NCBI RefSeq assembly: GCF_000142905.1 | Contig: NW_013657656.1 | Coordinates: 282,991-346,990 of the forward strand | Length of the DNA: 64,000 nt | Direction: 5' to 3' | From: Thecamonas trahens ATCC 50062 | Taxonomy: Eukaryota > Protista > Apusomonadida | Part shown: piece after piece, positions 1-64,000 of the stretch | Layout of the letters: each line of letters begins with the position of its first letter | How positions within the stretch are numbered: the first letter of the stretch is position 1 | The notes under the pieces: generated by a model | What the model was told of the DNA's origin: nothing | The model's database searches: none | Seen by the model: only the letters and a program-made list of their open reading frames with translations | Made by a program: the position numbers and the translations under genes

Positions 1-69
1 CACACACACACACACACACACACACAACACACACACACACACACACATACACACACACACACACACACC
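1..69. repeat. (CA)n microsatellite, within the PSMA6 intron
   Basis: Near-perfect CA dinucleotide run. Confidence 0.95.
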
Positions 70-133
70 ACCACCACCACCACTGACACCACCACCCTCA
101 TAGTCCTCATGGCTCTCGTAAACCTTGACATAC

Positions 134-188
134 CTGAGTTGGAGAAGATGGAAATGTGCTTGTCCCAGTTGCCTCCGCCGCGCGACAT
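134..188 (-). CDS. PSMA6: Proteasome subunit alpha type-6 (alpha1), first exon; gene continues off the window start
   Basis: ATG at 188 reads MSRGGGNWDKHISIFSNS-G, followed by a GTATGT donor at 133. This matches the PSMA6 N-terminus ([20 protein letters not shown]). Not in the ORF track. Confidence 0.75.
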
Positions 189-301
189 GCTGCAGAGGAA
201 GAGCCGAGTGTGCTGGTCCGCAACTTGGGTCGTCGTGTCGGCTCGGCGGTTCGTCGGCTTTGGCTGTCCAGACTGCTGTGACTGCCCAGACAGACCACCC
301 A

Positions 302-344
<43 letters not shown>

Positions 345-535
345 AGCCATCGCCTCCTCGACTCGCAAAGGAACATCCCATGCGATCGCACAACTCATAA
401 TCATTATCATCGCCGTCATCATGGTCAGGATCGTCTCATCTGTCGCCGACTGCTGTTTCCACACACACAGGTACACCCGTCTCGCGCTCCCTTGCTGCGT
501 CTGCATCTGTAGCCGTCCCTCTCACGGTGGTGCTG

Positions 536-1549
536 ATGGCTGAAGACACACGTCGCATCGAGGGTGGAGAGGCTGATGCACGGCGACGGGCGCTGACGGC
601 TTCGATGCCGGGCGCGTCCGAAGAGGAGGCCAAGGCGGCGATGCGACGGCAGCCGACCATCTCAGTCCGATTCGAGCTGCCGTGGTCGGTGTGGTGCAAC
701 CGATGCGAAGGGCTAGCGGTCAAGGGCTCGCGGGCAACCGCTACCAAGGACCATGTCGGCTTTTACTACACCACGCCGGTCTTCACCTTTACTTTTCCGT
801 GTCCGCTCTGCTTCGACAAAGCAGCGCCGATGGTCCTCGCTACGGATCCGAAGCATCGCGACTTTGCAGTCATTACCGGCGGCCGGCGCAAAGCCGAGCC
901 GACGCGTCCACCTCCACTACCCCGACTCGAGACCGATCCGCACGCTTCGGCCATTGCCTCGCTCGAGGCCCGCTTGCTCGGCGAGCCTGATGCCGAGGCC
1001 GCTGTCCACGACTACGACGCACTCGAGGCCGCGCTCGCCCGCTCGCAGGTGCTTCACCGCGACGCGCTTGGCGGCCCGCTGGCAGCTGCGCGGACCGCCG
1101 CCCGCTCCCGGCGCCATGCCACTGAGGCTGCGCGTCGCGAGGCTGAGGCCCACCTCTGTCCAGCGTCGGTCCGGCTGGCCACGCCGGCGCCGGCCGACGC
1201 CGCCGCAGCGCGTGCCGCCATCCGCCGGCGCATCCTGGCCAAGCGCCGTAGGGACTCGGCCGAGCTCGACAGCGAGCCCATACTCACACCTCCGCCGCCA
1301 CCGTCCAAGAAGCTTGCCTCGCTTCGCTCTGACATGACTGTCCGCAAGCCGTCTGCCCGCTCGGCCGCCTCCGCCGTCGCCTCCGCCAAGTCGCACATCG
1401 GCACCCGTCCTCGCCCGACCCTCTCCATCCGCCGCCATTTGCCACTCGCCTCCAACCTTGTCGAAGAGCCGCCACCCTCCCCCGCGCCACCGCCATCGCG
1501 ACCATCGCCATCGTCACAGCCCACCTCGCAACCTCTTGTCGACTACTGA
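536..1549 (+). CDS. CCDC130: CCDC130/YJU2B (CWC16 family) splicing factor
   Basis: VRFELPWSVWCNRC...VGFYYTTPVFTFTFPCPLC...TDPKHRDFAVITGGRRK matches the CWC16/DUF572 zinc-binding domain. Confidence 0.85.
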   Translation: MAEDTRRIEGGEADARRRALTASMPGASEEEAKAAMRRQPTISVRFELPWSVWCNRCEGLAVKGSRATATKDHVGFYYTTPVFTFTFPCPLCFDKAAPMVLATDPKHRDFAVITGGRRKAEPTRPPPLPRLETDPHASAIASLEARLLGEPDAEAAVHDYDALEAALARSQVLHRDALGGPLAAARTAARSRRHATEAARREAEAHLCPASVRLATPAPADAAAARAAIRRRILAKRRRDSAELDSEPILTPPPPPSKKLASLRSDMTVRKPSARSAASAVASAKSHIGTRPRPTLSIRRHLPLASNLVEEPPPSPAPPPSRPSPSSQPTSQPLVDY

Positions 1550-1720
1550 TAGGGTCACCTTATACGATTGACTGGAGCCGCGCTCAGCCCTCTGCACCGG
1601 CGTCACACCGCAAAGGGGCATCACCACAACACACACACACACACATACACACGCCACGCACAAGCACACACATATACATACATACATACATACATACATA
1701 GCCCCCCACCCCCCCTGGAC

Positions 1721-2226
1721 ATGGCCGCACGCAGCACATTTGCCTCCAAATACAACACAGAGGTAGAAGGTAGGCCGGACAGCCACATGCTAGCCCTCCC
1801 CTCCCCTCCCCTCGCCTCCCCTCCTCCCCGCACCCTTCATCACTCACGCCCTGACCATGCACAGGCTCGGGAGCCAAGGAAAAGAGATCGGTGTATGTGG
1901 CGCCACTGCGGCAGTCGATCACCACCGATGAACTGTACCAGGCCGTGACGGAAGAGACTGGCGCAGTGGTCCTCTCGGTCAAGCTCAATCGCCGGGCTCA
2001 GTCCAAGGCCTTTGCGGGATCGGCGTACGTCGAGTTTGCCAGTCATCGCGATGCACAAGCGCTGGTCAAGTCGAACTGGGTCTACGATGGCGTTGCTCTT
2101 GATCTGGCTCTCCGCTCCAAACACGAAAAGCTCAAGGAGCGCGCACAGGTTGCAAAGTCCAAGCAGCGCGCCAAGGAGACCAAGAAGAAGCGTCGCACTG
2201 CCGATACAGACGCCAACTATATCTAG
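1721..2226 (+). CDS. Small protein with a La-type RRM (exons 1721-1769, 1865-2226)
   Basis: Phase-consistent GT-AG intron 1770-1864. RSVYVAP (RNP2) and KAFAGSAYVEF (RNP1) resemble La RRM1. Basic C-terminal tail. Confidence 0.7.
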
Positions 2227-2771
2227 CATAGCAGAGCTCTGGCTCAGGGCCCAAGCCGCCGCCCACTCACAAGTTGGAGAGTTTCGATTCCGCACATCAC
2301 TCATATCGTGCACCCGGGCTGGCAGGCCTCACCCCATCGGGTCAGGCAACGGCCGGCAAGCCATGAATGAGATTGGAACGGGCGAGGGCCGAGATGGCAC
2401 CAGGTGTCCAGCCGGTGGGCATTCATTCGCTGATGAACGCTCACCCGTCGCACCACAACCCCGAAAAGTGAGTCTTCCTTCCGAGTCGGCGTGCCTCCTC
2501 CTCCCCCCCTCCCCCCTCGGCCTCGCCCTTCCCCTTTCCCCCTCCCGCACACCCAGACCTTCCCACCGCGCTTTCAACATTACATTGCCGCCAGGCACAC
2601 CGTGGGCTCGCACTACGACCTATACACGGGTGCAAGGATGGGCGGGCGCTGGGCGTGCGTGTTTCTCCCCAACGCTCATTTTTTGGACGACGCCAGGCGC
2701 TTCCGGCCGGTAGGTATGGGCTTGACTCGTGACAGTACGACTCACAGCAGGCAGCAAGCCGCAACTACACA

Positions 2772-5009
2772 GTGGCGACGACGGAGATCAGCTTCCCACC
2801 AAAGCCACCGGCCCATGTCAGCCTCGACACGTCGGCCGACTACCTCACACAGCTCGACAAGGTCTGCACCGCGCTCCAGGTCGAGCGCGACGTCGAGTCG
2901 ATGGTGCTTGTGGTGGAGAACACCCGCGAGTACATCACCGACGACCGGTGGAACTCGACGCTTATCCTGGCAGGCAAGAAGTTCGAGCTCTGCGTCCGCC
3001 CGCAGTTTGCGGTGGCCGAAACGCTGTACCAGCTGCAGTCGCCAGATCCCAAGGACAAGAAGAACGCCATCTTTAAGCTCAAGAAGCAGCTTGTGGACCA
3101 GCCGTTTGCAGTTGTCTTTGTCCAGAAAGGCGGCATCGACATCCTCACCAAGATTGTGCTCTCGGCCAAGGGTAATCTCCTCTCGTACGCGCTCGCCGAC
3201 TACCCGCTGGCCATGGACTCGGCCGACTGGGCGACCATGGAGGCGCCGGTGCTGGACAAGGTCATCGAGTCGCTCTCGTCGCCGAACAACAACGTAGTCA
3301 AGCACGCCCTGGCTATCATCACCGGCCTCTGCCGTGGCGTCGATGCCAAGGTAGCGCCCGTCGGCGCCATGATCAACGAACGCTTCCGGGCAAACCTCGA
3401 CGCTGGCCCGCCGTTTACCTGCCTTGTCAAGCACATCAACTCGACAGATCTCAACGTCCAGGTGGAGGCACTCGAGGCCGTCAACGGCATCATCATGCAG
3501 ACCACCGACGAGGCCACGCGCGAGCGCTTCTACGAGGCCATCGACGCCTTTGGCTTCAATGCTGCCCTCAAGTCACAGGTCAACGTCGTCGACCTCCCGG
3601 CGTTCCGTGAGGCCACGGTGGTGTACCAGAACTACCGCCTCGGCGCCTGCCGCAAGCTCCTGCTCTCCAACTTTGAGTCGGACAACGAGGAGCACGACTT
3701 TCTGCTCCTCCGCTACTGGGCGCTCGTGTACCCGGAAGAGGCCATGTCCGAGCTCTCCGACTGGCGCCGGCTCGGCTTCCAGACCACCGATCCGGCCGCA
3801 GAGCTGCGCGCCACAGGAATGCTCGGCATCCACGTCGCCATGCAGCTGTTTGAAAAGGCACCGCAGATCGGCAACACTATTGTAGCCGCACAGGCCAAGC
3901 GCCCTGAGCGCGACTACCCGTTCTCGGCCGCCTGGATATCCATCGTCTCCACCATGATCGATGTCATGTCGCTCAACCGCGAGCGCGTGCCCGGCGAGCC
4001 GGGCACCGTCTTCCTTTGCCTCCTCGACACCGCAGCCCAGCCACCGCAGCCGGCCTCGTCGAGCGACGACGCCGGCTCGGCCATCGGCCTCTTTGAGGGC
4101 GACGCCTTCCTCGAGGTCTTTGCCATCTGTGCCCAGGCCTACGACAAGATGTGGAACGATCTCAACTGCACATACGAGGACTTTAGCAAGGGCAACGCCG
4201 TCATTCTTGCCAAGCTTGCCGAGGTCATCCGTGCAAACCCCGAGTCGCTCTCCTCGCTCCGCCGCGCCGCCTTTCTCATGGCTACAGGCCTCAAGAAGCG
4301 TATCGGCACCGTTGAGGAAGCCTTTGCCGCCATGGGGCTTCGCGAGGCCGAGGCGCCCATCGTCGAGGAGCTCCGCGCCTCGCTCACGGCAGAGATGCTC
4401 GAACTCGTCGCTGCCCAACGCATTGCTGCCATGCAGACACCTACCTTGTTTTCGGCCTACACGCAGGACGGCAAGGCTGTCAAGCGGACCGTCGTCAAGA
4501 TCATGGTCGGCGAGTCAGTCCAGGACATTCGCTTCGGCTCCGCGCCTGACCCGCAGGGCTCGCCTGTCGAGGCCGCCAGCGCCATCACCGTTCTCGAGCC
4601 TATCCTCGTCTCAGACGTCCACACTGTCGCCATCGGCGCCTCGTCGCCTATGGTCATGGCTCTCAAGAAGCCCGACCCGGCCATCACCGACCTCGCCTTT
4701 TCCATCGTCCTCAAGAGCCCCACGCCCTCGGGCGAGATGACCATCGATGCTGTCGCCCGCGACCGCAAGGTCTTTGTCAACTGGACCGACGGCCTCCGCG
4801 CCCTCACCGGCCAGCCGCTTATCTCGCCCGAGGCCTCGGCAGATGCCGCAAAGCTCGCCGAGATGGAGCTCCGCATCCGTATGGTCGAGCTCGACGCCGT
4901 CGACGTGCCGTCTGCAGAACCCGAGCGCCCGCCGCCGCCGCCATTCACATTTGTCGTCGACGACAATGCGGCACTGGCCGCCGCAGGCCTCCGCCGCCCG
5001 GGTCCGTAA
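2772..5009 (+). CDS. ELMO: ELMO/CED-12 family protein (RBD-ARM-ELMO-PH-polyPro); probable upstream exon 2638-2713
   Basis: FVQKGGIDIL ARM region; WRRLGFQTTDP...GMLG...YPF ELMO domain; C-terminal PH domain (FSIV...WTDGLRAL) and PPPPP tail. Confidence 0.85.
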   Translation: MATTEISFPPKPPAHVSLDTSADYLTQLDKVCTALQVERDVESMVLVVENTREYITDDRWNSTLILAGKKFELCVRPQFAVAETLYQLQSPDPKDKKNAIFKLKKQLVDQPFAVVFVQKGGIDILTKIVLSAKGNLLSYALADYPLAMDSADWATMEAPVLDKVIESLSSPNNNVVKHALAIITGLCRGVDAKVAPVGAMINERFRANLDAGPPFTCLVKHINSTDLNVQVEALEAVNGIIMQTTDEATRERFYEAIDAFGFNAALKSQVNVVDLPAFREATVVYQNYRLGACRKLLLSNFESDNEEHDFLLLRYWALVYPEEAMSELSDWRRLGFQTTDPAAELRATGMLGIHVAMQLFEKAPQIGNTIVAAQAKRPERDYPFSAAWISIVSTMIDVMSLNRERVPGEPGTVFLCLLDTAAQPPQPASSSDDAGSAIGLFEGDAFLEVFAICAQAYDKMWNDLNCTYEDFSKGNAVILAKLAEVIRANPESLSSLRRAAFLMATGLKKRIGTVEEAFAAMGLREAEAPIVEELRASLTAEMLELVAAQRIAAMQTPTLFSAYTQDGKAVKRTVVKIMVGESVQDIRFGSAPDPQGSPVEAASAITVLEPILVSDVHTVAIGASSPMVMALKKPDPAITDLAFSIVLKSPTPSGEMTIDAVARDRKVFVNWTDGLRALTGQPLISPEASADAAKLAEMELRIRMVELDAVDVPSAEPERPPPPPFTFVVDDNAALAAAGLRRPGP

Positions 5010-5046
5010 CGCTCCCCATTGCTAAATACACTCCCAGCCCAGCCTT

Positions 5047-6676
5047 CTACTTGGTGCTTCCGACCTGGGCCGGATCTTGTGCACGGTACACAATCTTGGT
5101 CGCGCCCGGAGGCGGGAGCACCCGGACAGAACCGTACCCGCCCATGCCCGGGATGCCGCCAGCTCCGCCCTCATCGTCCGAGTCCGAATCGCTGCCGTTC
5201 CCGCCGACGAGTGAGCTCGAGCCAGATGCCGCCGGTCGGCTGCTGGAGCTCGCCGCAGCACCGGGCTGAACAATGGCCGAGGGCGGCGCCGCGCCTGCCT
5301 GCACACCGGTCCGCCGCGGCTTGGCCCAGTTGATCCGCAGCATGAGGCCTTTCACCTCCACGCCGTCCCAGTAGCGGTCAATGGCAGCGACGGCGTCGGC
5401 CCGCGAGCCGAGCCGGACAAACGCGCACGCATGCTTGGGCTGGATCGAGATGGAGCGGATGCCGCCGCGCGCCCACGCAAAGAGCGCTCTCAGATCCGGC
5501 TCGCCGATGCGGGCGTCTACGACGCCGCCAAAGAACAACGTGGTGGCAGCTGGATCAGCCGGCGGCGCCGGCTTGGGCCGGCTCGGTCCGTGCCCGTGCG
5601 AAACACGCGCCCCGGACCGCCCGCTCCGCGACCCACCCCCGCCGCCGTCGTTGCTCAGGATTTTCTTGGCGTACGGGTCGTCGATACCGTAGTAACGGTT
5701 GCGGAACGACTCGTGTGAAAAGTTGTAGTCGTGCTCGGGAATCTCGTGTCGGAACGGGCACTCATCGCCACGGTTGCACTCGCCTCGGAGGAAAAAGGTG
5801 CACGGCCGGGCACGGTTGCGCTTGTAGCTCATCTTTGATGATGCCATGCTCTGCAGCCGCGACGACGCAACTTCTGCACCCCACTTGATGAGACCCTTCT
5901 CCACCGCCGCCCTGTTTTGTGCCGCCGTGTAGTTGACCATCTTGTCCGAGACCGGGATGAGCTGCGAGGGCAGAGCCAGCGGTCCGCCGCCAGCGGCCGT
6001 CGCTCCCGCCGCCACACCCGACGCACCCTTGGCCGCCTCCTCGGCAAGCACCGCATCACGGACTTGAACCGGCAGATTAAAGGTCAGGTCCATCATACAC
6101 GTCTGACACACGTTCTTCACCTTTGCGCACGTCTGGCAGATGACCGTCGACTTGAACCGAGCCGTTCCTCCTGGCCTCCATCGGAACACCGTGTACGGCT
6201 CGGTGCAGATGTTGCACTCTTTCGAGAACCTCGCCCGTGTCTGTCCGCACCGCACGCTGAGCAGTGAGTATATGCCAATAAGTGTGGGGGGGGGGGGGGG
6301 GGGGGGGCAGATCCGTTCACTGGGTGGCAGATGACCGTCGACTTGAACCGAGCCGTTCCTCCTGGCCTCCATCGGAACACCGTGTACGGCTCGGTGCAGA
6401 TGTTGCACTCTTTCGAGAACCTCGCCCGTGTCTGTCCGCACCGCACGCTGAGCAGTGAGTATATGCCAATAAGTGGGTGGGGGGGGGGGGGGGGGGGGGT
6501 AAGGCTGTGGTCGCCTCGTCGGTCATCCTTGGCGCCCTTCCGCAAGTCGCGCTACCTAGGCGACCACGGGAGAGGGCGACTGCAAGAGAGGCGGACAGCA
6601 GACGTACCATCTTGAGGTATGGGTTGGGTCCCAGGCATACCTCACACAGCACGGGAAAGGTGTCGTCCTCGGCCAT
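5047..6676 (-). CDS. RBM22: Pre-mRNA splicing factor RBM22/SLT11 (exon 1 6676-6608; exon 2 region duplicated)
   Basis: FPVLCEVCLGPNPYLKM; KECNICTEPYTVFRW; KNVCQTCMMDL; CCCH finger CTFFLRGECNRGDECPFRH; C-terminal RRM. Confidence 0.92.
6134..6475. repeat. Direct duplication of about 151 bp (6134-6284 = 6325-6475), each copy followed by poly-G
   Basis: Two copies offset by 191 bp, identical by eye, covering the intron 3' end and the start of RBM22 exon 2. Confidence 0.9.
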
Positions 6677-7114
6677 GGTGTGGGCGGAGAGAGGAGTACT
6701 GCCACCAACCAGTTCAAATGGGAAGTTGTCGCTGTTGCTGTCGCCGAGCCACTTGTTGCCGCCGCCAATGCCGGTGGCGGAGGGACCCACCGACGGCGAT
6801 CACTGGCACAAGCACGAAACTGAGACAATGATCGAACTGTCATCGAACTACGGTAAGCCTGCAATTCATGGCTGTGGGTCATCGTCATCGTTACTTGATC
6901 GACGCGCCAAGTTGGCTACTATTTAACCGCTGCCGTTGCCCATGCCAGTCTCAGCCGACGATGGCCGTTCATGGCCTGCCACCAGCGACATGTCATTTAT
7001 CGTTGGGCAACGATACCTTCCTTACGATACCTTCCTTACAGCAGAGAACACAGCAACGGCTGAGACCACACAAGCCGCAGCTACACACTCCCACACACAC
7101 ACACACACACACAG

Positions 7115-7162
<48 letters not shown>

Positions 7163-7380
7163 CAACAACAACACCCCATACCCATACACACACACACACA
7201 CACCGCACTCGTCTCGTCATCCAGGCAGGGAAGACGCCGGGAATGAGACGAACACTTGCGGGCAGAGCCATACGTGGGGCTTCTTGGCCTTGCCTGTTCC
7301 CCACGAGTCCGTCCCCTGGCCCACGGTGCGAGGCCACGGGCTCCCGACCCATGTCGTCGTATACAGCCTCGCTGCGATGG

Positions 7381-9831
7381 ATGATGGGTATGTCCGAGGT
7401 GATTGTGCTCCTGTTGCTGGCGACATCACTACTGAGTGGGTGCTGTGCTCTCGCCCCCTCGCCGGTTGTCCATGCGGCCGAGCATGGCCTGGCCGATAGC
7501 GATGACGACTACGCGCCTGCTGCCGTCTTCCTCCCCTCGCTCAGCCCGCCCATGACACTCATTGCCTGGGCTTCACGGCATGGCCATGGTGCAGACCTAG
7601 ATCTGCTGTACGTCCTCGCAAGTCTCCCGCCGCCAGAGCCTGTCACAAAGCTCAACACTCCGCCGTCACCGCCGCCGCCACCGCCGCCGCCGCCGCCGCC
7701 AGCAGCGCTCCTCAACATTGATGGCGATGGAGACGCCGCAGACGACGACGACGCCGCTGTGGTACTCGTGGCCGCTCCATCCAACGAAAACGGTGCGCTT
7801 GCCTTTGCGGTGTGGACAAAGCGGACAAACGCCGGCGCAGACTCGGTTCTTCTTCTCGCGTCGTTCGACGGCCGCGGCTGGTCGACGCCGCTCACGCTGC
7901 ATGGGCCAGTTTTCTCGGGATCACTTGCCGCGCCGGCGCTCGCCTGTATCGGCAGGGAGTGTATGGTGGCGTGGCAGGACAAGAATACCATGCTCGACGG
8001 CGAGGACATCGGAAGCGACTGGGACGTCCTTGTCGCCACATCGTCGACCAGTGGCGCGAGTTGGACCCGCGCCTCACGGCTTCGCGACGCTGCCGGCATC
8101 GCCATCGACGACGGCGCCAACTCTGTCGCGCCGGCTCTTGCCGCGACGGCGGCCCACGGCGCACCCACCTTTGTGCTGGCATACTCGGGCCTCCGCCCGG
8201 GCCTCGCCGACGCCTCTCCGGCTGCCAAGGCTGCCGCCGACTACGACGTTGTCGCACTGAGCACAGCATCGTTGGGCCGGTCGTGGACGTCGCCGGTAGC
8301 GGTCAATGATAACGCTGCGTCAGACGACGGCTCGCTTGACCTCGCCATTACTGTGGCTGTCTCGACTGGGGGGCACTGGCTGCTCGCATGGTACGCCACT
8401 GGTTCAAGCTCGTCGGCCTATGGTAACGACGCTGATGTCTTTGTGGCACTCAGTTTGGACGCCGACGCCTCGACCTGGCAGCGCTCAACACCTCTCGCCG
8501 GCCGGCTGGCTTCGCTCGACGCTGACGTCGACGTCGCGCCTTCTGCCGCCTTTATCTCCGAATGCGTCATCGTTGTCACGTGGCAGTCGAACCTCAATCT
8601 CGATGGCACCATCGGCTCCGACTACGACCTGCTGTATGTCACGTCGATCAACTCGGGCGGATCGTGGTCCGAGCCAGCGACCCTCCTCCCTGCAAAAGCT
8701 ATCAGCGACGCGTTGTATGAGGACGACTCTGAGCCGGTCCTTGTCACTGCCACCACCTTGCCGCTGACGGCAATGGTGGCGTTTACAGCCCGCTCGCCGT
8801 CGACCTTTGACCTCGACATTCTGGCCTCGACCCTGTCGCACATCAGCTCGCCGCAGTGCGGCAACGGAGTCATTGAGTGCGGCGAAGAGTGCGAGCCATC
8901 AGCAAGCACCCCGTGCTGCACGCGCGATACCTGCGCTCTTCCGACCGTCCACGACACCACCGTCACCTGCGACGACGGCAACCCGTGCACTCGCGATGAC
9001 ACATGCCAAGGCACGCTCGCGGGGGAATGCATCTCGGGGCCCAACTTTTGCGTCGCCTCGCCGCCGCCTCTGGCGTCGCCACCGCCACCACCTGGTAACC
9101 CGGCGCCCCCGCTCGGCCCACCGCCGCCTGGCCCGCCACCATTGAGTGCGCCACCGGCGCCCCCAGCACCCCCGGCGCCAGACGGCCCCGTTGGCGTCAA
9201 CGGAGGCCCGGCTGCCGCCGCCTCCACGCCGCCGCCGTTTGTTGTCGATCCCAAGACCGGCTGGTTTTACCTCTTCTGGATTATGGTGGTCGGACTTGCT
9301 GCAGCCTGTCTTGTCGGCGCTTGGCTCCTCTGCCGGGCCAAGAAACGGGCACGCGTGTATGCTACATACGGCGAGCAGCCGCACATCAACGTCATCGAGC
9401 CGTCAGGCCACAACCTGCAGGGTCATGTCACTCCGCCACGGCCCGAACACACACCGCAGCCGTCCTCGCCCGAGGCTGCCAAGCTGGCAACGATGGCTTC
9501 CGAGGTAGCGACCCAGCTCTCGCCCGAAATGCCAATCACGCCCGAACAGGTCCTCACCATGATTCGCGAGCACGCTGACATTGCCCACGAGCGCCAGCAG
9601 CTCTCGCTTCGACAGCAGGCGCTTCACATTCAGGCCCAGAAGCTGAAGTCGCTCAAGCAGCGACTGCGAGAGTCCAACGCGGTGCCGTCGGGCGAGTTCA
9701 GCGACGACGACAGCTCGTCGTGCTCTTCGGCTCCGCCCATCCTCCCGCCCTTCCCCATCTCGCCGCAACAGATCCGAGTCGCGCCGCCGCCCACGGTGGT
9801 TGATGGCATCGGCCCGGTTGCGCAGCCGTAG
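7381..9831 (+). CDS. Type I membrane protein: signal peptide, BNR/Asp-box (sialidase-like propeller) repeats, Cys-rich module, Pro-rich stalk, TM, coiled-coil tail
   Basis: Hydrophobic N-terminus (VIVLLLLATSLL); repeated W-x-S...D-x-D-L...S-x-x-G-x-S-W; CGNGVIECGEEC; CDDGNPCTRDDTC; TM WFYLFWIMVVGLAAACLVGAWLL. Confidence 0.7.
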   Translation: MMGMSEVIVLLLLATSLLSGCCALAPSPVVHAAEHGLADSDDDYAPAAVFLPSLSPPMTLIAWASRHGHGADLDLLYVLASLPPPEPVTKLNTPPSPPPPPPPPPPPAALLNIDGDGDAADDDDAAVVLVAAPSNENGALAFAVWTKRTNAGADSVLLLASFDGRGWSTPLTLHGPVFSGSLAAPALACIGRECMVAWQDKNTMLDGEDIGSDWDVLVATSSTSGASWTRASRLRDAAGIAIDDGANSVAPALAATAAHGAPTFVLAYSGLRPGLADASPAAKAAADYDVVALSTASLGRSWTSPVAVNDNAASDDGSLDLAITVAVSTGGHWLLAWYATGSSSSAYGNDADVFVALSLDADASTWQRSTPLAGRLASLDADVDVAPSAAFISECVIVVTWQSNLNLDGTIGSDYDLLYVTSINSGGSWSEPATLLPAKAISDALYEDDSEPVLVTATTLPLTAMVAFTARSPSTFDLDILASTLSHISSPQCGNGVIECGEECEPSASTPCCTRDTCALPTVHDTTVTCDDGNPCTRDDTCQGTLAGECISGPNFCVASPPPLASPPPPPGNPAPPLGPPPPGPPPLSAPPAPPAPPAPDGPVGVNGGPAAAASTPPPFVVDPKTGWFYLFWIMVVGLAAACLVGAWLLCRAKKRARVYATYGEQPHINVIEPSGHNLQGHVTPPRPEHTPQPSSPEAAKLATMASEVATQLSPEMPITPEQVLTMIREHADIAHERQQLSLRQQALHIQAQKLKSLKQRLRESNAVPSGEFSDDDSSSCSSAPPILPPFPISPQQIRVAPPPTVVDGIGPVAQP

Positions 9832-9850
9832 TCCGCCTGTGCGCAGCGCG

Positions 9851-12421
9851 TTAAACCACACTGTGCGATGAGCAAACGATGCACTGGACTTGGGGAATGG
9901 CGTTGCAGCCGGGACAGAGAAAGCCGTGCTCACAGTCGAGAGCAATGAGCCGGCGCGGCGTTGAACGGCAGACCTGGCAGATGCGGGCAAGGGCGCGCGA
10001 GCGCTCCTTGGCCTCGCGGACGCAGGCGATGCACGAGACTTGGGGAGGCGGGCGCACGAGGCGCAAATGTACGCATGCTCGCACTCGAGCAGTGAGAGCC
10101 GCGCCCGCGACTCGCCGCATGTCTGGCATGCCCGCGGAAGCTCCGCAAGCCGTGCCTTGCGCTCCTTGACGCACGTCCCGCACGTCAGCTGCTTGGTGTC
10201 GCGGCATGAGCGGCAGAGCCGACCATGCCCGCACTCCATGTCGTACAGCAGGCGCGGTACGGTGGCGCAGACGTGGCACTCGCGCGGCAGGTGCCGGACC
10301 GCCATCCGCCGCGCCGCCTCACACACCGCACACGAGACCTGCGGCAGCGCTGCACAGTGGGTGCAGACCGAGCCGTGTCCACAGTCAAACTTTGTGATCG
10401 AGCCCTTGGCCGTTCCGCACACCTGGCACGATCGTATTGACGTCTCGTCGCTCTCCATCTCGTGGAGCGACTCGAGCGAGAGTGCAGGCGGGAGCGTGAC
10501 TGACGACCGGGTCTTTGCCGACGCCATACGTGTCCGGCGAAGCTGGGTCAGCCACGAATCGCGCTCCTGGGCCGAGTTGAGAATGAGGACTAGGAGCGCG
10601 GGGTGCTCGCCCGTGGCGTCGCGCCGGGTCCGCCGAAGCACAAGCGCCCGCGACATGTCGTGGTCAGAGAGCCCGCCAAGTCGCGGCCACGACGCCCCGT
10701 CGGTCTCAGCGTAGCTCGACGGAAGCAGCGGCTCGAGATCTGGCACCCGGTGCGACTGTTTCGCAAACATCGAGCCGTGGTCCGGATACACCAGAAAGAG
10801 GTTCTTGAACGGGAGGAGGCGGACAAAGGCCTGCTCGGTCGCCCACGTCCGCTGCATCAGCCGCTTCTTGACTCGTGGCCAGCGGATCCGACAGTGGGCT
10901 TCGACCGGACGGAGCGGAATCTGCCGCTCGTCGAGCTCGGGCAGAGCCTCTTCTACAGTTGCTGACCGCGTCCGCCGGTGGCCGGCCCGCTGCATTGCTC
11001 GCGGCGTTGCGCTCCACGGCTCACCATGAGCGTCCTTGGCCACCACCCGGTACACAATGTTGTTGATAGCAATGGCAACAGCAAGTGTGGCAAATGCGTG
11101 GAGCGAGACCGTGAACGGGAGCGTCTCGCCGAGCGTCGACGAGAAGATGGCCTTGACCGGCACCTCGGTGGCTGCCGCCCACGTCGCCACCGTCTCGCCC
11201 GGCGAGACCGGAAAGCCCTCACCGCCGATGATCACGTGGGTGCACGCCTGCCCGCTCTCATTGAGCACAACCACAAATGCCGGCGCCGCCGCGAGGTCGC
11301 CGACCACAGACAGCGCGCCGTCGTCGCGGTACGCGAGCCGGACCGCGGTCCCGGCGTTTGCCAGCGGATCAAGCTGCGGTGCGGACCGCGACGCAAAGTC
11401 AAGGACAAAGACCTCGCTGTCAAGCCTGATCGCCATCCCGGCCTCGCGGAACTCGCCCATGGTGACTGAGAGAGCCAGCGGTGCACCATCGACTGCCTGT
11501 GGCTCACTTGCCACAATGAGGTTGTGTTGAAACACCTCCCCAAGCGTCTCAGATGGCAGACACTCAAACTGAGACGCGCCAGCCACCACAATGAGGCTGC
11601 CGTCGTCGCCGTCCCGGATCCGCATCGGCTGCGGCGCAGTCTCCATGTTGTGGACCGACTCGAGTCGCGCCCGCTGCAGTGGCGGCATGCCACGGGCCCA
11701 CGACCGCGGCGTCGTCGGCGACTCGACCACAGGCAAACTCTTGCCTATGCTTACCGCCACCACGTCGTCGGGCACCCGCTTGGGCGGCGGCGGCGGCGAG
11801 CTCATGCCCGCCTCCTCGCCCGCCAGCTGCGCCTTGACCTCCTGGTACTCGGCGTAGAGCACCGCTGTCTCCTCATGCGGTGCCTTGCGTGCCATCGCAG
11901 CCTTGATTGCAGCCTTGAGCTCGGTCTTGCGGGCAAGCAGTCGGTCGTCGCTGCCATGAGTTGCAGGCGGTGCGGCTGGCTCGGGCGAGAGCAGCATGAC
12001 TGCCGACGCAGCCGTCGGACCAGTTCGTCCGACGTCATCTATCACGACCGGCAGCGGCGCCTCGATCGTCGCCTTGAGCCGTTGGTACTCGTCGTACAGT
12101 GGCTGGATGTCCTCTCGCGCGGAGCCCTCGGACATGGCCACCCGGATGGCGTCCTTGACCGCAGCCTTGCGGGCGATGGCCTTGAGCCTCGCGGACACAA
12201 CCTTGTACTCGTCGTAGAGCGGGGCGATGGTCTCGACCGGCGCGTCCTCCTCCTGTGCAACCGGACCCCAAGCATTCTAGTGAGCGACGTGTCCAATGCG
12301 TGGCCATGGCTATGCCCACCACCGCCACCGCCACCGCCACCCCTGCTTCACACTCGTGACGTACCTTCAGTTCCGCAATTCGCCGCTTCAACTCGGTCTT
12401 CCGCACACTCAAGTCGGCCAT
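9851..12421 (-). CDS. Protein with N-terminal helical repeats, a PH-like domain and four tandem C3HC4 RING-like fingers (intron 12364-12253; apparent 1-nt frameshift near 10043)
   Basis: Exon 1 MADLSVRKTELKRRIAELK splices in phase to EEDAPVE. LILNSAQERDSWLTQL is a PH C-terminal helix. Four CxxC-x11-CxH-x3-CxxC-x7-CxxC units; the end of unit 3 and unit 4 lie in the shifted frame ending at 9851. Confidence 0.7.
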
Positions 12422-12629
12422 GACGGTCGCCACCCCCAAGCACACGCGGCACAAAGGCGAAAGATAGGGGAGGGAGAGAGGGGAGGGAGCGAGAGAGCGA
12501 GAGAGAGACTGTTGCGCGAGAATATATACCCTGCCCTGGGTGGGTGGGGCGACAAGTGTGCTGCCTGTCAGGTCAGGTGACCGACCAGCTTGGGTGCAGG
12601 CACGTTCTAATCTCTTCCAGCAGGAGAGG

Positions 12630-12770
12630 CCAGATGCTATTCGGCATGCCGACGACCACGACGACTACCCGAGTGGTTGTCAAAGATCGTCGGCACATAG
12701 TCGCCCGGAAGCACATTGGTTGTTTATGCAACGGGCGTGCATAACTTGAACAACGCTCCGATCACTCATG
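12630..12770 (-). pseudogene. Degenerate Rac/Rho GTPase fragment
   Basis: Reads KLCTPVA*TTNVLPGDYVPTIFDNHS versus Rac [26 protein letters not shown]; in-frame stop and flanking frameshifts. Confidence 0.7.
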
Positions 12771-13394
12771 CACTGCATAGACAACCATCCCCCGCGAGCC
12801 AGTGACGATGAACAAGCGTGGGCCATCATACATCACCGCTATCAGCATCGATCCGGCGAGAACACTTGCACAGCTTCCGTGACTCTGGATTCTCGCGCGC
12901 ATCGACGACGCGGCCTGGGACGGCCTAGCCAACTGTGGGCTCATAGTCAAAGACATCGTGGTAGGCGCGACACATGGCACACGCTGTCCACTCTGGGCGC
13001 GAGAGGCAGCCGAGCTTGCGAGCAAGCTCTACTAGTTTGGGCTGCACATTCGCCTCCTTCCCACTCTAGTGCGAGCGCCACTCTTCATCAGTCATGGCGT
13101 TGAGAAAGGCGGTGAGATCGGCGGGTTCCGGAACGTCTAGGACATCTACGAACGAGTTGATTGCGGTGGACAGCCTCGGCTGTTGTTGGAGCAGTCTTGG
13201 TTGGCGAGGCTCTCTCAGCTGGCGATGCCGTCCGTCCTCACAGGACCAAGAGCATCACAGCCACCCAGAAACAAAACAAAAGCCATCACCTATCACCTGC
13301 GGGCATCATCGCAAGGCCCCCGATAGACTCATGGTAGACAGTGGTATCGCATTTGATCACCTTGATATAAAATAGATAGCCGGTGATGTCCACT

Positions 13395-13438
<44 letters not shown>

Positions 13439-13472
13439 GGTGAAGGAGGGGCCACTCGACTCGAAAATATTC

Positions 13473-14869
13473 ATGGCTGCCGAGAACAACCCGCTGGGTG
13501 TGGACGTGGCATCGGCCGCTCGCGACGGTTCGGTCCAGAGCAACGGGCCCGTTGCCCTCATTACCGGAATCACCGGCCAGGATGGCTCGTACCTCACCGA
13601 GCTTCTTCTTGACAAGGGTGCGTATTGTCCAAACTCATTGCTGCTTCGCCTAGCCCATGCCTCTTGCCTAGTTCCGTTGCCGGCCGTGGATTCCCATTTT
13701 GTCGTTTCGGGCGGGAGGAAGGAAGGGCGGGAGGGGGGGGGGAGGGGGAGGGGAAATGCAATAGAGAGGGCGATTGCGAAAGGCAAGGGGGGGTAAGGGA
13801 GGTGGAGGCACGGTTGGTGGTATGGGCTCACGAGGAGTCGAATTGTGTGTGTGTGTGTGTGTGCGTGTGTGTGCGTGTAGGCTACACTGTTCATGGCATC
13901 ATCCGCCGCTCGTCGTCGTTCAACACGGGCCGCATCGAGCATTTGTACGAGGACCCGCACCGCGACTCGCGGCGGCTTGTGCTTCACTACGGTGACATGA
14001 CGGACACGACGAACCTTCTGTCAATTGTGCAGATTGCCAAGCCCGATGAGGTGTACAACCTCGCCGCACAGTCGCATGTCAAGGTCTCATTTGAGCTGCC
14101 CGAGTACACGGCTGATGTGGACGCTGTCGGCGTCCTCCGCATTCTCGACGCCATCCGCGCCGCCAACCTCGGCAAGCAGGTCAAGTTCTACCAGGCCTCC
14201 ACCTCGGAGCTCTACGGTCTTGTGCAGGAGGTGCCGCAGTCCGAGACGACGCCGTTCTACCCGCGCTCGCCCTACGCTGTGGCCAAGCAGTATGCTTACT
14301 GGATCGTTGTCAACTACCGCGAGGCATACAACATGTTTGCCTGCAACGGCATCCTGTTCAACCACGAGTCACCGCGCCGTGGAGCCACCTTTGTCACCCG
14401 CAAGATTACCCGCGCTGTGGCCAAGATCGCCGCCGGCAAGCAGAAGGTTGTCTACCTCGGCAACCTCGACGCCAAGCGCGACTGGGGCCATGCCCGCGAC
14501 TACGTCCGCGGCATGTGGATGATGATGCAGGCCGAAGAGCCTGAGGACTTTGTCCTCGCCACCGGCGAGACACACACCGTCCGCTCCTTCTGTGACGCCG
14601 CCTTTAAGGTCATCGGTGTCGAACTGACCTGGCAGGGCGAGGGCATCGAGGAGGTCGGCATCTCGTCGGTCACTGGCGAGCCCGTCGTCAAGGTTGACCC
14701 GGCCTACTTCCGCCCCACCGAGGTTGATCTCCTCCTCGGCGACCCGACCAAGGCCCGCACCAAGCTCGGCTGGGTCCCTGAGGTCACCTTTGATGCCCTC
14801 GTCCGCGACATGGTTGTCGCCGACCTCGAGGAAATCGGCGCCGGCGACAAGGTCGTCGCTGCTGAGTAA
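13473..14869 (+). CDS. GMDS: GDP-mannose 4,6-dehydratase (intron 13618-13880)
   Basis: [64 protein letters not shown]. Confidence 0.97.
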
Positions 14870-15155
14870 CCGTTGCCTGCCCTTCCCGGTCCGCCGCTGC
14901 GCTGCCACGCTCGGCGCAACTGCTTCTAGCACCTAAATCCAGTGATCGTACCTGGCTCCCTTCTCTGGCCTAACACGCCTAACACGCCCATTCCCGCGCT
15001 CGCACCTGGCAAGCGGTCGGCTCAAGTCGGACGCGTGCCTTGCCGCCGCGGCGCGCGCCCGCTCCGAGCCAAGGCAAAGGACTGGTGCTCGCAGCAAGAG
15101 AATATACTCGTCTCGGGGAGAGTAGAGGTGGACAAGGAGAGACACGGGAGCAGGC

Positions 15156-15307
15156 ATGGCTGCCACACCCGTGTACAAGGTCTGTGTCCTCGGCTCAGCA
15201 GGCTCAGGGAAGACCACCTGGCTGAGGCGACACGCCACGGGCGAGTTTGTGGCCGAGCACACCCGTACGCATCCATTGTCACTGCGCACGCGCATGCATG
15301 CCCACAT

Positions 15308-15388
<81 letters not shown>

Positions 15389-16087
15389 CACGCATGCGCA
15401 CACTTTCACATAGAGTGGTCAATGGTTGGGGTGGATGGTGGCGGCCGGGTGACTCACGGTGGCACCCGAGTGGCTGGTGTGGTGGACGATGCTCGACAAC
15501 GATGCTCTCGACGTCGGGTACGGGATCTGATTGGGGGGATACTACGGCTGGCTACAGCTACGGTCGGCGTTGAGGTTCTCTCGTTGACCTTTAACACCAC
15601 CCGTGGACCAATCACCTTTCAGATGTGGGACATGGCCGGAACGGACAAGTTTGCCGGGCTCGGCGAAGACTATCTGCTCAACGCCGACGCCGCAGTGGTG
15701 TTCTTTGATGTCACAGACAAGTCGTCGTACAAGGCTGTCAAGACCTGGTTCGACATGGTTGAGAGCAAGGATGTCAGCCTGGCTGTCCTCGTCGGGAGCA
15801 AGGTCGACAGCTCGGCCCGCGAGGTCTCCAGCTCCTCGGTCACCTTTCACCGCAAGCGCAACGTCCAGTACTACGAGATCTCGTCCAAGTCCAACTACAA
15901 CTTTGAAAAGCCATTCCTCTACCTCGCTCGCCGTCTTACTAACGACCGCGATCTCCAGTTTGTTGAGACCGTCGAGACCGATGAGCTCGCTGCTGACGCT
16001 CCTGCTCCTGCTCCTGCTCTTGCTGCTGTTTCTGTGGCTCCATCTTGCGACGATCCCTCACCCATCCTCACCGCCGCATCCGAGTAA
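15156..16087 (+). CDS. Divergent Ran-like small GTPase (intron 15265-15557)
   Basis: GKTTWLRRHATGEF, TVGVEV, FNTTRGPI, TFHRKRNVQYYEISSKSNYNFEKPFLYLARRL are Ran signatures; G3 motif altered to DMAGT. Confidence 0.85.
15309..15390. repeat. (CA)n microsatellite in the Ran-like intron
   Basis: About 70-80 bp CA run. Similar runs at about 304-345, 7093-7203, 13398-13435, 13845-13878 and 54243-54295. Confidence 0.95.
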
Positions 16088-16451
16088 ACAAGCCCGCCAA
16101 TCCCGCTCTCCGCAGCACCTTTCCTCTCCGGGATGCTTTGCAATCACGCCTCGCGAGCCTGTCGCAATCGTGCTTCCGTCGGCTGCCAAATCAGTGCCTG
16201 CGTCACGGCGACGGCACAGCCCGGGCGAGAGCGCGACGTTCCAACAAGACACTTGTCGCTATGGCAGCCTCCGAAGATGACCACGGCTGGGCGCTGGGCT
16301 TTGTCTCGGCTAAGCTGCAGGCAGTGGCGAGCTGGCCAGATACAGACGGCTTTGCCGCCCGGGACGCCGCATATGCCGCACCCGCGCCGCTGCCGCTGCT
16401 GCCGCCGCTGAGCATTGGAAGGATCTGTGCGGCAGTGCAAAAGACCTAGGT

Positions 16452-18056
16452 TTGTCGTCGGCATGCGTCGTATCTGGACTCCTCAACGAGCTCATTGATT
16501 GTGCCACATCTCGGACGTACTGGAACGAAGCTGCAGAGGCCCTGGCGGCTGCTGATCACGACATCATCGGCGTCCATGTCACCGATCCGGTGGCGGTCGT
16601 ACTCCCCTTTCTGGACGGGCACGAGGTCGACGAGCCCGAGCCCACGGCCAAGGCTAGCGGCGGAAAGAGCGACGATGATGATGGTGGTGGTGGTGGTGGT
16701 AGCGGGCCGATTGCCGATCCCAACTCGATGTTTACCTACTCGGCAGCTGGTGCGAGCGCGGTCGAGGACCACCTCCTGCAGACTGCACGGATGGCCGGCA
16801 TCAGCGTGCCGCTCGTCGCCAGGCCGACTCCAGACGACGCCATCGCTGCGCTCTGGCCAGTTGTCCGTGATGAGCTGGGCGTTCAAGAGGCGGTCATCGA
16901 GAGTCTGGGTGGCAAGCCTGTGTCTGTGGTCCAAGTCGAGGTCTACAAGCAGATGCACAACGCGTTCTGTGGCTACTACATGCTGACCAACACTGCTGGG
17001 CTGGTGGCAGCTCTACTTGCCGGGCCGGCATCGGCAGTCGGGCGGGGAGCCATTTCGCGGCTGAGCAACGCTGCGCACTCGTGGCAGAGCTACGCAGTGA
17101 CCCGGGCCAGGCTCCTGAGTTATCTCGCCGAAAAGGGTGACGAGCTCTGGTTTCCGTGGGAGGCCAAGGCCATCCAGTCCGGCTCGATGGAGCGTGCGCA
17201 CGTTCAGTACCTGATGACCCAGATGCTGACACCCCGGGCGGTCGCCCGTCTGGCTGCTGCGCACATCCAGATCGTGTATCTTTCTGACGTGGCGCTCCTC
17301 CTCAAAGGCGTGTTTGGCGAGCAGCGGCTGGCCGCTCTCTCCAAGGTCTTTGATACCTTTCACAACCAGGCCTCGTCGGCGGTGGTGGTCTGCCTCGGCC
17401 TCGCCACCCACTGGGTCACAATCGGGGTGACCAAGAGTGGCGACGCCGACGGCGTCCGGTTGTACATGCTCAACTCGCTCAACTCGCCGGTGCTCGGCAA
17501 GGACGACGCCGGCCTGTGGGAGGTCTGCCTCGATGCTGCCGACTCGCGATGGTTCCGTGAGGGCAAGCGCTACGAGTATGGCCGTCTCCTGCTGTACCTT
17601 CAGATGATGGCCGACTGCCAGGCGGCGCTGAGCGTCCTTGCCTCGCTTGCCATCGGCGAGCTCTCGGTCTTTGACCACTGGATCGACGGCGGTCTCGGCT
17701 CTGTTCTCGACTCGTTTGAGTCCCGCGCCTGGCCGCTTGCTCCACTTGCTCTGCCTCCCCCCGCCGACGCCGTCGTTGTCCTCGAGGCCTGGCTCTCGTC
17801 GTACTTTCCGCCCAAAATCATCGAGGAGATCGCGCTGCCGCGGCTGGCCGCTCTCGCCGCCTCGTCACGCGACGAGCTGCCGCCCAGGCTGGTTGCCTTT
17901 TACGCATCCATCCGTACGCTCGCGGACACGTCTGCATATGGCGCCCTTGCCGCCGCCTCGCCGGCCCTCCCGCGACTCGTCGAGACTCTAGACGCAATGG
18001 CTGAAGCTGCGCCGCGACTCGACGCGGACGCAAACGCGCGAGCCTCGGCCACTTGA
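16452..18056 (+). CDS. Uncharacterised protein with papain/Josephin-like Cys-His-Asn motifs; true start probably ATG 16261 via a tiny intron or frameshift
   Basis: Long ORF with strong coding bias; KQMHNAFCGYY, HWVTI, LYMLNSLN motifs. Confidence 0.6.
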   Translation: MSSACVVSGLLNELIDCATSRTYWNEAAEALAAADHDIIGVHVTDPVAVVLPFLDGHEVDEPEPTAKASGGKSDDDDGGGGGGSGPIADPNSMFTYSAAGASAVEDHLLQTARMAGISVPLVARPTPDDAIAALWPVVRDELGVQEAVIESLGGKPVSVVQVEVYKQMHNAFCGYYMLTNTAGLVAALLAGPASAVGRGAISRLSNAAHSWQSYAVTRARLLSYLAEKGDELWFPWEAKAIQSGSMERAHVQYLMTQMLTPRAVARLAAAHIQIVYLSDVALLLKGVFGEQRLAALSKVFDTFHNQASSAVVVCLGLATHWVTIGVTKSGDADGVRLYMLNSLNSPVLGKDDAGLWEVCLDAADSRWFREGKRYEYGRLLLYLQMMADCQAALSVLASLAIGELSVFDHWIDGGLGSVLDSFESRAWPLAPLALPPPADAVVVLEAWLSSYFPPKIIEEIALPRLAALAASSRDELPPRLVAFYASIRTLADTSAYGALAAASPALPRLVETLDAMAEAAPRLDADANARASAT

Positions 18057-18067
18057 CCACCATATTG

Positions 18068-19114
18068 ATGCGCTTGGTTCTTGCTTGCATTTGTGTCGTT
18101 GTGGTTGCAACAGCAGTTGCAGTTGACCCCAATCATGCTCTTGCGCGCTCTGCTTCGCATTTGGCTGTCAACACCCGCAGGCTTGTCGATGGGTACGACA
18201 ACACGCTGGTGGTGTGTGTGCGGCTTTTTCCGGAGATCGGTAAAAATGTGGCTCGCGATCACACATGCCCCCCTCTCACTCACCTTCCCCAACACTCACA
18301 CTCACACACACACACACGCAGAACGCTCGTCATCTGTGAGCCAGTCAGCCGATGGTACCCTGCAATGCAGGGCATAGCAGACTACGTTCAACTCGAGCTG
18401 GATCATGCAGAGGTCAAGACGCGAGTGCTGGAGGTGTGGACGGCGCCCGAATCTGGGAAGGACAGCGCAGGCACACGCGCGGTTCTGCTGGCGACGGTGA
18501 CGGTGGTCCTGGCGCGGGTTGAGGCTGGAGGGAGGCGCAACGGAACCTGCTTTCACCAGGAGAACGGCCTGGATGTGAGGCGCAAGTGGGTGGGATCGTT
18601 TGTGTTTGATCTGCCGCCGACAGCCGCGGTGGCGGCGTTGATGGTGGCCGGGAGCGCCACTCCTGCAGTGGTGGTGGCGCTTCCGCCTGTGGCGGTTGCG
18701 GGACCGGTCATCCGGCTCGGCCCGGTGCGGATTGTCGACCGAGGCAGAGACGGAGACCGAATCGCGCTCGTAGTTGTGGCAGCTGGCGCAGTTGCGGTGG
18801 GGCTCGGTGCGGGCGGGTGCGCGCGGCGAGGACGCCGGCCAGCAGTGTCGGCGGAGGAGACGAGCACGGTTGGCGCGGCCGAGACCGCGACTGATGCTAA
18901 CGCCGAAGCCACCGGCTCTTCTGAGACTCCCATGGTGGTGATTGAGGGCGGGCGGCGACAATACAACTCGCTGGCGTCGTACGCCGGTGGGTGGGGCTCG
19001 GGCGGCGACGGGCGCAGCCGGATGCGGTTCATCCAGATGGCGGTCCCGCCACAGTACAACGTCGAGTACACGACAGGGCGCGACGGCGACGAGCACGACT
19101 CGCTGTTCCGGTAG
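18068..19114 (+). CDS. Hypothetical secreted or membrane protein (probable intron ending at about 18320)
   Basis: Signal-peptide-like N-terminus MRLVLACICVVVVATAVA; hydrophobic segment IALVVVAAGAVAVGLGAG. Confidence 0.45.
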   Translation: MRLVLACICVVVVATAVAVDPNHALARSASHLAVNTRRLVDGYDNTLVVCVRLFPEIGKNVARDHTCPPLTHLPQHSHSHTHTRRTLVICEPVSRWYPAMQGIADYVQLELDHAEVKTRVLEVWTAPESGKDSAGTRAVLLATVTVVLARVEAGGRRNGTCFHQENGLDVRRKWVGSFVFDLPPTAAVAALMVAGSATPAVVVALPPVAVAGPVIRLGPVRIVDRGRDGDRIALVVVAAGAVAVGLGAGGCARRGRRPAVSAEETSTVGAAETATDANAEATGSSETPMVVIEGGRRQYNSLASYAGGWGSGGDGRSRMRFIQMAVPPQYNVEYTTGRDGDEHDSLFR

Positions 19115-19151
19115 CTCAGCCAGTAAGACGGGCCAAGTTTTTGGGAGTGAG

Positions 19152-20186
19152 TCAGCGGTCAGCAGCGTTGGCCACAAACTCGATGGGGTTGTGGCCCTTG
19201 GGGCACGCGTGCTGCGAGCGGAAGTCGAGGTAGAGCAGAGCCGAGTTGAGATGGTACCAGAAGATCCATGCGGCGATGGCGTGCCAGATCATGTGCGAGT
19301 GGCCAAAGTAGTCAAAGGTGCCCGGGAACCAGCGCTCCGGGATCTGGGTGACGTAGATGACGGCGGCGACTCCGAGCCAGAAGAACACCATGAGCATGCG
19401 ACCGAGAATGAGCGAGACCTCCTCGGCGGCCCAGCCGTGGAGGTAGACCCAGTGCGAGATGGGGACGACAGCAAGGCCGGCCAACATGCCATACATGCCA
19501 AGCCGGGTGTAGTAGCCCTGGTGGAAGAGGCCGATGGAGGGAAAGAGGAGAAGGCCGAGGGTGGCGGCAGAGACAAGAGTGATGAGCAGCTGGTAAAACG
19601 AGGAGAGGAGCGGGTAGCAGGCAAAGCCAAAGTGGATGCCCGGCATGAAGGCGGCCGACATGAGCAGGGCGATGCCCATGTAGTCGAGCCGGGCAAGGAG
19701 GGCCGAGACCGGCGCCGATGTGCAGTAAAAGGTGTGGAAGATGGCCGAGGCGGCAAAGGCGACCACGCCGGCGGCCAGGTAGATGGCAAAGGCTGACGAG
19801 TGGCCGGCGACGACGTCGGCGCCCGGGCCATCGGCGCCCACCGCGCGAGCAACCGGATCAAAGACCCAGCTCCGGACAACCAGCGCGTGGAGAAGAGCAG
19901 CAGCAAGGCCGGTGGCGGCAAGGTGGCTCCACATGTTGGCGCTCTCGTTGTGCAGACGGAAGATCGAGACAAGACAAAGCCGGAACGAAAAGTATGCTCG
20001 GTAGCCACTGAGGATGTACCGGTTGGTGGCGAGCCATGCTGGCGCCGCCGCGTAGTCGACCAGCACGTACTCGCGCGGCCGCCCGTAAACCGGCGTGGGC
20101 TTCTCCCCGCTCTCACCAGCCCACCGTCGTCCTCTGCTCACCCACGGCGAGCTTGCGCTCGACGTGCTGCTCTCTGTTCGTCGCAT
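19152..20186 (-). CDS. PAQR / adiponectin-receptor (HlyIII) family membrane protein
   Basis: NRYILSGYR, LHNESANMWSH, SAIFHTF, LDYMGI, IPERWFPGTFDYFGHSHMIWH. Confidence 0.93.
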   Translation of the reverse strand: MRRTESSTSSASSPWVSRGRRWAGESGEKPTPVYGRPREYVLVDYAAAPAWLATNRYILSGYRAYFSFRLCLVSIFRLHNESANMWSHLAATGLAAALLHALVVRSWVFDPVARAVGADGPGADVVAGHSSAFAIYLAAGVVAFAASAIFHTFYCTSAPVSALLARLDYMGIALLMSAAFMPGIHFGFACYPLLSSFYQLLITLVSAATLGLLLFPSIGLFHQGYYTRLGMYGMLAGLAVVPISHWVYLHGWAAEEVSLILGRMLMVFFWLGVAAVIYVTQIPERWFPGTFDYFGHSHMIWHAIAAWIFWYHLNSALLYLDFRSQHACPKGHNPIEFVANAADR

Positions 20187-20623
20187 GGGAGAGGAGTACT
20201 CAAGGCGCGGTGGGAAGGGGGGGGGCCACGGAGGTGTGGGCGTGGGTGCGACACGACGACATGCCACAATGACACAACCCATTCTGCGAGCGGACAGTAA
20301 CCGTGGGACAGGTGGTGATTATCCCGGCGGACCTAGCGTCTGTTAACCATGTGTTGGCGAAGATTCATCGAAGCAATGAGGGAAACCGAACGCTCGATGC
20401 AGGCTGTATTGCAAGCTACTTTCGTCGGCCCTCCGGGCGCAAGCTCGCGAGGCAATTTCTCGGGCCATCAGAGCCCTTTCTTCTTTTGCTCCGCTTGGTA
20501 CCCTCCTCCTCCCCAACCAAAAGGGGGGGGGGGGCGTGCTGTGGGTCTTTTTTTTTGTTGGGGATCTGGCGGTGGGCGGAGCTACTCTTCTCTCCCCTGC
20601 AGCCGCGACCAAGGTCGCACGCC

Positions 20624-22510
20624 ATGGCGGCCACACCTTGGCAGGGACAAGACCTTTTCACGCTGCCGTTGCTGGTGCGGATCGTGTGGACAAGACCGAT
20701 CTCGCGCTCGACGTCGTTGTCTGTTGATCGCAGCGAGGCGTACGCGCAGGCGGGTGCCGCCGGATCGCCGCTGCCGCTCATCCCCAGCACTCCTGCGCCG
20801 CATCCGAGCCAGACGGCGTCCACGTTGGTGTTTCTGCCCGCTCCAGTCAAGCGCGCTGTGCGCCGGAGCGAACTTGAGGTCTCACGGCTGACGATCCGGT
20901 GTGAAGCGGGCGAGGCTGGCGAGGCGGCGCCGGACATCGATCGGGTCGACTTGGTCTTGGTCCAGGACGGGCCCGGCGACGGCTACGTCCCGATCCAGCA
21001 AGTGTTCAAGAACGGCACAGGGAGTTGCGAGTACGATGCAACTGCGACAGGCGATGAAGTGGTAGCAGACAGCATAGTGGGCGTGGTCGAGGTGAGCGTC
21101 CGGCGCGGTTTTCCGCGCAGCGAGCTGGCGATGACCATCGACGCGGCCGAGATCGACTGGATGTCCGGCGGCGATGTGGCGGCGACAGCCCGGCTCTTTG
21201 CGGATGTCTGCAGCCTAACGATCATAGGCAAGCCGTCCGGCACGGACCTCGAGCTGCCAGATCATCTTGCGTCTATGGAGGGCCTGGTGAGACTGTCTGT
21301 GGTGGCGAGCCGGAGCGGGAGCGGCGTCCCACCGACCGCGGTCCTCCCGCCAACCACGCGCTTCCTCACCAGACTGACGAGTCTCCGGCTCCGGCTGCCC
21401 AACGCTGAAGCTGGCGACCGGTTGAGCGACTTGCCTGGCCTCACGGCCGTCCAGCTTGATCACTCGCGGCTTCGCGAGCTGCCGCCAGGGCTGGAAAGCC
21501 TGGCGGCGGTTCAGGTGCTCTCGCTGACGCACAGCAGTGTCGAACAAGTGGTCGGATCACGGCTGGCGCGAAGCGCGGAGAGTCTCACAGAGCTCAACGT
21601 TGCTCACAATCAGCTCGACGGCAGAGGTCTGGCTGCTCTTGTTGATGGCGGGCTGCGGTTTGTGGCGCTGAGGCGGCTTGTGCTCTCGCAGAACCGACTC
21701 GAGGCGCTACCGCTCGCCGTGACGCTCGCCGCCGCCCTGCCTGTGCTCGAGACGCTGGACGTGTCGTGGAACAAGCTGCGCTCGCTTGATCTGAGGTACT
21801 GCGCCAAGCTGGTGACGCTCGTCGCCGTCGGCAATTCACTGGTAGGCGCGCCCGAGCTGCATCCGCGCGCGCCAGTTGGAGTGCTCAATCTGGCGAGCAA
21901 CGCGCTAACCGAGGTGCGCGCCCTCGAGGAGTGGGCACGTCAGGCTGGATCACAGCTACGTCTCTCGCGGTTGGACCTTGGGAGCAACGCGCTAGTAGAT
22001 GTGAGCGGGCTTTTGCGGGCACTGCACGGAGTCGACTTTTTGGATTTACACGACAACGCGCTGGCGGCTGTGCCGGCGGCGCTGTTCACGGGCGATGTCG
22101 TGCAGCGTGCGCGACTTCCGATGGCGCGCCAGGTGGAGTTAGAGGACTCGTCGCTCCCGCGGATCCGAGCCCTCCTGCATGGCAACGAGTGGGCGAGGAG
22201 CGAGGAAGTTGACGGCTTCATCGCGGGTGCGATGGTCGTGCCGCCGCTCAAGGCGCTCGCCGGCGAGGTTGCGCTGGCCGAGCATGGTATGCGTGGGCTG
22301 GAGCTGGAGGGCCTTGCGCGCGCCATGGGGGATGGGCTCGGCGACGATGAGATCTTCTGGCTCCATCGCGAGTACGAGCGGTGCGACGAGTGCCGGCGGT
22401 GGGCGTGGCGCGGCGGGCTGTGGCGGGCGCGTTCGAGTGCGAGGTATCTCGACGAGCGGATTGTGGTCGAGGAGGCAAGGTGTCGAGGGTGTGTGGACGG
22501 TTTACGATGA
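20624..22510 (+). CDS. Leucine-rich repeat protein with C-terminal CxxC...CxxC
   Basis: Multiple LxxLxLxxNxL units (LTELNVAHNQL, LVLSQNRL, LDVSWNKL, LDLGSNAL); PPLKALA and terminal Cys pairs. Confidence 0.8.
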   Translation: MAATPWQGQDLFTLPLLVRIVWTRPISRSTSLSVDRSEAYAQAGAAGSPLPLIPSTPAPHPSQTASTLVFLPAPVKRAVRRSELEVSRLTIRCEAGEAGEAAPDIDRVDLVLVQDGPGDGYVPIQQVFKNGTGSCEYDATATGDEVVADSIVGVVEVSVRRGFPRSELAMTIDAAEIDWMSGGDVAATARLFADVCSLTIIGKPSGTDLELPDHLASMEGLVRLSVVASRSGSGVPPTAVLPPTTRFLTRLTSLRLRLPNAEAGDRLSDLPGLTAVQLDHSRLRELPPGLESLAAVQVLSLTHSSVEQVVGSRLARSAESLTELNVAHNQLDGRGLAALVDGGLRFVALRRLVLSQNRLEALPLAVTLAAALPVLETLDVSWNKLRSLDLRYCAKLVTLVAVGNSLVGAPELHPRAPVGVLNLASNALTEVRALEEWARQAGSQLRLSRLDLGSNALVDVSGLLRALHGVDFLDLHDNALAAVPAALFTGDVVQRARLPMARQVELEDSSLPRIRALLHGNEWARSEEVDGFIAGAMVVPPLKALAGEVALAEHGMRGLELEGLARAMGDGLGDDEIFWLHREYERCDECRRWAWRGGLWRARSSARYLDERIVVEEARCRGCVDGLR

Positions 22511-22539
22511 GCAGCAGAGCCCGCCGGCAAAGGCGTGGC

Positions 22540-23114
22540 TCAGCGGAGGGCGGCAAGGCGTGCGGTGAGGTCGTCTTCGGCGTCGGCCTCTGCAGTGGAT
22601 GCCGGCTGGGAGAGCGAGGGCGTGCCGAGCTGCTCCGAAACCTCGAGGCCGTGCTCGTCGGCGACCTCCTGGATGAGCGAGTCGACCTGCTCCACCGGTG
22701 CGGAGACCTGTGTCGAGTCGCCCATGGCGTTTTCGACAAACTGCGAGGTGACGTCCATGTCTGAGAACTGCTCCTCGAACTTGTCCATGACTGCGGAGAT
22801 CTCTTCGAGATTCATCGACTGCAGCGCCTTGTCCATGCCCTTTGTCACGCCGGCCATAGTCTTTGTCACGCGCTTCATCTGGATAGCGGACTGCAGGCGC
22901 GAGGCGACAGCATCGATGCGCGAGCCCATCCGTAGATAGTTGAGTGATTGATTCTTCTCTCGAATGGCGTTTTGCGCGTAGATCCGTGCACCCTCAGTGT
23001 TCCCGTCCTCGATGGCCTTCTTCAGCTTCCTCCGCTGCGCCGCCTCCTGCTTCTTGGCCTTCTTAGACATCCGCGTGAACTGCTTCGAGGTAAACTTGAG
23101 CTGAAACAGTTGCT
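22540..23114 (-). CDS. CHMP1: ESCRT-III CHMP1/Did2/Vps46; first exon upstream, probably in or near the gap
   Basis: LFQLKFTSKQ, EGARIYAQNAIR, RIDAVASR, MDKFEEQF, VADEHGLE, C-terminal MIM1 DLTARLAALR. Confidence 0.93.
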
Positions 23115-23365
23115 CTACCCCCGCCCACCCCACACGCACCCACATGCACGCAACATACATACACAAGCCACCACATGCCACATGACCAACCATCCATATA
23201 AGTCAACCCTAACCCCCTCCCCCCCCCACCTCCTCACCTCCTCGCTTCCCTTGACCCCCCTCCCCCCCCCCCCCCCCCCCCCCACCCGCGCATGCCACTT
23301 CCGAACACTTGCCCCTCTCACTAGCCACCGGTTGGCAAACCACCTGCACCACACACACCCCTTCT

Positions 23366-23740
23366 NNNNNNNNNNNNNNNNNNNNNNNNNNNNNNNNNNN
23401 NNNNNNNNNNNNNNNNNNNNNNNNNNNNNNNNNNNNNNNNNNNNNNNNNNNNNNNNNNNNNNNNNNNNNNNNNNNNNNNNNNNNNNNNNNNNNNNNNNNN
23501 NNNNNNNNNNNNNNNNNNNNNNNNNNNNNNNNNNNNNNNNNNNNNNNNNNNNNNNNNNNNNNNNNNNNNNNNNNNNNNNNNNNNNNNNNNNNNNNNNNNN
23601 NNNNNNNNNNNNNNNNNNNNNNNNNNNNNNNNNNNNNNNNNNNNNNNNNNNNNNNNNNNNNNNNNNNNNNNNNNNNNNNNNNNNNNNNNNNNNNNNNNNN
23701 NNNNNNNNNNNNNNNNNNNNNNNNNNNNNNNNNNNNNNNN
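23366..23740. other. Assembly gap (N run)
   Basis: 375 N. Confidence 1.
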
Positions 23741-23835
23741 TCCCCCCCCCACCACCTCCCCCCCGCCACCCCCGTCCGTCTCCACTCGCCTTGCCACTCA
23801 CATCCATCTCTCTCTCTATCCTCCAGACTTCAAAC

Positions 23836-25114
23836 ATGGCTTCCATCCCCAGTTTGGCTCCATTGGCTCCAACGCCGCCGGTACGTCCTCCTCTCCCCCC
23901 TCCCGTCCCCTCGCCTCGCTACCCCCCTTTGCGCGTGTTCCCAACGGCTCTGACCAACGGGCGCGCCCGCCACTCCCCCCTTCCCCTCCCCCCCCTCCTC
24001 TTCCCACCAATACCTTCCCCAACCCCCTCTTCCCACTTGCGCATTCGCTACCCCCCCCACCCCATTCCCCCCGCCCCGTTCCGCGCCCCACTCACCTGGT
24101 GTTCCACAAATTTTGCTGCGACCATGGGCAACACTCGGTTTTGGCTTTGGCTTTGTTCGCGCGCCATGCCACCGCCCGGCGCCATGCCACCGCCCGGCGC
24201 CATGTCACCTCACCGCCCCCGGGGCCATTTGTTGAATAATAGGCGTGCTTGACAACGGCAAGAACGCGTCGCACTACACCTACGGTGTGCGCAAGCTCAA
24301 CGTGACCACCAAGGCCGCCAACGGCGTCAAGTTCACCACCGAGGGTGAGCAGGATGATGCTGGCAAGATCGACGCCTCGGTCGCCGCCACCATGGACTGC
24401 AAGAAGATGGGCCTGACCTTTACCGAGAAGTGGTCGTCGTCGAACGCCATCGACATCAAGGCTGTTGCCAAGAACGTCGGCACTGACGGCGTCAAGGTCA
24501 CCGTCAAGGGCAAGTTCGACGAGGGCGCCAAGGCCCCGATCTCCGGCTCGGTTGATGCCTCGTTCGCCAACGACCTCGTTGCTGGCTCGCTCGAGATCAA
24601 GGCCGACTCGGGTGCCCAGTACTGCGCCTCGGAGGTGAACGGCAACGTGTCGCTCGGCCAGTCCGGCTTTGTCGGTGGCGTCAAGGGTGGCTACTCGCTC
24701 GCCAACGGCGCCAAGCCCGTCGACGTCAAGCTCGGCTACGCCACCAACGACTTCCAGGCCACCTTCCTCCTCAACAAGAACTTTACCGAGTTTGGCGTCA
24801 ACTACCACCAGGCCGTCAACGACAAGCTTGCTGTCGCTGCCCAGATCGACCTCAAGGATGCCCCCAAGAAGGACGCCGCCGCCGCCGCCGGTGCCTCCTC
24901 GGTCCCCAAGATCGAGGTCGGTGCCGTCTACAAGTGCTGCAAGGGCACCACCTACCGCGTCAAGGTTGACTCGGACGGCAACCTCGGCACCGTCTACGGC
25001 CAGGACATCTCCGACAACATCTCCGTCGCCTTTGCCTTTGGCCTCGACCTCGGCCAGGCCCTCAACTCGGGCGCCGCGGGCAAGGCCGGCTTCTCGCTCA
25101 ACTTTAACGCCTAA
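23836..25114 (+). CDS. VDAC: Mitochondrial porin VDAC (exon 1 23836-23880 with an apparent missing C; exon 2 from 24243)
   Basis: KLNVTTKAANGVKFT, LTFTEKW, beta-barrel alternation, RVKVDSDG, C-terminal KAGFSLNF; very strong codon bias. Confidence 0.88.
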
Positions 25115-25207
25115 GCGAAGCTGTCAATGCCTCCGTCCCCGTCCTCCTCCCTCGTCCTCCTTTCCCGCTCTCCCCCGCTCTTTAGGGCGCTTCCTGTTCA
25201 TCGTCAC

Positions 25208-27256
25208 TCATTGAACGCTTCCGTGTCGGACTCTACTTGCCCGCCCCGGCGCACGCTCCTCTTCCAGCACTTCGTCAAGCAGCTGCCGCACCGGCGTGAG
25301 CGGCGAGAAAATCAGAGAGTCTGTGTCGCTCTCGTCGTTGTCGCTCCTGCCGCCCAGCCGTCGTCCGCCGCCCAGCGGAGTGACAAGCATGCTCGCTTCC
25401 ATCTCCGCCCGTGCAGGCAGCTCGCCGGCTCGCAGCGCCTCCCAAAGATCTGGCAGCCGTGCATCTGTGGCAGCAGCCTCGGCTGCCGCAGCCTCGGCCA
25501 GCAGAGCCTCATAGTTTGCATACGCCTCGGTCTGCAGCGCCTCGAGATCGTCGAGGAGCCGGTCCGCGCGCCCGCGCCCGATCGACACGCCCGCCGCCGC
25601 TGCCGCCTCCTCTGCACCCACAATGACGTTGAGCACGTGCTCGGTCCGCACGTGATGCGCGGCGCCGTAGTAGCCGAGCAGTGCCCGCAGCGTCCGCACC
25701 TCGGCACGCATCATCTCTTCCGAGTACCGCGCTCCAGCCAGAACCGCGGCCACCGTCCGCGCTCCGGCCCGCTTGTCGCGGGCAAACGGCGGGAGCGCGT
25801 CCAGCACCTCGCGCGTCGTCGGCCGCTCCACCCTCTCCGGTGCCGCAAACGCCGGCTTGTCGCGCGAGACCGCGGTGTGGACCTCGAGCGTCATCGGGAC
25901 AATCATGCCGAGCGAGAGCAACGAGTGGCTCACCTCGCCAAGTTGCTGCTCCAGCCGCGCCACCGCGTCCAGCACCCGCGACTCGGTCGACGGCAGCGCC
26001 ACCATTGGGAGCACCGTCCCAAGGTGATTACGCGCCTCCAGGACCGACGTGTGCAGTGCCGCGACCTGGGCCTCCAGCTGCGCCAGCTGGCCGACATGCA
26101 GCGGCGCGTCGCCGCTCGCCTCCGCCATTGCGCTCACGCCCTCGGCAACCGCCACCAGCGACACTCCGCTGTTCACCACAAGCTCGCTCCCCGCCGCCGC
26201 CGACCGCGCCTCCTCGGCCTCGCTCGGCGCCGTCGTCGTAAACGGCGGCCGCTGCCACGGCTTAATGAACGGGTTGAGCGTCCGTAGCGGAACGTGCGCC
26301 GCACGCACAGGCTCGATCTGCCCGGCTCCCTTGGTGCCGAGCGCAGACCGCATTGCACGCACCGTCCCCAACGGCAGCCGCACCTCGGCCATGTCCGGCT
26401 CGCCAGTCGTCCCCTCCAGCACGCCATCGAGCGTTGTCGCCACACTCGCCACCGCTCCTGCCAGCGATGTATACGCCAGCTCGTGGCTCTCCATCCCCCG
26501 CGAGAGCTCCACCACCTGCCGCTCCAGCTGGATGACCTGCGCCTTGAGAAACGCCACCCGCCGCCGATCCAGCGGCTCGTCCCTCGCCTCGTCCACAAGC
26601 TGCTCGTGCAGCCGTTTCAGCTCGGCATACTCGACTTTGATCATCTCCAGCTCGCTTCCTCCTCTCTCCGCCACCCTCCTTCGTCTGCTCGCTCCTCGGC
26701 TCCGCACTGCACCCGGATCGGCCACCACTCTGCTGGCCCCAGCCTCGCCGCCATCATCCAGCTCATCGGCCAGCTTGGGGTTCCGAGCCAGAACGATCCG
26801 CTCCACAAAATGATGCATCGCCGCCCGCGAGCCCATGACCTTGCCTGCCACAGCCGCCGCCGCCTCGCGCACAGCCTCGCGATCCAGATCAGGCTGCTCC
26901 CACTGGACGAGCGCAGCCGCCGCCACAGACATAAAGGCCCGGCGGTAGGCACCCTCGCGCTTGGCACGAGCCTCGACATCGAGCCGTGACACCTCGGCCC
27001 GTCGATCGCCCACCCGCCGGGCAACCAGCTCTTCCAGAGCACGTGCCGCTGCGGCGAGCCGACTGCCGTGGCTTTCCCCAGGCGGCGGCGGGAAGAGGCC
27101 GTCGACCGACACGGGCACCACCAGCGCAGGCACCACCAGCTCCACCACAGGAAAGCCAAGCTCTAGGAATTCAGCATCAGTCATGGCCCGTCCACTCAGC
27201 ACTGGTACCCTCCTCACGAGACCAAGGACACGCAACCTTCGCGAGCTGCTTGCCAT
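25208..27256 (-). CDS. Hypothetical coiled-coil protein, 682 aa
   Basis: Long ORF with heptad segments (DRRRVAFLKAQVIQLERQV); family not recognised. Confidence 0.65.
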   Translation of the reverse strand: MASSSRRLRVLGLVRRVPVLSGRAMTDAEFLELGFPVVELVVPALVVPVSVDGLFPPPPGESHGSRLAAAARALEELVARRVGDRRAEVSRLDVEARAKREGAYRRAFMSVAAAALVQWEQPDLDREAVREAAAAVAGKVMGSRAAMHHFVERIVLARNPKLADELDDGGEAGASRVVADPGAVRSRGASRRRRVAERGGSELEMIKVEYAELKRLHEQLVDEARDEPLDRRRVAFLKAQVIQLERQVVELSRGMESHELAYTSLAGAVASVATTLDGVLEGTTGEPDMAEVRLPLGTVRAMRSALGTKGAGQIEPVRAAHVPLRTLNPFIKPWQRPPFTTTAPSEAEEARSAAAGSELVVNSGVSLVAVAEGVSAMAEASGDAPLHVGQLAQLEAQVAALHTSVLEARNHLGTVLPMVALPSTESRVLDAVARLEQQLGEVSHSLLSLGMIVPMTLEVHTAVSRDKPAFAAPERVERPTTREVLDALPPFARDKRAGARTVAAVLAGARYSEEMMRAEVRTLRALLGYYGAAHHVRTEHVLNVIVGAEEAAAAAGVSIGRGRADRLLDDLEALQTEAYANYEALLAEAAAAEAAATDARLPDLWEALRAGELPARAEMEASMLVTPLGGGRRLGGRSDNDESDTDSLIFSPLTPVRQLLDEVLEEERAPGRASRVRHGSVQ

Positions 27257-27694
27257 GACTCCCTTGACCGCTCCTCCTGCTCCTGCTCCTGCCCCAACAC
27301 GCCGGCTCTTCCTCCCTTCAGCAAAAGGCCGTCAAGTGGAGGTGGCTAAAATAGCCGAATACTGGCGTCTGATCAAGCCGCCGCGGTCAGGCCCCCACCC
27401 CTCCCCCCTCCCCCCCCCTCGCCCCACTCCCCGAGACAGTGATAACCACCCCAACAACGTCCACCCAACCCCCACCACTTTACCCGAACTACCCCCTCAC
27501 CCCTCACCCCACCCACCCACCAAGCCCTTCATTTCCCTCGCCATCTCCCACAACTCCTTGGCCTCGCTGGTCCCGTCACTGGCTGGCGAGCTGAGCTCTC
27601 GGTAGATTCCACCAACCGCTCCACCGGCCCACCCACCCCCACCGGCCCACCCACCCCCAACCGCCCAACCCTACCCAACCCCGCTCAGTCAACC

Positions 27695-30538
27695 ATGGCC
27701 AGCAGCGTCCACGAGTTTGTGTTTGACTCGGAAAGCTGTCTCCGGTCGCTGTCGGGACGGATCTTCTTCAGAGCTCTGCCTCCTAGCCTGGCAGGTCTGC
27801 AGGACGCTGTCCAGGCTCGAGGTGGGCGAGTCTCCTCCTTCTTGGGTGACTGCTCACTGGTGGTCGTGCCCTCACTCTCTGAGCTCCGTCGAGTCGCTGA
27901 CCTTGTTGCTCGTGAAGAGACTGGCCAGGACATTGATGACGCAGAGCTGCAGCCGCCGCGGAGGGCCCGCAAGTCCTCGCGGTCAAAGTCTGGGCCCATT
28001 CGCCAGGACGACAAGGAGTTTGCCCGAAAGCTCCGCCGCATGCGCAAGGCCCGCGTCACCTCGTACTCGCGGCTCCGCAAATGGATCGACTCGCTGCCGC
28101 CACTGCCGGCGCAGCAGAGCTCGACCGGCCCAATCGCGCGCTCGAATGCCCGTGGCTACGGCCGCCTCGCCGCGCGCCCCGCCGTGGCGGGCGGACTGGT
28201 CATTGCTGCTTCGACCGCCTCGCGGTCGCGCATCTTCCAGAAGCTGCCGTTTGTGGCGTCGACGTCCCTGATCGCGCCGCGGACCGGCGCCCGCAAGCCG
28301 ACCGTCCCCACCCGCTCGCGTATGGGCGGAATCACGGTCTCGCGCCGCGCTGGCGAGGTCGCCAAGTCGGTCACCGCGCGCCTCAACAATATGTCGGCTA
28401 CCCGCCGCGCCGCCCGCATCTCGCGTGCCTCCCTCTCCCGGACCCCGCAACTGCCTGCGGTGCTGGTCGAGGATCCCGATGGCGAGTTTGAGCCGTTCTA
28501 CAAGGTCTTTGCCTGGGACGCAGACGCACGCGCCTTTGCTACCCCGCGCCTCTACCTCGACGACGCCCATCTCTCCACCGCTGGCTCGCTCTTTGTCCCG
28601 GGCACCACCCCGCACTACATTCCCTCGCCCAAGCCCCCGCCGCCGCGTGATAACGAGTCGTCAGACACCGAGGAGCTGCTCATGGGCACCGCCGCCGCCG
28701 CCACCGCCAAGAAGAAGAAGAAGAGAAGCGACCGGCGCCCGCACAACAAGCGCAAGCACTCGTCCAAGCCGCACAAGGCCCGCGCCCCGCGCCCGGGCAC
28801 CTGCGAGTGCTGCAACGTCCACTACGATGACTACGATGCCCACATCACCTCTGACAAGCACAGGCGCTACGCGCTCAACCCGGACAACTACGCCGACCTC
28901 GACAATCTGCTCAACCGCGTCGCCGAATCGGTCCGCCAGTCGCAGCTCGACGACACCGGCTCGGTCTCGCCGCCGGTTCGTGATGTCGTCGTGGCCGCCG
29001 ACTCTGCCGCACCTGCCACGGTCGTCGTCCATGCTGATGGTGACGGCGATGATGACGGCGATGACGACGACGCCGCCGACGAGTCGACACAACCTGCGCC
29101 GCCTTCGCCGGCCCTCCTGGCTCCTGCCGCTGAGGCAGTGGTCAACCTCTCTCTCCCCTCGCCGTCGCAGTCAACACCGCGTGAGCCGCAGCTCGACGTG
29201 CCTGCGTTTGTCACGCCGCAAACGCGACCGATCCCACCGGCCGTTGCCCCGCTCCTCGCCCGCCCGACTCCGCGCTCGCGCTACATCGACGTCGACGCCG
29301 CCAATGCCTCGCTCGTCTCGCAGCTGGCAGCCATCGACGACTCGGACTCGGACGACGACTCGGACAACGACTCGGACGACAACGACGGCAAGGCCTTGCT
29401 TGGCCAGGCTGGCCTCCGCGCCATGCCAATGGCGCCCGGTCACGCCAGAATGCGCCGCCGCTCCGGCTCGGCCGCCTCCTCCGCCCTCGCGCCCAACACC
29501 GCCATCCGCGGCTTTGGCAACCTGGCGTCGCCGCCCGAGAGCGCAGACTCGTCCGCCTCCTCGCCGCAGTCTGGCTCCGCGCAGCCGGCCCAAAAGACCA
29601 ACTCGCTTGCCCAGCTTCTCTCCATGATGGAGACTAAGCCGAGCGCGCAGGTGGCCATCGCGCCGTCGCGGGTCCTCCGCGGCGCCACCGCCTCGGGCAC
29701 GCGGCCGTCCCGGAGGCTGACCGCCAAGCCTCCGCCGCGCCCCGCGGTGGCACCGGTGGCCAAGCCTCCGCCGGCCGCCTCCAAGCCGCTGCCCAAGCCG
29801 GTCGGCTCGTCGATCTCGTCGTCGCCGACCAAGTCTGGCTCGTCGCGCTCGTCGCAGCGCATGGCCGCGTACGGCTTCCTCGACTCGCCGACATCGCCAT
29901 CGCGCAGGCGGCTGGTCGACGCCGGTGCTATCCACGCCCACGCCGCCCGCGTCCGCGCTCTCCAGACCTCCACCACCGTTCCAGTCGAGAGCTCGGACAA
30001 GACCTTTAGCGACGAGCGCGTCGACTTGGTCGGTGTCAAGGTCGCTCCGCGGCCACGCCCGATCCCGCTCAACTCGCCGCTCAAGACTACCACCCGCCTG
30101 CCGACCAAGCTCCGCAGAGCAAGCGCGCGGAGCAGGCGCGACATTGCCGCCCACACCCAGCTGCCACCCACCATCCGCGCCCCGGTCGCCCGCGAGCTCA
30201 ATCCCAACACCGACCTCGTCGCCACTGCCAGCCCGTCGCACCGCCATCGCGCCGCCACCCACTCGCGTCTCTCCCGCCCGCAGCTCAAGCGCCGCCGTCG
30301 GCCCGAGTCAGGCGGCTCAGTCTCGGACCGCATCGCCAAGCGCCGCAAGCCACTCGGCACCGTTCCACCCTCGTTTTCCTCCTCGCCACAGGACTTTGTG
30401 GAGGAGCCAGCCGCCCGCCCCCAGCGGCCGGCCGCGGCTCTCCACCGCCCGCGACCGATTGTCGGCTCCAACGTCAAGACCGCACCGGCCATCGAACCCG
30501 AGTTTACCGTTACCTTTAACGCCGACGAGCTGGTCTAG
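27695..30538 (+). CDS. DBF4: Dbf4/ASK (Cdc7 kinase regulatory subunit)
   Basis: N-terminal BRCT-like motif N (GGRVSSFL), motif M (VLVEDPDGEFEPFYKVF), DBF zinc finger GTCECCNVHYDDYDAHITSDKHRRYA. Confidence 0.8.
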   Translation: MASSVHEFVFDSESCLRSLSGRIFFRALPPSLAGLQDAVQARGGRVSSFLGDCSLVVVPSLSELRRVADLVAREETGQDIDDAELQPPRRARKSSRSKSGPIRQDDKEFARKLRRMRKARVTSYSRLRKWIDSLPPLPAQQSSTGPIARSNARGYGRLAARPAVAGGLVIAASTASRSRIFQKLPFVASTSLIAPRTGARKPTVPTRSRMGGITVSRRAGEVAKSVTARLNNMSATRRAARISRASLSRTPQLPAVLVEDPDGEFEPFYKVFAWDADARAFATPRLYLDDAHLSTAGSLFVPGTTPHYIPSPKPPPPRDNESSDTEELLMGTAAAATAKKKKKRSDRRPHNKRKHSSKPHKARAPRPGTCECCNVHYDDYDAHITSDKHRRYALNPDNYADLDNLLNRVAESVRQSQLDDTGSVSPPVRDVVVAADSAAPATVVVHADGDGDDDGDDDDAADESTQPAPPSPALLAPAAEAVVNLSLPSPSQSTPREPQLDVPAFVTPQTRPIPPAVAPLLARPTPRSRYIDVDAANASLVSQLAAIDDSDSDDDSDNDSDDNDGKALLGQAGLRAMPMAPGHARMRRRSGSAASSALAPNTAIRGFGNLASPPESADSSASSPQSGSAQPAQKTNSLAQLLSMMETKPSAQVAIAPSRVLRGATASGTRPSRRLTAKPPPRPAVAPVAKPPPAASKPLPKPVGSSISSSPTKSGSSRSSQRMAAYGFLDSPTSPSRRRLVDAGAIHAHAARVRALQTSTTVPVESSDKTFSDERVDLVGVKVAPRPRPIPLNSPLKTTTRLPTKLRRASARSRRDIAAHTQLPPTIRAPVARELNPNTDLVATASPSHRHRAATHSRLSRPQLKRRRRPESGGSVSDRIAKRRKPLGTVPPSFSSSPQDFVEEPAARPQRPAAALHRPRPIVGSNVKTAPAIEPEFTVTFNADELV

Positions 30539-31892
30539 CTGGCGTCGCCGAGTCGTAAATCCGAGCCATGAACGGCGCAAACACGGCCCGATGCGCCTGC
30601 CGCAGCCACGGCACGTACGCGTTGAGCACCGTCACGTGGACAAACGCTACATACTTGACTCCCCACACAAACCACGCTGCCGCAGACGCCGGCGGCAGTG
30701 CAAGCGTCTCAAGAATCCACCCTGGCCAGAAGACCCGGAGTGCGAGCGCAAACACTACAGGATCAAACGGCAGCTCGTCGATGCCCACCATGGCATCAAG
30801 CGTCCGCGCCACAAGCGCACGCGACGACATGTCCGGCGCCAGCCGTCCCACGTACATACCCGAGCATCTCCCTGCGAGCCCGCCCGCATAGCTCGGCGGC
30901 ACAAGGTCCGCGTCGATACCCATCAGGTGGCCCACATATCGCCAAAACGTCCACAGCGCGTCTTTGTCAGTCTGCGGCATCCACGCGCCCATCGTTGCGC
31001 TCGACTCGACCGCCACCTGGCAAAACAGGACCAGTGTGGCTGCGCTCGTAGCCTGGTTGATCGGCACATCGCCTCGCTCTTGCCACGCCGCCGATCGTGC
31101 CACCATGCGCCGCGCTCGGCCATGAACAAGCCGGATCCGCAACGCCGCATCCGCCGCACGCGACGGCCGCTTCCCGTCGATCTTCGCGTACATCAGGTCC
31201 TGGATGAATGACCCGGTATCAAGCGCCCGCTTTGCTGCACGATCAAGCGGCCCAGTCAGCGCCCCGGTCGCCGCCAGCACCGCGGCGTCTTCCGGGAAGA
31301 GAAACGACTCGAGGAGGCTCACAAGGAGGCCTAGTCCCTGAAACCCGGCGTTCACAATGTACACCTCCTGACCAGCGTGCAACATCTCGGGAGTCGCCCA
31401 GGCTGGAAGGCCAAGGCCCGGCGCCGCAAGCGCATGCAGTGCCTCGGCCGCCTCGGCATCGACGTACTCGGCCTCGGCCAGCGCTGCCGCCGTGACTACC
31501 GGCTCCTCGCTGCGCATCAGCGCGGCAACAAGGGCAGGAAAGTGGGCGACAAGTGCATCAGCCGGTGGATCACCAGTTTGGAGCGCGGCAGCCACTCGCT
31601 CGGGCGGCGGAATGGCGTGCTCTGGCTGAGGGGACAAAGCCGGGATGACGCCGCCATGTCGCACTCGCGCCCGGGACGCGATCCAAGGACCCACTCCGAC
31701 AGCCAGCACCAAGAGCCAGTACACTCCGCCAGCAAGCACGCCCCATGCCACTGTTGCTCTCCACGACTCGATACCGGTCACACATGCCAGCGCTGTCCAA
31801 ATCGTCCACCACAGCCCGCAGCTTGCAGCCAAATGAGGTGCCACACCAGGAACCAGTGGCGCCAGAGCCCAGACATGACGCACGCGCTCCAT
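30516..31892 (-). CDS. MpaB/Lcp-like (DUF2236) ER-bound heme oxygenase family protein with N-terminal TMs
   Basis: GDPPADALV, RALDTG, RIRLVHGRARR, PINQ, FWRYVGHLMGI. Confidence 0.8.
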   Translation of the reverse strand: MERVRHVWALAPLVPGVAPHLAASCGLWWTIWTALACVTGIESWRATVAWGVLAGGVYWLLVLAVGVGPWIASRARVRHGGVIPALSPQPEHAIPPPERVAAALQTGDPPADALVAHFPALVAALMRSEEPVVTAAALAEAEYVDAEAAEALHALAAPGLGLPAWATPEMLHAGQEVYIVNAGFQGLGLLVSLLESFLFPEDAAVLAATGALTGPLDRAAKRALDTGSFIQDLMYAKIDGKRPSRAADAALRIRLVHGRARRMVARSAAWQERGDVPINQATSAATLVLFCQVAVESSATMGAWMPQTDKDALWTFWRYVGHLMGIDADLVPPSYAGGLAGRCSGMYVGRLAPDMSSRALVARTLDAMVGIDELPFDPVVFALALRVFWPGWILETLALPPASAAAWFVWGVKYVAFVHVTVLNAYVPWLRQAHRAVFAPFMARIYDSATPARPARRR

Positions 31893-32064
31893 CACAAACT
31901 GCAGAGCCACACAGCCAGGGAGAGAGAGAAGGATGCAAAGAGCCCAGTTTGCTATTCTGGGTGGAGTACCCGAGTACCCGAACCCGAATCTCGTGTCTGC
32001 CTCTACCTCTCCCACCACTGTCCCGCCCTTCCCTCGCGTCTCTCTCGTACCCTCTCCCTCCCTT

Positions 32065-32109
32065 TGATCGATCACCCGTCTGATCGATCACCCGCCTGAT
32101 CGATCACCC
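32065..32109. promoter_or_regulatory. Three tandem 16-bp units carrying the palindrome TGATCGATCA, in a divergent promoter
   Basis: Units start at 32065, 32081 and 32097, between two divergently transcribed genes; regulatory role inferred. Confidence 0.45.
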
Positions 32110-32499
32110 TCCCCCGCCCCTTCACACCGCAACGCACCGCACACACACCTCACTCACAGCACCAGGACGACGAGCGCGAGTCGAAGCGTCAAGCTCCCGG
32201 GCGTCCCGTTCCAACAGCGGTACAGACAAGCATCGAGTGTCATCCATAGTTTGCTCTCTTCCAACCCGGCTGCTTATACTGTCGACGTAGGCGCACTCTC
32301 GGCAACTCTCGTCGCCTCGCAAGGCCTACCACCTTTGTCTGGCTCTGTTGAGGCCGTGACGAACGCTGGCACGGGTGCTACTGCTGCTACTGCTACTGGT
32401 GATTTAGGGTCGGACGACAGCGAGTGTGTGGCTACAAGCTTGGCTTCTGGAAGATCATCGTCGACAAGCTCTTGCTGCACTCTGCTGTGAGCCAACACT

Positions 32500-33939
32500 A
32501 TGGTCGTCTTCTCGCCCTTTGCTGCCCTCCGCATCGACGTGGTGAGCCATGGCCCATCAGCTCGGGGCTCGCGTGGTCAACAACATGGCTCTCGGGGTCG
32601 AGGGCGGGGTCGGGGGCCGGCTCGCGGCTCGGCTGCTCCTCGCCCGCCGCAGCCAAAGAAGCTCGACGTGCTCAAGGTCCGCAGAGTCGTCTCCATGATC
32701 CTCTCGTCCAACGCCACCTTTGCATCGGTCCTCGCCCAGGCTGCCAGGGTCCCAGCGCCACACGGTCGTGGCAGCGGGCCGTTTCATCTCAACCTGCGCA
32801 AGGCTCCACGCAAGGCTGCGCTCGCTTCGTTTGTCCTCCCACTGCAGACTAGCGCTGCCGCCGTCGACGTCGCCGCCAAGGCGCTCAACGGGACGCCAAT
32901 GGCAGTCGCTGGCTCGCGCGAGCCTCTGCTTCTTCGGGTAACGGTCGACCCGTCGCTTGGCCCCGGGCATCGTCTCTTCGATTCGCCTGCAAGCCCGCTG
33001 CGCAAGGCGCTTGCCGCGCCGGGCGCGCAGCACACCACCGTACGCATGATCGGCGTGCCCGGCGGTGCGTGCACCACCCTCACCCAGTACCTGCAAGCAA
33101 CACTGGCGCCAGCCAGCATGGCTGTCGACGCCATCTCGGACATCTCAGTCACCAGTCGCGGAACCGTTCACGAGGCTACCGCTGTCGTCTCGCTCACCTT
33201 TTCCTCGTCCGATGCCCTCGCTGCTGCGCTCCGCACTCTCGCCGGCCACGTCATCTTCCTCTCGCCAACCTCCAAGGAGCCGATCCGCTACCGGCTCAAG
33301 CTTGGTGCCGTGCCGTCCGTTGACAAGCCGTCGCCATCGCCGGCGGTTCCCGACCCGGCGTCCAACCTCGGCGTCTTTGAGCAGCAGGTGCCTGCCGCTC
33401 CGGGCCCGACCACCACCCGCTCCGCCTCGCCCGAGTCGGACCCGTCCATCCACTCGAACCACAACTCGGGCTCGGACCACAACGTGTTGCCGGACGCTGT
33501 CACGGCCTCGGCCTCGGCCTCGGACGCCGGCGCCTTGGCGCACACCCACGGTGCATCAGACGCTACCGCCCCGGGCACCGTTCCACCGTCGCGCTCGCCG
33601 TCGTCGGTCCCCTCGCGCGAATTTGTTCGCTCCAAGTCGCTCTCGCGCTCGCTCGTCCCCGCCCTTTTGCCGTCCCACTCGAGCTCGCCCGCCCTGCTTG
33701 TCGCCCCCGCGCCCATGCCCTCTGCCCTCGCCACCACCCTCGCTACCGTCTACGCCAACCGCGCCACCGTCCGTGCCGGTGACGCTGTCTTTGCCCCGTC
33801 GCCGCACTCGTCGCGCCGGAAGAACCCCGACGTCCCGCGTCGCACCCGCTCTCGCTCGCGCTCTCGCTCGCGATCCCACTCGCCGCCGCAAAAGACCCCG
33901 CCGTCGCGCTCGCGCAAGTCTCGCCGCAGCCAGCGGTGA
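32500..33939 (+). CDS. Possible AKAP17A/SFRS17A-like splicing factor with RS tail
   Basis: LNGTPMAVAGSREPLLLRV and AALRTLAGHVIF resemble AKAP17A segments; degenerate RRM; C-terminal RSRSRSRS. Confidence 0.45.
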   Translation: MVVFSPFAALRIDVVSHGPSARGSRGQQHGSRGRGRGRGPARGSAAPRPPQPKKLDVLKVRRVVSMILSSNATFASVLAQAARVPAPHGRGSGPFHLNLRKAPRKAALASFVLPLQTSAAAVDVAAKALNGTPMAVAGSREPLLLRVTVDPSLGPGHRLFDSPASPLRKALAAPGAQHTTVRMIGVPGGACTTLTQYLQATLAPASMAVDAISDISVTSRGTVHEATAVVSLTFSSSDALAAALRTLAGHVIFLSPTSKEPIRYRLKLGAVPSVDKPSPSPAVPDPASNLGVFEQQVPAAPGPTTTRSASPESDPSIHSNHNSGSDHNVLPDAVTASASASDAGALAHTHGASDATAPGTVPPSRSPSSVPSREFVRSKSLSRSLVPALLPSHSSSPALLVAPAPMPSALATTLATVYANRATVRAGDAVFAPSPHSSRRKNPDVPRRTRSRSRSRSRSHSPPQKTPPSRSRKSRRSQR

Positions 33940-34194
33940 CTGACGCTGGCCATCCTGCGCGCGTAAAAACGAGCGCACGAGTGTGGCGAAAGTTGGCAAG
34001 TGGTGCACACTGCGGCCGAAAAAGGTCGCAGTTTGGGAGGGCACACACCACAGCCGCGGACAAGGGCATAGACCTCCCACGGTGTGTACCACTTGTCTCG
34101 CACCGAAAGCCTACCTCCACCTCACAACAGCACCTTTCTCACAAGTACGAGACTTGTATAACTGCGTGCAAGGCCCAGCTGACGTTGGTGGTGC

Positions 34195-37100
34195 ATGCCT
34201 ACACCGTCGACGCCACCCGCCCCACCGCGTCCGTCTGTCCTCGGCGCCGGCCCTGCTGCCCATTCGCCGAGCCACTCCGGCCGCCGCACCCTCCTTCCCT
34301 CCTTTGCCGCCCACTCTCCACACCGGCGTATGAGTTCATCTGGGACGGCCCAGCCGGGGGCGGCAGGCTCGGGCTCAGGGGCGACGCGCGCGCCCACCTC
34401 GACCTCGTCTTCGACTCCGGCGGCTGCGCAGCCGCCGGTCTCCACCATCACCCGCTTCTTCGGCGCCACCACCCGCTCGCCGGTCCACCCTATCGTTCGC
34501 CGCATGGCTTCTCCCCACAATACGCCCGCAGCAGGTGAAGAGGAGGCTGCCCAGCCCAGCCCGCCGAGCTCGGCTCGCAAGAACCTGGACGGCACCCTCC
34601 GCGCCGCTGCCTCGACTGCTGCTGACGCCGATGCCGACGACGACGACATGGCCGACGTCTCGTTCCACGAACTGTCCAAAGTCCTCAACCTCGCAGTGAG
34701 CGAAACCGAGGGCCGGGCCAAAGTCGATGCTCCGGAGCCGCCGCGGCCGGCACCGTCGGCCCGGCTTGCCTCGGTCTGGCTCTCGTCACGGACCTCGGCC
34801 TCGCCTACGCCGCTCAACAGCTCACCAGCCGAAATGTCGCGGACCCGATCGTCGTCGGCGGGGACCGCCGAGTGCCGCTCGGCGCTCGGCTCGTCGCAGG
34901 GTGAGCCGGCCGCAGGCTCGGCACGGACCAAGATTTTCGAGCTCCTCGGCCGTATCCGCACCAACCTCTCCCGCGGTGCCGAGTCGAGCCCGCCGGGCTC
35001 GCCTGCTGCGAGCGCCAAGCTCGCCCAGCCGCCGCCGACTGTCGTCGCCGCCACCACCGCGTCAGCGGCGACGATCACTCCGCGGGTTTCTGTCTCATCG
35101 TCAGCTGTTGCTGTCGCCGCCGAGCCTGAGGCGGCTGCGCCCGACACAGGCATTGACGACCCTAGCTTTACGGCCTCGCTCCTGCAGCTGTTTGAGGACT
35201 ACGAGGCAAACGCTCCTGCATCGGTGACCGCGGCACAAAATCCCGCCCCGCACACCGCACAGGCCCCGCCGATTGCACTGGCGGTGAGCTCTGAGGAACG
35301 ACCCGAGACCCAGGCCGAGCCGGTAGCCTCGTCTCCGGCCGTGCCACTGGCGACCGCAAGCACCAAGCGGACGTGCAAGCGCAAGCTCTCCGACATTGAT
35401 CCGGAGCTTGCGTCGCTCCTCCTCACTGGCGCCTGCCTCTCACCACCCGGATGGGACGCCGGGCCGTCTGGTGCCGGTATGCTCACGCCGAACCAGTCTG
35501 CGCTGGGCGGCGAGCCCGGGCAGCCAACGTCCGAGTCGGGTCTCGGCCTGCCGCCGCTCTCGGCGTCGGCGTCGACAACAGCTAGCAAGCGGCAGCGGCT
35601 CGAGCCCGAGGTGGTGATCTTTTCGGAGCAACGGCGTGCCCGGCGGACAGCGTTTGGCGAGGAGCAGCTGCGCAACCAGCGGCGGTATCTGCGGTACAAG
35701 GTCATCCGCATCCGCGAGGAGCTCGACAAGACCGTGCATCCCAACCCGAGCGGCAACTTTCGGGTTCTGGAGCGCGTGCTGACCTTGCTTGACGAGACCA
35801 CGCACGACGTCAAGACCGCAGTCCTCCGTGGGCAGTGGATGGAGTGCATGGTGGCAGTCGACTGTGTGGTGCATGTGGTTGGTTCATTTTCGCGGAGCGA
35901 GCGAGTCATTGTCATTGACAACGAGTCTAACTTTCTCATCGTGCTCCCAGATGAGTTGGTGTCGGGCACCCAGGTCTCGGGCTCGTTCTACTGCATGCGG
36001 CAAAAGGTGCTCGACTCACGGATCTCGTCGCTTGCCGGCGCGTCGTCGGCCATGCTCTTTGGCTCGCTCATCCACGAGCTCTTCCAGACCGCGCTCGGTG
36101 CCAACTGCTTCGAGACAGCGTTTTTGGAGGCCACCGTTGCCAAGCTTGTCGCCAGCAACCTCTCCGAGCTGTACTTTGTCGATGAGGACGAGACGACGGC
36201 ACATCAAGCACTGTGGGAGATTGTGCCGCTGATGCGGGCGTGGGTGGCCAAGCACTTGGCCAAGCCCGGAGGCGGTGGCGCCCCGCGCGGCAAGGTTCCT
36301 CCCGATGAGGCCGTTCCTTTCGATGCCCGCGGCGACGCCGGCGTCCGGGTCACCAAGCTTCTCGACATCGAGGAGAACGTGTGGTCGCCGATGTTTGGTC
36401 TCAAGGGCAAGGTCGATGTCTCGCTCGAGGCCGAGCTCTCGTTCGCCGACGGGACCATCGAGACCATGGTCATGCCGCTCGAGCTCAAGTCGGGCAAGCT
36501 CCGCGGGTCACAATACTCGTCGGACCATCGGGCGCAGGTCCTGCTCTACACGCTGCTGATGGCCGACAAGTACGCGGTCGAGGTCTCATCGGCGCTTCTG
36601 TACTACACCAAGGCCGGCAAGCTGTTTGGCGTCCCAGTCCGGCGTGGCGAAATCCAGTCGCTCGTCATCCAGCGCAACAATCTGGCGGTCTTTATGGCCG
36701 AGCGCAACTCGCGGCCTCCCATGCTGCGGTCGACGCGGACGTGTTCCCGGTGCTCACAGCTTGCAACGTGCACTCTCTATCACGCCGCGGTCGAGGGCGG
36801 CAATGCCGAGACCTCGGGCCTCGGTGAGGTGTGGGACTCTGCGGTGGCTCACCTGCCGACAGCGCACCTTGACTACTTTGCGCTGTGTGAGAAGATGCTT
36901 GCGCTGGAGGAGGGTACCGACACGTCGTCGAACGCTGAGATCTGGACCATGTCCGGCCCGGCCCGCGAGCGCAAGGGTACTGCCATCTCGTTCTTGGTGG
37001 TGCGGTCGGTCACTGTGGCCGGCTCAAACTACCTGTACACCTTTGAGGAATGGCGCCACAAGGCTGAGCACATGCCGTCGCCGCATCAGAGCACGTCCGG

Positions 37101-39174
37101 TGGCTCGGGCGTCCCGCTGTCGCCGTATGCCACGCGGGCTCGGGTCGTCGACGGCCTCCTCGCCTCAACCCTCAAGGAAGGCGACTACGTGGCGCTATCC
37201 ACCGAGTACGGCCACATCGCTGTCGAAACTGGGTTTGTGCACGAGCTGACGCCCGAGACCATCACCCTCAAGCTCGACCGCGAGCTGCGGGTGGCGCACC
37301 TTGATGCTGGAGGCACCACGGGAGCGCCGGCGCCACCACCACCGGTCCCGCGGTCCTCGCAGGCCTACCCGTTTGCCTCGGCCGACGACAAGTCGTCGCT
37401 CCCGTCACCGCCGTCGTTCCAGTGCCGATACGAGCTGCAGACCGGGCGTGACTACGCATCGCAGCAGGTAGCATCCGCAACGCTGCCGATCCTGTACCGG
37501 GTTGACAAGGCCGAGCTCGGGCTCAACACCACCCGGCTGGCGCTGGTCTCGGCCATGTCACAAGCTTCGACCGACTGCCATCTCCGCGAACTGGTCATTG
37601 ATCTCAAGCCGCCGCGGTTTGGAGACCGCGTCACCGCGCGCGCCGCCATTGCGCCGCACGTCCTCGACGGCCTCAACGACGACCAGCAAAGTGCGCTAGC
37701 GACGGTCATGGCTGCCAAGGACTACTCGCTCATTCTCGGCATGCCCGGGACCGGCAAGACAACAACGATTGCGCGGGCGGTCCAGGCGCTAGTGTCGGTC
37801 GGGAAGCGGGTGGTCATCGCGTCGTACACCCACCTCGCCGTGGACAACATCTTGCTCAAGCTCGCCGAGGCCGGAGTCCACTTTCTGAGGCTCGGCTCGT
37901 CGCGCAAGGTACATGCCGATCTGCAGGACTACACCGAGCGGGTGCAGATCGGGCGGTGTGGAAGCGTCAAGGAGGTGCAGAACATGTACGAGTCTGTGGC
38001 GGTGGTCGGTTGCACTTGCCTCGCCTTCAAGAATAAGCTCTTCTCCAAGCAGCAGTTCGACGTGTGCATTGTCGACGAGGCATCGCAGATCACCCAGCCG
38101 GGTGTGCTCGGCATTCTGCGGGTCGCCTCGTCGTTTGTGCTCGTTGGCGACCACAACCAGCTCCCGCCACTGGTGCGGTCGGAGGAGGCCGCAGAGCTGG
38201 GACTGCGGACCTCAATGTTCAAGCGGCTTTCCGAGGCCCACCCGGCCGCGGTTGCCGTCCTCACCAAACAGTACCGCATGAATGCGTCGATCATGCTCCT
38301 CGCCAACACACTCATCTACGAGCAACAGCTCGAGTGCGGGACATCACAGGTCGCCCGCGGCCGGCTCAAGCTCCCGCACTTTCCCACCGCACTGGCGCGG
38401 CCGGCGTCACGCGGGCTCTCGGCCGCAGAGGTACAGGACGTGCTCATGTCGCAAGGCCCGGCGGCGCTCTCGCAGCATTCGAGCGCCTCTGCACAGACGG
38501 CGACGGGCAGGTCGTGGCTGGCGGCGGCAGTCGATCCGGCGGCGCCGGTCGTCTTCCTCAACACCGACGGGTGCCCAGCCCCAGACACCAACGACGGCAA
38601 GGCTGTGCGGAATCACGTCGAAGCCGAGCTGGTCCACCTTGTAGCCCGCGGCCTACTGGCGTGCGGGCTCGATCCTGGCGATCTCGGCGTCATCTCGCCG
38701 TACCACGCCCAACTCAAGGTCATCCGGAGGTACCTCGCACCGGTGTCGCCGCGGGTTGAGGTGCACACTGTCGACCGGTACCAGGGCCGCGACAAAGAGT
38801 GTATCATCTTTTCGTGCGTGCGTTCCAATACAAACGGTACCATCGGCCGGCTGCTCGCCGACTCGGCCCGGATCAACGTGGCGCTCACCCGTGCCAAGAA
38901 GAAGACGGTGCTCATCGGCTCGCTTTCCACGCTCTCGTCGTCGCCGCTCTTTGCCTCGCTTTTTGCGCTGCTTCGGACCCACTCGTGGGTCGTCGACCTC
39001 GGCCGCGACGCGCACCGGCTCTTCCACGAGTGGATCCCGGTGAGCTCGTCGCCGCACGCTGGCCTCCACAGCGGCGTCGAAGATGACCACGACGACGGCT
39101 CAAGCGGTGTGCACGGACCCAGCATCGAGACAGAGCCGATGATTCTTGTCGATGCAACCGAGGACGGCGAGTAA
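34195..39174 (+). CDS. DNA2: DNA2 nuclease/helicase
   Basis: DIEENVWSPMFGLKGKVD, PLELKSGK, FeS cysteines, GMPGTGKTT, DEASQ, GDHNQLPP, QYRMN, RINVALTRAK. Confidence 0.97.
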   Translation: MPTPSTPPAPPRPSVLGAGPAAHSPSHSGRRTLLPSFAAHSPHRRMSSSGTAQPGAAGSGSGATRAPTSTSSSTPAAAQPPVSTITRFFGATTRSPVHPIVRRMASPHNTPAAGEEEAAQPSPPSSARKNLDGTLRAAASTAADADADDDDMADVSFHELSKVLNLAVSETEGRAKVDAPEPPRPAPSARLASVWLSSRTSASPTPLNSSPAEMSRTRSSSAGTAECRSALGSSQGEPAAGSARTKIFELLGRIRTNLSRGAESSPPGSPAASAKLAQPPPTVVAATTASAATITPRVSVSSSAVAVAAEPEAAAPDTGIDDPSFTASLLQLFEDYEANAPASVTAAQNPAPHTAQAPPIALAVSSEERPETQAEPVASSPAVPLATASTKRTCKRKLSDIDPELASLLLTGACLSPPGWDAGPSGAGMLTPNQSALGGEPGQPTSESGLGLPPLSASASTTASKRQRLEPEVVIFSEQRRARRTAFGEEQLRNQRRYLRYKVIRIREELDKTVHPNPSGNFRVLERVLTLLDETTHDVKTAVLRGQWMECMVAVDCVVHVVGSFSRSERVIVIDNESNFLIVLPDELVSGTQVSGSFYCMRQKVLDSRISSLAGASSAMLFGSLIHELFQTALGANCFETAFLEATVAKLVASNLSELYFVDEDETTAHQALWEIVPLMRAWVAKHLAKPGGGGAPRGKVPPDEAVPFDARGDAGVRVTKLLDIEENVWSPMFGLKGKVDVSLEAELSFADGTIETMVMPLELKSGKLRGSQYSSDHRAQVLLYTLLMADKYAVEVSSALLYYTKAGKLFGVPVRRGEIQSLVIQRNNLAVFMAERNSRPPMLRSTRTCSRCSQLATCTLYHAAVEGGNAETSGLGEVWDSAVAHLPTAHLDYFALCEKMLALEEGTDTSSNAEIWTMSGPARERKGTAISFLVVRSVTVAGSNYLYTFEEWRHKAEHMPSPHQSTSGGSGVPLSPYATRARVVDGLLASTLKEGDYVALSTEYGHIAVETGFVHELTPETITLKLDRELRVAHLDAGGTTGAPAPPPPVPRSSQAYPFASADDKSSLPSPPSFQCRYELQTGRDYASQQVASATLPILYRVDKAELGLNTTRLALVSAMSQASTDCHLRELVIDLKPPRFGDRVTARAAIAPHVLDGLNDDQQSALATVMAAKDYSLILGMPGTGKTTTIARAVQALVSVGKRVVIASYTHLAVDNILLKLAEAGVHFLRLGSSRKVHADLQDYTERVQIGRCGSVKEVQNMYESVAVVGCTCLAFKNKLFSKQQFDVCIVDEASQITQPGVLGILRVASSFVLVGDHNQLPPLVRSEEAAELGLRTSMFKRLSEAHPAAVAVLTKQYRMNASIMLLANTLIYEQQLECGTSQVARGRLKLPHFPTALARPASRGLSAAEVQDVLMSQGPAALSQHSSASAQTATGRSWLAAAVDPAAPVVFLNTDGCPAPDTNDGKAVRNHVEAELVHLVARGLLACGLDPGDLGVISPYHAQLKVIRRYLAPVSPRVEVHTVDRYQGRDKECIIFSCVRSNTNGTIGRLLADSARINVALTRAKKKTVLIGSLSTLSSSPLFASLFALLRTHSWVVDLGRDAHRLFHEWIPVSSSPHAGLHSGVEDDHDDGSSGVHGPSIETEPMILVDATEDGE

Positions 39175-39220
39175 CACGCGAGCAAGCGGGCGCGCAGGGT
39201 GTACGGGCAGACGAGAGCTT

Positions 39221-40996
39221 TTACGTCTTGACGTCGCCGCTACCGATCCGGATAAGGAAAGGCTCGCGTGCCAGAAAGTCACGGCCGATGATGGCGGTGC
39301 GACCCAGCTTGGGACCGTCACGGACCGAGGCGCGGACAATGTGGGTGATGCCCCGGTAAGTGATGGCAACGTCGACGAGAGCGCGTCGCTCCACGCAGTC
39401 GGTGCCCATTCGGACAGCAACAGCGTCGACTGGGCTAAGATGCAGCTCTTTCGCCATCCATAATGGAATGGCCGAGAGCGTGGCCCCGGTATCAACTCGG
39501 ACCTCCCGCTCGACCAACGGCGGCGGCACGTAGCCAGACGCGTGTAACGGGAGCGAGAACATCACTGACGGTGGAAGCGAGCTATCAGAGCTGTCCGCCG
39601 ATGCGGTGCCCCCAGCCGGTGACGGATTAGCGAAGGAAAAGGATTCCTTGGAAGACATTAGGATGGCTTTGCCGAGATGAATGGTGTCGCCGGTACACGT
39701 GGTGAAGAGACCGAGGAGAGGGCGCGATGAAGAGGACGAACTCGACGAAAGCGAAGAGAACGACGTCGATGACGACGTCGCCGATGACGAGTACGAGTGC
39801 GAGATGCTCGTCGAGTACGAGGACGACGACCCTGACTCGTCGCCATCCACACACCAGACATCGGCAAACGAGAGGATCTTGCCGGACATGCTCTCGAGAT
39901 TGGCGAGATGGCGAGCCTTGTTCGAGACGTACACATACATCGGGCGGGAGTAAAGGAAGTTGCGGCCCAGAATCGGTGTCCGCCCTAGCATCGACCCGGT
40001 GCGAACTGATGCCTCCACCTCAATGGGGTTGGCCAGCGGATGCGGGAGAAGAATGTAGATGCGGACGACGTCGCGGTACTCAACAGAGTCGTTGCCGGCA
40101 CGGATCTTGACTTTTCGGTGTGGCTCGAGACCAAGTCGATCGACCAGTGACTGTGGGACCGCAGTAAGCGCAGCGCCTGTATCGACGCGAACCACCATCG
40201 CCACAGCCTTGTCCTGTGACCGATCACATCGAGTCAGGTCGGCGGCGGTTGCGCCCATGCCTACCAAGACCATTTGCGGAATCACAATGTCCCGGGTCGA
40301 GAGCCACACCCCAGGCCGCGCATGCGAGCACAACAGCGAGGAAGATGAAGACGTCGAGGAGGGGTATGATGAGGAGGAGGACGATGACGAGGAAGATGAA
40401 GATGAAGAAGACGAGGAAGAAGAGGTGGAAGAGGAGGAGTCGAGCCGTGAGGGCGATGAGGGCGATGTTGGGCGAGACTCAAGCGTCTCCTGCATCTCCA
40501 TGACTGAAATCGTCAGAGTTCCGCGGCGCACACCCGATCGATGCAAGCGGACTTTAGCATCAAGGCCCGATGTCCGCGTCGATGTCCGTGCCAGCGCCGG
40601 CGAGCGAGCCAACCGAGGTGTTCGCTGCCCGCGTTCGGCATGGTGGAGACGACGATGATGGCGAGTTGAACAGTAACGCTGCCCATGACGATGGCGATGC
40701 CGATCGTGGCAATGGCGGCTCTGATGACTTGTGTCGTCTCGGCTTGGGCTCTGGCGTGGGATCTTGGCCTCCCAGGCCTCCTCCGCCTCACACTGGTGCA
40801 TGATCCTGGCTCCAGCCCTCAGTGGACCATGACCAGTACAATGGCTGACTCCATCCGTAGAAACTGTTGCAGACAAAGCGGTGTGGAGTGTGCCATGAGG
40901 CATGATTGGTGCGGTGTCAAGTGTGCAAGGCTGGTGAGTATGTGAGTGGCCGCGGTTTGCCTGCCACAACTGCAACGAGCTACAGGCGGTCTCCAC
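39221..40996 (-). CDS. Protein with two tandem retropepsin-like (clan AA) aspartyl protease domains and poly-Ser linkers; start uncertain (for example ATG 40501)
   Basis: VRVDTGAALTAVP...PILGRNFL and VRVDTGATLSAIP...IIGRDFL. Confidence 0.75.
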   Translation of the reverse strand: METACSSLQLWQANRGHSHTHQPCTLDTAPIMPHGTLHTALSATVSTDGVSHCTGHGPLRAGARIMHQCEAEEAWEAKIPRQSPSRDDTSHQSRHCHDRHRHRHGQRYCSTRHHRRLHHAERGQRTPRLARSPALARTSTRTSGLDAKVRLHRSGVRRGTLTISVMEMQETLESRPTSPSSPSRLDSSSSTSSSSSSSSSSSSSSSSSSSYPSSTSSSSSLLCSHARPGVWLSTRDIVIPQMVLVGMGATAADLTRCDRSQDKAVAMVVRVDTGAALTAVPQSLVDRLGLEPHRKVKIRAGNDSVEYRDVVRIYILLPHPLANPIEVEASVRTGSMLGRTPILGRNFLYSRPMYVYVSNKARHLANLESMSGKILSFADVWCVDGDESGSSSSYSTSISHSYSSSATSSSTSFSSLSSSSSSSSRPLLGLFTTCTGDTIHLGKAILMSSKESFSFANPSPAGGTASADSSDSSLPPSVMFSLPLHASGYVPPPLVEREVRVDTGATLSAIPLWMAKELHLSPVDAVAVRMGTDCVERRALVDVAITYRGITHIVRASVRDGPKLGRTAIIGRDFLAREPFLIRIGSGDVKT

Positions 40997-41219
40997 AGTT
41001 GCACAACACGATCACAGCCTCTCTCCCTCTCCTCCTCCGTTACCACCTCAATCAACTTTTGATATCCTTTGATCACCACCTCGATCTTCTTCTCGCCACT
41101 TCGATCTGTGTCTTGATCACGGCTGGTTCCGATGACCAGATCAAGCTGACGCCAGCAACCAGCTCGATCGATGTGATGAGCTAGGTTGGAGATGGGACAG
41201 CAACGAGCTACAGTAGGGG

Positions 41220-43103
41220 TTAGGATTGGGGTGAGGTGGCAACGATGAGAACATCGTTACCTGCGGTGGTCACCTCGCCTAGGAGCCGGCTGGTGGTGGG
41301 ATCGATGACACGGTGGTGTGCCCCAGGTGCGAGAGGGCTGATCACCTGATGGACGGCGAGGCCGCGGGCGCAGATGGCAGACTCTACAGCGCGAGCGTGC
41401 TTGGCACAAGCCTCGACTACCAACACCTCAATGGCAACATTGGCAAGCGCATGAAGGACCTCAAGCTCGTCGCCCTCGACGTCGACCTTGACCAGATCGT
41501 AGGTGATGGGAAGGTCGGCGGCGGCAAGCCAGGCGGCGAGATCGCCGATGAGCGGGGCGGCGACGATCTCGCCAGTAGTTGCGCTGCGGGACGACTCGGC
41601 AACGAGCGGTGTCGCATCGCGCCACAGGCCCTCGCCTTGAGTCCCTACGCCTGCAGCGACGTAGGTGAGGTCGAGGTTGATACCACAGTCGGTCTCGAAC
41701 ACAGCGTCGATGACAGGGACAGTGACGTCGCCGTCGGCCACGATACGCGGGGCCACCCGTGCCGGAGCAGCACCGAGCGCACTGGTGATGTTGGGCAAAA
41801 TGCAGCTGCCAGGCTTGGGAAGCGGCTCGATGCACACAGCGCGGCGCACGGCGTACTCGCTCGAGCGCAGGACATGGGCGGTGAAGAGTCCCACATTGGC
41901 GCCTATGTCCAGCATCGTGCCATGGAAAGCAGGTGCCGAGGTGATGGCTGGTCTGTACGCGTTGCGCATAACAATTTCCCAGTACAGAAACAGGCCCTCG
42001 TCCTCGGTCCCCTCCACAAAGCACAAATCGGCAAACGGAATCGGGCCCGTGGCGCTGGGAGGTGGATCAAACGGAGGCCGTGCTCCAGCAATGACATCAG
42101 TTGCGACGCCAACCGCAGCAGGGGAGATCATGCCGTCAACAAGGAGCGGATTGATGGCATCGAGTTGGGCACAAAGTCCCGCATTTGCACTCGGACTGAG
42201 CAGCCTGTCAGCGATAAGCTCCGGGAGCTGGGCGGCGGCATCGAGGGCGGGGACCGGGCGCCAGCGATTGAGCGAGATAGCCACGCCGATCTCGCTCACG
42301 GTATGGACCTGGTGCCACCACCGCGGCGGAACTACAAGCACGTCCCCAGGATGCAACATGAGCCAGATGCCGACCCTGTTGCTTCCTAGAGCGGTCGCCG
42401 ACGACCGCAGCTCGCCCCAGATGGTGGTGTCCTCGTACACGCCCGAGCGCCGAGGACGGACGTCCGGTGAGCCAGGCGCAAGCAGAAGCCAAGCTTTGGT
42501 GCCCGACAGCTGGGCCACCACATTGAAGCCGTAGGCGTCAGCATGCAGCGGTGTACCTGCCCCGTGGGTCGATGCCCAGAGCGCCATTCCCTCGCCGCGT
42601 TCCACGCCGTCCAGCCGATCGCCCAGCACCTCGGCCACGGCATCATACTCATGGCTAGGCAGGGCGTCGAGATGAATGTAGTCAGCGTACGCCCACTTTG
42701 CCGAGTCCTCGGCGTGTGCCTCCAGCGTGCTACGGACGTGGGCCATATCCACGCCGGTCGCCCGCGCAACAGCGAGCCGTGTCGGTGGCGGATCCAGCTC
42801 ACACAGGGCGAGGTTCCACTCTCGTGGCGGCCGCAGCATCGGCGTAAGCCCATCATCGTCATGTGGCAACGGCACTTTGACCCCAGTGTTGACCGATCGC
42901 GAGCCGAGAGCTTCCAGCAGCGGTCCTGTGTTCTCGAGCGGAGTCGCGCCGCCGCGAATGACGATCGGGAGTGACGGACCCAGCTCGCCACCATACGCCG
43001 ACGTCCACAACTCCGATGGCGACATCCCATCTGCCACAACCTCATCCACCACACCACCGAGTGCTTGAGTCTCGGATGCGGCCGTGGTAATCGTTGCCGC
43101 CAT
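41220..43103 (-). CDS. JmjC (HSPBAP1-like) 2OG/Fe oxygenase fused to an FkbM-family methyltransferase
   Basis: TPLHADAYG...GTKAW...PGDVLVVPPRWWHQV (HxD..H), then LDIGANVGLF, IEPLP, LVKVDVEGDELEVL. Confidence 0.82.
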   Translation of the reverse strand: MAATITTAASETQALGGVVDEVVADGMSPSELWTSAYGGELGPSLPIVIRGGATPLENTGPLLEALGSRSVNTGVKVPLPHDDDGLTPMLRPPREWNLALCELDPPPTRLAVARATGVDMAHVRSTLEAHAEDSAKWAYADYIHLDALPSHEYDAVAEVLGDRLDGVERGEGMALWASTHGAGTPLHADAYGFNVVAQLSGTKAWLLLAPGSPDVRPRRSGVYEDTTIWGELRSSATALGSNRVGIWLMLHPGDVLVVPPRWWHQVHTVSEIGVAISLNRWRPVPALDAAAQLPELIADRLLSPSANAGLCAQLDAINPLLVDGMISPAAVGVATDVIAGARPPFDPPPSATGPIPFADLCFVEGTEDEGLFLYWEIVMRNAYRPAITSAPAFHGTMLDIGANVGLFTAHVLRSSEYAVRRAVCIEPLPKPGSCILPNITSALGAAPARVAPRIVADGDVTVPVIDAVFETDCGINLDLTYVAAGVGTQGEGLWRDATPLVAESSRSATTGEIVAAPLIGDLAAWLAAADLPITYDLVKVDVEGDELEVLHALANVAIEVLVVEACAKHARAVESAICARGLAVHQVISPLAPGAHHRVIDPTTSRLLGEVTTAGNDVLIVATSPQS

Positions 43104-43359
43104 GGCTTGCGATCAAGAGACGAGTGTGACCGCTGCCGCTCAAGCGATCGGGATAGAGGGAAGGATGGTACTCATCCAAGTTGTGCGGCAGGACATGGCT
43201 ATGACTCTGCAGTGATCTGGTTGGTGTGGTGCTCTCCACTCGCGGATCGGGCCAATCGAAGGCGGCGTCGTTTGCAGACTTGGCGACGTCAGCAGCGCCA
43301 GGGCGGCCGATTCTGTCTGGCCTTGTTGCACTTGTCGGTACGCACGGTAATTGCTGACC

Positions 43360-44358
43360 ATGGCAACGAATACAGACACTGGCGCAACCAACGCGATGGA
43401 GAGTCTCCGGCATGGTCTGGTAGTGATCAAGGCCAATAGTGGTGTGGCTTGGGAGGTGGGCGTCGGCGCTTGGGTGACGAGCGAGTCGTTTCCGGTCTGG
43501 CATTCGACGGTGATCGAGGGCTGTCCGCCGAGTGCGGCACAGGTGGACCTGCTACAGATGCAGGGGAAAGCGATAGATGTGTGGGCGAAGGAGGCTGCTG
43601 GCGACGGTGCTCTGGCGGTGATCAATGGCATGCAGTCCAACTACTATCATGGGTATCAGTTTGCTGTGGTCGATGGCATCGCTCTCCGGCCGCCAAGCTA
43701 CGCAGACAAGCCGCAGTTCTCACTCGCGCCACAAGATCTTGTGGCCGGCGACATGGACCCATTCTTTTGGGTTTTTGAGACGTGCTCCACACCAGGCCTG
43801 GTGCGGGTCGAGGTCGATGCTGACGCCGGTGGAGTTGTAAGCGAGGTGAGCAGCGGACGTGTGATTGAGAGCGGGTTGACCGTAATGCCGCTGGTGGTCG
43901 ACTCGGCCGACGCGAGCGACGGCATCCACCATGTTGATCCGAGGGCGGAGCGCGTCGGCCCTAACAGTGTCATGTGGCAGAAGCCGCGGTCTGCTGCGTT
44001 TTCTGTCATCGGCGTCGACAGCAGTGGCCGGGTCGTCACGTTTTGCGTGCTGGAGCCAGTGACAGTAGCCGAGCTCGTCGTGCGACTGCTCGACGCGGGC
44101 ATGGAATGTGCGGGCTTGCTTGGCGGCTCGGCTGACGTGGGCCTGTGGACAGCCGACTGCGGGGTGCTGGCCGATGCCGAGGTAACTGCCCGATGGGCCG
44201 GCATCGATGGTGCGGCACGCGAGCCGCTCTCTGAGGGCGAGCTGGTGGTAGCACAGGCGGACGCAGGCTCCAAGCGGGTCGGAGAGACCAAGCGCAAGCT
44301 CAACATGGCGCTCATACTGCGGCGCACAGGTGTCACTACTCATGGCGAACGAGAATGA
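43360..44358 (+). CDS. Possible phosphodiester glycosidase (NAGPA/DUF2233)-like protein; 5' end uncertain
   Basis: AVING, PRSAAFSVIGVDSSG, TVAELVVRLLDAGMECAGLLGGSA resemble the DUF2233 motifs PRTAIG and LDGGGS. Confidence 0.5.
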   Translation: MATNTDTGATNAMESLRHGLVVIKANSGVAWEVGVGAWVTSESFPVWHSTVIEGCPPSAAQVDLLQMQGKAIDVWAKEAAGDGALAVINGMQSNYYHGYQFAVVDGIALRPPSYADKPQFSLAPQDLVAGDMDPFFWVFETCSTPGLVRVEVDADAGGVVSEVSSGRVIESGLTVMPLVVDSADASDGIHHVDPRAERVGPNSVMWQKPRSAAFSVIGVDSSGRVVTFCVLEPVTVAELVVRLLDAGMECAGLLGGSADVGLWTADCGVLADAEVTARWAGIDGAAREPLSEGELVVAQADAGSKRVGETKRKLNMALILRRTGVTTHGERE

Positions 44359-45364
44359 CCGGGATTTCGCCGTCGTAGTCGGAGGCTGCGGCCGATGACG
44401 CCGCAGCCGACGGCGAGACCGAGAGCTGTGAGCGTGCGGTACGCGAGGTGGTGGAGCGCGGCGCCCGTGGCGACGGGATCACCGCTGATGTAGGCAGGCG
44501 GACAAAGTCGGCAGCGAGGGCGACGTTGGCAGACACATCCGGTGGCGGCTCAAAGTGGCGGCGAGTGCGCGAGAGGATCTTGGACGGCTTACGGGCGGCT
44601 CGCTGTGGTGAGGCATGGTGGCGGTCAGGCGAGGCGTCGACAACCAACGGTTCCTCGTAACCCGGCGGGACAACGACAGACACAATCTTAGGGGCCATGA
44701 TGACCTTTGTGTGGCGCATCATTCGCTGCAGCTGAACGCGAAGGCGTTCGTCATCGGTGTGCGGCCGCAAATTCCGTGAGAATTTTGTCTGTGCCTCCCG
44801 CTCGCGCTCCTTGGCGGCCTGCTCCTTGATGCGCTTCTTGGCGGCTTGAATGACCGCATCGCGCGACCTTCGTTCATCGGCGTCGACCGCGTTGATGTTC
44901 TTGGTGTGAATGGTCCATGGTTTGGCATGCTGTGCCACAGAGTGATCTCCAGCCTTGCCATCTGTGGTACCTTTTTGCTTCTCCACCTTGTTGCCATCCG
45001 TCTGTCTCTTTCTCCTGGCAGTTCGTGCGCGGGAGGAAGAGGTCCGTCTCCTTGCCCGACGAGCAGAGGAGCGGTCTTTGGCTGAGACCGAGCCAGCCAC
45101 GGCGATTGAAGTACGAACAGCGGCAGCAGCACGCGCATCGACCTCTTTCTCAGCTCGTGACGCCGCAGCACGGGCAGCAGCAGCAGATCGAGCCCTTGCC
45201 TTTGCCCTTGCCCTCGCCGCAGCATCTGCCCCAGCCCGCCACTGCTCCTCCTCTGCCTTGAGTGCACGCAGTGCACAGTAAAAGGCTCCTGACCGAGTAC
45301 GCTGCTCTGCCGTGGAGGCTAGTGTCGACTTTCCTGGTCCGTGACCCTGCCCTCGGCTTCGCAT
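44336..45364 (-). CDS. Hypothetical basic coiled-coil protein
   Basis: ORF from the ATG at 45364; family not recognised. Confidence 0.5.
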   Translation of the reverse strand: MRSRGQGHGPGKSTLASTAEQRTRSGAFYCALRALKAEEEQWRAGADAAARARAKARARSAAAARAAASRAEKEVDARAAAAVRTSIAVAGSVSAKDRSSARRARRRTSSSRARTARRKRQTDGNKVEKQKGTTDGKAGDHSVAQHAKPWTIHTKNINAVDADERRSRDAVIQAAKKRIKEQAAKEREREAQTKFSRNLRPHTDDERLRVQLQRMMRHTKVIMAPKIVSVVVPPGYEEPLVVDASPDRHHASPQRAARKPSKILSRTRRHFEPPPDVSANVALAADFVRLPTSAVIPSPRAPRSTTSRTARSQLSVSPSAAASSAAASDYDGEIPVILVRHE

Positions 45365-45658
45365 GGCTGGGCGGGAAGGGCGGGGAGTTGGGAGGGGACG
45401 GTGAGCGTGGGCGTTAAGTGGTTGGCTGCCAGCGAGTGGCAGTTTGCGGGAAAGCCGGAGCGGTGGCAAGGGCCGGAGGGGAACGAGCGGATCGGAACTG
45501 ATCGAGGCGGTGGGTGTTTGAAATGGTGTGTTCTAGATGGAGATCGGGTGGCGGGGTAAGCTTAGGTGGTCGTGGGTGGTCGTGGGGTGGCCATGGGAGC
45601 GACGTCATCTTCGGCCGGTGCATCACATGGACGAGGGCATGGTTGGGCAGCGGCTAGA

Positions 45659-46390
45659 CTACGACGAGGAAGGGCTGGTGGAAAGAGCTTGCGCGACAAT
45701 GCGGAGGATGGAGAGCGACTCGATGCCGGCCTGGGTGGAGGCGATGGTGGTCGAGTCGTAGCCAAGAGCACTCAGCATGCTCTGGACCTCGGGCGGATCG
45801 TTCTCGGCCAACAGTAGCAGGTAGGCGACGCCATCGGGCGCCAGCAGCGATAGCCAGTGCGGCAGAGCTTGGTCGAGAACCTCGCGCCCGCGGATGCCTC
45901 CGGCCCAGGACGCCACGATGCCGTCAGAGGCGATCTCCTCTGTTGGTGTCGGCACGTACGGCGGGTTGAACAACAGCACGTGGGCAAGCTGGCCGACCTC
46001 TGGCGCAAGATCCTGACGCGCATCAGCCTGGACACACTGGAGCGAGTCGGCTGGCAGGCCCGATGCGTCCCATGTCGTCCGCGTCGCCTCGAGAGCGACG
46101 GAGTTGACGTCGACGGCAATGTACGCCGGCGGCGCCGCAGCATCCTCGCCGATGCCCATGGCCACACCAGCCAGAACAAAGCCTGATCCCGCACCCAGTT
46201 CTAAAACTGTCAGCGGAGCGCCAGGCGGAGGCAGATAGCTCGCCACGTCGGCGAGGACGCTGTCGAGGAGCAGGAAAGAGTCCTCCGAAGGCGGATACAC
46301 GTTCTCCTTGAATGACGAGTTGGTGAAGAGATGCGAGTACTCGGGCTCCACCCCGCCTGTCACACTCCTGCCTACTCTCTCGTCGGTCAT
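45659..46390 (-). CDS. N6AMT1: HemK2/N6AMT1 (Mtq2) eRF1 glutamine methyltransferase
   Basis: VYPPSEDSFLLLD, ELGAGSG, FNPPYVPT, WAGGIRGREV. Confidence 0.92.
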   Translation of the reverse strand: MTDERVGRSVTGGVEPEYSHLFTNSSFKENVYPPSEDSFLLLDSVLADVASYLPPPGAPLTVLELGAGSGFVLAGVAMGIGEDAAAPPAYIAVDVNSVALEATRTTWDASGLPADSLQCVQADARQDLAPEVGQLAHVLLFNPPYVPTPTEEIASDGIVASWAGGIRGREVLDQALPHWLSLLAPDGVAYLLLLAENDPPEVQSMLSALGYDSTTIASTQAGIESLSILRIVAQALSTSPSSS

Positions 46391-46798
46391 TAGCGGTGAG
46401 TGGGTCGAGTGGTCTGGTTGGCCTGCCCTCGCTCTCGCGCTCGCACTCGCCCTCGCCGTCGTTCCATCGGATGTGAGTGAGTCGTCGGTCAACCGGGCGG
46501 GTGTCCGTCACCCTCAGTCACCCGAGCGGAAGACGCAGCCACACATCCACTCATCGACCATAGCCATCAACTAGGTAATGGTGGCTGTGTGTTGATCAGA
46601 TAAGATCGGGACGTGTTGGGAGTCTGGGTAAGGTGGTGGCGGTATCCACGTACCTACCCCCCTACCCCCCCCCCCCCGCCGCCCGCCAGCGGAAGTGTCA
46701 GTGGAAGGCACAGGCACTAGCCATGTTCCACCCCGTCACCCACCCCACTCTGTCTCCCCCACCCCCACCCCCACAAGTCGTTCCCCCTCATCGCCGTG

Positions 46799-46965
46799 AT
46801 GGCGCGTACTCCAGAGGAAGTGTATGTTGTCGAATAAGAGAGGGAGGGAGAGGGTGGGGGGTGGAGGGGAGGTGGGGGGAAGCGGGTGACCTGACACAGG
46901 TCGCTCATGGTGGCATGATGTTCATGAACGATGGCATAGTCATAGAGAAGGGATAGGAAGGGGGG

Positions 46966-47011
<46 letters not shown>

Positions 47012-49525
47012 GCATACTTACTGGTGAGAGGCTATGATATGTATGTGTGTATGTATGTATGTATGGCGGGGGGTTGTGGCTGGCTGGCTGGCTGGCGGAG
47101 GGGAATAGGCGGGAGTACGCAAAGCAACTCGTGCTTCGATTTAATGGACAGCTGCTGGAAGGGTGTGAGGATGAGGCCTGTCGCAATCCAGAGTGTGCGA
47201 GGAATGCTGCAGAGCCATACTCGCCCAATACAGCCTTTACTACGGCTCTTGATATGGCTAGGCGTCCCGAGCCGGAGCAGTTCCTCTGCCCAGAGTACAA
47301 TGCCGCCCATCCATCGCCGGGGAAGGAAGAGGTTGATGAAGAAGAAGACGAGGCAGAAGAGGCTGGACTCTCGCTGATGGAGCGGATGGCCACTGGAGAG
47401 CCGCTGGAAATCGATTTGGATACCAGCCCGATGTTGGCCTCGCTGGCGCCGCTGCTGGCACCGCATGAGGACGACGGCGCGCCCGAGGTTGTTGATCCCA
47501 CCCCGGGCTCCGACTCGGCAGCTATTGTCTCGCGGACCGTTGTTCTTCACCGTCAAGAGGTCAAGCCGGAAGAACTGTCGCTGACGCTGGAGAGCCTGCG
47601 CGAGTCGCTTGCGGCGGCAGCGGCGGCCGGTGAGTACACCCAGCTCATCCGCCGGCTGCGGCAGGTGTTTGGCTCGACAAGCTTGCTGGGCGCGGCCTTT
47701 CTTGCCCCCGGGACAGACAACGCCAACGCTGACGAGTGGGGCACGGTGCTCGATGAAGTGACGGCGGCGTACGAAGCGTTGTACGCGGTGGACGAGCCGA
47801 TGGTGGCGACGGCGGTGCGGCAGGCGGCCGAGTACCTGATGATCGACCAGGCGGTGGCGGCACCGATGCTGCGATCACACATCGAGCTGCGTCAGTTTGT
47901 GATTGTCCTGCTCAACCCGTACCTGCTCGACGAGGATGCAGCGAACTTGCTGCGCAAGACCGCGCTTGCCGTGGCATCACTGTCCGACGCCCTCAAGCAG
48001 GTCCTCGTCCGCTGGTTCGCCGCCTGGCCACGTCGCCACCTCTCGAACCTGGTAGCCACGCTCCAGTCATTTGTCCTCCTTCGCTCGGTCTCGGTCCCCT
48101 CGCTCAACCCGCACACTGACGTGCCGATTATCTCGGTGGTCAAGATTCTCGCGCTCACCCACGCGGGCAACGAGCGGCGGGCGAACGCGTGGCGCGAGGC
48201 CCGGCTTGGTGAGCTTAGCGACGACGCCGCTCCCCTGCCACTCACCGACTTTTACAACGACACCGTCAACGGGCATGACTTTCTGGATCTGGTGCAGGAC
48301 TACGAGACGTGGATTAACTCGTCGGGCGGTGAGTTCTCGTTTTGCGCCTACCCGTTCCTCCTCGACGCCGCCACCAAGGCTGACATTGTCTTTCTCGAGT
48401 CGGAGCTCCAAATGCGGCAGGAGGGCCGCCGCGCCATGATCCAGTCGATTTTGTCGGGCCCGGTCTCGCCCTATCTGGTCCTGTGTCCGGCGCGACAACA
48501 TCATCGAGGACACGCTCAACCAGCTGGCGCGGTACCCAAACGACATGAAGAAGGAGATGAAGGTCAAGTTTGTTGGCGAGGAAGGCGTCGACGAAGGCGG
48601 CGTCCGCAAGGAGTTCTTCCAGGTCATCGTCCGCGAGCTCTTTGACGCCCGGTTCGGCATGTTTGCCTTTGACGAGGAGACCGGCTCGTACTACTTTAAC
48701 CCGGCCAGCCTCGAGGGGGAGCGCGAGTTCAAGCTCTGCGGCATCGTCCTTGGCCTCGCCATCTACAACAAGGTCATCATCGACATGCACTTTCCACGGG
48801 TCGTCTACAACCGGCTCTGCGGGCTCACTCCAAACCTCGCAGACCTCATCGACGCCATGCCAGCCGTCGGGCGCAACCTCAAGTACATCCGCGACGAGTT
48901 TGACGGCGACTACGCCGACCTCGCACTGTTCTTCGAGTACGAGTATGACAACTTTGGCCAGGTCGTCACCGTCGAGCTCTGTGATGGCGGCTCGGAGCGG
49001 GCGGTGACCGCCGACAACGTCGCCGAGTACGTCGATCGCTACGTCCGGTACGTTCTCGTCGATGCGGTCGAGGCCCAGTTTGGCGCCTTTGCCGAAGGCT
49101 TCCGCTCGGTCGTCGGCTCGGATGCGCCGCATGCCGCCGTCTCGCTCTTTGCGCCGTCAGAGCTCGAGCTCCTCATCTGTGGCTCGGAAGAGCTCGACTT
49201 TACCGCTCTCGAGGAGGTGACTCGCTACGAGGGCTTTGACGACAATGACCCGACGGTCCGCGCCTTTTGGGAAGTTGTCCACGAGTTTGACGTCGAGATG
49301 AAGAAGAAGCTCCTGTTCTTCACCACCGGCTCGGACCGGGTGCCCATCAAAGGCCTCAAGGCGCTCAACTTTGTCGTCATGCGCGCTGGTGGCGACTCGG
49401 ATCGGCTGCCGACCTCGCACACTTGCTACAACACCATCCTCCTTCCGCCGTACGAGTCCAAGGACAAGCTCCGTACCCTGCTCATCAAGGCCCTCTCAAA
49501 CGCCGAGGGCTTTGGCATGCTCTGA
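46799..49525 (+). CDS. UBE3A: HECT E3 ligase UBE3A/E6AP-like (intron 46822-47108; apparent frameshift near 48484)
   Basis: N-terminal AZUL zinc motif QLLEGCEDEACRNPEC; FSFCAYPF; HECT domain GEEGVDEGGVRKEFF...LPTSHTCYN...EGFGML. Confidence 0.9.
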
Positions 49526-49540
49526 GCCCCGTCGCCGGCC

Positions 49541-50224
49541 TCACCGCTCCGACTCGCGCATCTCGGCATCGTACTCTTCAGGGCTCAGCCGGCCGTCCCA
49601 CAGCCCACCGATGTCGTACTCGGCGTCGGCAGCCTCAGTCATAAAGTGAATGAGCACTTCGCCAGTGTCCAGGACCCACCAGTCTCCGCGCGAGCCCGGT
49701 CGTTGCAGGAGCGCCGTCCCAACCTGCGGGTACGGCCGCCGCTTGAGCTGCGCGTGCGCCGAGCGGGCCAGCGCCGCCACGTGCCGCTTCGACTTGCCCA
49801 CCGTCACCACTAGATGCTCGACAACATCCAGCGAGTCACCGACATCAAAGACTTGCACCTTGCCGCCAGCCTCGTCCAGCATCGCCGCCACCGCATCGAC
49901 CGGCAGCCGAAGGCTCTCTAGCGCCTCTTCCAGCCGCCCGCTTGTCTTGGCTTCATCCAGCGCCGCAGCCTGTTCCGCAAGTACCTGGTCCAGCGCAGCA
50001 GCCGCAGAGCCCCTCACTGCCTTGCCCCTTGTCGCCTCGTCCGCTCCTGCCTCATGGCCAGCCTCCACATCGGCCACGTCCTCGGTCAGCGCCTCGGCCT
50101 CCAGCAGCTCCTTGAGCCCCTCGAGCGGGTTGCGGCCGCTCGGGCCCTTGTCCAGTCTCCAGGCAGCAGCCATCAACCCCCGCCCGCATGTCGTCTGCAC
50201 CGTCCTCTGCCAGAGCCGAAGCAT
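49541..50224 (-). CDS. Ribosome silencing factor RsfS/Iojap (MALSU1-like), probably mitochondrial
   Basis: VVTVGKSKRHV, DWWVLDTGEVLIHFMT...YDIGGLW; Arg-rich transit-peptide-like N-terminus. Confidence 0.85.
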   Translation of the reverse strand: MLRLWQRTVQTTCGRGLMAAAWRLDKGPSGRNPLEGLKELLEAEALTEDVADVEAGHEAGADEATRGKAVRGSAAAALDQVLAEQAAALDEAKTSGRLEEALESLRLPVDAVAAMLDEAGGKVQVFDVGDSLDVVEHLVVTVGKSKRHVAALARSAHAQLKRRPYPQVGTALLQRPGSRGDWWVLDTGEVLIHFMTEAADAEYDIGGLWDGRLSPEEYDAEMRESER

Positions 50225-50725
50225 GGTGTGGAAGTGGAGTCGAGTGAGCGAGCGGGAGGCGTAGCGGAGGCTGTGCCGCGTCGGGTTGGGTTGGACCGCG
50301 GGCTGACCACTCACCACCACCTGTCATCCCTGGGCATGCATAACACAGTAGTTTTGAGCCCGATTCTAACCCAATAGCACAATCACATCAATTGGCAGTG
50401 ATCTGTGAAGTTTGATATGTATCTGTGCTGGTGAGGGCGGGCACAAGGCAGAGTCCGATCCCTTGACTTTGAACAAGCAGCGGACATCTTTGATCTCTCC
50501 TTGCAAGCAGAACACAGCATTTCCGATAGCTATTTCCGACGCAATAGTACATCCACATCATGTAGAAGTCATGTGTGAAGTTTGGCATGTATGCGTGATG
50601 CTGGTTGCCTGTACAAGGCAATCGCCCAACGCGACCAGCCACTTCCCGCAACACGCCACCCGAGCCAGGGGACACGATCGTACACACTCGACTATTGCCC
50701 TCCTTCCCGCCCTTCCTCCTGAGCC

Positions 50726-52027
50726 ATGTCACGAACGACGGCAGCTGTGAACCTTCAGGTACTCCAACGAGCTGATCCTGGAGTTGTATCAGTTCTTGGT
50801 AGCGCCTCTCATGTTGCAATCTATGACTATGATGAGGATGAGGGAGCATGGGAGCGTGCTGGTATCGAGGGCTCGCTCTTTCTGGTTAGTCGCTCCTCTG
50901 CGCCCTTTGCCACAATGGTGGTCATCAACAAAAAGTCGCCGACCAACCTGAGCCAGCCGCTCTTCCCGGGCATGGAAGTGCAGTTCTCCGAGCCGTATGT
51001 ACTCTACCGGACAGAGGAGGACGACATTTACGGTATGTGGTTTGCAGACGCTACAGAGCGTGACCAGCTCCTCCATGTCATCCATTCTTGCCTCGAACAA
51101 ATCTCCGCCAACGCTCCCGCCACCGCCGCCGCCACCGCCTCGCCAGCTCCCGCCCTCGCTCCCGCTGCCCACAACCCGCAGGCCGTCATGTACAATGCCC
51201 AGGCTCTGCAGCTGCAGCAGCAGCAGCAGCAGTATGCCCAGATGCAGGCCCACGCCCACGCCCAAGCCCAGGCCCGTGCTCAGGCTCAGGCCCAAGCCCA
51301 GGCTCAGGCCCATGCCCAAGCCCAGGCCCAGGCTCAGGCTCAGGCTCAGGCCCAGGCTCAGGCTCAGGCTCAGGCTCAGGCCCAGGCTCAGGCTCGCGCT
51401 CAGGCACAGGCACAAGCACAAGCACAGGCCCAAGCGATGCGGATGCAGAGCCAGGCGCACGCTGCGCCGATGTCCGCTGCTGCATTGGAGGCGCAGATGC
51501 AGCAGTACAACGCCATGCTCAAGATGCAGGCTAGCGGCACAGCTGGTGCTGCGGCTGGCGCTACAGGAGGATATGGTGGCCCTGATGGCAGTGCGCAGCC
51601 GCCGCAGGCTGCAGGATGGACGCCGGTGGCAGTGACAGACCTCTTTGCCGCCGCTGGCTCGCTGCAGACGGCACCGGTGCCCAAGACGCCAATCTCGGCG
51701 CCACCGCTCGGCACCGCTGCCGCTGCGCCGGCCTTCCCGCCCGAGCCGATCCCGGAGCCGGCGAGCATCAGCAAGTTTGAGATGCTCTCGCTGCTGCAAA
51801 AGGGGGCGACGGCGGCGTCAGGCGACGGCTCGACGTCGATCTCAGGCCTCGCCGCCAAGCAGGCCGCCAACCCGGTCGCTTTTGCGCCCGGCAGCCAAGC
51901 CGCCACGCCCGTCGTCGCTGGCCTCACCCGCGACCAGCTTCGTGACGCACTCATCCGCCTCGTCAACAACGCCTCGTTCCTCGACATGCTTTACAACGAC
52001 TACCTCCGCTCGACGTCGTCAGCATGA
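50726..52027 (+). CDS. DCP1: mRNA decapping activator DCP1
   Basis: [27 protein letters not shown]1 domain; C-terminal trimerisation motif [27 protein letters not shown]. Confidence 0.9.
51245..51435 (+). repeat. (CAGGCN)n hexamer repeat encoding poly-QA in DCP1
   Basis: About 30 QA-type dipeptides. Confidence 0.9.
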
Positions 52028-52268
52028 CCATCGACCCATGGCTCCCCTTAGATCCGGGAGATAAACCTTTCGGTGCTGGTGTCCTAGCCACCCCCCCCCC
52101 ACATTTACCCGAATGCCAGTCCTACGCTTCAGGCACATCTCTCGCTCTGCCAGCATCGTCATGGTCGTATTCGTCGTCATCATGTCGTCGACCCAACTCC
52201 CCAACTCCGCCACCTGGAACCAGGCAGACCCTTGCCCTTGTCCCACGCCACACCTAACTACAGGGATT

Positions 52269-54076
52269 ATGGCCGCGACACCGCCTCCGACTTCTGAAGA
52301 GCTCACCCGTAAGTACACACATTCCCCACGGCTTCCAGCGACATATGACCATACCATATGACCATGTCCATCAGATGTTCTTGAATGACCATACCATACT
52401 GTGTCATCACCGGCCGCGAGGTTGGATGGAGCTGTGATGGATCTTCCACGTGAGGAACACAGCTTGGGGGGGGGGGGGGGGGGGGGGGGGGGGCTACTAT
52501 GGGCATGAAATCATGTCCAAACCAGATAGAATGGATGGATATGGGATGGAATAGGGCGTAGGGCAGGTGTGCCTGGAAAGTGGTCGGTAGGTGGGCTTGT
52601 GCCCCCCCACTCCACTTCGCCCGCACACTTCTTGTCTCTGTCGCGTAGTTTACGATTCTTTATCATGTGTGGAATTGGGCAGATGATGGTATGGGTGATG
52701 ATGGTATGGGTGATGATGGTATGGGTGATGGGTGATGATGGTATGGTGGAGATGCTGATCTTGACTGTTATCAATGTCATGTGGGGGACTCACATGCCTT
52801 AGGCGACGGGGATGATGCAGAGGCTGCTAATGCGGCTGACGGGACACAGGTCGAGGGCAACGGGGCCGCGGCCGAGGAGCCCAAGAAGAAGAAGAAGAAG
52901 AAGAAGAAGAAGAAGAAGGGTCTGCCTGGCGATCTGATCGGGGGCAATGCCGAGTATGTGGCGGCACAGCGTGCAAAGCAGACGGATCCGCCGACCAAGC
53001 CGGTGAGGCGCCTGTTCAAGAACGCCGCGCTTTTCCCGGCGGGCGAGCTGATGCAGTACGAGGACAACGGAGTGCGGTACTCGTCGGCGGAGAAGCGGGC
53101 TGAGGAGCGGGCGACTCGTGAGTGGATCGACAACTGGCGTCTTGGCGCCGAGGTCCATCGCCAGGTCCGCGCCCATGCGCAGAAGCACATCCGCCCGGGC
53201 ATGCTGCTGCGCGAGATCGCCGAGCTCGTTGAGAACACGGCGCGGGTGCTCATTGATGAGAACGGGCTGGAGGCTGGGCTTGGCTTCCCGTGCGGCGTGT
53301 CGGTCAACAACTGCGCGGCACACTACACGCCGAACCCGGATGATGAGGACATTGCGCTGCAGAGCGGCGACGTGCTCAAGGTGGACTTTGGCGTCCACTA
53401 CCAGGGCGCGATTGTGGACTCGGCCTGGACATGGTGCGACGACCCGGTCAAGCAGCCGCTTCTCGACGCGGTCCGCGCTGCAACCGAGGCCGGCATCAAG
53501 GCTGCAGGCATTGACGTCCGCCTTGTTGACGTCGGCGCCGCCATCGAGGAGGTGATGACCTCGTACGAGGTCGAGATCGACGGTGAGGTCTACCCGGTGC
53601 AGCCGGTCAACAACCTGTTTGGCCACTCGATCGAGCCGTACATCATCCATGCTGGCCACTCGGTGCCCATCATTGCCAACCAGACCGGCGTCACCGGGCG
53701 CATGGAGGAGAACATGACGTACGCCATCGAGACCTTCGGCTCTATCGCCGGCCGTGCCCATGTTGTCGAGAATGGTGACTCGTCGCACTTTATGCTCGAG
53801 CCGCATGCGCGCGGCCGCATCGGCCTCAAGTCGGCCCAGCAGCTCCTCAACTTTATCAAGCGTACCTTCAACACGCTGCCGTTCTGCCGCCGCTGGCTCC
53901 ACCGCGCTGGTCAGACACGCCATGCCGGCGCCCTCTCCTACCTCGTCAAGAACGGCTTTATCTCCTCCCATCCGCCGCTCCTCGACTCTGCCGGCTCGCT
54001 CGTTGCCCAGTACGAGCACACCATCCTCCTCAAGCCGACCTGCAAGGAGGTTGTTTCTCGCGGTGATGACTACTAA
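52269..54076 (+). CDS. METAP2: Methionine aminopeptidase 2 (exon 1 52269-52308, exon 2 from 52803)
   Basis: Poly-Lys N-terminus, AEVHRQVR, NNCAAHYTPN, KVDFGVH, GHSIEPY.IHAG, YAIETF, AQYEHT, SRGDDY. Confidence 0.96.
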
Positions 54077-54249
54077 ACTCAAACTCGATTCCCTCTACGC
54101 TAACCCACCATCCACACCAAGCTGAGCTAATCGTTCATCGCTCGCCTCCCCATCGACTCTCGCCGGCCGCCCAGCGCGCCCGCCGTCCGCCGTTGCCCGG
54201 GCCCCTTGCACCCGCACCGCACCGCTCTCCGCCCCACCCCTTCCACACA

Positions 54250-54296
<47 letters not shown>

Positions 54297-54299
54297 CAG

Positions 54300-56129
54300 A
54301 TGTCATATAGTCCATGCGATAGCGCCACTGTCTCCACCCCGCCGTCATGGTCTGTGGCCGGTGACGGTCGGTCTACGTCCCCCCCACCTGCTGCCACTTC
54401 GTCAGGAGGCGCCAGTCCACGGAGCTTCAACAGAGCCACAAGCCAGTGTGAGAGTCAGGCACCGCGTGCAGATGTTGATGTCCGTACCAATGCCAGAGCA
54501 GCTTTCAGGGCCAGTGCCATGGCCACGATGAGTAAGGAGACCGCATCGGGAGGATTCGTGGCTGTCTCATCATCATCGCCTTCTGCGTCGTCATCGCAAG
54601 ATGTCTCGCCAGATTTGGAGGCATCGCCGCAGCCATCGTGGTCGTTGCAGCCCTCGGATGAGCTTGATGATGCTGGTGGTCATGGTCATGGTCATGGTCA
54701 TGGTCATGATTACGATGATGGAGTTATGCCGGTCATTACAACTACTGCCGCCAGTGCGGCTGATCTCCAGGCGGCGATGGGCAATGCGTCGCCTGGGCCG
54801 CTGTCGGCGGGTGACTTGCGCGGCGCGGGGGAGACGAGGAAGCCGGACACTTTGCATCCGAGGAGGTCAGCAGCAAGAGGCACTCGGCGAGGTCATCGAT
54901 CTCGCCGCAAGCACCGTCATGAAAGCAGAGGGCCGGTTCCTGCGCCACGCCCTCTGCCGTGGCCGCGGGCAGCACCGGCGGAAGAGGACAATGACGAGAG
55001 AACCACCCGCAGGGCCCGCCGCATGGAGCGTGCGGTTGCTGATGCCGCGCGCGAGGCGGATGCGACTGCGCAGGCCCGTGCTCTGCCAGCCACAGTCACC
55101 CCACTCGGCAGGCTGCCGGCAGGGCGAGCACGCCGCAAGCGCGGGGGCCCGGTGCTCGAGCCAGAGGCCCGCGGCCTGCTGGAGACATATCTTGGAACGG
55201 GCATCCGCGATCCGGAGCTGGATGTCATGGCCGAACAGCTGGCAGCGTTTGACCGCAAGCTGGCCCGGCTGGCAGCAACTCGAGCATCGGTCCTTGGCGC
55301 CTTCTCCAAAGGCGTTGCGTCGCTCACGGCGCACGACTCGGGCTTCCGCCCGTCGCGGGCGTATTCCGCGGCACGGCAGGTTCGCGATGGCGACGGCAGC
55401 TCGGCCCTGCCGAGCTCAGCTGGCTCGCGACTGCGGCTTGTCGACGCCCTCTCGTCTGACTCGTACTACTCGGAGCCTTTGTGGTCGGACGAGCCGGTGT
55501 GGTCCGGCTCGTGCGACTCGTCCGACTACGGCGCGTGGCTCGAGGCCCGACGAGAACGCGAGGTTCTGAGCAAACGCCGCCGGCGCCGGCGAACCAGCCA
55601 CGGTGGTCGCGTGCGGGAAGCCGCTGCTGCCGACCCGGCCACCCGGCGGGCACATCTGCGGCGGTCGTTGGCTGCTGCGCGAAAGCGGCGATCGCCGGCG
55701 TCGCCAGCCGGTCGCGGCCGTCGCCTTCCCCGCTTCCCGCGGCATGTCAAGCTTCCGGCGTCGGTCCTAGCGTCGGCAGGCATTTGTCGGTCCGACTCGT
55801 GCACCAACTCGGGTTCCGCCACCGACGACGCTGCAGCGCTACTCTCGCCGATGGAGGCGAGACGCGCGGCCAACCGCAAGACACGCCGCGCCCGCCGCGC
55901 CAAGGTCCTCGCCAAGGTCGACGCCTTTCTCGACGCTGACTCGTCGTCGTCGTCGGGCATTCACGGCCTGCTTGACGAGCACCTTACTCTTGCCCAGATC
56001 CGGGACATTGCCGATGGCGGGCCGCGGGCCCACCGCGCTGTTGTCGCCGCTCGCAGCCACCAGCGCATTCCGCGTCCGCATCCATCCCACGCTCAGATGC
56101 GGGCCTGGGCCGACTCAGATTCGTCGTAA
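54300..56129 (+). CDS. Hypothetical low-complexity Arg/Ser/Ala-rich protein
   Basis: 609-aa ORF; family not recognised. Confidence 0.5.
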   Translation: MSYSPCDSATVSTPPSWSVAGDGRSTSPPPAATSSGGASPRSFNRATSQCESQAPRADVDVRTNARAAFRASAMATMSKETASGGFVAVSSSSPSASSSQDVSPDLEASPQPSWSLQPSDELDDAGGHGHGHGHGHDYDDGVMPVITTTAASAADLQAAMGNASPGPLSAGDLRGAGETRKPDTLHPRRSAARGTRRGHRSRRKHRHESRGPVPAPRPLPWPRAAPAEEDNDERTTRRARRMERAVADAAREADATAQARALPATVTPLGRLPAGRARRKRGGPVLEPEARGLLETYLGTGIRDPELDVMAEQLAAFDRKLARLAATRASVLGAFSKGVASLTAHDSGFRPSRAYSAARQVRDGDGSSALPSSAGSRLRLVDALSSDSYYSEPLWSDEPVWSGSCDSSDYGAWLEARREREVLSKRRRRRRTSHGGRVREAAAADPATRRAHLRRSLAAARKRRSPASPAGRGRRLPRFPRHVKLPASVLASAGICRSDSCTNSGSATDDAAALLSPMEARRAANRKTRRARRAKVLAKVDAFLDADSSSSSGIHGLLDEHLTLAQIRDIADGGPRAHRAVVAARSHQRIPRPHPSHAQMRAWADSDSS

Positions 56130-56336
56130 GTCTGGGACAATGGCGACCTGATCGATGGACGAGAGCGGATCATTGAGAATGGCGAGGAGAAGGGCGTGGA
56201 GGAAGGGAACGACATGACCACGACGGGCGTCGACCAAGGGAAGGAAGGCCTTGGCCACAGCACCGGTAAAGGGGAACATACGCGTCCCGAGCCCGGCAAT
56301 GGGCACCACGGCCTTGCGCAGACGGGGGCTTTCCAT
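56115..56336 (-). pseudogene. N-terminal fragment of a GalU-type (bacterial-like) nucleotidyltransferase
   Basis: RKAVVPIAGLGTRMFPFT.AVAKAFLPLVD is the GalU N-terminal signature, but the ORF stops after about 73 aa. Confidence 0.6.
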
Positions 56337-56353
56337 GGCGAGGAGGTAGAGGG

Positions 56354-56453
56354 NNNNNNNNNNNNNNNNNNNNNNNNNNNNNNNNNNNNNNNNNNNNNNN
56401 NNNNNNNNNNNNNNNNNNNNNNNNNNNNNNNNNNNNNNNNNNNNNNNNNNNNN
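56354..56453. other. Assembly gap (100 N)
   Basis: N run. Confidence 1.
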
Positions 56454-56501
56454 TTTTGCTGATAAATGCACCCGCCCATTCCAGCCGCCTGCGCGATGCG
56501 C

Positions 56502-56859
56502 TTAGGGTTTCCTGTGTGTGTGTGGCCCCGCCCGAGGAAGAGGGCCGGTCGGCTCCGCGGGGGGGGACCAGGGGGGGGGGGGGGGAGGACATGACCAGCT
56601 GGAGAGCGGAAGAGGGGATGTAGGGATACCATACTCACGGAGGATATGGAACTGTGTATGGTGGTGTAGGGTATGCGCTTTTTGATCGTATCTCTGTGGG
56701 CTCTGCGGCTGTAGGCTCGTTGGCAGTCTCGTCGGCTTCCTCGCTCTGGGCCTCGGCACTCTCGCTGCAGAGCGCTATGAGTGGGCGGCAAGGAGGACAG
56801 GCTGCTCACCCGCACCCGCAGTCACACACGCCGCACCCGCCGGTTCCTCCGCATCCCAT
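56502..56859 (-). CDS. Putative 61-aa three-exon microprotein with a Cys-rich MGC N-terminus
   Basis: Exons 56859-56810, 56764-56639 and 56511-56502 joined by phase-consistent GTGAG..CAG introns. Confidence 0.45.
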
Positions 56860-57326
56860 GTAATGGTCATCCTTCGGATGATCTCGGCCCTCATCCTCCT
56901 CACACATTCATTCATCGATCTTGATGACGCAAGTCACCGTCGATGCCAATGAGCCATGGTCGTCGGTGCCTCTAGCCATGGTCAAGCCCATCCACCTACT
57001 GATCGCCATCACCATCACGCACATCGTCATCGCCACCCCCACCGTCCTCCTCCTCTTCCACCACCACTCGTTTGGTTGTTTCTTAAGAGGGCTGACGTCT
57101 CTGAAACCGCGGCGGAATAGTGCGGCACAAGCTGGACTGGCAGGACGGATCGAGTCGCGAGCACGGCCAAATCGTCAAGTCCGCACACCTCTCTTCACAA
57201 AGACACATAACCTGCAGAGGAGTATTTGCAGGTGCTGACACACATTCTCTCTATCTTTTTCTCTTTCTCTCTCTCTCTCTCTCTCACCCCTCATCCCACG
57301 CGTCTCGCTGCTCATCACCGTTACAG

Positions 57327-57896
57327 CGGCTGGAGCGAAAGACCAAGGAGACCGAAGTGATGGTGGAGCTGTGTTTGGATGGAAGTGGGAGTGCCGAGGT
57401 GGAGACTGGTATTGGTTTTCTGGATCACATGCTCACGGCCCTGGCCAAGCACGCTCGCTGGGATCTTGTTCTGACGTGTGACGGTGACCTGCATGTCGAC
57501 GATCATCACACGGTCGAAGACTGCGCCCTCGTTCTGGGCTCGGCCTTCAAGGCCGCTCTTGGCACTGTGGCCGGCATCGCTCGCTTTGGACATGCCTATT
57601 GCCCGCTCGATGAGTCACTCTCGCGGGCAGTCGTCGACATCTCAGGTCGCCCGCACGCTACAGTCGACATCGATTTCAAACGCGAGAAGATCGGGGAGCT
57701 CTCGACTGAGATGATCCCGCATGTCTTTACCTCGTTTGCTTCGACTGCTGGCATCACCATCCATGTCACCAACCTCTACGGCGCCAACGACCACCACAAG
57801 GCCGAGTCGGCGTTCAAGGCTGCCGCCGTCGCCCTCCGCGCCGCACTCACCCGCGACAACTCTGCCGGTGTGCCGTCGACCAAGGGCGTTCTCTAG
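57327..57896 (+). CDS. HIS3: Imidazoleglycerol-phosphate dehydratase, main exon (first exon upstream not resolved)
   Basis: RKTKET, TGIGFLDHML, DDHHTVED, PLDESL, NDHHKAESAFKA, VPSTKGVL. Confidence 0.95.
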   Translation, partial: RLERKTKETEVMVELCLDGSGSAEVETGIGFLDHMLTALAKHARWDLVLTCDGDLHVDDHHTVEDCALVLGSAFKAALGTVAGIARFGHAYCPLDESLSRAVVDISGRPHATVDIDFKREKIGELSTEMIPHVFTSFASTAGITIHVTNLYGANDHHKAESAFKAAAVALRAALTRDNSAGVPSTKGVL

Positions 57897-57905
57897 GTAA
57901 ACATC

Positions 57906-58514
57906 TTATTCATCGCCGAGTCCAAGGTGTGCCGCGATGGCTGCGTCGTAGTCGCGAGTCCGCTTAAAGGCAGTGCGGGCAAGCGCCCGGCGGGTGGCGT
58001 ACGACACGCTGCCACCAGACGAGGTCATCTCGTCCGCGACGGCTTTGTACTGCGCCGGATCGACGACCACGGTGACGCCCTCGCAGAACGCCTTGGCCGC
58101 TGCGCGGATCATGGTCACGCCACCGATGTCAATCTCGTCAGTAACTGCCGAGTCGGAGAGCCCAGCACGGCCTGCAACCACCGTCTCAAACGGATACAGG
58201 TTGCAGACGACGAGGTCGATGGCGCCGATGCCGTGGGCGGCAGCCTCGACAACGTCAGCGTCGACAGACCGCCGCATGAGTAGGCCACCATGGATCAGCG
58301 GGTGCAGCGTCTTGACTCGCCCACCAAACACCTCCGGAAAGCCCGTCACCTCCTGCACCGCAGTCACCGCAAGGCCCGCAGCCTCGAGCGTCCGTGCCGT
58401 CCCGCCCGTGCTCACAATGGTCACCCCGACAGCTACCAGAGCTTGACAGAGCTCAACCACGCCGGTTTTGTCCGCCACAGACACCAGCGCCCGCTTCACC
58501 ATACTCTCCGACAT
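57906..58514 (-). CDS. purH: Stand-alone IMP cyclohydrolase (PurH N-terminal/MGS-like domain)
   Basis: RALVSVADKTG, STGGT, GRVKTLHP, NLYPF, IDIGGVTMIRAAAK, YDAAI, then a stop. Confidence 0.92.
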   Translation of the reverse strand: MSESMVKRALVSVADKTGVVELCQALVAVGVTIVSTGGTARTLEAAGLAVTAVQEVTGFPEVFGGRVKTLHPLIHGGLLMRRSVDADVVEAAAHGIGAIDLVVCNLYPFETVVAGRAGLSDSAVTDEIDIGGVTMIRAAAKAFCEGVTVVVDPAQYKAVADEMTSSGGSVSYATRRALARTAFKRTRDYDAAIAAHLGLGDE

Positions 58515-58943
58515 GCTGTTTCTAAGAGTCAAGTTGTTGTATCCCCTTCTCGCCACTTGAGCTCACGCCTTGCTTGTTGCCTCGCCAGCCCGGTCAGAGT
58601 ACCGTGTTACTTTTTTTTGGCCCTCCGCACTGTCCCGCACATCACTGCCGTCACAGCGCCCATGTGCTTGTTCTAGGCATGCTACGAGGCGACATGGCAG
58701 AAAGTACAATGCAGAGCCACAAAGCAGAGGGTATGGGCAGGAGAGCTAGCCTGAAGGCAGAGGGAAAGAGGTGAGGCGGCTACCTGTGGAACGTTCGAAT
58801 GGAATGCTGCCCTCAACTCTCCCACTCTGCACGCTTCGGCGTCAGCCAACTGAGAGCTCAGGTGAGCGGCAGTCAGCCCAGAGCTACCCAATTGCAGAGC
58901 GAGTCGGCCACCTCTCGACGGATACCAGGACCAGGTTGACGAC

Positions 58944-60197
58944 ATGGCAGACAAGACAGCGAGCGTGGAACTCAAGTACGGGTGTAACCCGTACCAAGTA
59001 CCGGCGACGTACGAGGTGACGGCCGACAGCGACGGCCGGCTCCCGTTCCATGTCCTCAACGGGACACCTGGCTTTATCAATCTCCTCGACGCGCTCAACG
59101 CATGGCATCTGGTGGCCGAACTGGCGGAAGCGACGGGCTTTGACGCAGCGGCATCGTTTAAGCATGTTTCGCCGGCAGGCGCAGCCATCTCGGCTTTTCC
59201 GCTCACAGACGCCGAGGCAGCCGCGTATGAGATCGCGGACCCTGCTGGCCTCGAGGGCCCGGCCCTGGCCTACGTTCGGGCGCGCAACGCGGATCCCAAG
59301 TCGTCGTTTGGCGACTTTATCGCCATTTCGGGCACAGTCGACGAGGCTGCGGCCAAGGTCATCAAACCGCATGTCTCGGACGGCATCATTGCGGCCGACT
59401 ATGACGAGGCCGCGCTCACGCTGCTGTCGGCTAAGAAGGGCGGCAAGTTTGTGGTACTCAAGGCCGATCCGGCGTACCATCCGCCCGAGATGGAGGACCG
59501 ACTTGTCCACGGCGTGCGGATGCGACAGAAGCGCAATGTGGAGAGCGTTTCGCCTGATGAGCTCCGCGGATGCGTGACCAATGCCGACGACGCGGCACGG
59601 CTGACCAGCGCCGCCCTGCTCGACCTCACCGTTGCGTCGATCGCTATCAAGTACACCCAGTCAAACTCGGTCGGATACGCCATCCGCGGGCAGATGATCG
59701 GTATCGGAGCCGGACAGCAGTCGCGGATCGACTGCACGCGGATCGCCGGTGACAAGGCCGCGGTCTGGTGGCTCCGCCAGCATCCGCGGGTTCTCGGGCT
59801 CAAGTTTGCCAAGGGTGTCAAGCGGCAGGCGCGGGTCAACGCGCGAGTTGAGTTCCTTGCCATGTCGCCGGATCCTGCTGTCAACGCTGTGCTCGTCAAC
59901 GAGGCGCAGATGGCGCGATTCAACGCGCAGCTCGAAGAGACCGAGCTCGACACCGACCCGCTCTCGCAGGTCGAGCGCGCCATCTTTATCACAAACTCGG
60001 CCCGCGATGCCGGTGGGGTGGCGCTCTGCTCGGATGCCTTCTTCCCCTTTCGCGACTCGATCGAAGAGGCGGCCCGCCATGGCGTGGCCTGGGTTTTGCA
60101 GCCTGGCGGGTCGGTCCGCGACGACGAGGTCGAGGCTGCATCGCGCGCGTACGACATGGTCATGATCAAGAACGGCAAGCGAACGTTCCACCACTGA
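58944..60197 (+). CDS. purH: Stand-alone AICAR transformylase (PurH C-terminal domain)
   Basis: LKYGCNPYQ, FINLLDALN, SFKHVSPAGAA, KYTQSNSV, GAGQQSRIDC, SDAFFPFRD, QPGGS, RTFHH. Confidence 0.94.
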   Translation: MADKTASVELKYGCNPYQVPATYEVTADSDGRLPFHVLNGTPGFINLLDALNAWHLVAELAEATGFDAAASFKHVSPAGAAISAFPLTDAEAAAYEIADPAGLEGPALAYVRARNADPKSSFGDFIAISGTVDEAAAKVIKPHVSDGIIAADYDEAALTLLSAKKGGKFVVLKADPAYHPPEMEDRLVHGVRMRQKRNVESVSPDELRGCVTNADDAARLTSAALLDLTVASIAIKYTQSNSVGYAIRGQMIGIGAGQQSRIDCTRIAGDKAAVWWLRQHPRVLGLKFAKGVKRQARVNARVEFLAMSPDPAVNAVLVNEAQMARFNAQLEETELDTDPLSQVERAIFITNSARDAGGVALCSDAFFPFRDSIEEAARHGVAWVLQPGGSVRDDEVEAASRAYDMVMIKNGKRTFHH

Positions 60198-60285
60198 TCA
60201 TGGCGCGTGGCCAGTGAACTTATTCCAGTACGGGTATGGATGTTCAATGCAGGACAGGATGGGGGGGGGGGAGGGAGGAGGCAGG

Positions 60286-61422
60286 TTAGGCGCAGGCGTC
60301 AACGTCGCGTGCAACGTCGTCGTCGACGAGCGCGGGTGCCGCCGGGCGCTCCAGACCGACGACCGACTCGCGGGCGTCCGACTTGGCGGGTGAGGGCGAC
60401 TTGGGAAGGCCCGGCGCCTCCGAGGCGGAGACCGACGAGGAGGCAAAGAGGGCGGCATCGGCAAGGATGTCGTCGCGGGAAATCGACTTGATCGAGCGCA
60501 TCTGGGCATACTGGCGTGAGATGGTGGCGGCCATCTCCTCGGCGGAGCAGTAGGTTGACCAGTCAACCTTGAGCACCGGAATGTACTTGGAGATGTCATC
60601 GATGAACTTGTTGTAGCCGGCGTACAGCTGGCGGAGGTACTCGATGGGGATGAGCGACTCGCACTCGCGCCCGCGCGACTTAATCCGCTCGTAGCTCTCC
60701 TCGGGCGTCACATCGAGGTGCACAATGAGGTTCGGCTTCCGCATAAAGTTCGACATGTTCTCAAACAGCTCAAGGTCTACATTCAGGGCGAGTTAGTGGC
60801 GTGACGGGGAAGGGAAGGAAGAGGGGAGGGGTAGGGTGATCTCATCATGACAACGTACAGGTATCAAAGTCGCGCTCGTCCATCTTGCCGTCGTCCTTGA
60901 GCATGCGAGCAAAGACGAGGTCCTCATAGATGGAGCGATCAGCAATACCACCCGCCTTGGACCAAATGATCTGCTGCTGCTGCTCAAAGCGCTTGTTGAG
61001 GAGGTAGACCTGGAGCGGGAAGGAGTACTTTGCCTGGTCAGCGTAAAAGTCCTCCAAGTACACGTTCTCCGCCACGGGCTCGTGGAAGACAGGCAAGCCC
61101 ATCTCCTTTGACAGCGCATCCGCCAATGTTGTCTTGCCGGCACCTAGTTCCTTTCATAAGTGAGTCTGATGTCATGCCCATGGTTGTGCCTTTAATCCTG
61201 CTGGGTAGCTGGGCCATAAATAATGCCGCGAGGGTTAGCGCAAGGTAGAATCTACACTGACCGGCACGAGGTCACCCTTGCCCCCCGCCCCCCACCCCCC
61301 ATGGCACCCACGCCATGGGAAGTGGAAGAGTACCAGCAAGAAGAAAGGTGGGAGGGTAGTCAATGCGTACCAATGAGGCCCGAGATGGCAATGAACAGCT
61401 TCTCTCCGTAGGCAGAAGACAT
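60286..61422 (-). CDS. Deoxynucleoside kinase (dAK/dGK-like); exons 61422-61371, 61143-60859, 60776-60286
   Basis: Spliced P-loop ISGLIGAGKTT, FYAD, DRSIYED, RIKSRGRECE lid motif. Confidence 0.9.
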
Positions 61423-61880
61423 GGCTACAGCTCAGTGAGTGGGGTGTTGGGAGCGAGGGGACCGAGGCAAAGTGGCGCAGAGGCGCCAGTGGCCGAAGCC
61501 CCCCACCACGGGGGGGGGGGGGGGGGACGGGCAATGGGGAAATCAGGCACAACATTGGTAACAGCTTCTTTTGTACCATCGCCACAACGCCATCATCGAT
61601 ATCGCCATCTCTGGCTGTCTCCCATTACTGCGCATTGATATCTGTCTTACGCCACTGTCTTGGATCATCGCTGTCGCTGCGTCGGGTCCACATCTCGGGC
61701 AGGCATCCCTCGGCCGCAAGCACGTCACGCTAGCTAGCCGGGATCACGACCAGGACAAGCCAGCTAGGTAGATCCCAAGTCCAGGATCAAGATGGACGGC
61801 CATCGCTGGGCTACAGCGCCACGACGAGGCCGGTCAAGCCAAAGGGGAGCAACACACAATCACTCGACTCTTCTCCGATC

Positions 61881-62900
61881 ATGGCAGCATCTGAGGGACG
61901 ACCATTGCTGCGAAGGGTATCGGCCGGAACGCCGACAGCGAGAGGCGAGCTGGAGGCAATGTGGCGAGAAGGGCGAGTGACGGGCATGTTCAACATTCCC
62001 AACGAAGAGGTCTTTGCCATGTGCGTCGACTTTTGCATCCAGGCCGAGGCTGCAGGAGGAGGCGATGATGGGCACACGACCGGACGCAAGCTCGACGTTG
62101 ACGCGCTGGTGGCGGCATCGCCTAAGGAACGGGCTGAGCGCCTTGCAGCGGCATCGCCAGGCGCGCTAGCCGCAGTGGTGGCGGCTGCTATCGACGCGCT
62201 GGATCGCAATCGCATCAATGCTGCGCGCAAGATCCTGGCCGCAGAGGAGGACGCACGAGTGGCGAGCGAGCGGGGAGCCAGGGCAGCAGCGAAAGCCAGG
62301 GACGCCGCAGCCTTGGCGGCAAGCGAGCTGAAAGATGTGGAGAAGGAGTTGGCATGCGTGCGGAGGGAGCTGGTGGTAGCTCGTGAGCTCGTGGCGGAGC
62401 TTCAGGCGGCGGCGGTCGATGAGACGGGCGAGCGTGCGGCGCTGGAGGCCCGGGCCCGGGCGGCCGAGTCGGCGGCAGCGACGGCGCGGCTGGCGGCGAG
62501 GGAGGCAGTAGAGGAGGCCGAAGCAAGCAACCGCCAGGTGCGGAAGCTAGTGCGTGACATGCGGGAGATGGCGGCGCAGGGTGTGGCGGCGCAGGCCCGC
62601 ATCGATGCGCTGGAGGAGCAGGTCGGCATCCTCGCTGCCGCCGCCCCGCCCTGGTTCCAGCTCCCGGCGTCGCCGTCGGCGCAGCGGGACGGCGCATCAT
62701 CGTCACGGGTGGTGCGTCTCGAGTCGCCAAAGGCGGCTGGCACTGGCGGCGGCCCAACGCTTACGGACCACCTCAATCACAAGCTCCTGGCGTCGATGCT
62801 CGAGTCGGACGCGGCGGCGCGTTGGGGTCGAGACGACGATGGCGATGGCGACGGCGACGGCGACGGCGACGACAGTGACTCATCAGACTGGGACCCATGA
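61881..62900 (+). CDS. Hypothetical coiled-coil protein
   Basis: Ala/Glu/Arg heptad-rich ORF with an acidic tail. Confidence 0.55.
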   Translation: MAASEGRPLLRRVSAGTPTARGELEAMWREGRVTGMFNIPNEEVFAMCVDFCIQAEAAGGGDDGHTTGRKLDVDALVAASPKERAERLAAASPGALAAVVAAAIDALDRNRINAARKILAAEEDARVASERGARAAAKARDAAALAASELKDVEKELACVRRELVVARELVAELQAAAVDETGERAALEARARAAESAAATARLAAREAVEEAEASNRQVRKLVRDMREMAAQGVAAQARIDALEEQVGILAAAAPPWFQLPASPSAQRDGASSSRVVRLESPKAAGTGGGPTLTDHLNHKLLASMLESDAAARWGRDDDGDGDGDGDGDDSDSSDWDP

Positions 62901-62923
62901 GGTGGCAGAGGGTTTACGTCCTG

Positions 62924-64000
62924 TCATGCGCGCGGGTAGGCATCGGATCGTTTCGCGCCCTTGAGGAACGACTGGAGGGCGTCGAGCCGAGCGTTGATGT
63001 CGTAGATCTCGTCGCCTCGCGGCGGCGAGGAGCGCGGCGGCGAGGAGCGCGGCGGCGAGCGGCGGGCGTGGCGCGGCGGCGAGAGCGGCTCGTCGGTGAA
63101 GAACGAGTGCGCGGCGCCAGGTCCTGCACGCGGCGGCGCGACAAACAGGCCGTCTGCGCCCGGCGGGTTGCGCGGCGGAAGGGTGGCCTCGAGCTGCGAG
63201 GTGAGTGAGCGCTGCTTCGGCAGGCCGGATGGGGTAGCGCGGCTGCGCTTGTTGCGGCTGCTCGACCGCTTAGATCTGCTTGTCGGCGAGGCCTTGTTTG
63301 CCCTCCGAGACTTGGCCTTGGCCTTGGACGCCGACGTCGACGCCGAGTACAAGCGGTCGGCGACGTGTGCGGCGCGCGAGGCCGAGCGCGAGCGGCGGCG
63401 CGAAGTGCGGCGGCGCGAGTCGCCGATGGACGCGTCCGAGTCGAGCGAGCCGCGGCGGGACGAGGCCCGGGATGAGGCTCGCGACGACGAGCGTGACGAA
63501 GCCCGCCGCCGAGGTGGCGGGCCCCACTTGGAGCTGGTCTTGCTCGACGACGCCATCTTGCGTTTCTGCTCTCGGACATACGCTGTGGGGTCAAAGCGCG
63601 GAAAGGCGGCGCCGGCCGGCGAGCCCCCACGCGAGCGCGAGGTCTTGCGGCGGACACGGGCCTTGACCCGCGAGCGTGAGCGCGACGCCGACGCCGAGTC
63701 GGCGCCCGACGCGGCACCGGGCGACGGGTCGCGGCGCGAGCGCGAGGTTGAGCTGGCACGCCGCGGCCGGCCGGCTCCGGAGCGGCGCGGCGAGTCGCGG
63801 GCAGGCCGCGGCGCGGGCCGCGGCGCCCGCGGGCGCGCCGCCAGCTGCGCCTCCAGGTCAGCGATGATGCCCCGGAGCTCGTCGTTGCGGCGCGCAGACT
63901 CTTCGGCAATGCGACGCGACTGCTCGGCAGCCTCGGCGGCAAGGTCGCGCGCCATCCGAGCCTCCTCGCGCGCCTGGGCCAGCTCAGCCTGGAGCCGGGC
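62924..64000 (-). CDS. CCDC61: CCDC61/VFL3 centriolar protein, C-terminal part (partial)
   Basis: RFDPTAYVR motif and terminal DINARLDALQSFL match conserved CCDC61 motifs. Confidence 0.7.
   Translation of the reverse strand, partial: ARLQAELAQAREEARMARDLAAEAAEQSRRIAEESARRNDELRGIIADLEAQLAARPRAPRPAPRPARDSPRRSGAGRPRRASSTSRSRRDPSPGAASGADSASASRSRSRVKARVRRKTSRSRGGSPAGAAFPRFDPTAYVREQKRKMASSSKTSSKWGPPPRRRASSRSSSRASSRASSRRGSLDSDASIGDSRRRTSRRRSRSASRAAHVADRLYSASTSASKAKAKSRRANKASPTSRSKRSSSRNKRSRATPSGLPKQRSLTSQLEATLPPRNPPGADGLFVAPPRAGPGAAHSFFTDEPLSPPRHARRSPPRSSPPRSSPPRGDEIYDINARLDALQSFLKGAKRSDAYPRA

What the first reader, a model, noticed from the sequence alone, without database searches (positions are those of the whole stretch)
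57906..60197. PurH/ATIC split into two head-to-head genes sharing a ~430-bp promoter
Seen: a complete IMP-cyclohydrolase domain ORF (minus strand, own stop) and a complete AICAR-transformylase ORF (plus strand, own ATG) lie divergently. Known: in most eukaryotes and bacteria these form one bifunctional polypeptide (ATIC/ADE16/17/PurH). Inference: inverting [promoter + N-domain] of a fused gene gives exactly this geometry, i.e. fission by inversion with a bidirectional promoter. Alternatively two separately acquired genes were clustered; the KYGCNP start resembles stand-alone bacterial AICAR transformylases. The usual AAAKN motif of the cyclohydrolase reads AAAKA.
Basis: partly seen in the sequence, partly recalled or inferred. 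Interest (0 to 1): 0.8.

Follow-up and report, generated by a model that had tools for sequence, protein, structure and literature searches.

The report
Split PurH/ATIC gene pair in Thecamonas
In the protist Thecamonas trahens the normally fused enzyme ATIC/PurH is encoded as two separate back-to-back genes next to a histidine gene, and because the rest of purine synthesis was not found in the genome, the pair probably recycles the AICAR released by histidine synthesis.

Summary
An intact 202-aa IMP cyclohydrolase gene (57906-58514, minus) and an intact 417-aa AICAR transformylase gene (58944-60197, plus) diverge from a 429-bp spacer. The genome is Thecamonas trahens and has no other PurH-type copy. 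Catalytic residues are conserved.

The split is old. A marine-metagenome relative (63-65% identical) also has two separate genes, but they are not head-to-head there.

In the trees both halves sit beside a bacterial purJ-purV operon (L031; IMPCH 97/87, concatenated 91/84). AU tests do not reject a common origin with fused eukaryotic ATIC (p 0.14-0.27). No opisthokont sequence could be put into the trees.

A further result changes the likely function. PurC, PurD, PurE, PurM/L and PurO were not found in the genome. Histidine synthesis is present, as a 1720-aa seven-domain fusion plus the IGPD gene that ends 9 bp from the cyclohydrolase. The pair therefore most likely converts histidine-derived AICAR to IMP.

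Split purJ/purV is already described in prokaryotes. I found no paper describing it in a eukaryote. The scan had noted this same stretch once before (s1-751792), not on other DNA.

The parts
57906..58514 (-). Stand-alone IMP cyclohydrolase gene (PurJ/PurH2-like), 202 aa, no intron
   Evidence: ORF with its own ATG and TAA stop. It matches PF02142 plus the N-terminal part of PF01808. It scores 232-244 bits on the N-terminal 190 positions of the PurH models. The catalytic positions are invariant or nearly so among 446 homologues and are kept here: R66 (446 of 446), K68 (445), T69 (442), Y107, D129 and K141 (446 each). The NCBI model AMSG_05669 (P0121, 172 aa) replaces the conserved C-terminus with unrelated residues.
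58515..58943 (.). 429-bp divergent intergenic region; a putative shared (bidirectional) promoter
   Evidence: This is the distance between the two ATGs. GC is 0.57, against 0.64 in both genes. tblastn finds no relic of an IMPCH domain in it. Promoter activity is inferred and was not tested.
58944..60197 (+). Stand-alone AICAR transformylase gene (PurV-like, 'long' ATIC-type), 417 aa, no intron
   Evidence: ORF with ATG and TGA stop. NF005492 452.6 bits, above the 415 cut-off. It scores 341-353 bits against the human, chicken and Cryptococcus ATIC C-domains, versus 64-120 bits against classical bacterial PurH. The FKHVSP Lys-His motif and the C-terminal FHH are present. The NCBI model P0001 (449 aa, 'ADE17') has a wrong C-terminus.
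57321..57896 (+). Imidazoleglycerol-phosphate dehydratase (HIS3/HisB) 3' exon, convergent with IMPCH; the two stop codons are 9 bp apart
   Evidence: PF00475 7e-62. The best solved relative is 6fwh at 276 bits, then fungal IGPDs at 230 bits, and the remaining listed IGPD chains at about 176 bits or less. Spacing. The true start lies upstream and was not determined. IGPD uses the co-product (IGP) of the AICAR-releasing step of histidine synthesis.

Best explanation
Two separately encoded, functional enzymes replace bifunctional ATIC in Thecamonas trahens. One is a PurV-like AICAR transformylase, which makes FAICAR from AICAR and 10-formyl-THF. The other is a PurJ-like IMP cyclohydrolase, which makes IMP from FAICAR. 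They are transcribed divergently from a 429-bp shared upstream region, which would keep their expression coupled.

The enzymes that make AICAR de novo were not found in the genome, while histidine synthesis is present. The pair therefore most likely serves as the AICAR-to-IMP recycling branch of histidine biosynthesis. This fits its position next to the IGPD gene.

Origin (inferred, leaning only): an ancestor of T. trahens and its marine relative acquired a bacterial purJ-purV operon. One cistron was later turned so that each gene had its own upstream region.

Shown: gene integrity, conserved catalytic residues, absence of a fused copy, the age of the split, and the absence of matches to upstream purine enzymes.

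Inferred: enzyme activities, promoter sharing, the AICAR-recycling role, and the direction and source of transfer.
For: Gene integrity and domain content.

Catalytic residues conserved.

Only copy in the genome. No PurO.

The split is shared with a relative that carries the same lineage-specific insertions; the two are sisters at 100/100 in both trees.

Unfused PurH2 and separately produced human domains are active, and ATIC shows no channelling (PMC6797443). purV/purJ replaces purH in about 44 bacterial genomes (PMC6486802).

Bacterial affinity:
- The metagenomic operon L031 has a stand-alone IMPCH (P0125, 60% identical) that overlaps by 4 bp a long-type AICARFT (56% identical).
- In the IMPCH tree the Tt clade groups with P0143 and P0125 at 97/87.
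- The concatenated tree gives (L031,(Tt,relative)) at 91/84.
- Residues shared by Tt and the relative with the bacterial split set but with no eukaryotic fused protein, versus the converse: 20 versus 1 in IMPCH and 22 versus 9 in AICARFT.
- Tt IMPCH scores 200-215 bits against bacterial proteins, versus 146-163 against opisthokont ATIC.

Function:
- No PF01259 or PF00731 match, and no PF01071 match above cut-off. The only AIRS-domain gene is SelD. The same searches hit 14 of 14 control genomes.
- HisH-F-A-I-E-D-G lie in one 1720-aa ORF, and IGPD is adjacent.
- AICAR from IGP synthase is normally recycled by PurH (PMC5919458).
Against: AU tests do not reject a common origin with fused eukaryotic ATIC (p 0.27, 0.135, 0.25).

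No opisthokont, amoebozoan or other apusomonad sequence could be put in the trees; only PDB bit scores were available.

The AICARFT half carries the eukaryote-typical RARNADP residue, which is absent from all 16 bacterial sequences compared.

Both genes have host-like GC3 (0.74-0.78) and sit among ordinary eukaryotic genes.

The nearest bacterial proteins are only 56-60% identical, so no donor can be named.

The bacterial comparison set is more diverse than the eukaryotic one, which inflates the count of shared residues.

Absence of the upstream purine genes rests on six-frame family searches of one draft assembly.

No expression data are available.
Confidence: 0.5

Rival explanations
1. In-situ fission. 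An ancestral fused eukaryotic ATIC gene was broken at the domain boundary by inversion of the promoter plus the N-domain. This left two divergent genes that were inherited vertically. Their bacterial look comes from fast evolution and thin eukaryotic sampling.
For: The genes are adjacent, and the break is exactly at the domain boundary.

The AICARFT half is the long ATIC type and keeps the eukaryote-typical RARNADP residue.

AU tests do not reject Tt plus eukaryotes as one clade.

The AICARFT branch is long: a stem of 0.8 plus an end branch of 0.3.

Another eukaryote shows what looks like a true fission nested among fused relatives. The MMETSP transcript P0392 has an unrelated 45-aa N-terminus and is sister to the fused P0045 at 100/97.

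GC3 is host-like and the neighbours are eukaryotic.
Against: The IMPCH half has a short branch (0.18), yet it is 55-60% identical to bacterial proteins and only 42-49% identical to eukaryotic N-domains.

It lacks the one-residue deletion that the five eukaryotic N-domains shown in the alignment share.

Best trees place both halves with bacteria.

Tt AICARFT scores lower against opisthokont ATIC (341-353 bits) than against stramenopile or bacterial proteins (414-429 bits). This is the opposite of what vertical descent within Obazoa predicts.

The head-to-head layout is absent in the relative.
Confidence: 0.28
2. Hybrid origin. The AICARFT gene is the surviving C-terminal half of the ancestral ATIC. 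Its N-domain was lost after a bacterial purJ (IMPCH) gene was acquired and came to lie next to it.
For: The bacterial signal is strong for IMPCH (97/87; 20 versus 1 shared residues) but ambiguous for AICARFT (88/87 with a single bacterial protein; 22 versus 9; RARN is eukaryote-like).
Against: It needs an unexplained insertion of the acquired gene right beside its functional partner.

There is no relic of an N-domain upstream of AICARFT.

Both genes of the bacterial operon L031 are among the closest relatives of the two halves.
Confidence: 0.12
3. Artefact or decay: a mis-assembled local inversion of a fused gene, or one or both halves are pseudogenes.
For: Draft assembly with gaps (N runs at 23366-23740 and 56354-56453). 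Both reference gene models are faulty.
Against: Each ORF is uninterrupted, has its own start and stop, and keeps its conserved termini and catalytic residues.

An independent assembly confirms the junction of the IMPCH 3' end with IGPD.

The same split occurs in a 63-65% identical relative on separate contigs.
Confidence: 0.02

Closest known systems
Prokaryotic purJ (IMPCH) plus purV (AICARFT) gene pairs that replace purH (Genome Biol Evol 2019, PMC6486802)
   Same: The two PurH domains are encoded as separate genes of about 200 and 390-420 aa, and no fused purH is present. Sometimes the genes are adjacent in an operon, for example metagenomic L031 with a 4-bp overlap.
   Different: The host is a eukaryote. 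The genes are divergent rather than co-directional. The context is a histidine gene rather than pur genes. The paper surveyed prokaryotes only.
Archaeoglobus fulgidus AF1811, a naturally unfused PurH2 IMP cyclohydrolase (PMC6797443)
   Same: A stand-alone MGS-fold IMPCH, shown to be active and to complement an E. coli purH mutant together with a PurH1 domain.
   Different: It is archaeal, is partnered with PurP rather than an AICARFT domain, and is distant in sequence.
Eukaryotic bifunctional ATIC (human 1P4R, chicken 1G8M, Cryptococcus 7MGQ; yeast Ade16/17)
   Same: Same two catalytic domains. The AICARFT half is the same 'long' type: 341-353 bits over residues about 203-592. The IMPCH half scores 146-163 bits.
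   Different: ATIC is a single polypeptide. Here the domains are on opposite strands. The Asn after the catalytic Lys of IMPCH is Ala. The AICARFT carries lineage-specific insertions of about 13 residues.
Other unfused eukaryotic homologues seen here: the Diacronema lutheri tandem double IMPCH (P0241) and the MMETSP stand-alone AICARFT transcripts (P0392/P0019, P0115)
   Same: These are eukaryotic genes or transcripts that encode only one PurH domain type.
   Different: Their tree positions differ. The Diacronema IMPCH sits with a classical bacterial PurH at 93/88. The MMETSP AICARFTs sit inside the fused eukaryotic clade. No partner gene or adjacency is known for them.

Membership tests
Bifunctional PurH/ATIC (TIGR00355, NF002049) | IMPCH and AICARFT domains in one polypeptide | tested here: not met
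   The domains lie in two ORFs on opposite strands, each with its own start and stop. There is no other PF01808 or PF02142 locus in the genome.
Bifunctional PurH/ATIC (TIGR00355, NF002049) | Whole-protein score at or above the curated cut-off (528 bits for TIGR00355) | tested here: not met
   232.4 bits for IMPCH and 265 bits for AICARFT.
Stand-alone AICAR transformylase (PurV; NCBIfam NF005492/PRK07106) | Full-length match above the 415-bit cut-off, with no IMPCH domain in the same ORF | tested here: met
   452.6 bits over positions 3-390 of 390. An in-frame stop lies 26 codons upstream of the ATG. Caveat: the model does not separate bacterial from eukaryotic long-type domains. Fused P0106 and P0041 score 542-548 bits.
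Stand-alone AICAR transformylase (PurV; NCBIfam NF005492/PRK07106) | Catalytic Lys-His pair (human K266/H267) and conserved C-terminal FHH | tested here: met
   FKHVSPAGAA and ...RTFHH align with ATIC structures and with all long-type homologues.
Stand-alone IMP cyclohydrolase (PurJ/PurH2) | A protein of about 200 aa with an MGS-like domain plus the short N-terminal PF01808 segment | tested here: met
   PF02142 over residues 32-148 and PF01808 positions 1-57. 202 aa with its own stop.
Stand-alone IMP cyclohydrolase (PurJ/PurH2) | Conserved active-site residues (RVKTLHP, NLYPF, IDIGG, and the Lys of AAAK) | tested here: met
   All are present. These columns are invariant or nearly so in 446 homologues. 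The following Asn (412 of 446) is Ala here and Gly in the relative; other natural PurH proteins carry Ser, Ala, Gly or Thr there.
Stand-alone IMP cyclohydrolase (PurJ/PurH2) and PurV | Enzymatic activity of each separate protein | not testable with these tools
   Needs an assay or complementation. The precedent is PMC6797443.
Bidirectional-promoter gene pair | Divergent start codons less than 1 kb apart | tested here: met
   429 bp.
Bidirectional-promoter gene pair | Two divergent, co-regulated transcripts arising from the shared region | not testable with these tools
De novo purine biosynthesis pathway (final two steps) | Upstream enzymes that make AICAR (PurD, PurM, PurL, PurE, PurC) are present in the genome | tested here: not met
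   There is no match for PF01259 or PF00731, and PF01071 matches only below its cut-off. The sole AIRS-domain ORF is SelD (TIGR00476, 192 bits). The same searches hit 14 of 14 control genomes. Absence from a draft assembly is not proof.

The most novel reading that the evidence does not exclude
Thecamonas is a purine-auxotrophic but histidine-prototrophic eukaryote. It has discarded ATIC together with the rest of de novo purine synthesis. It keeps only a bacterial-derived, split purJ/purV pair, physically linked to HIS3, as a dedicated AICAR-recycling or detoxifying branch of histidine biosynthesis. If so, this is a natural eukaryotic exception to the 'ATIC is always fused' rule, created by operon transfer and then 'eukaryotised' by turning one cistron to share a bidirectional promoter.
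Probability: 0.4. Interest if true: 0.6.

Novelty: new variant of a known kind. Interest (0 to 1): 0.5.

Why it matters
Outside archaea, ATIC/PurH is described as nearly always fused (PMC6797443). Here the two halves persist as separate genes in a free-living eukaryote lineage, over at least the divergence that 63-65% identity represents. This fits the biochemical finding that ATIC shows no substrate channelling.

The locus also offers a natural system for asking how a bacterial bicistronic unit, or a broken fusion, becomes two independently expressed eukaryotic genes.

It points as well to an unusual metabolic layout: histidine synthesis retained, purine synthesis lost, and the last two purine steps kept for AICAR recycling.

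Gene fusion and fission characters have been used as phylogenetic markers around the apusomonads (from my own knowledge, not checked here). An ATIC split could be a new marker for the group if it is confirmed in other apusomonads.

Tried and rejected
1. Misassembly. Rejected: both ORFs are intact, an independent contig (L035) confirms one junction, and the split is shared with a relative.

2. A second, fused copy or a PurO enzyme elsewhere in the genome. None found.

3. A relic of an IMPCH domain in the 429-bp spacer. None; all tblastn E-values are above 0.03.

4. The NF005492 hit or the KYGCNP motif as evidence of bacterial origin. Rejected as non-discriminating.

5. The four-gene block as a bacterial island. 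Rejected. IGPD is closest to 6fwh (which I recall, unchecked, to be an amoebozoan entry) and then to fungal structures. The dNK gene has a GT-AG intron and no NCBIfam hit.

6. The third homology search, seeded with Mastigamoeba ATIC to collect Amorphea sequences. It returned only bacterial classical PurH, so no opisthokont sequences entered the trees.

7. The metagenome scan with a Tt plus relative profile. It gave 80 bacterial purV loci at 45-50% identity, none with an MGS-type IMPCH in the flanks, and no new apusomonad-like locus. The 11 genome loci likewise had no adjacent IMPCH.

8. L116, a purN-purJ-purV operon. Its AICARFT is the classical type, only 29% identical, so it is not a donor candidate.

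9. Three protein-atlas calls failed because the machine was busy.

11. AU tests. None was significant, so the origin question stays open.

12. No complex prediction was run, because I do not claim that the two proteins bind each other.
Full report
**What is there.** The window is contig C24 of Thecamonas trahens ATCC 50062, an apusomonad with a 28.7-Mb genome.

- On the minus strand, 57906-58514 is an uninterrupted 202-aa ORF. It has an ATG, a TAA stop, and an in-frame stop 16 codons upstream of the ATG. It matches the MGS-like domain (PF02142) plus the first 57 positions of PF01808, which is a complete IMP cyclohydrolase (IMPCH) domain.
- On the plus strand, 58944-60197 is an uninterrupted 417-aa ORF. 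It has an ATG and a TGA stop. An in-frame stop lies 26 codons upstream with no start codon between. It matches PF01808 positions 76-311 and the stand-alone AICAR transformylase model NF005492 over its full length, at 452.6 bits against a 415 cut-off.
- The two ATGs are 429 bp apart.
- These are the only PF01808 and PF02142 matches reported in the genome, and there is no PurO.

**Is it real?** Yes, on three grounds.

- A mis-assembled inversion of a fused gene would not leave proper start and stop codons on both pieces.
- An independent ENA assembly (L035) reproduces 910 bp at 100% identity across the IMPCH 3' end and the convergent IGPD gene.
- Two marine-metagenome samples (ERZ908065 and ERZ17173254) each contain a stand-alone AICARFT (P0002, 421 aa, 65% identical) and a stand-alone IMPCH (P0389/P0390, 204 aa, 63% identical), on separate contigs.

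These metagenome sequences are sister to the Thecamonas proteins at 100/100 in both trees. They share lineage-specific features: a one-residue insertion and loss of the Asn after the catalytic Lys in IMPCH, and about 13 inserted residues in AICARFT. The IMPCH contig of this relative carries a divergent 335-aa gene with no Pfam match that has seven paralogues in T. trahens, which suggests a related protist. The split is therefore old. It is not head-to-head in the relative, because the gene upstream of IMPCH there is not AICARFT.

**Are the genes functional?**

- The IMPCH active-site residues in the RVKTLHP, NLYPF and IDIGG motifs and the Lys of AAAK are conserved. The key catalytic columns are invariant or nearly so among 446 homologues.
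- The Asn that usually follows that Lys (412 of 446) is Ala here and Gly in the relative. Ser, Ala, Gly and Thr occur naturally elsewhere, so this is a tolerated variant and not a sign of decay.
- The AICARFT keeps the catalytic Lys-His (FKHVSP) and the C-terminal FHH.
- Both NCBI gene models are wrong at their C-termini. AMSG_05669 is 172 aa and 'ADE17' is 449 aa, and each invents an intron that removes conserved sequence.
- Published work shows that a naturally unfused PurH2 is active, that human PurH1 and PurH2 work when made separately, and that ATIC does not channel its intermediate (PMC6797443).

**What type are the halves?**

- The AICARFT half belongs to the 'long' type found in eukaryotic ATIC. 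It scores 341-353 bits against human, chicken and Cryptococcus ATIC residues about 203-592, versus 64-120 bits against classical bacterial PurH.
- Bacterial stand-alone proteins of the PRK07106 family belong to the same tight group. SAR324 and other bacterial proteins score 421-476 bits against opisthokont ATIC, as high as a C-domain-only protein from the eukaryotic fused clade (439-465 bits).
- Fused eukaryotic proteins score higher on NF005492 than Thecamonas does. The model hit and the KYGCNP motif therefore say nothing about origin.
- The IMPCH half is 55-60% identical to many bacterial proteins, both stand-alone and classical fused. It is only 42-49% identical to the N-domains of long-type fused eukaryotic proteins, and it scores 146-163 bits against opisthokont ATIC.

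**Origin.**

- AICARFT tree (51 rows, careful search): the Thecamonas clade sits with the bacterial stand-alone protein P0053 (88/87), outside a clade of 21 eukaryotic sequences (87/71).
- IMPCH tree (62 rows): the clade sits with bacterial P0143 and P0125 (97/87). The 19 eukaryotic N-domains form their own clade (100/97).
- P0125 lies in a metagenomic contig (L031). There it overlaps by 4 bp a downstream long-type AICARFT that is 56% identical to the Thecamonas protein. This is a bacterial purJ-purV operon.
- Concatenated tree: (L031,(Thecamonas, relative)) at 91/84, sister to the fused eukaryotes.
- Residues shared by Thecamonas and its relative with the bacterial split set but with no eukaryote, versus the converse: 20 versus 1 in IMPCH and 22 versus 9 in AICARFT.

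Against this:

- AU tests do not reject uniting the Thecamonas clade with the eukaryotes (p 0.27, 0.135, 0.25).
- One AICARFT residue (RARN) is eukaryote-typical.
- The bacterial set is more diverse than the eukaryotic one.
- No opisthokont, amoebozoan or other apusomonad sequence could be brought into the trees. My third homology search, seeded with Mastigamoeba ATIC, returned only bacterial-type PurH.

I therefore lean to acquisition of a bacterial purJ-purV pair (about 0.5) over in-situ fission (about 0.28) or a hybrid history (about 0.12). Both main models explain the adjacency, and both need one inversion to give the head-to-head layout. The spacer holds no relic of a lost domain. GC3 is host-like (0.74-0.78), so whichever event occurred is old.

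**What the pair does.** I searched the genome for the enzymes that make AICAR de novo.

- There is no match for SAICAR synthetase (PF01259) or PurE (PF00731).
- GARS (PF01071) matches only below its cut-off.
- The single AIRS-domain ORF is selenophosphate synthetase, so PurM and PurL are missing as well. Each of these searches hit all 14 control genomes.
- Histidine biosynthesis, by contrast, is present. One 1720-aa ORF on contig C2 carries HisH, HisF, HisA, HisI, HisE, HisD and HisG domains.
- The IGPD (HIS3) gene lies in this window, convergent with IMPCH, with only 9 bp between the two stop codons.
- IGP synthase (HisFH) releases one AICAR per histidine, and PurH normally recycles it to IMP (PMC5919458).

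The most economical reading is that Thecamonas, a bacterivore, has lost de novo purine synthesis but keeps the last two steps to recycle or detoxify histidine-derived AICAR. This role is inferred and not shown, and absence from a draft assembly needs confirmation.

**Comparison with what is known.**

- Split PurH is documented in prokaryotes as purJ plus purV: 44 bacterial genomes of 1,403 prokaryotic genomes surveyed, sometimes in operons (PMC6486802). It is also documented in Archaeoglobus (PMC6797443).
- I found no paper describing it in a eukaryote. Searches for Thecamonas with purine biosynthesis, for purV with purJ, and for gene fission found nothing relevant.
- Thecamonas is not the only eukaryote with unfused homologues. 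Diacronema lutheri encodes a tandem double IMPCH in an ordinary eukaryotic context. MMETSP transcripts encode stand-alone AICARFT with unrelated N-terminal extensions, nested among fused relatives.
- The Thecamonas case differs in three ways: both halves are present, adjacent and divergent; they lie beside a histidine gene; and the genome lacks the rest of the pathway.

**Verdict.** The fission-by-inversion interpretation is possible but not favoured. I class this as a new variant of a known kind, of moderate interest (0.5). The scan had noted the same stretch once before (s1-751792), not on other DNA.

Noticed in passing
G000:C2:614054-619216 (L120:1555-6717, minus strand): A single 1720-aa open reading frame carries seven histidine-pathway domains in the order GATase (HisH), HisF, HisA, PRA-CH (HisI), PRA-PH (HisE), histidinol dehydrogenase (HisD), and HisG plus HisG_C. 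From my own knowledge, fungi spread these over four genes (His7, His6, His4, His1), so this fusion looks unusually large.
   Followed up: partly
whole genome G000: De novo purine synthesis upstream of AICAR appears to be absent. There is no PurC or PurE match, and PurD matches only below its cut-off. The only AIRS-domain gene is SelD (G000:C3:662485-664215), so there is no PurM or PurL.
   Followed up: partly
window 57906-58514 and 58944-60197: Both reference gene models are wrong at the C-terminus. AMSG_05669 (172 aa, 'uncharacterized') and 'ADE17' (449 aa) each replace the conserved end with unrelated residues. The uninterrupted ORFs match homologues end to end.
   Followed up: yes
window 60286-61126 (minus): A deoxynucleoside kinase gene in two exons, with an 88-bp gap between the two ORFs and GT...AG at the intron ends (about 60757-60844). 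It is convergent with AICARFT, 88 bp beyond its stop. No NCBIfam model matches it.
   Followed up: partly
window 57120-57360: The IGPD ORF has no ATG before the conserved N-terminal motif (RKTKETEV). A pyrimidine-rich stretch precedes it, so a short upstream exon probably exists. The start was not determined.
   Followed up: no
L028:10001-11203 (Diacronema lutheri JAGTXO010000012.1): A 400-aa protein made of two nearly identical tandem IMP cyclohydrolase domains, with no AICARFT domain, among ordinary eukaryotic genes (myosin, COG3, an ammonium transporter). Its domains group with a classical bacterial PurH at 93/88.
   Followed up: partly
P0359 (Mastigamoeba balamuthi, EukProt): Its 589-aa ATIC is of the classical bacterial PurH type. 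Its nearest relatives are bacterial MAG proteins at 50-52% identity, and it is not the long eukaryotic type. It is a candidate for bacterial-to-eukaryote transfer.
   Followed up: no
L116:383-3482: A bacterial purN-purJ-purV operon with 4-bp gene overlaps. The classical-type AICARFT in it is fused to a C-terminal TPR-repeat region, giving a 614-aa protein.
   Followed up: partly
window 23366-23740 and 56354-56453: Assembly gaps (runs of N of 375 and 100 bases). The second lies 1.45 kb from the locus and does not touch it.
   Followed up: yes
trees: Eukaryotic long-type ATIC C-domains and bacterial stand-alone PRK07106 proteins form one tight family that is far from classical bacterial PurH (branch of about 2-3 substitutions per site). 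In these rooted trees the eukaryotes nest among the bacterial long-type sequences. This bears on the origin of ATIC itself.
   Followed up: no
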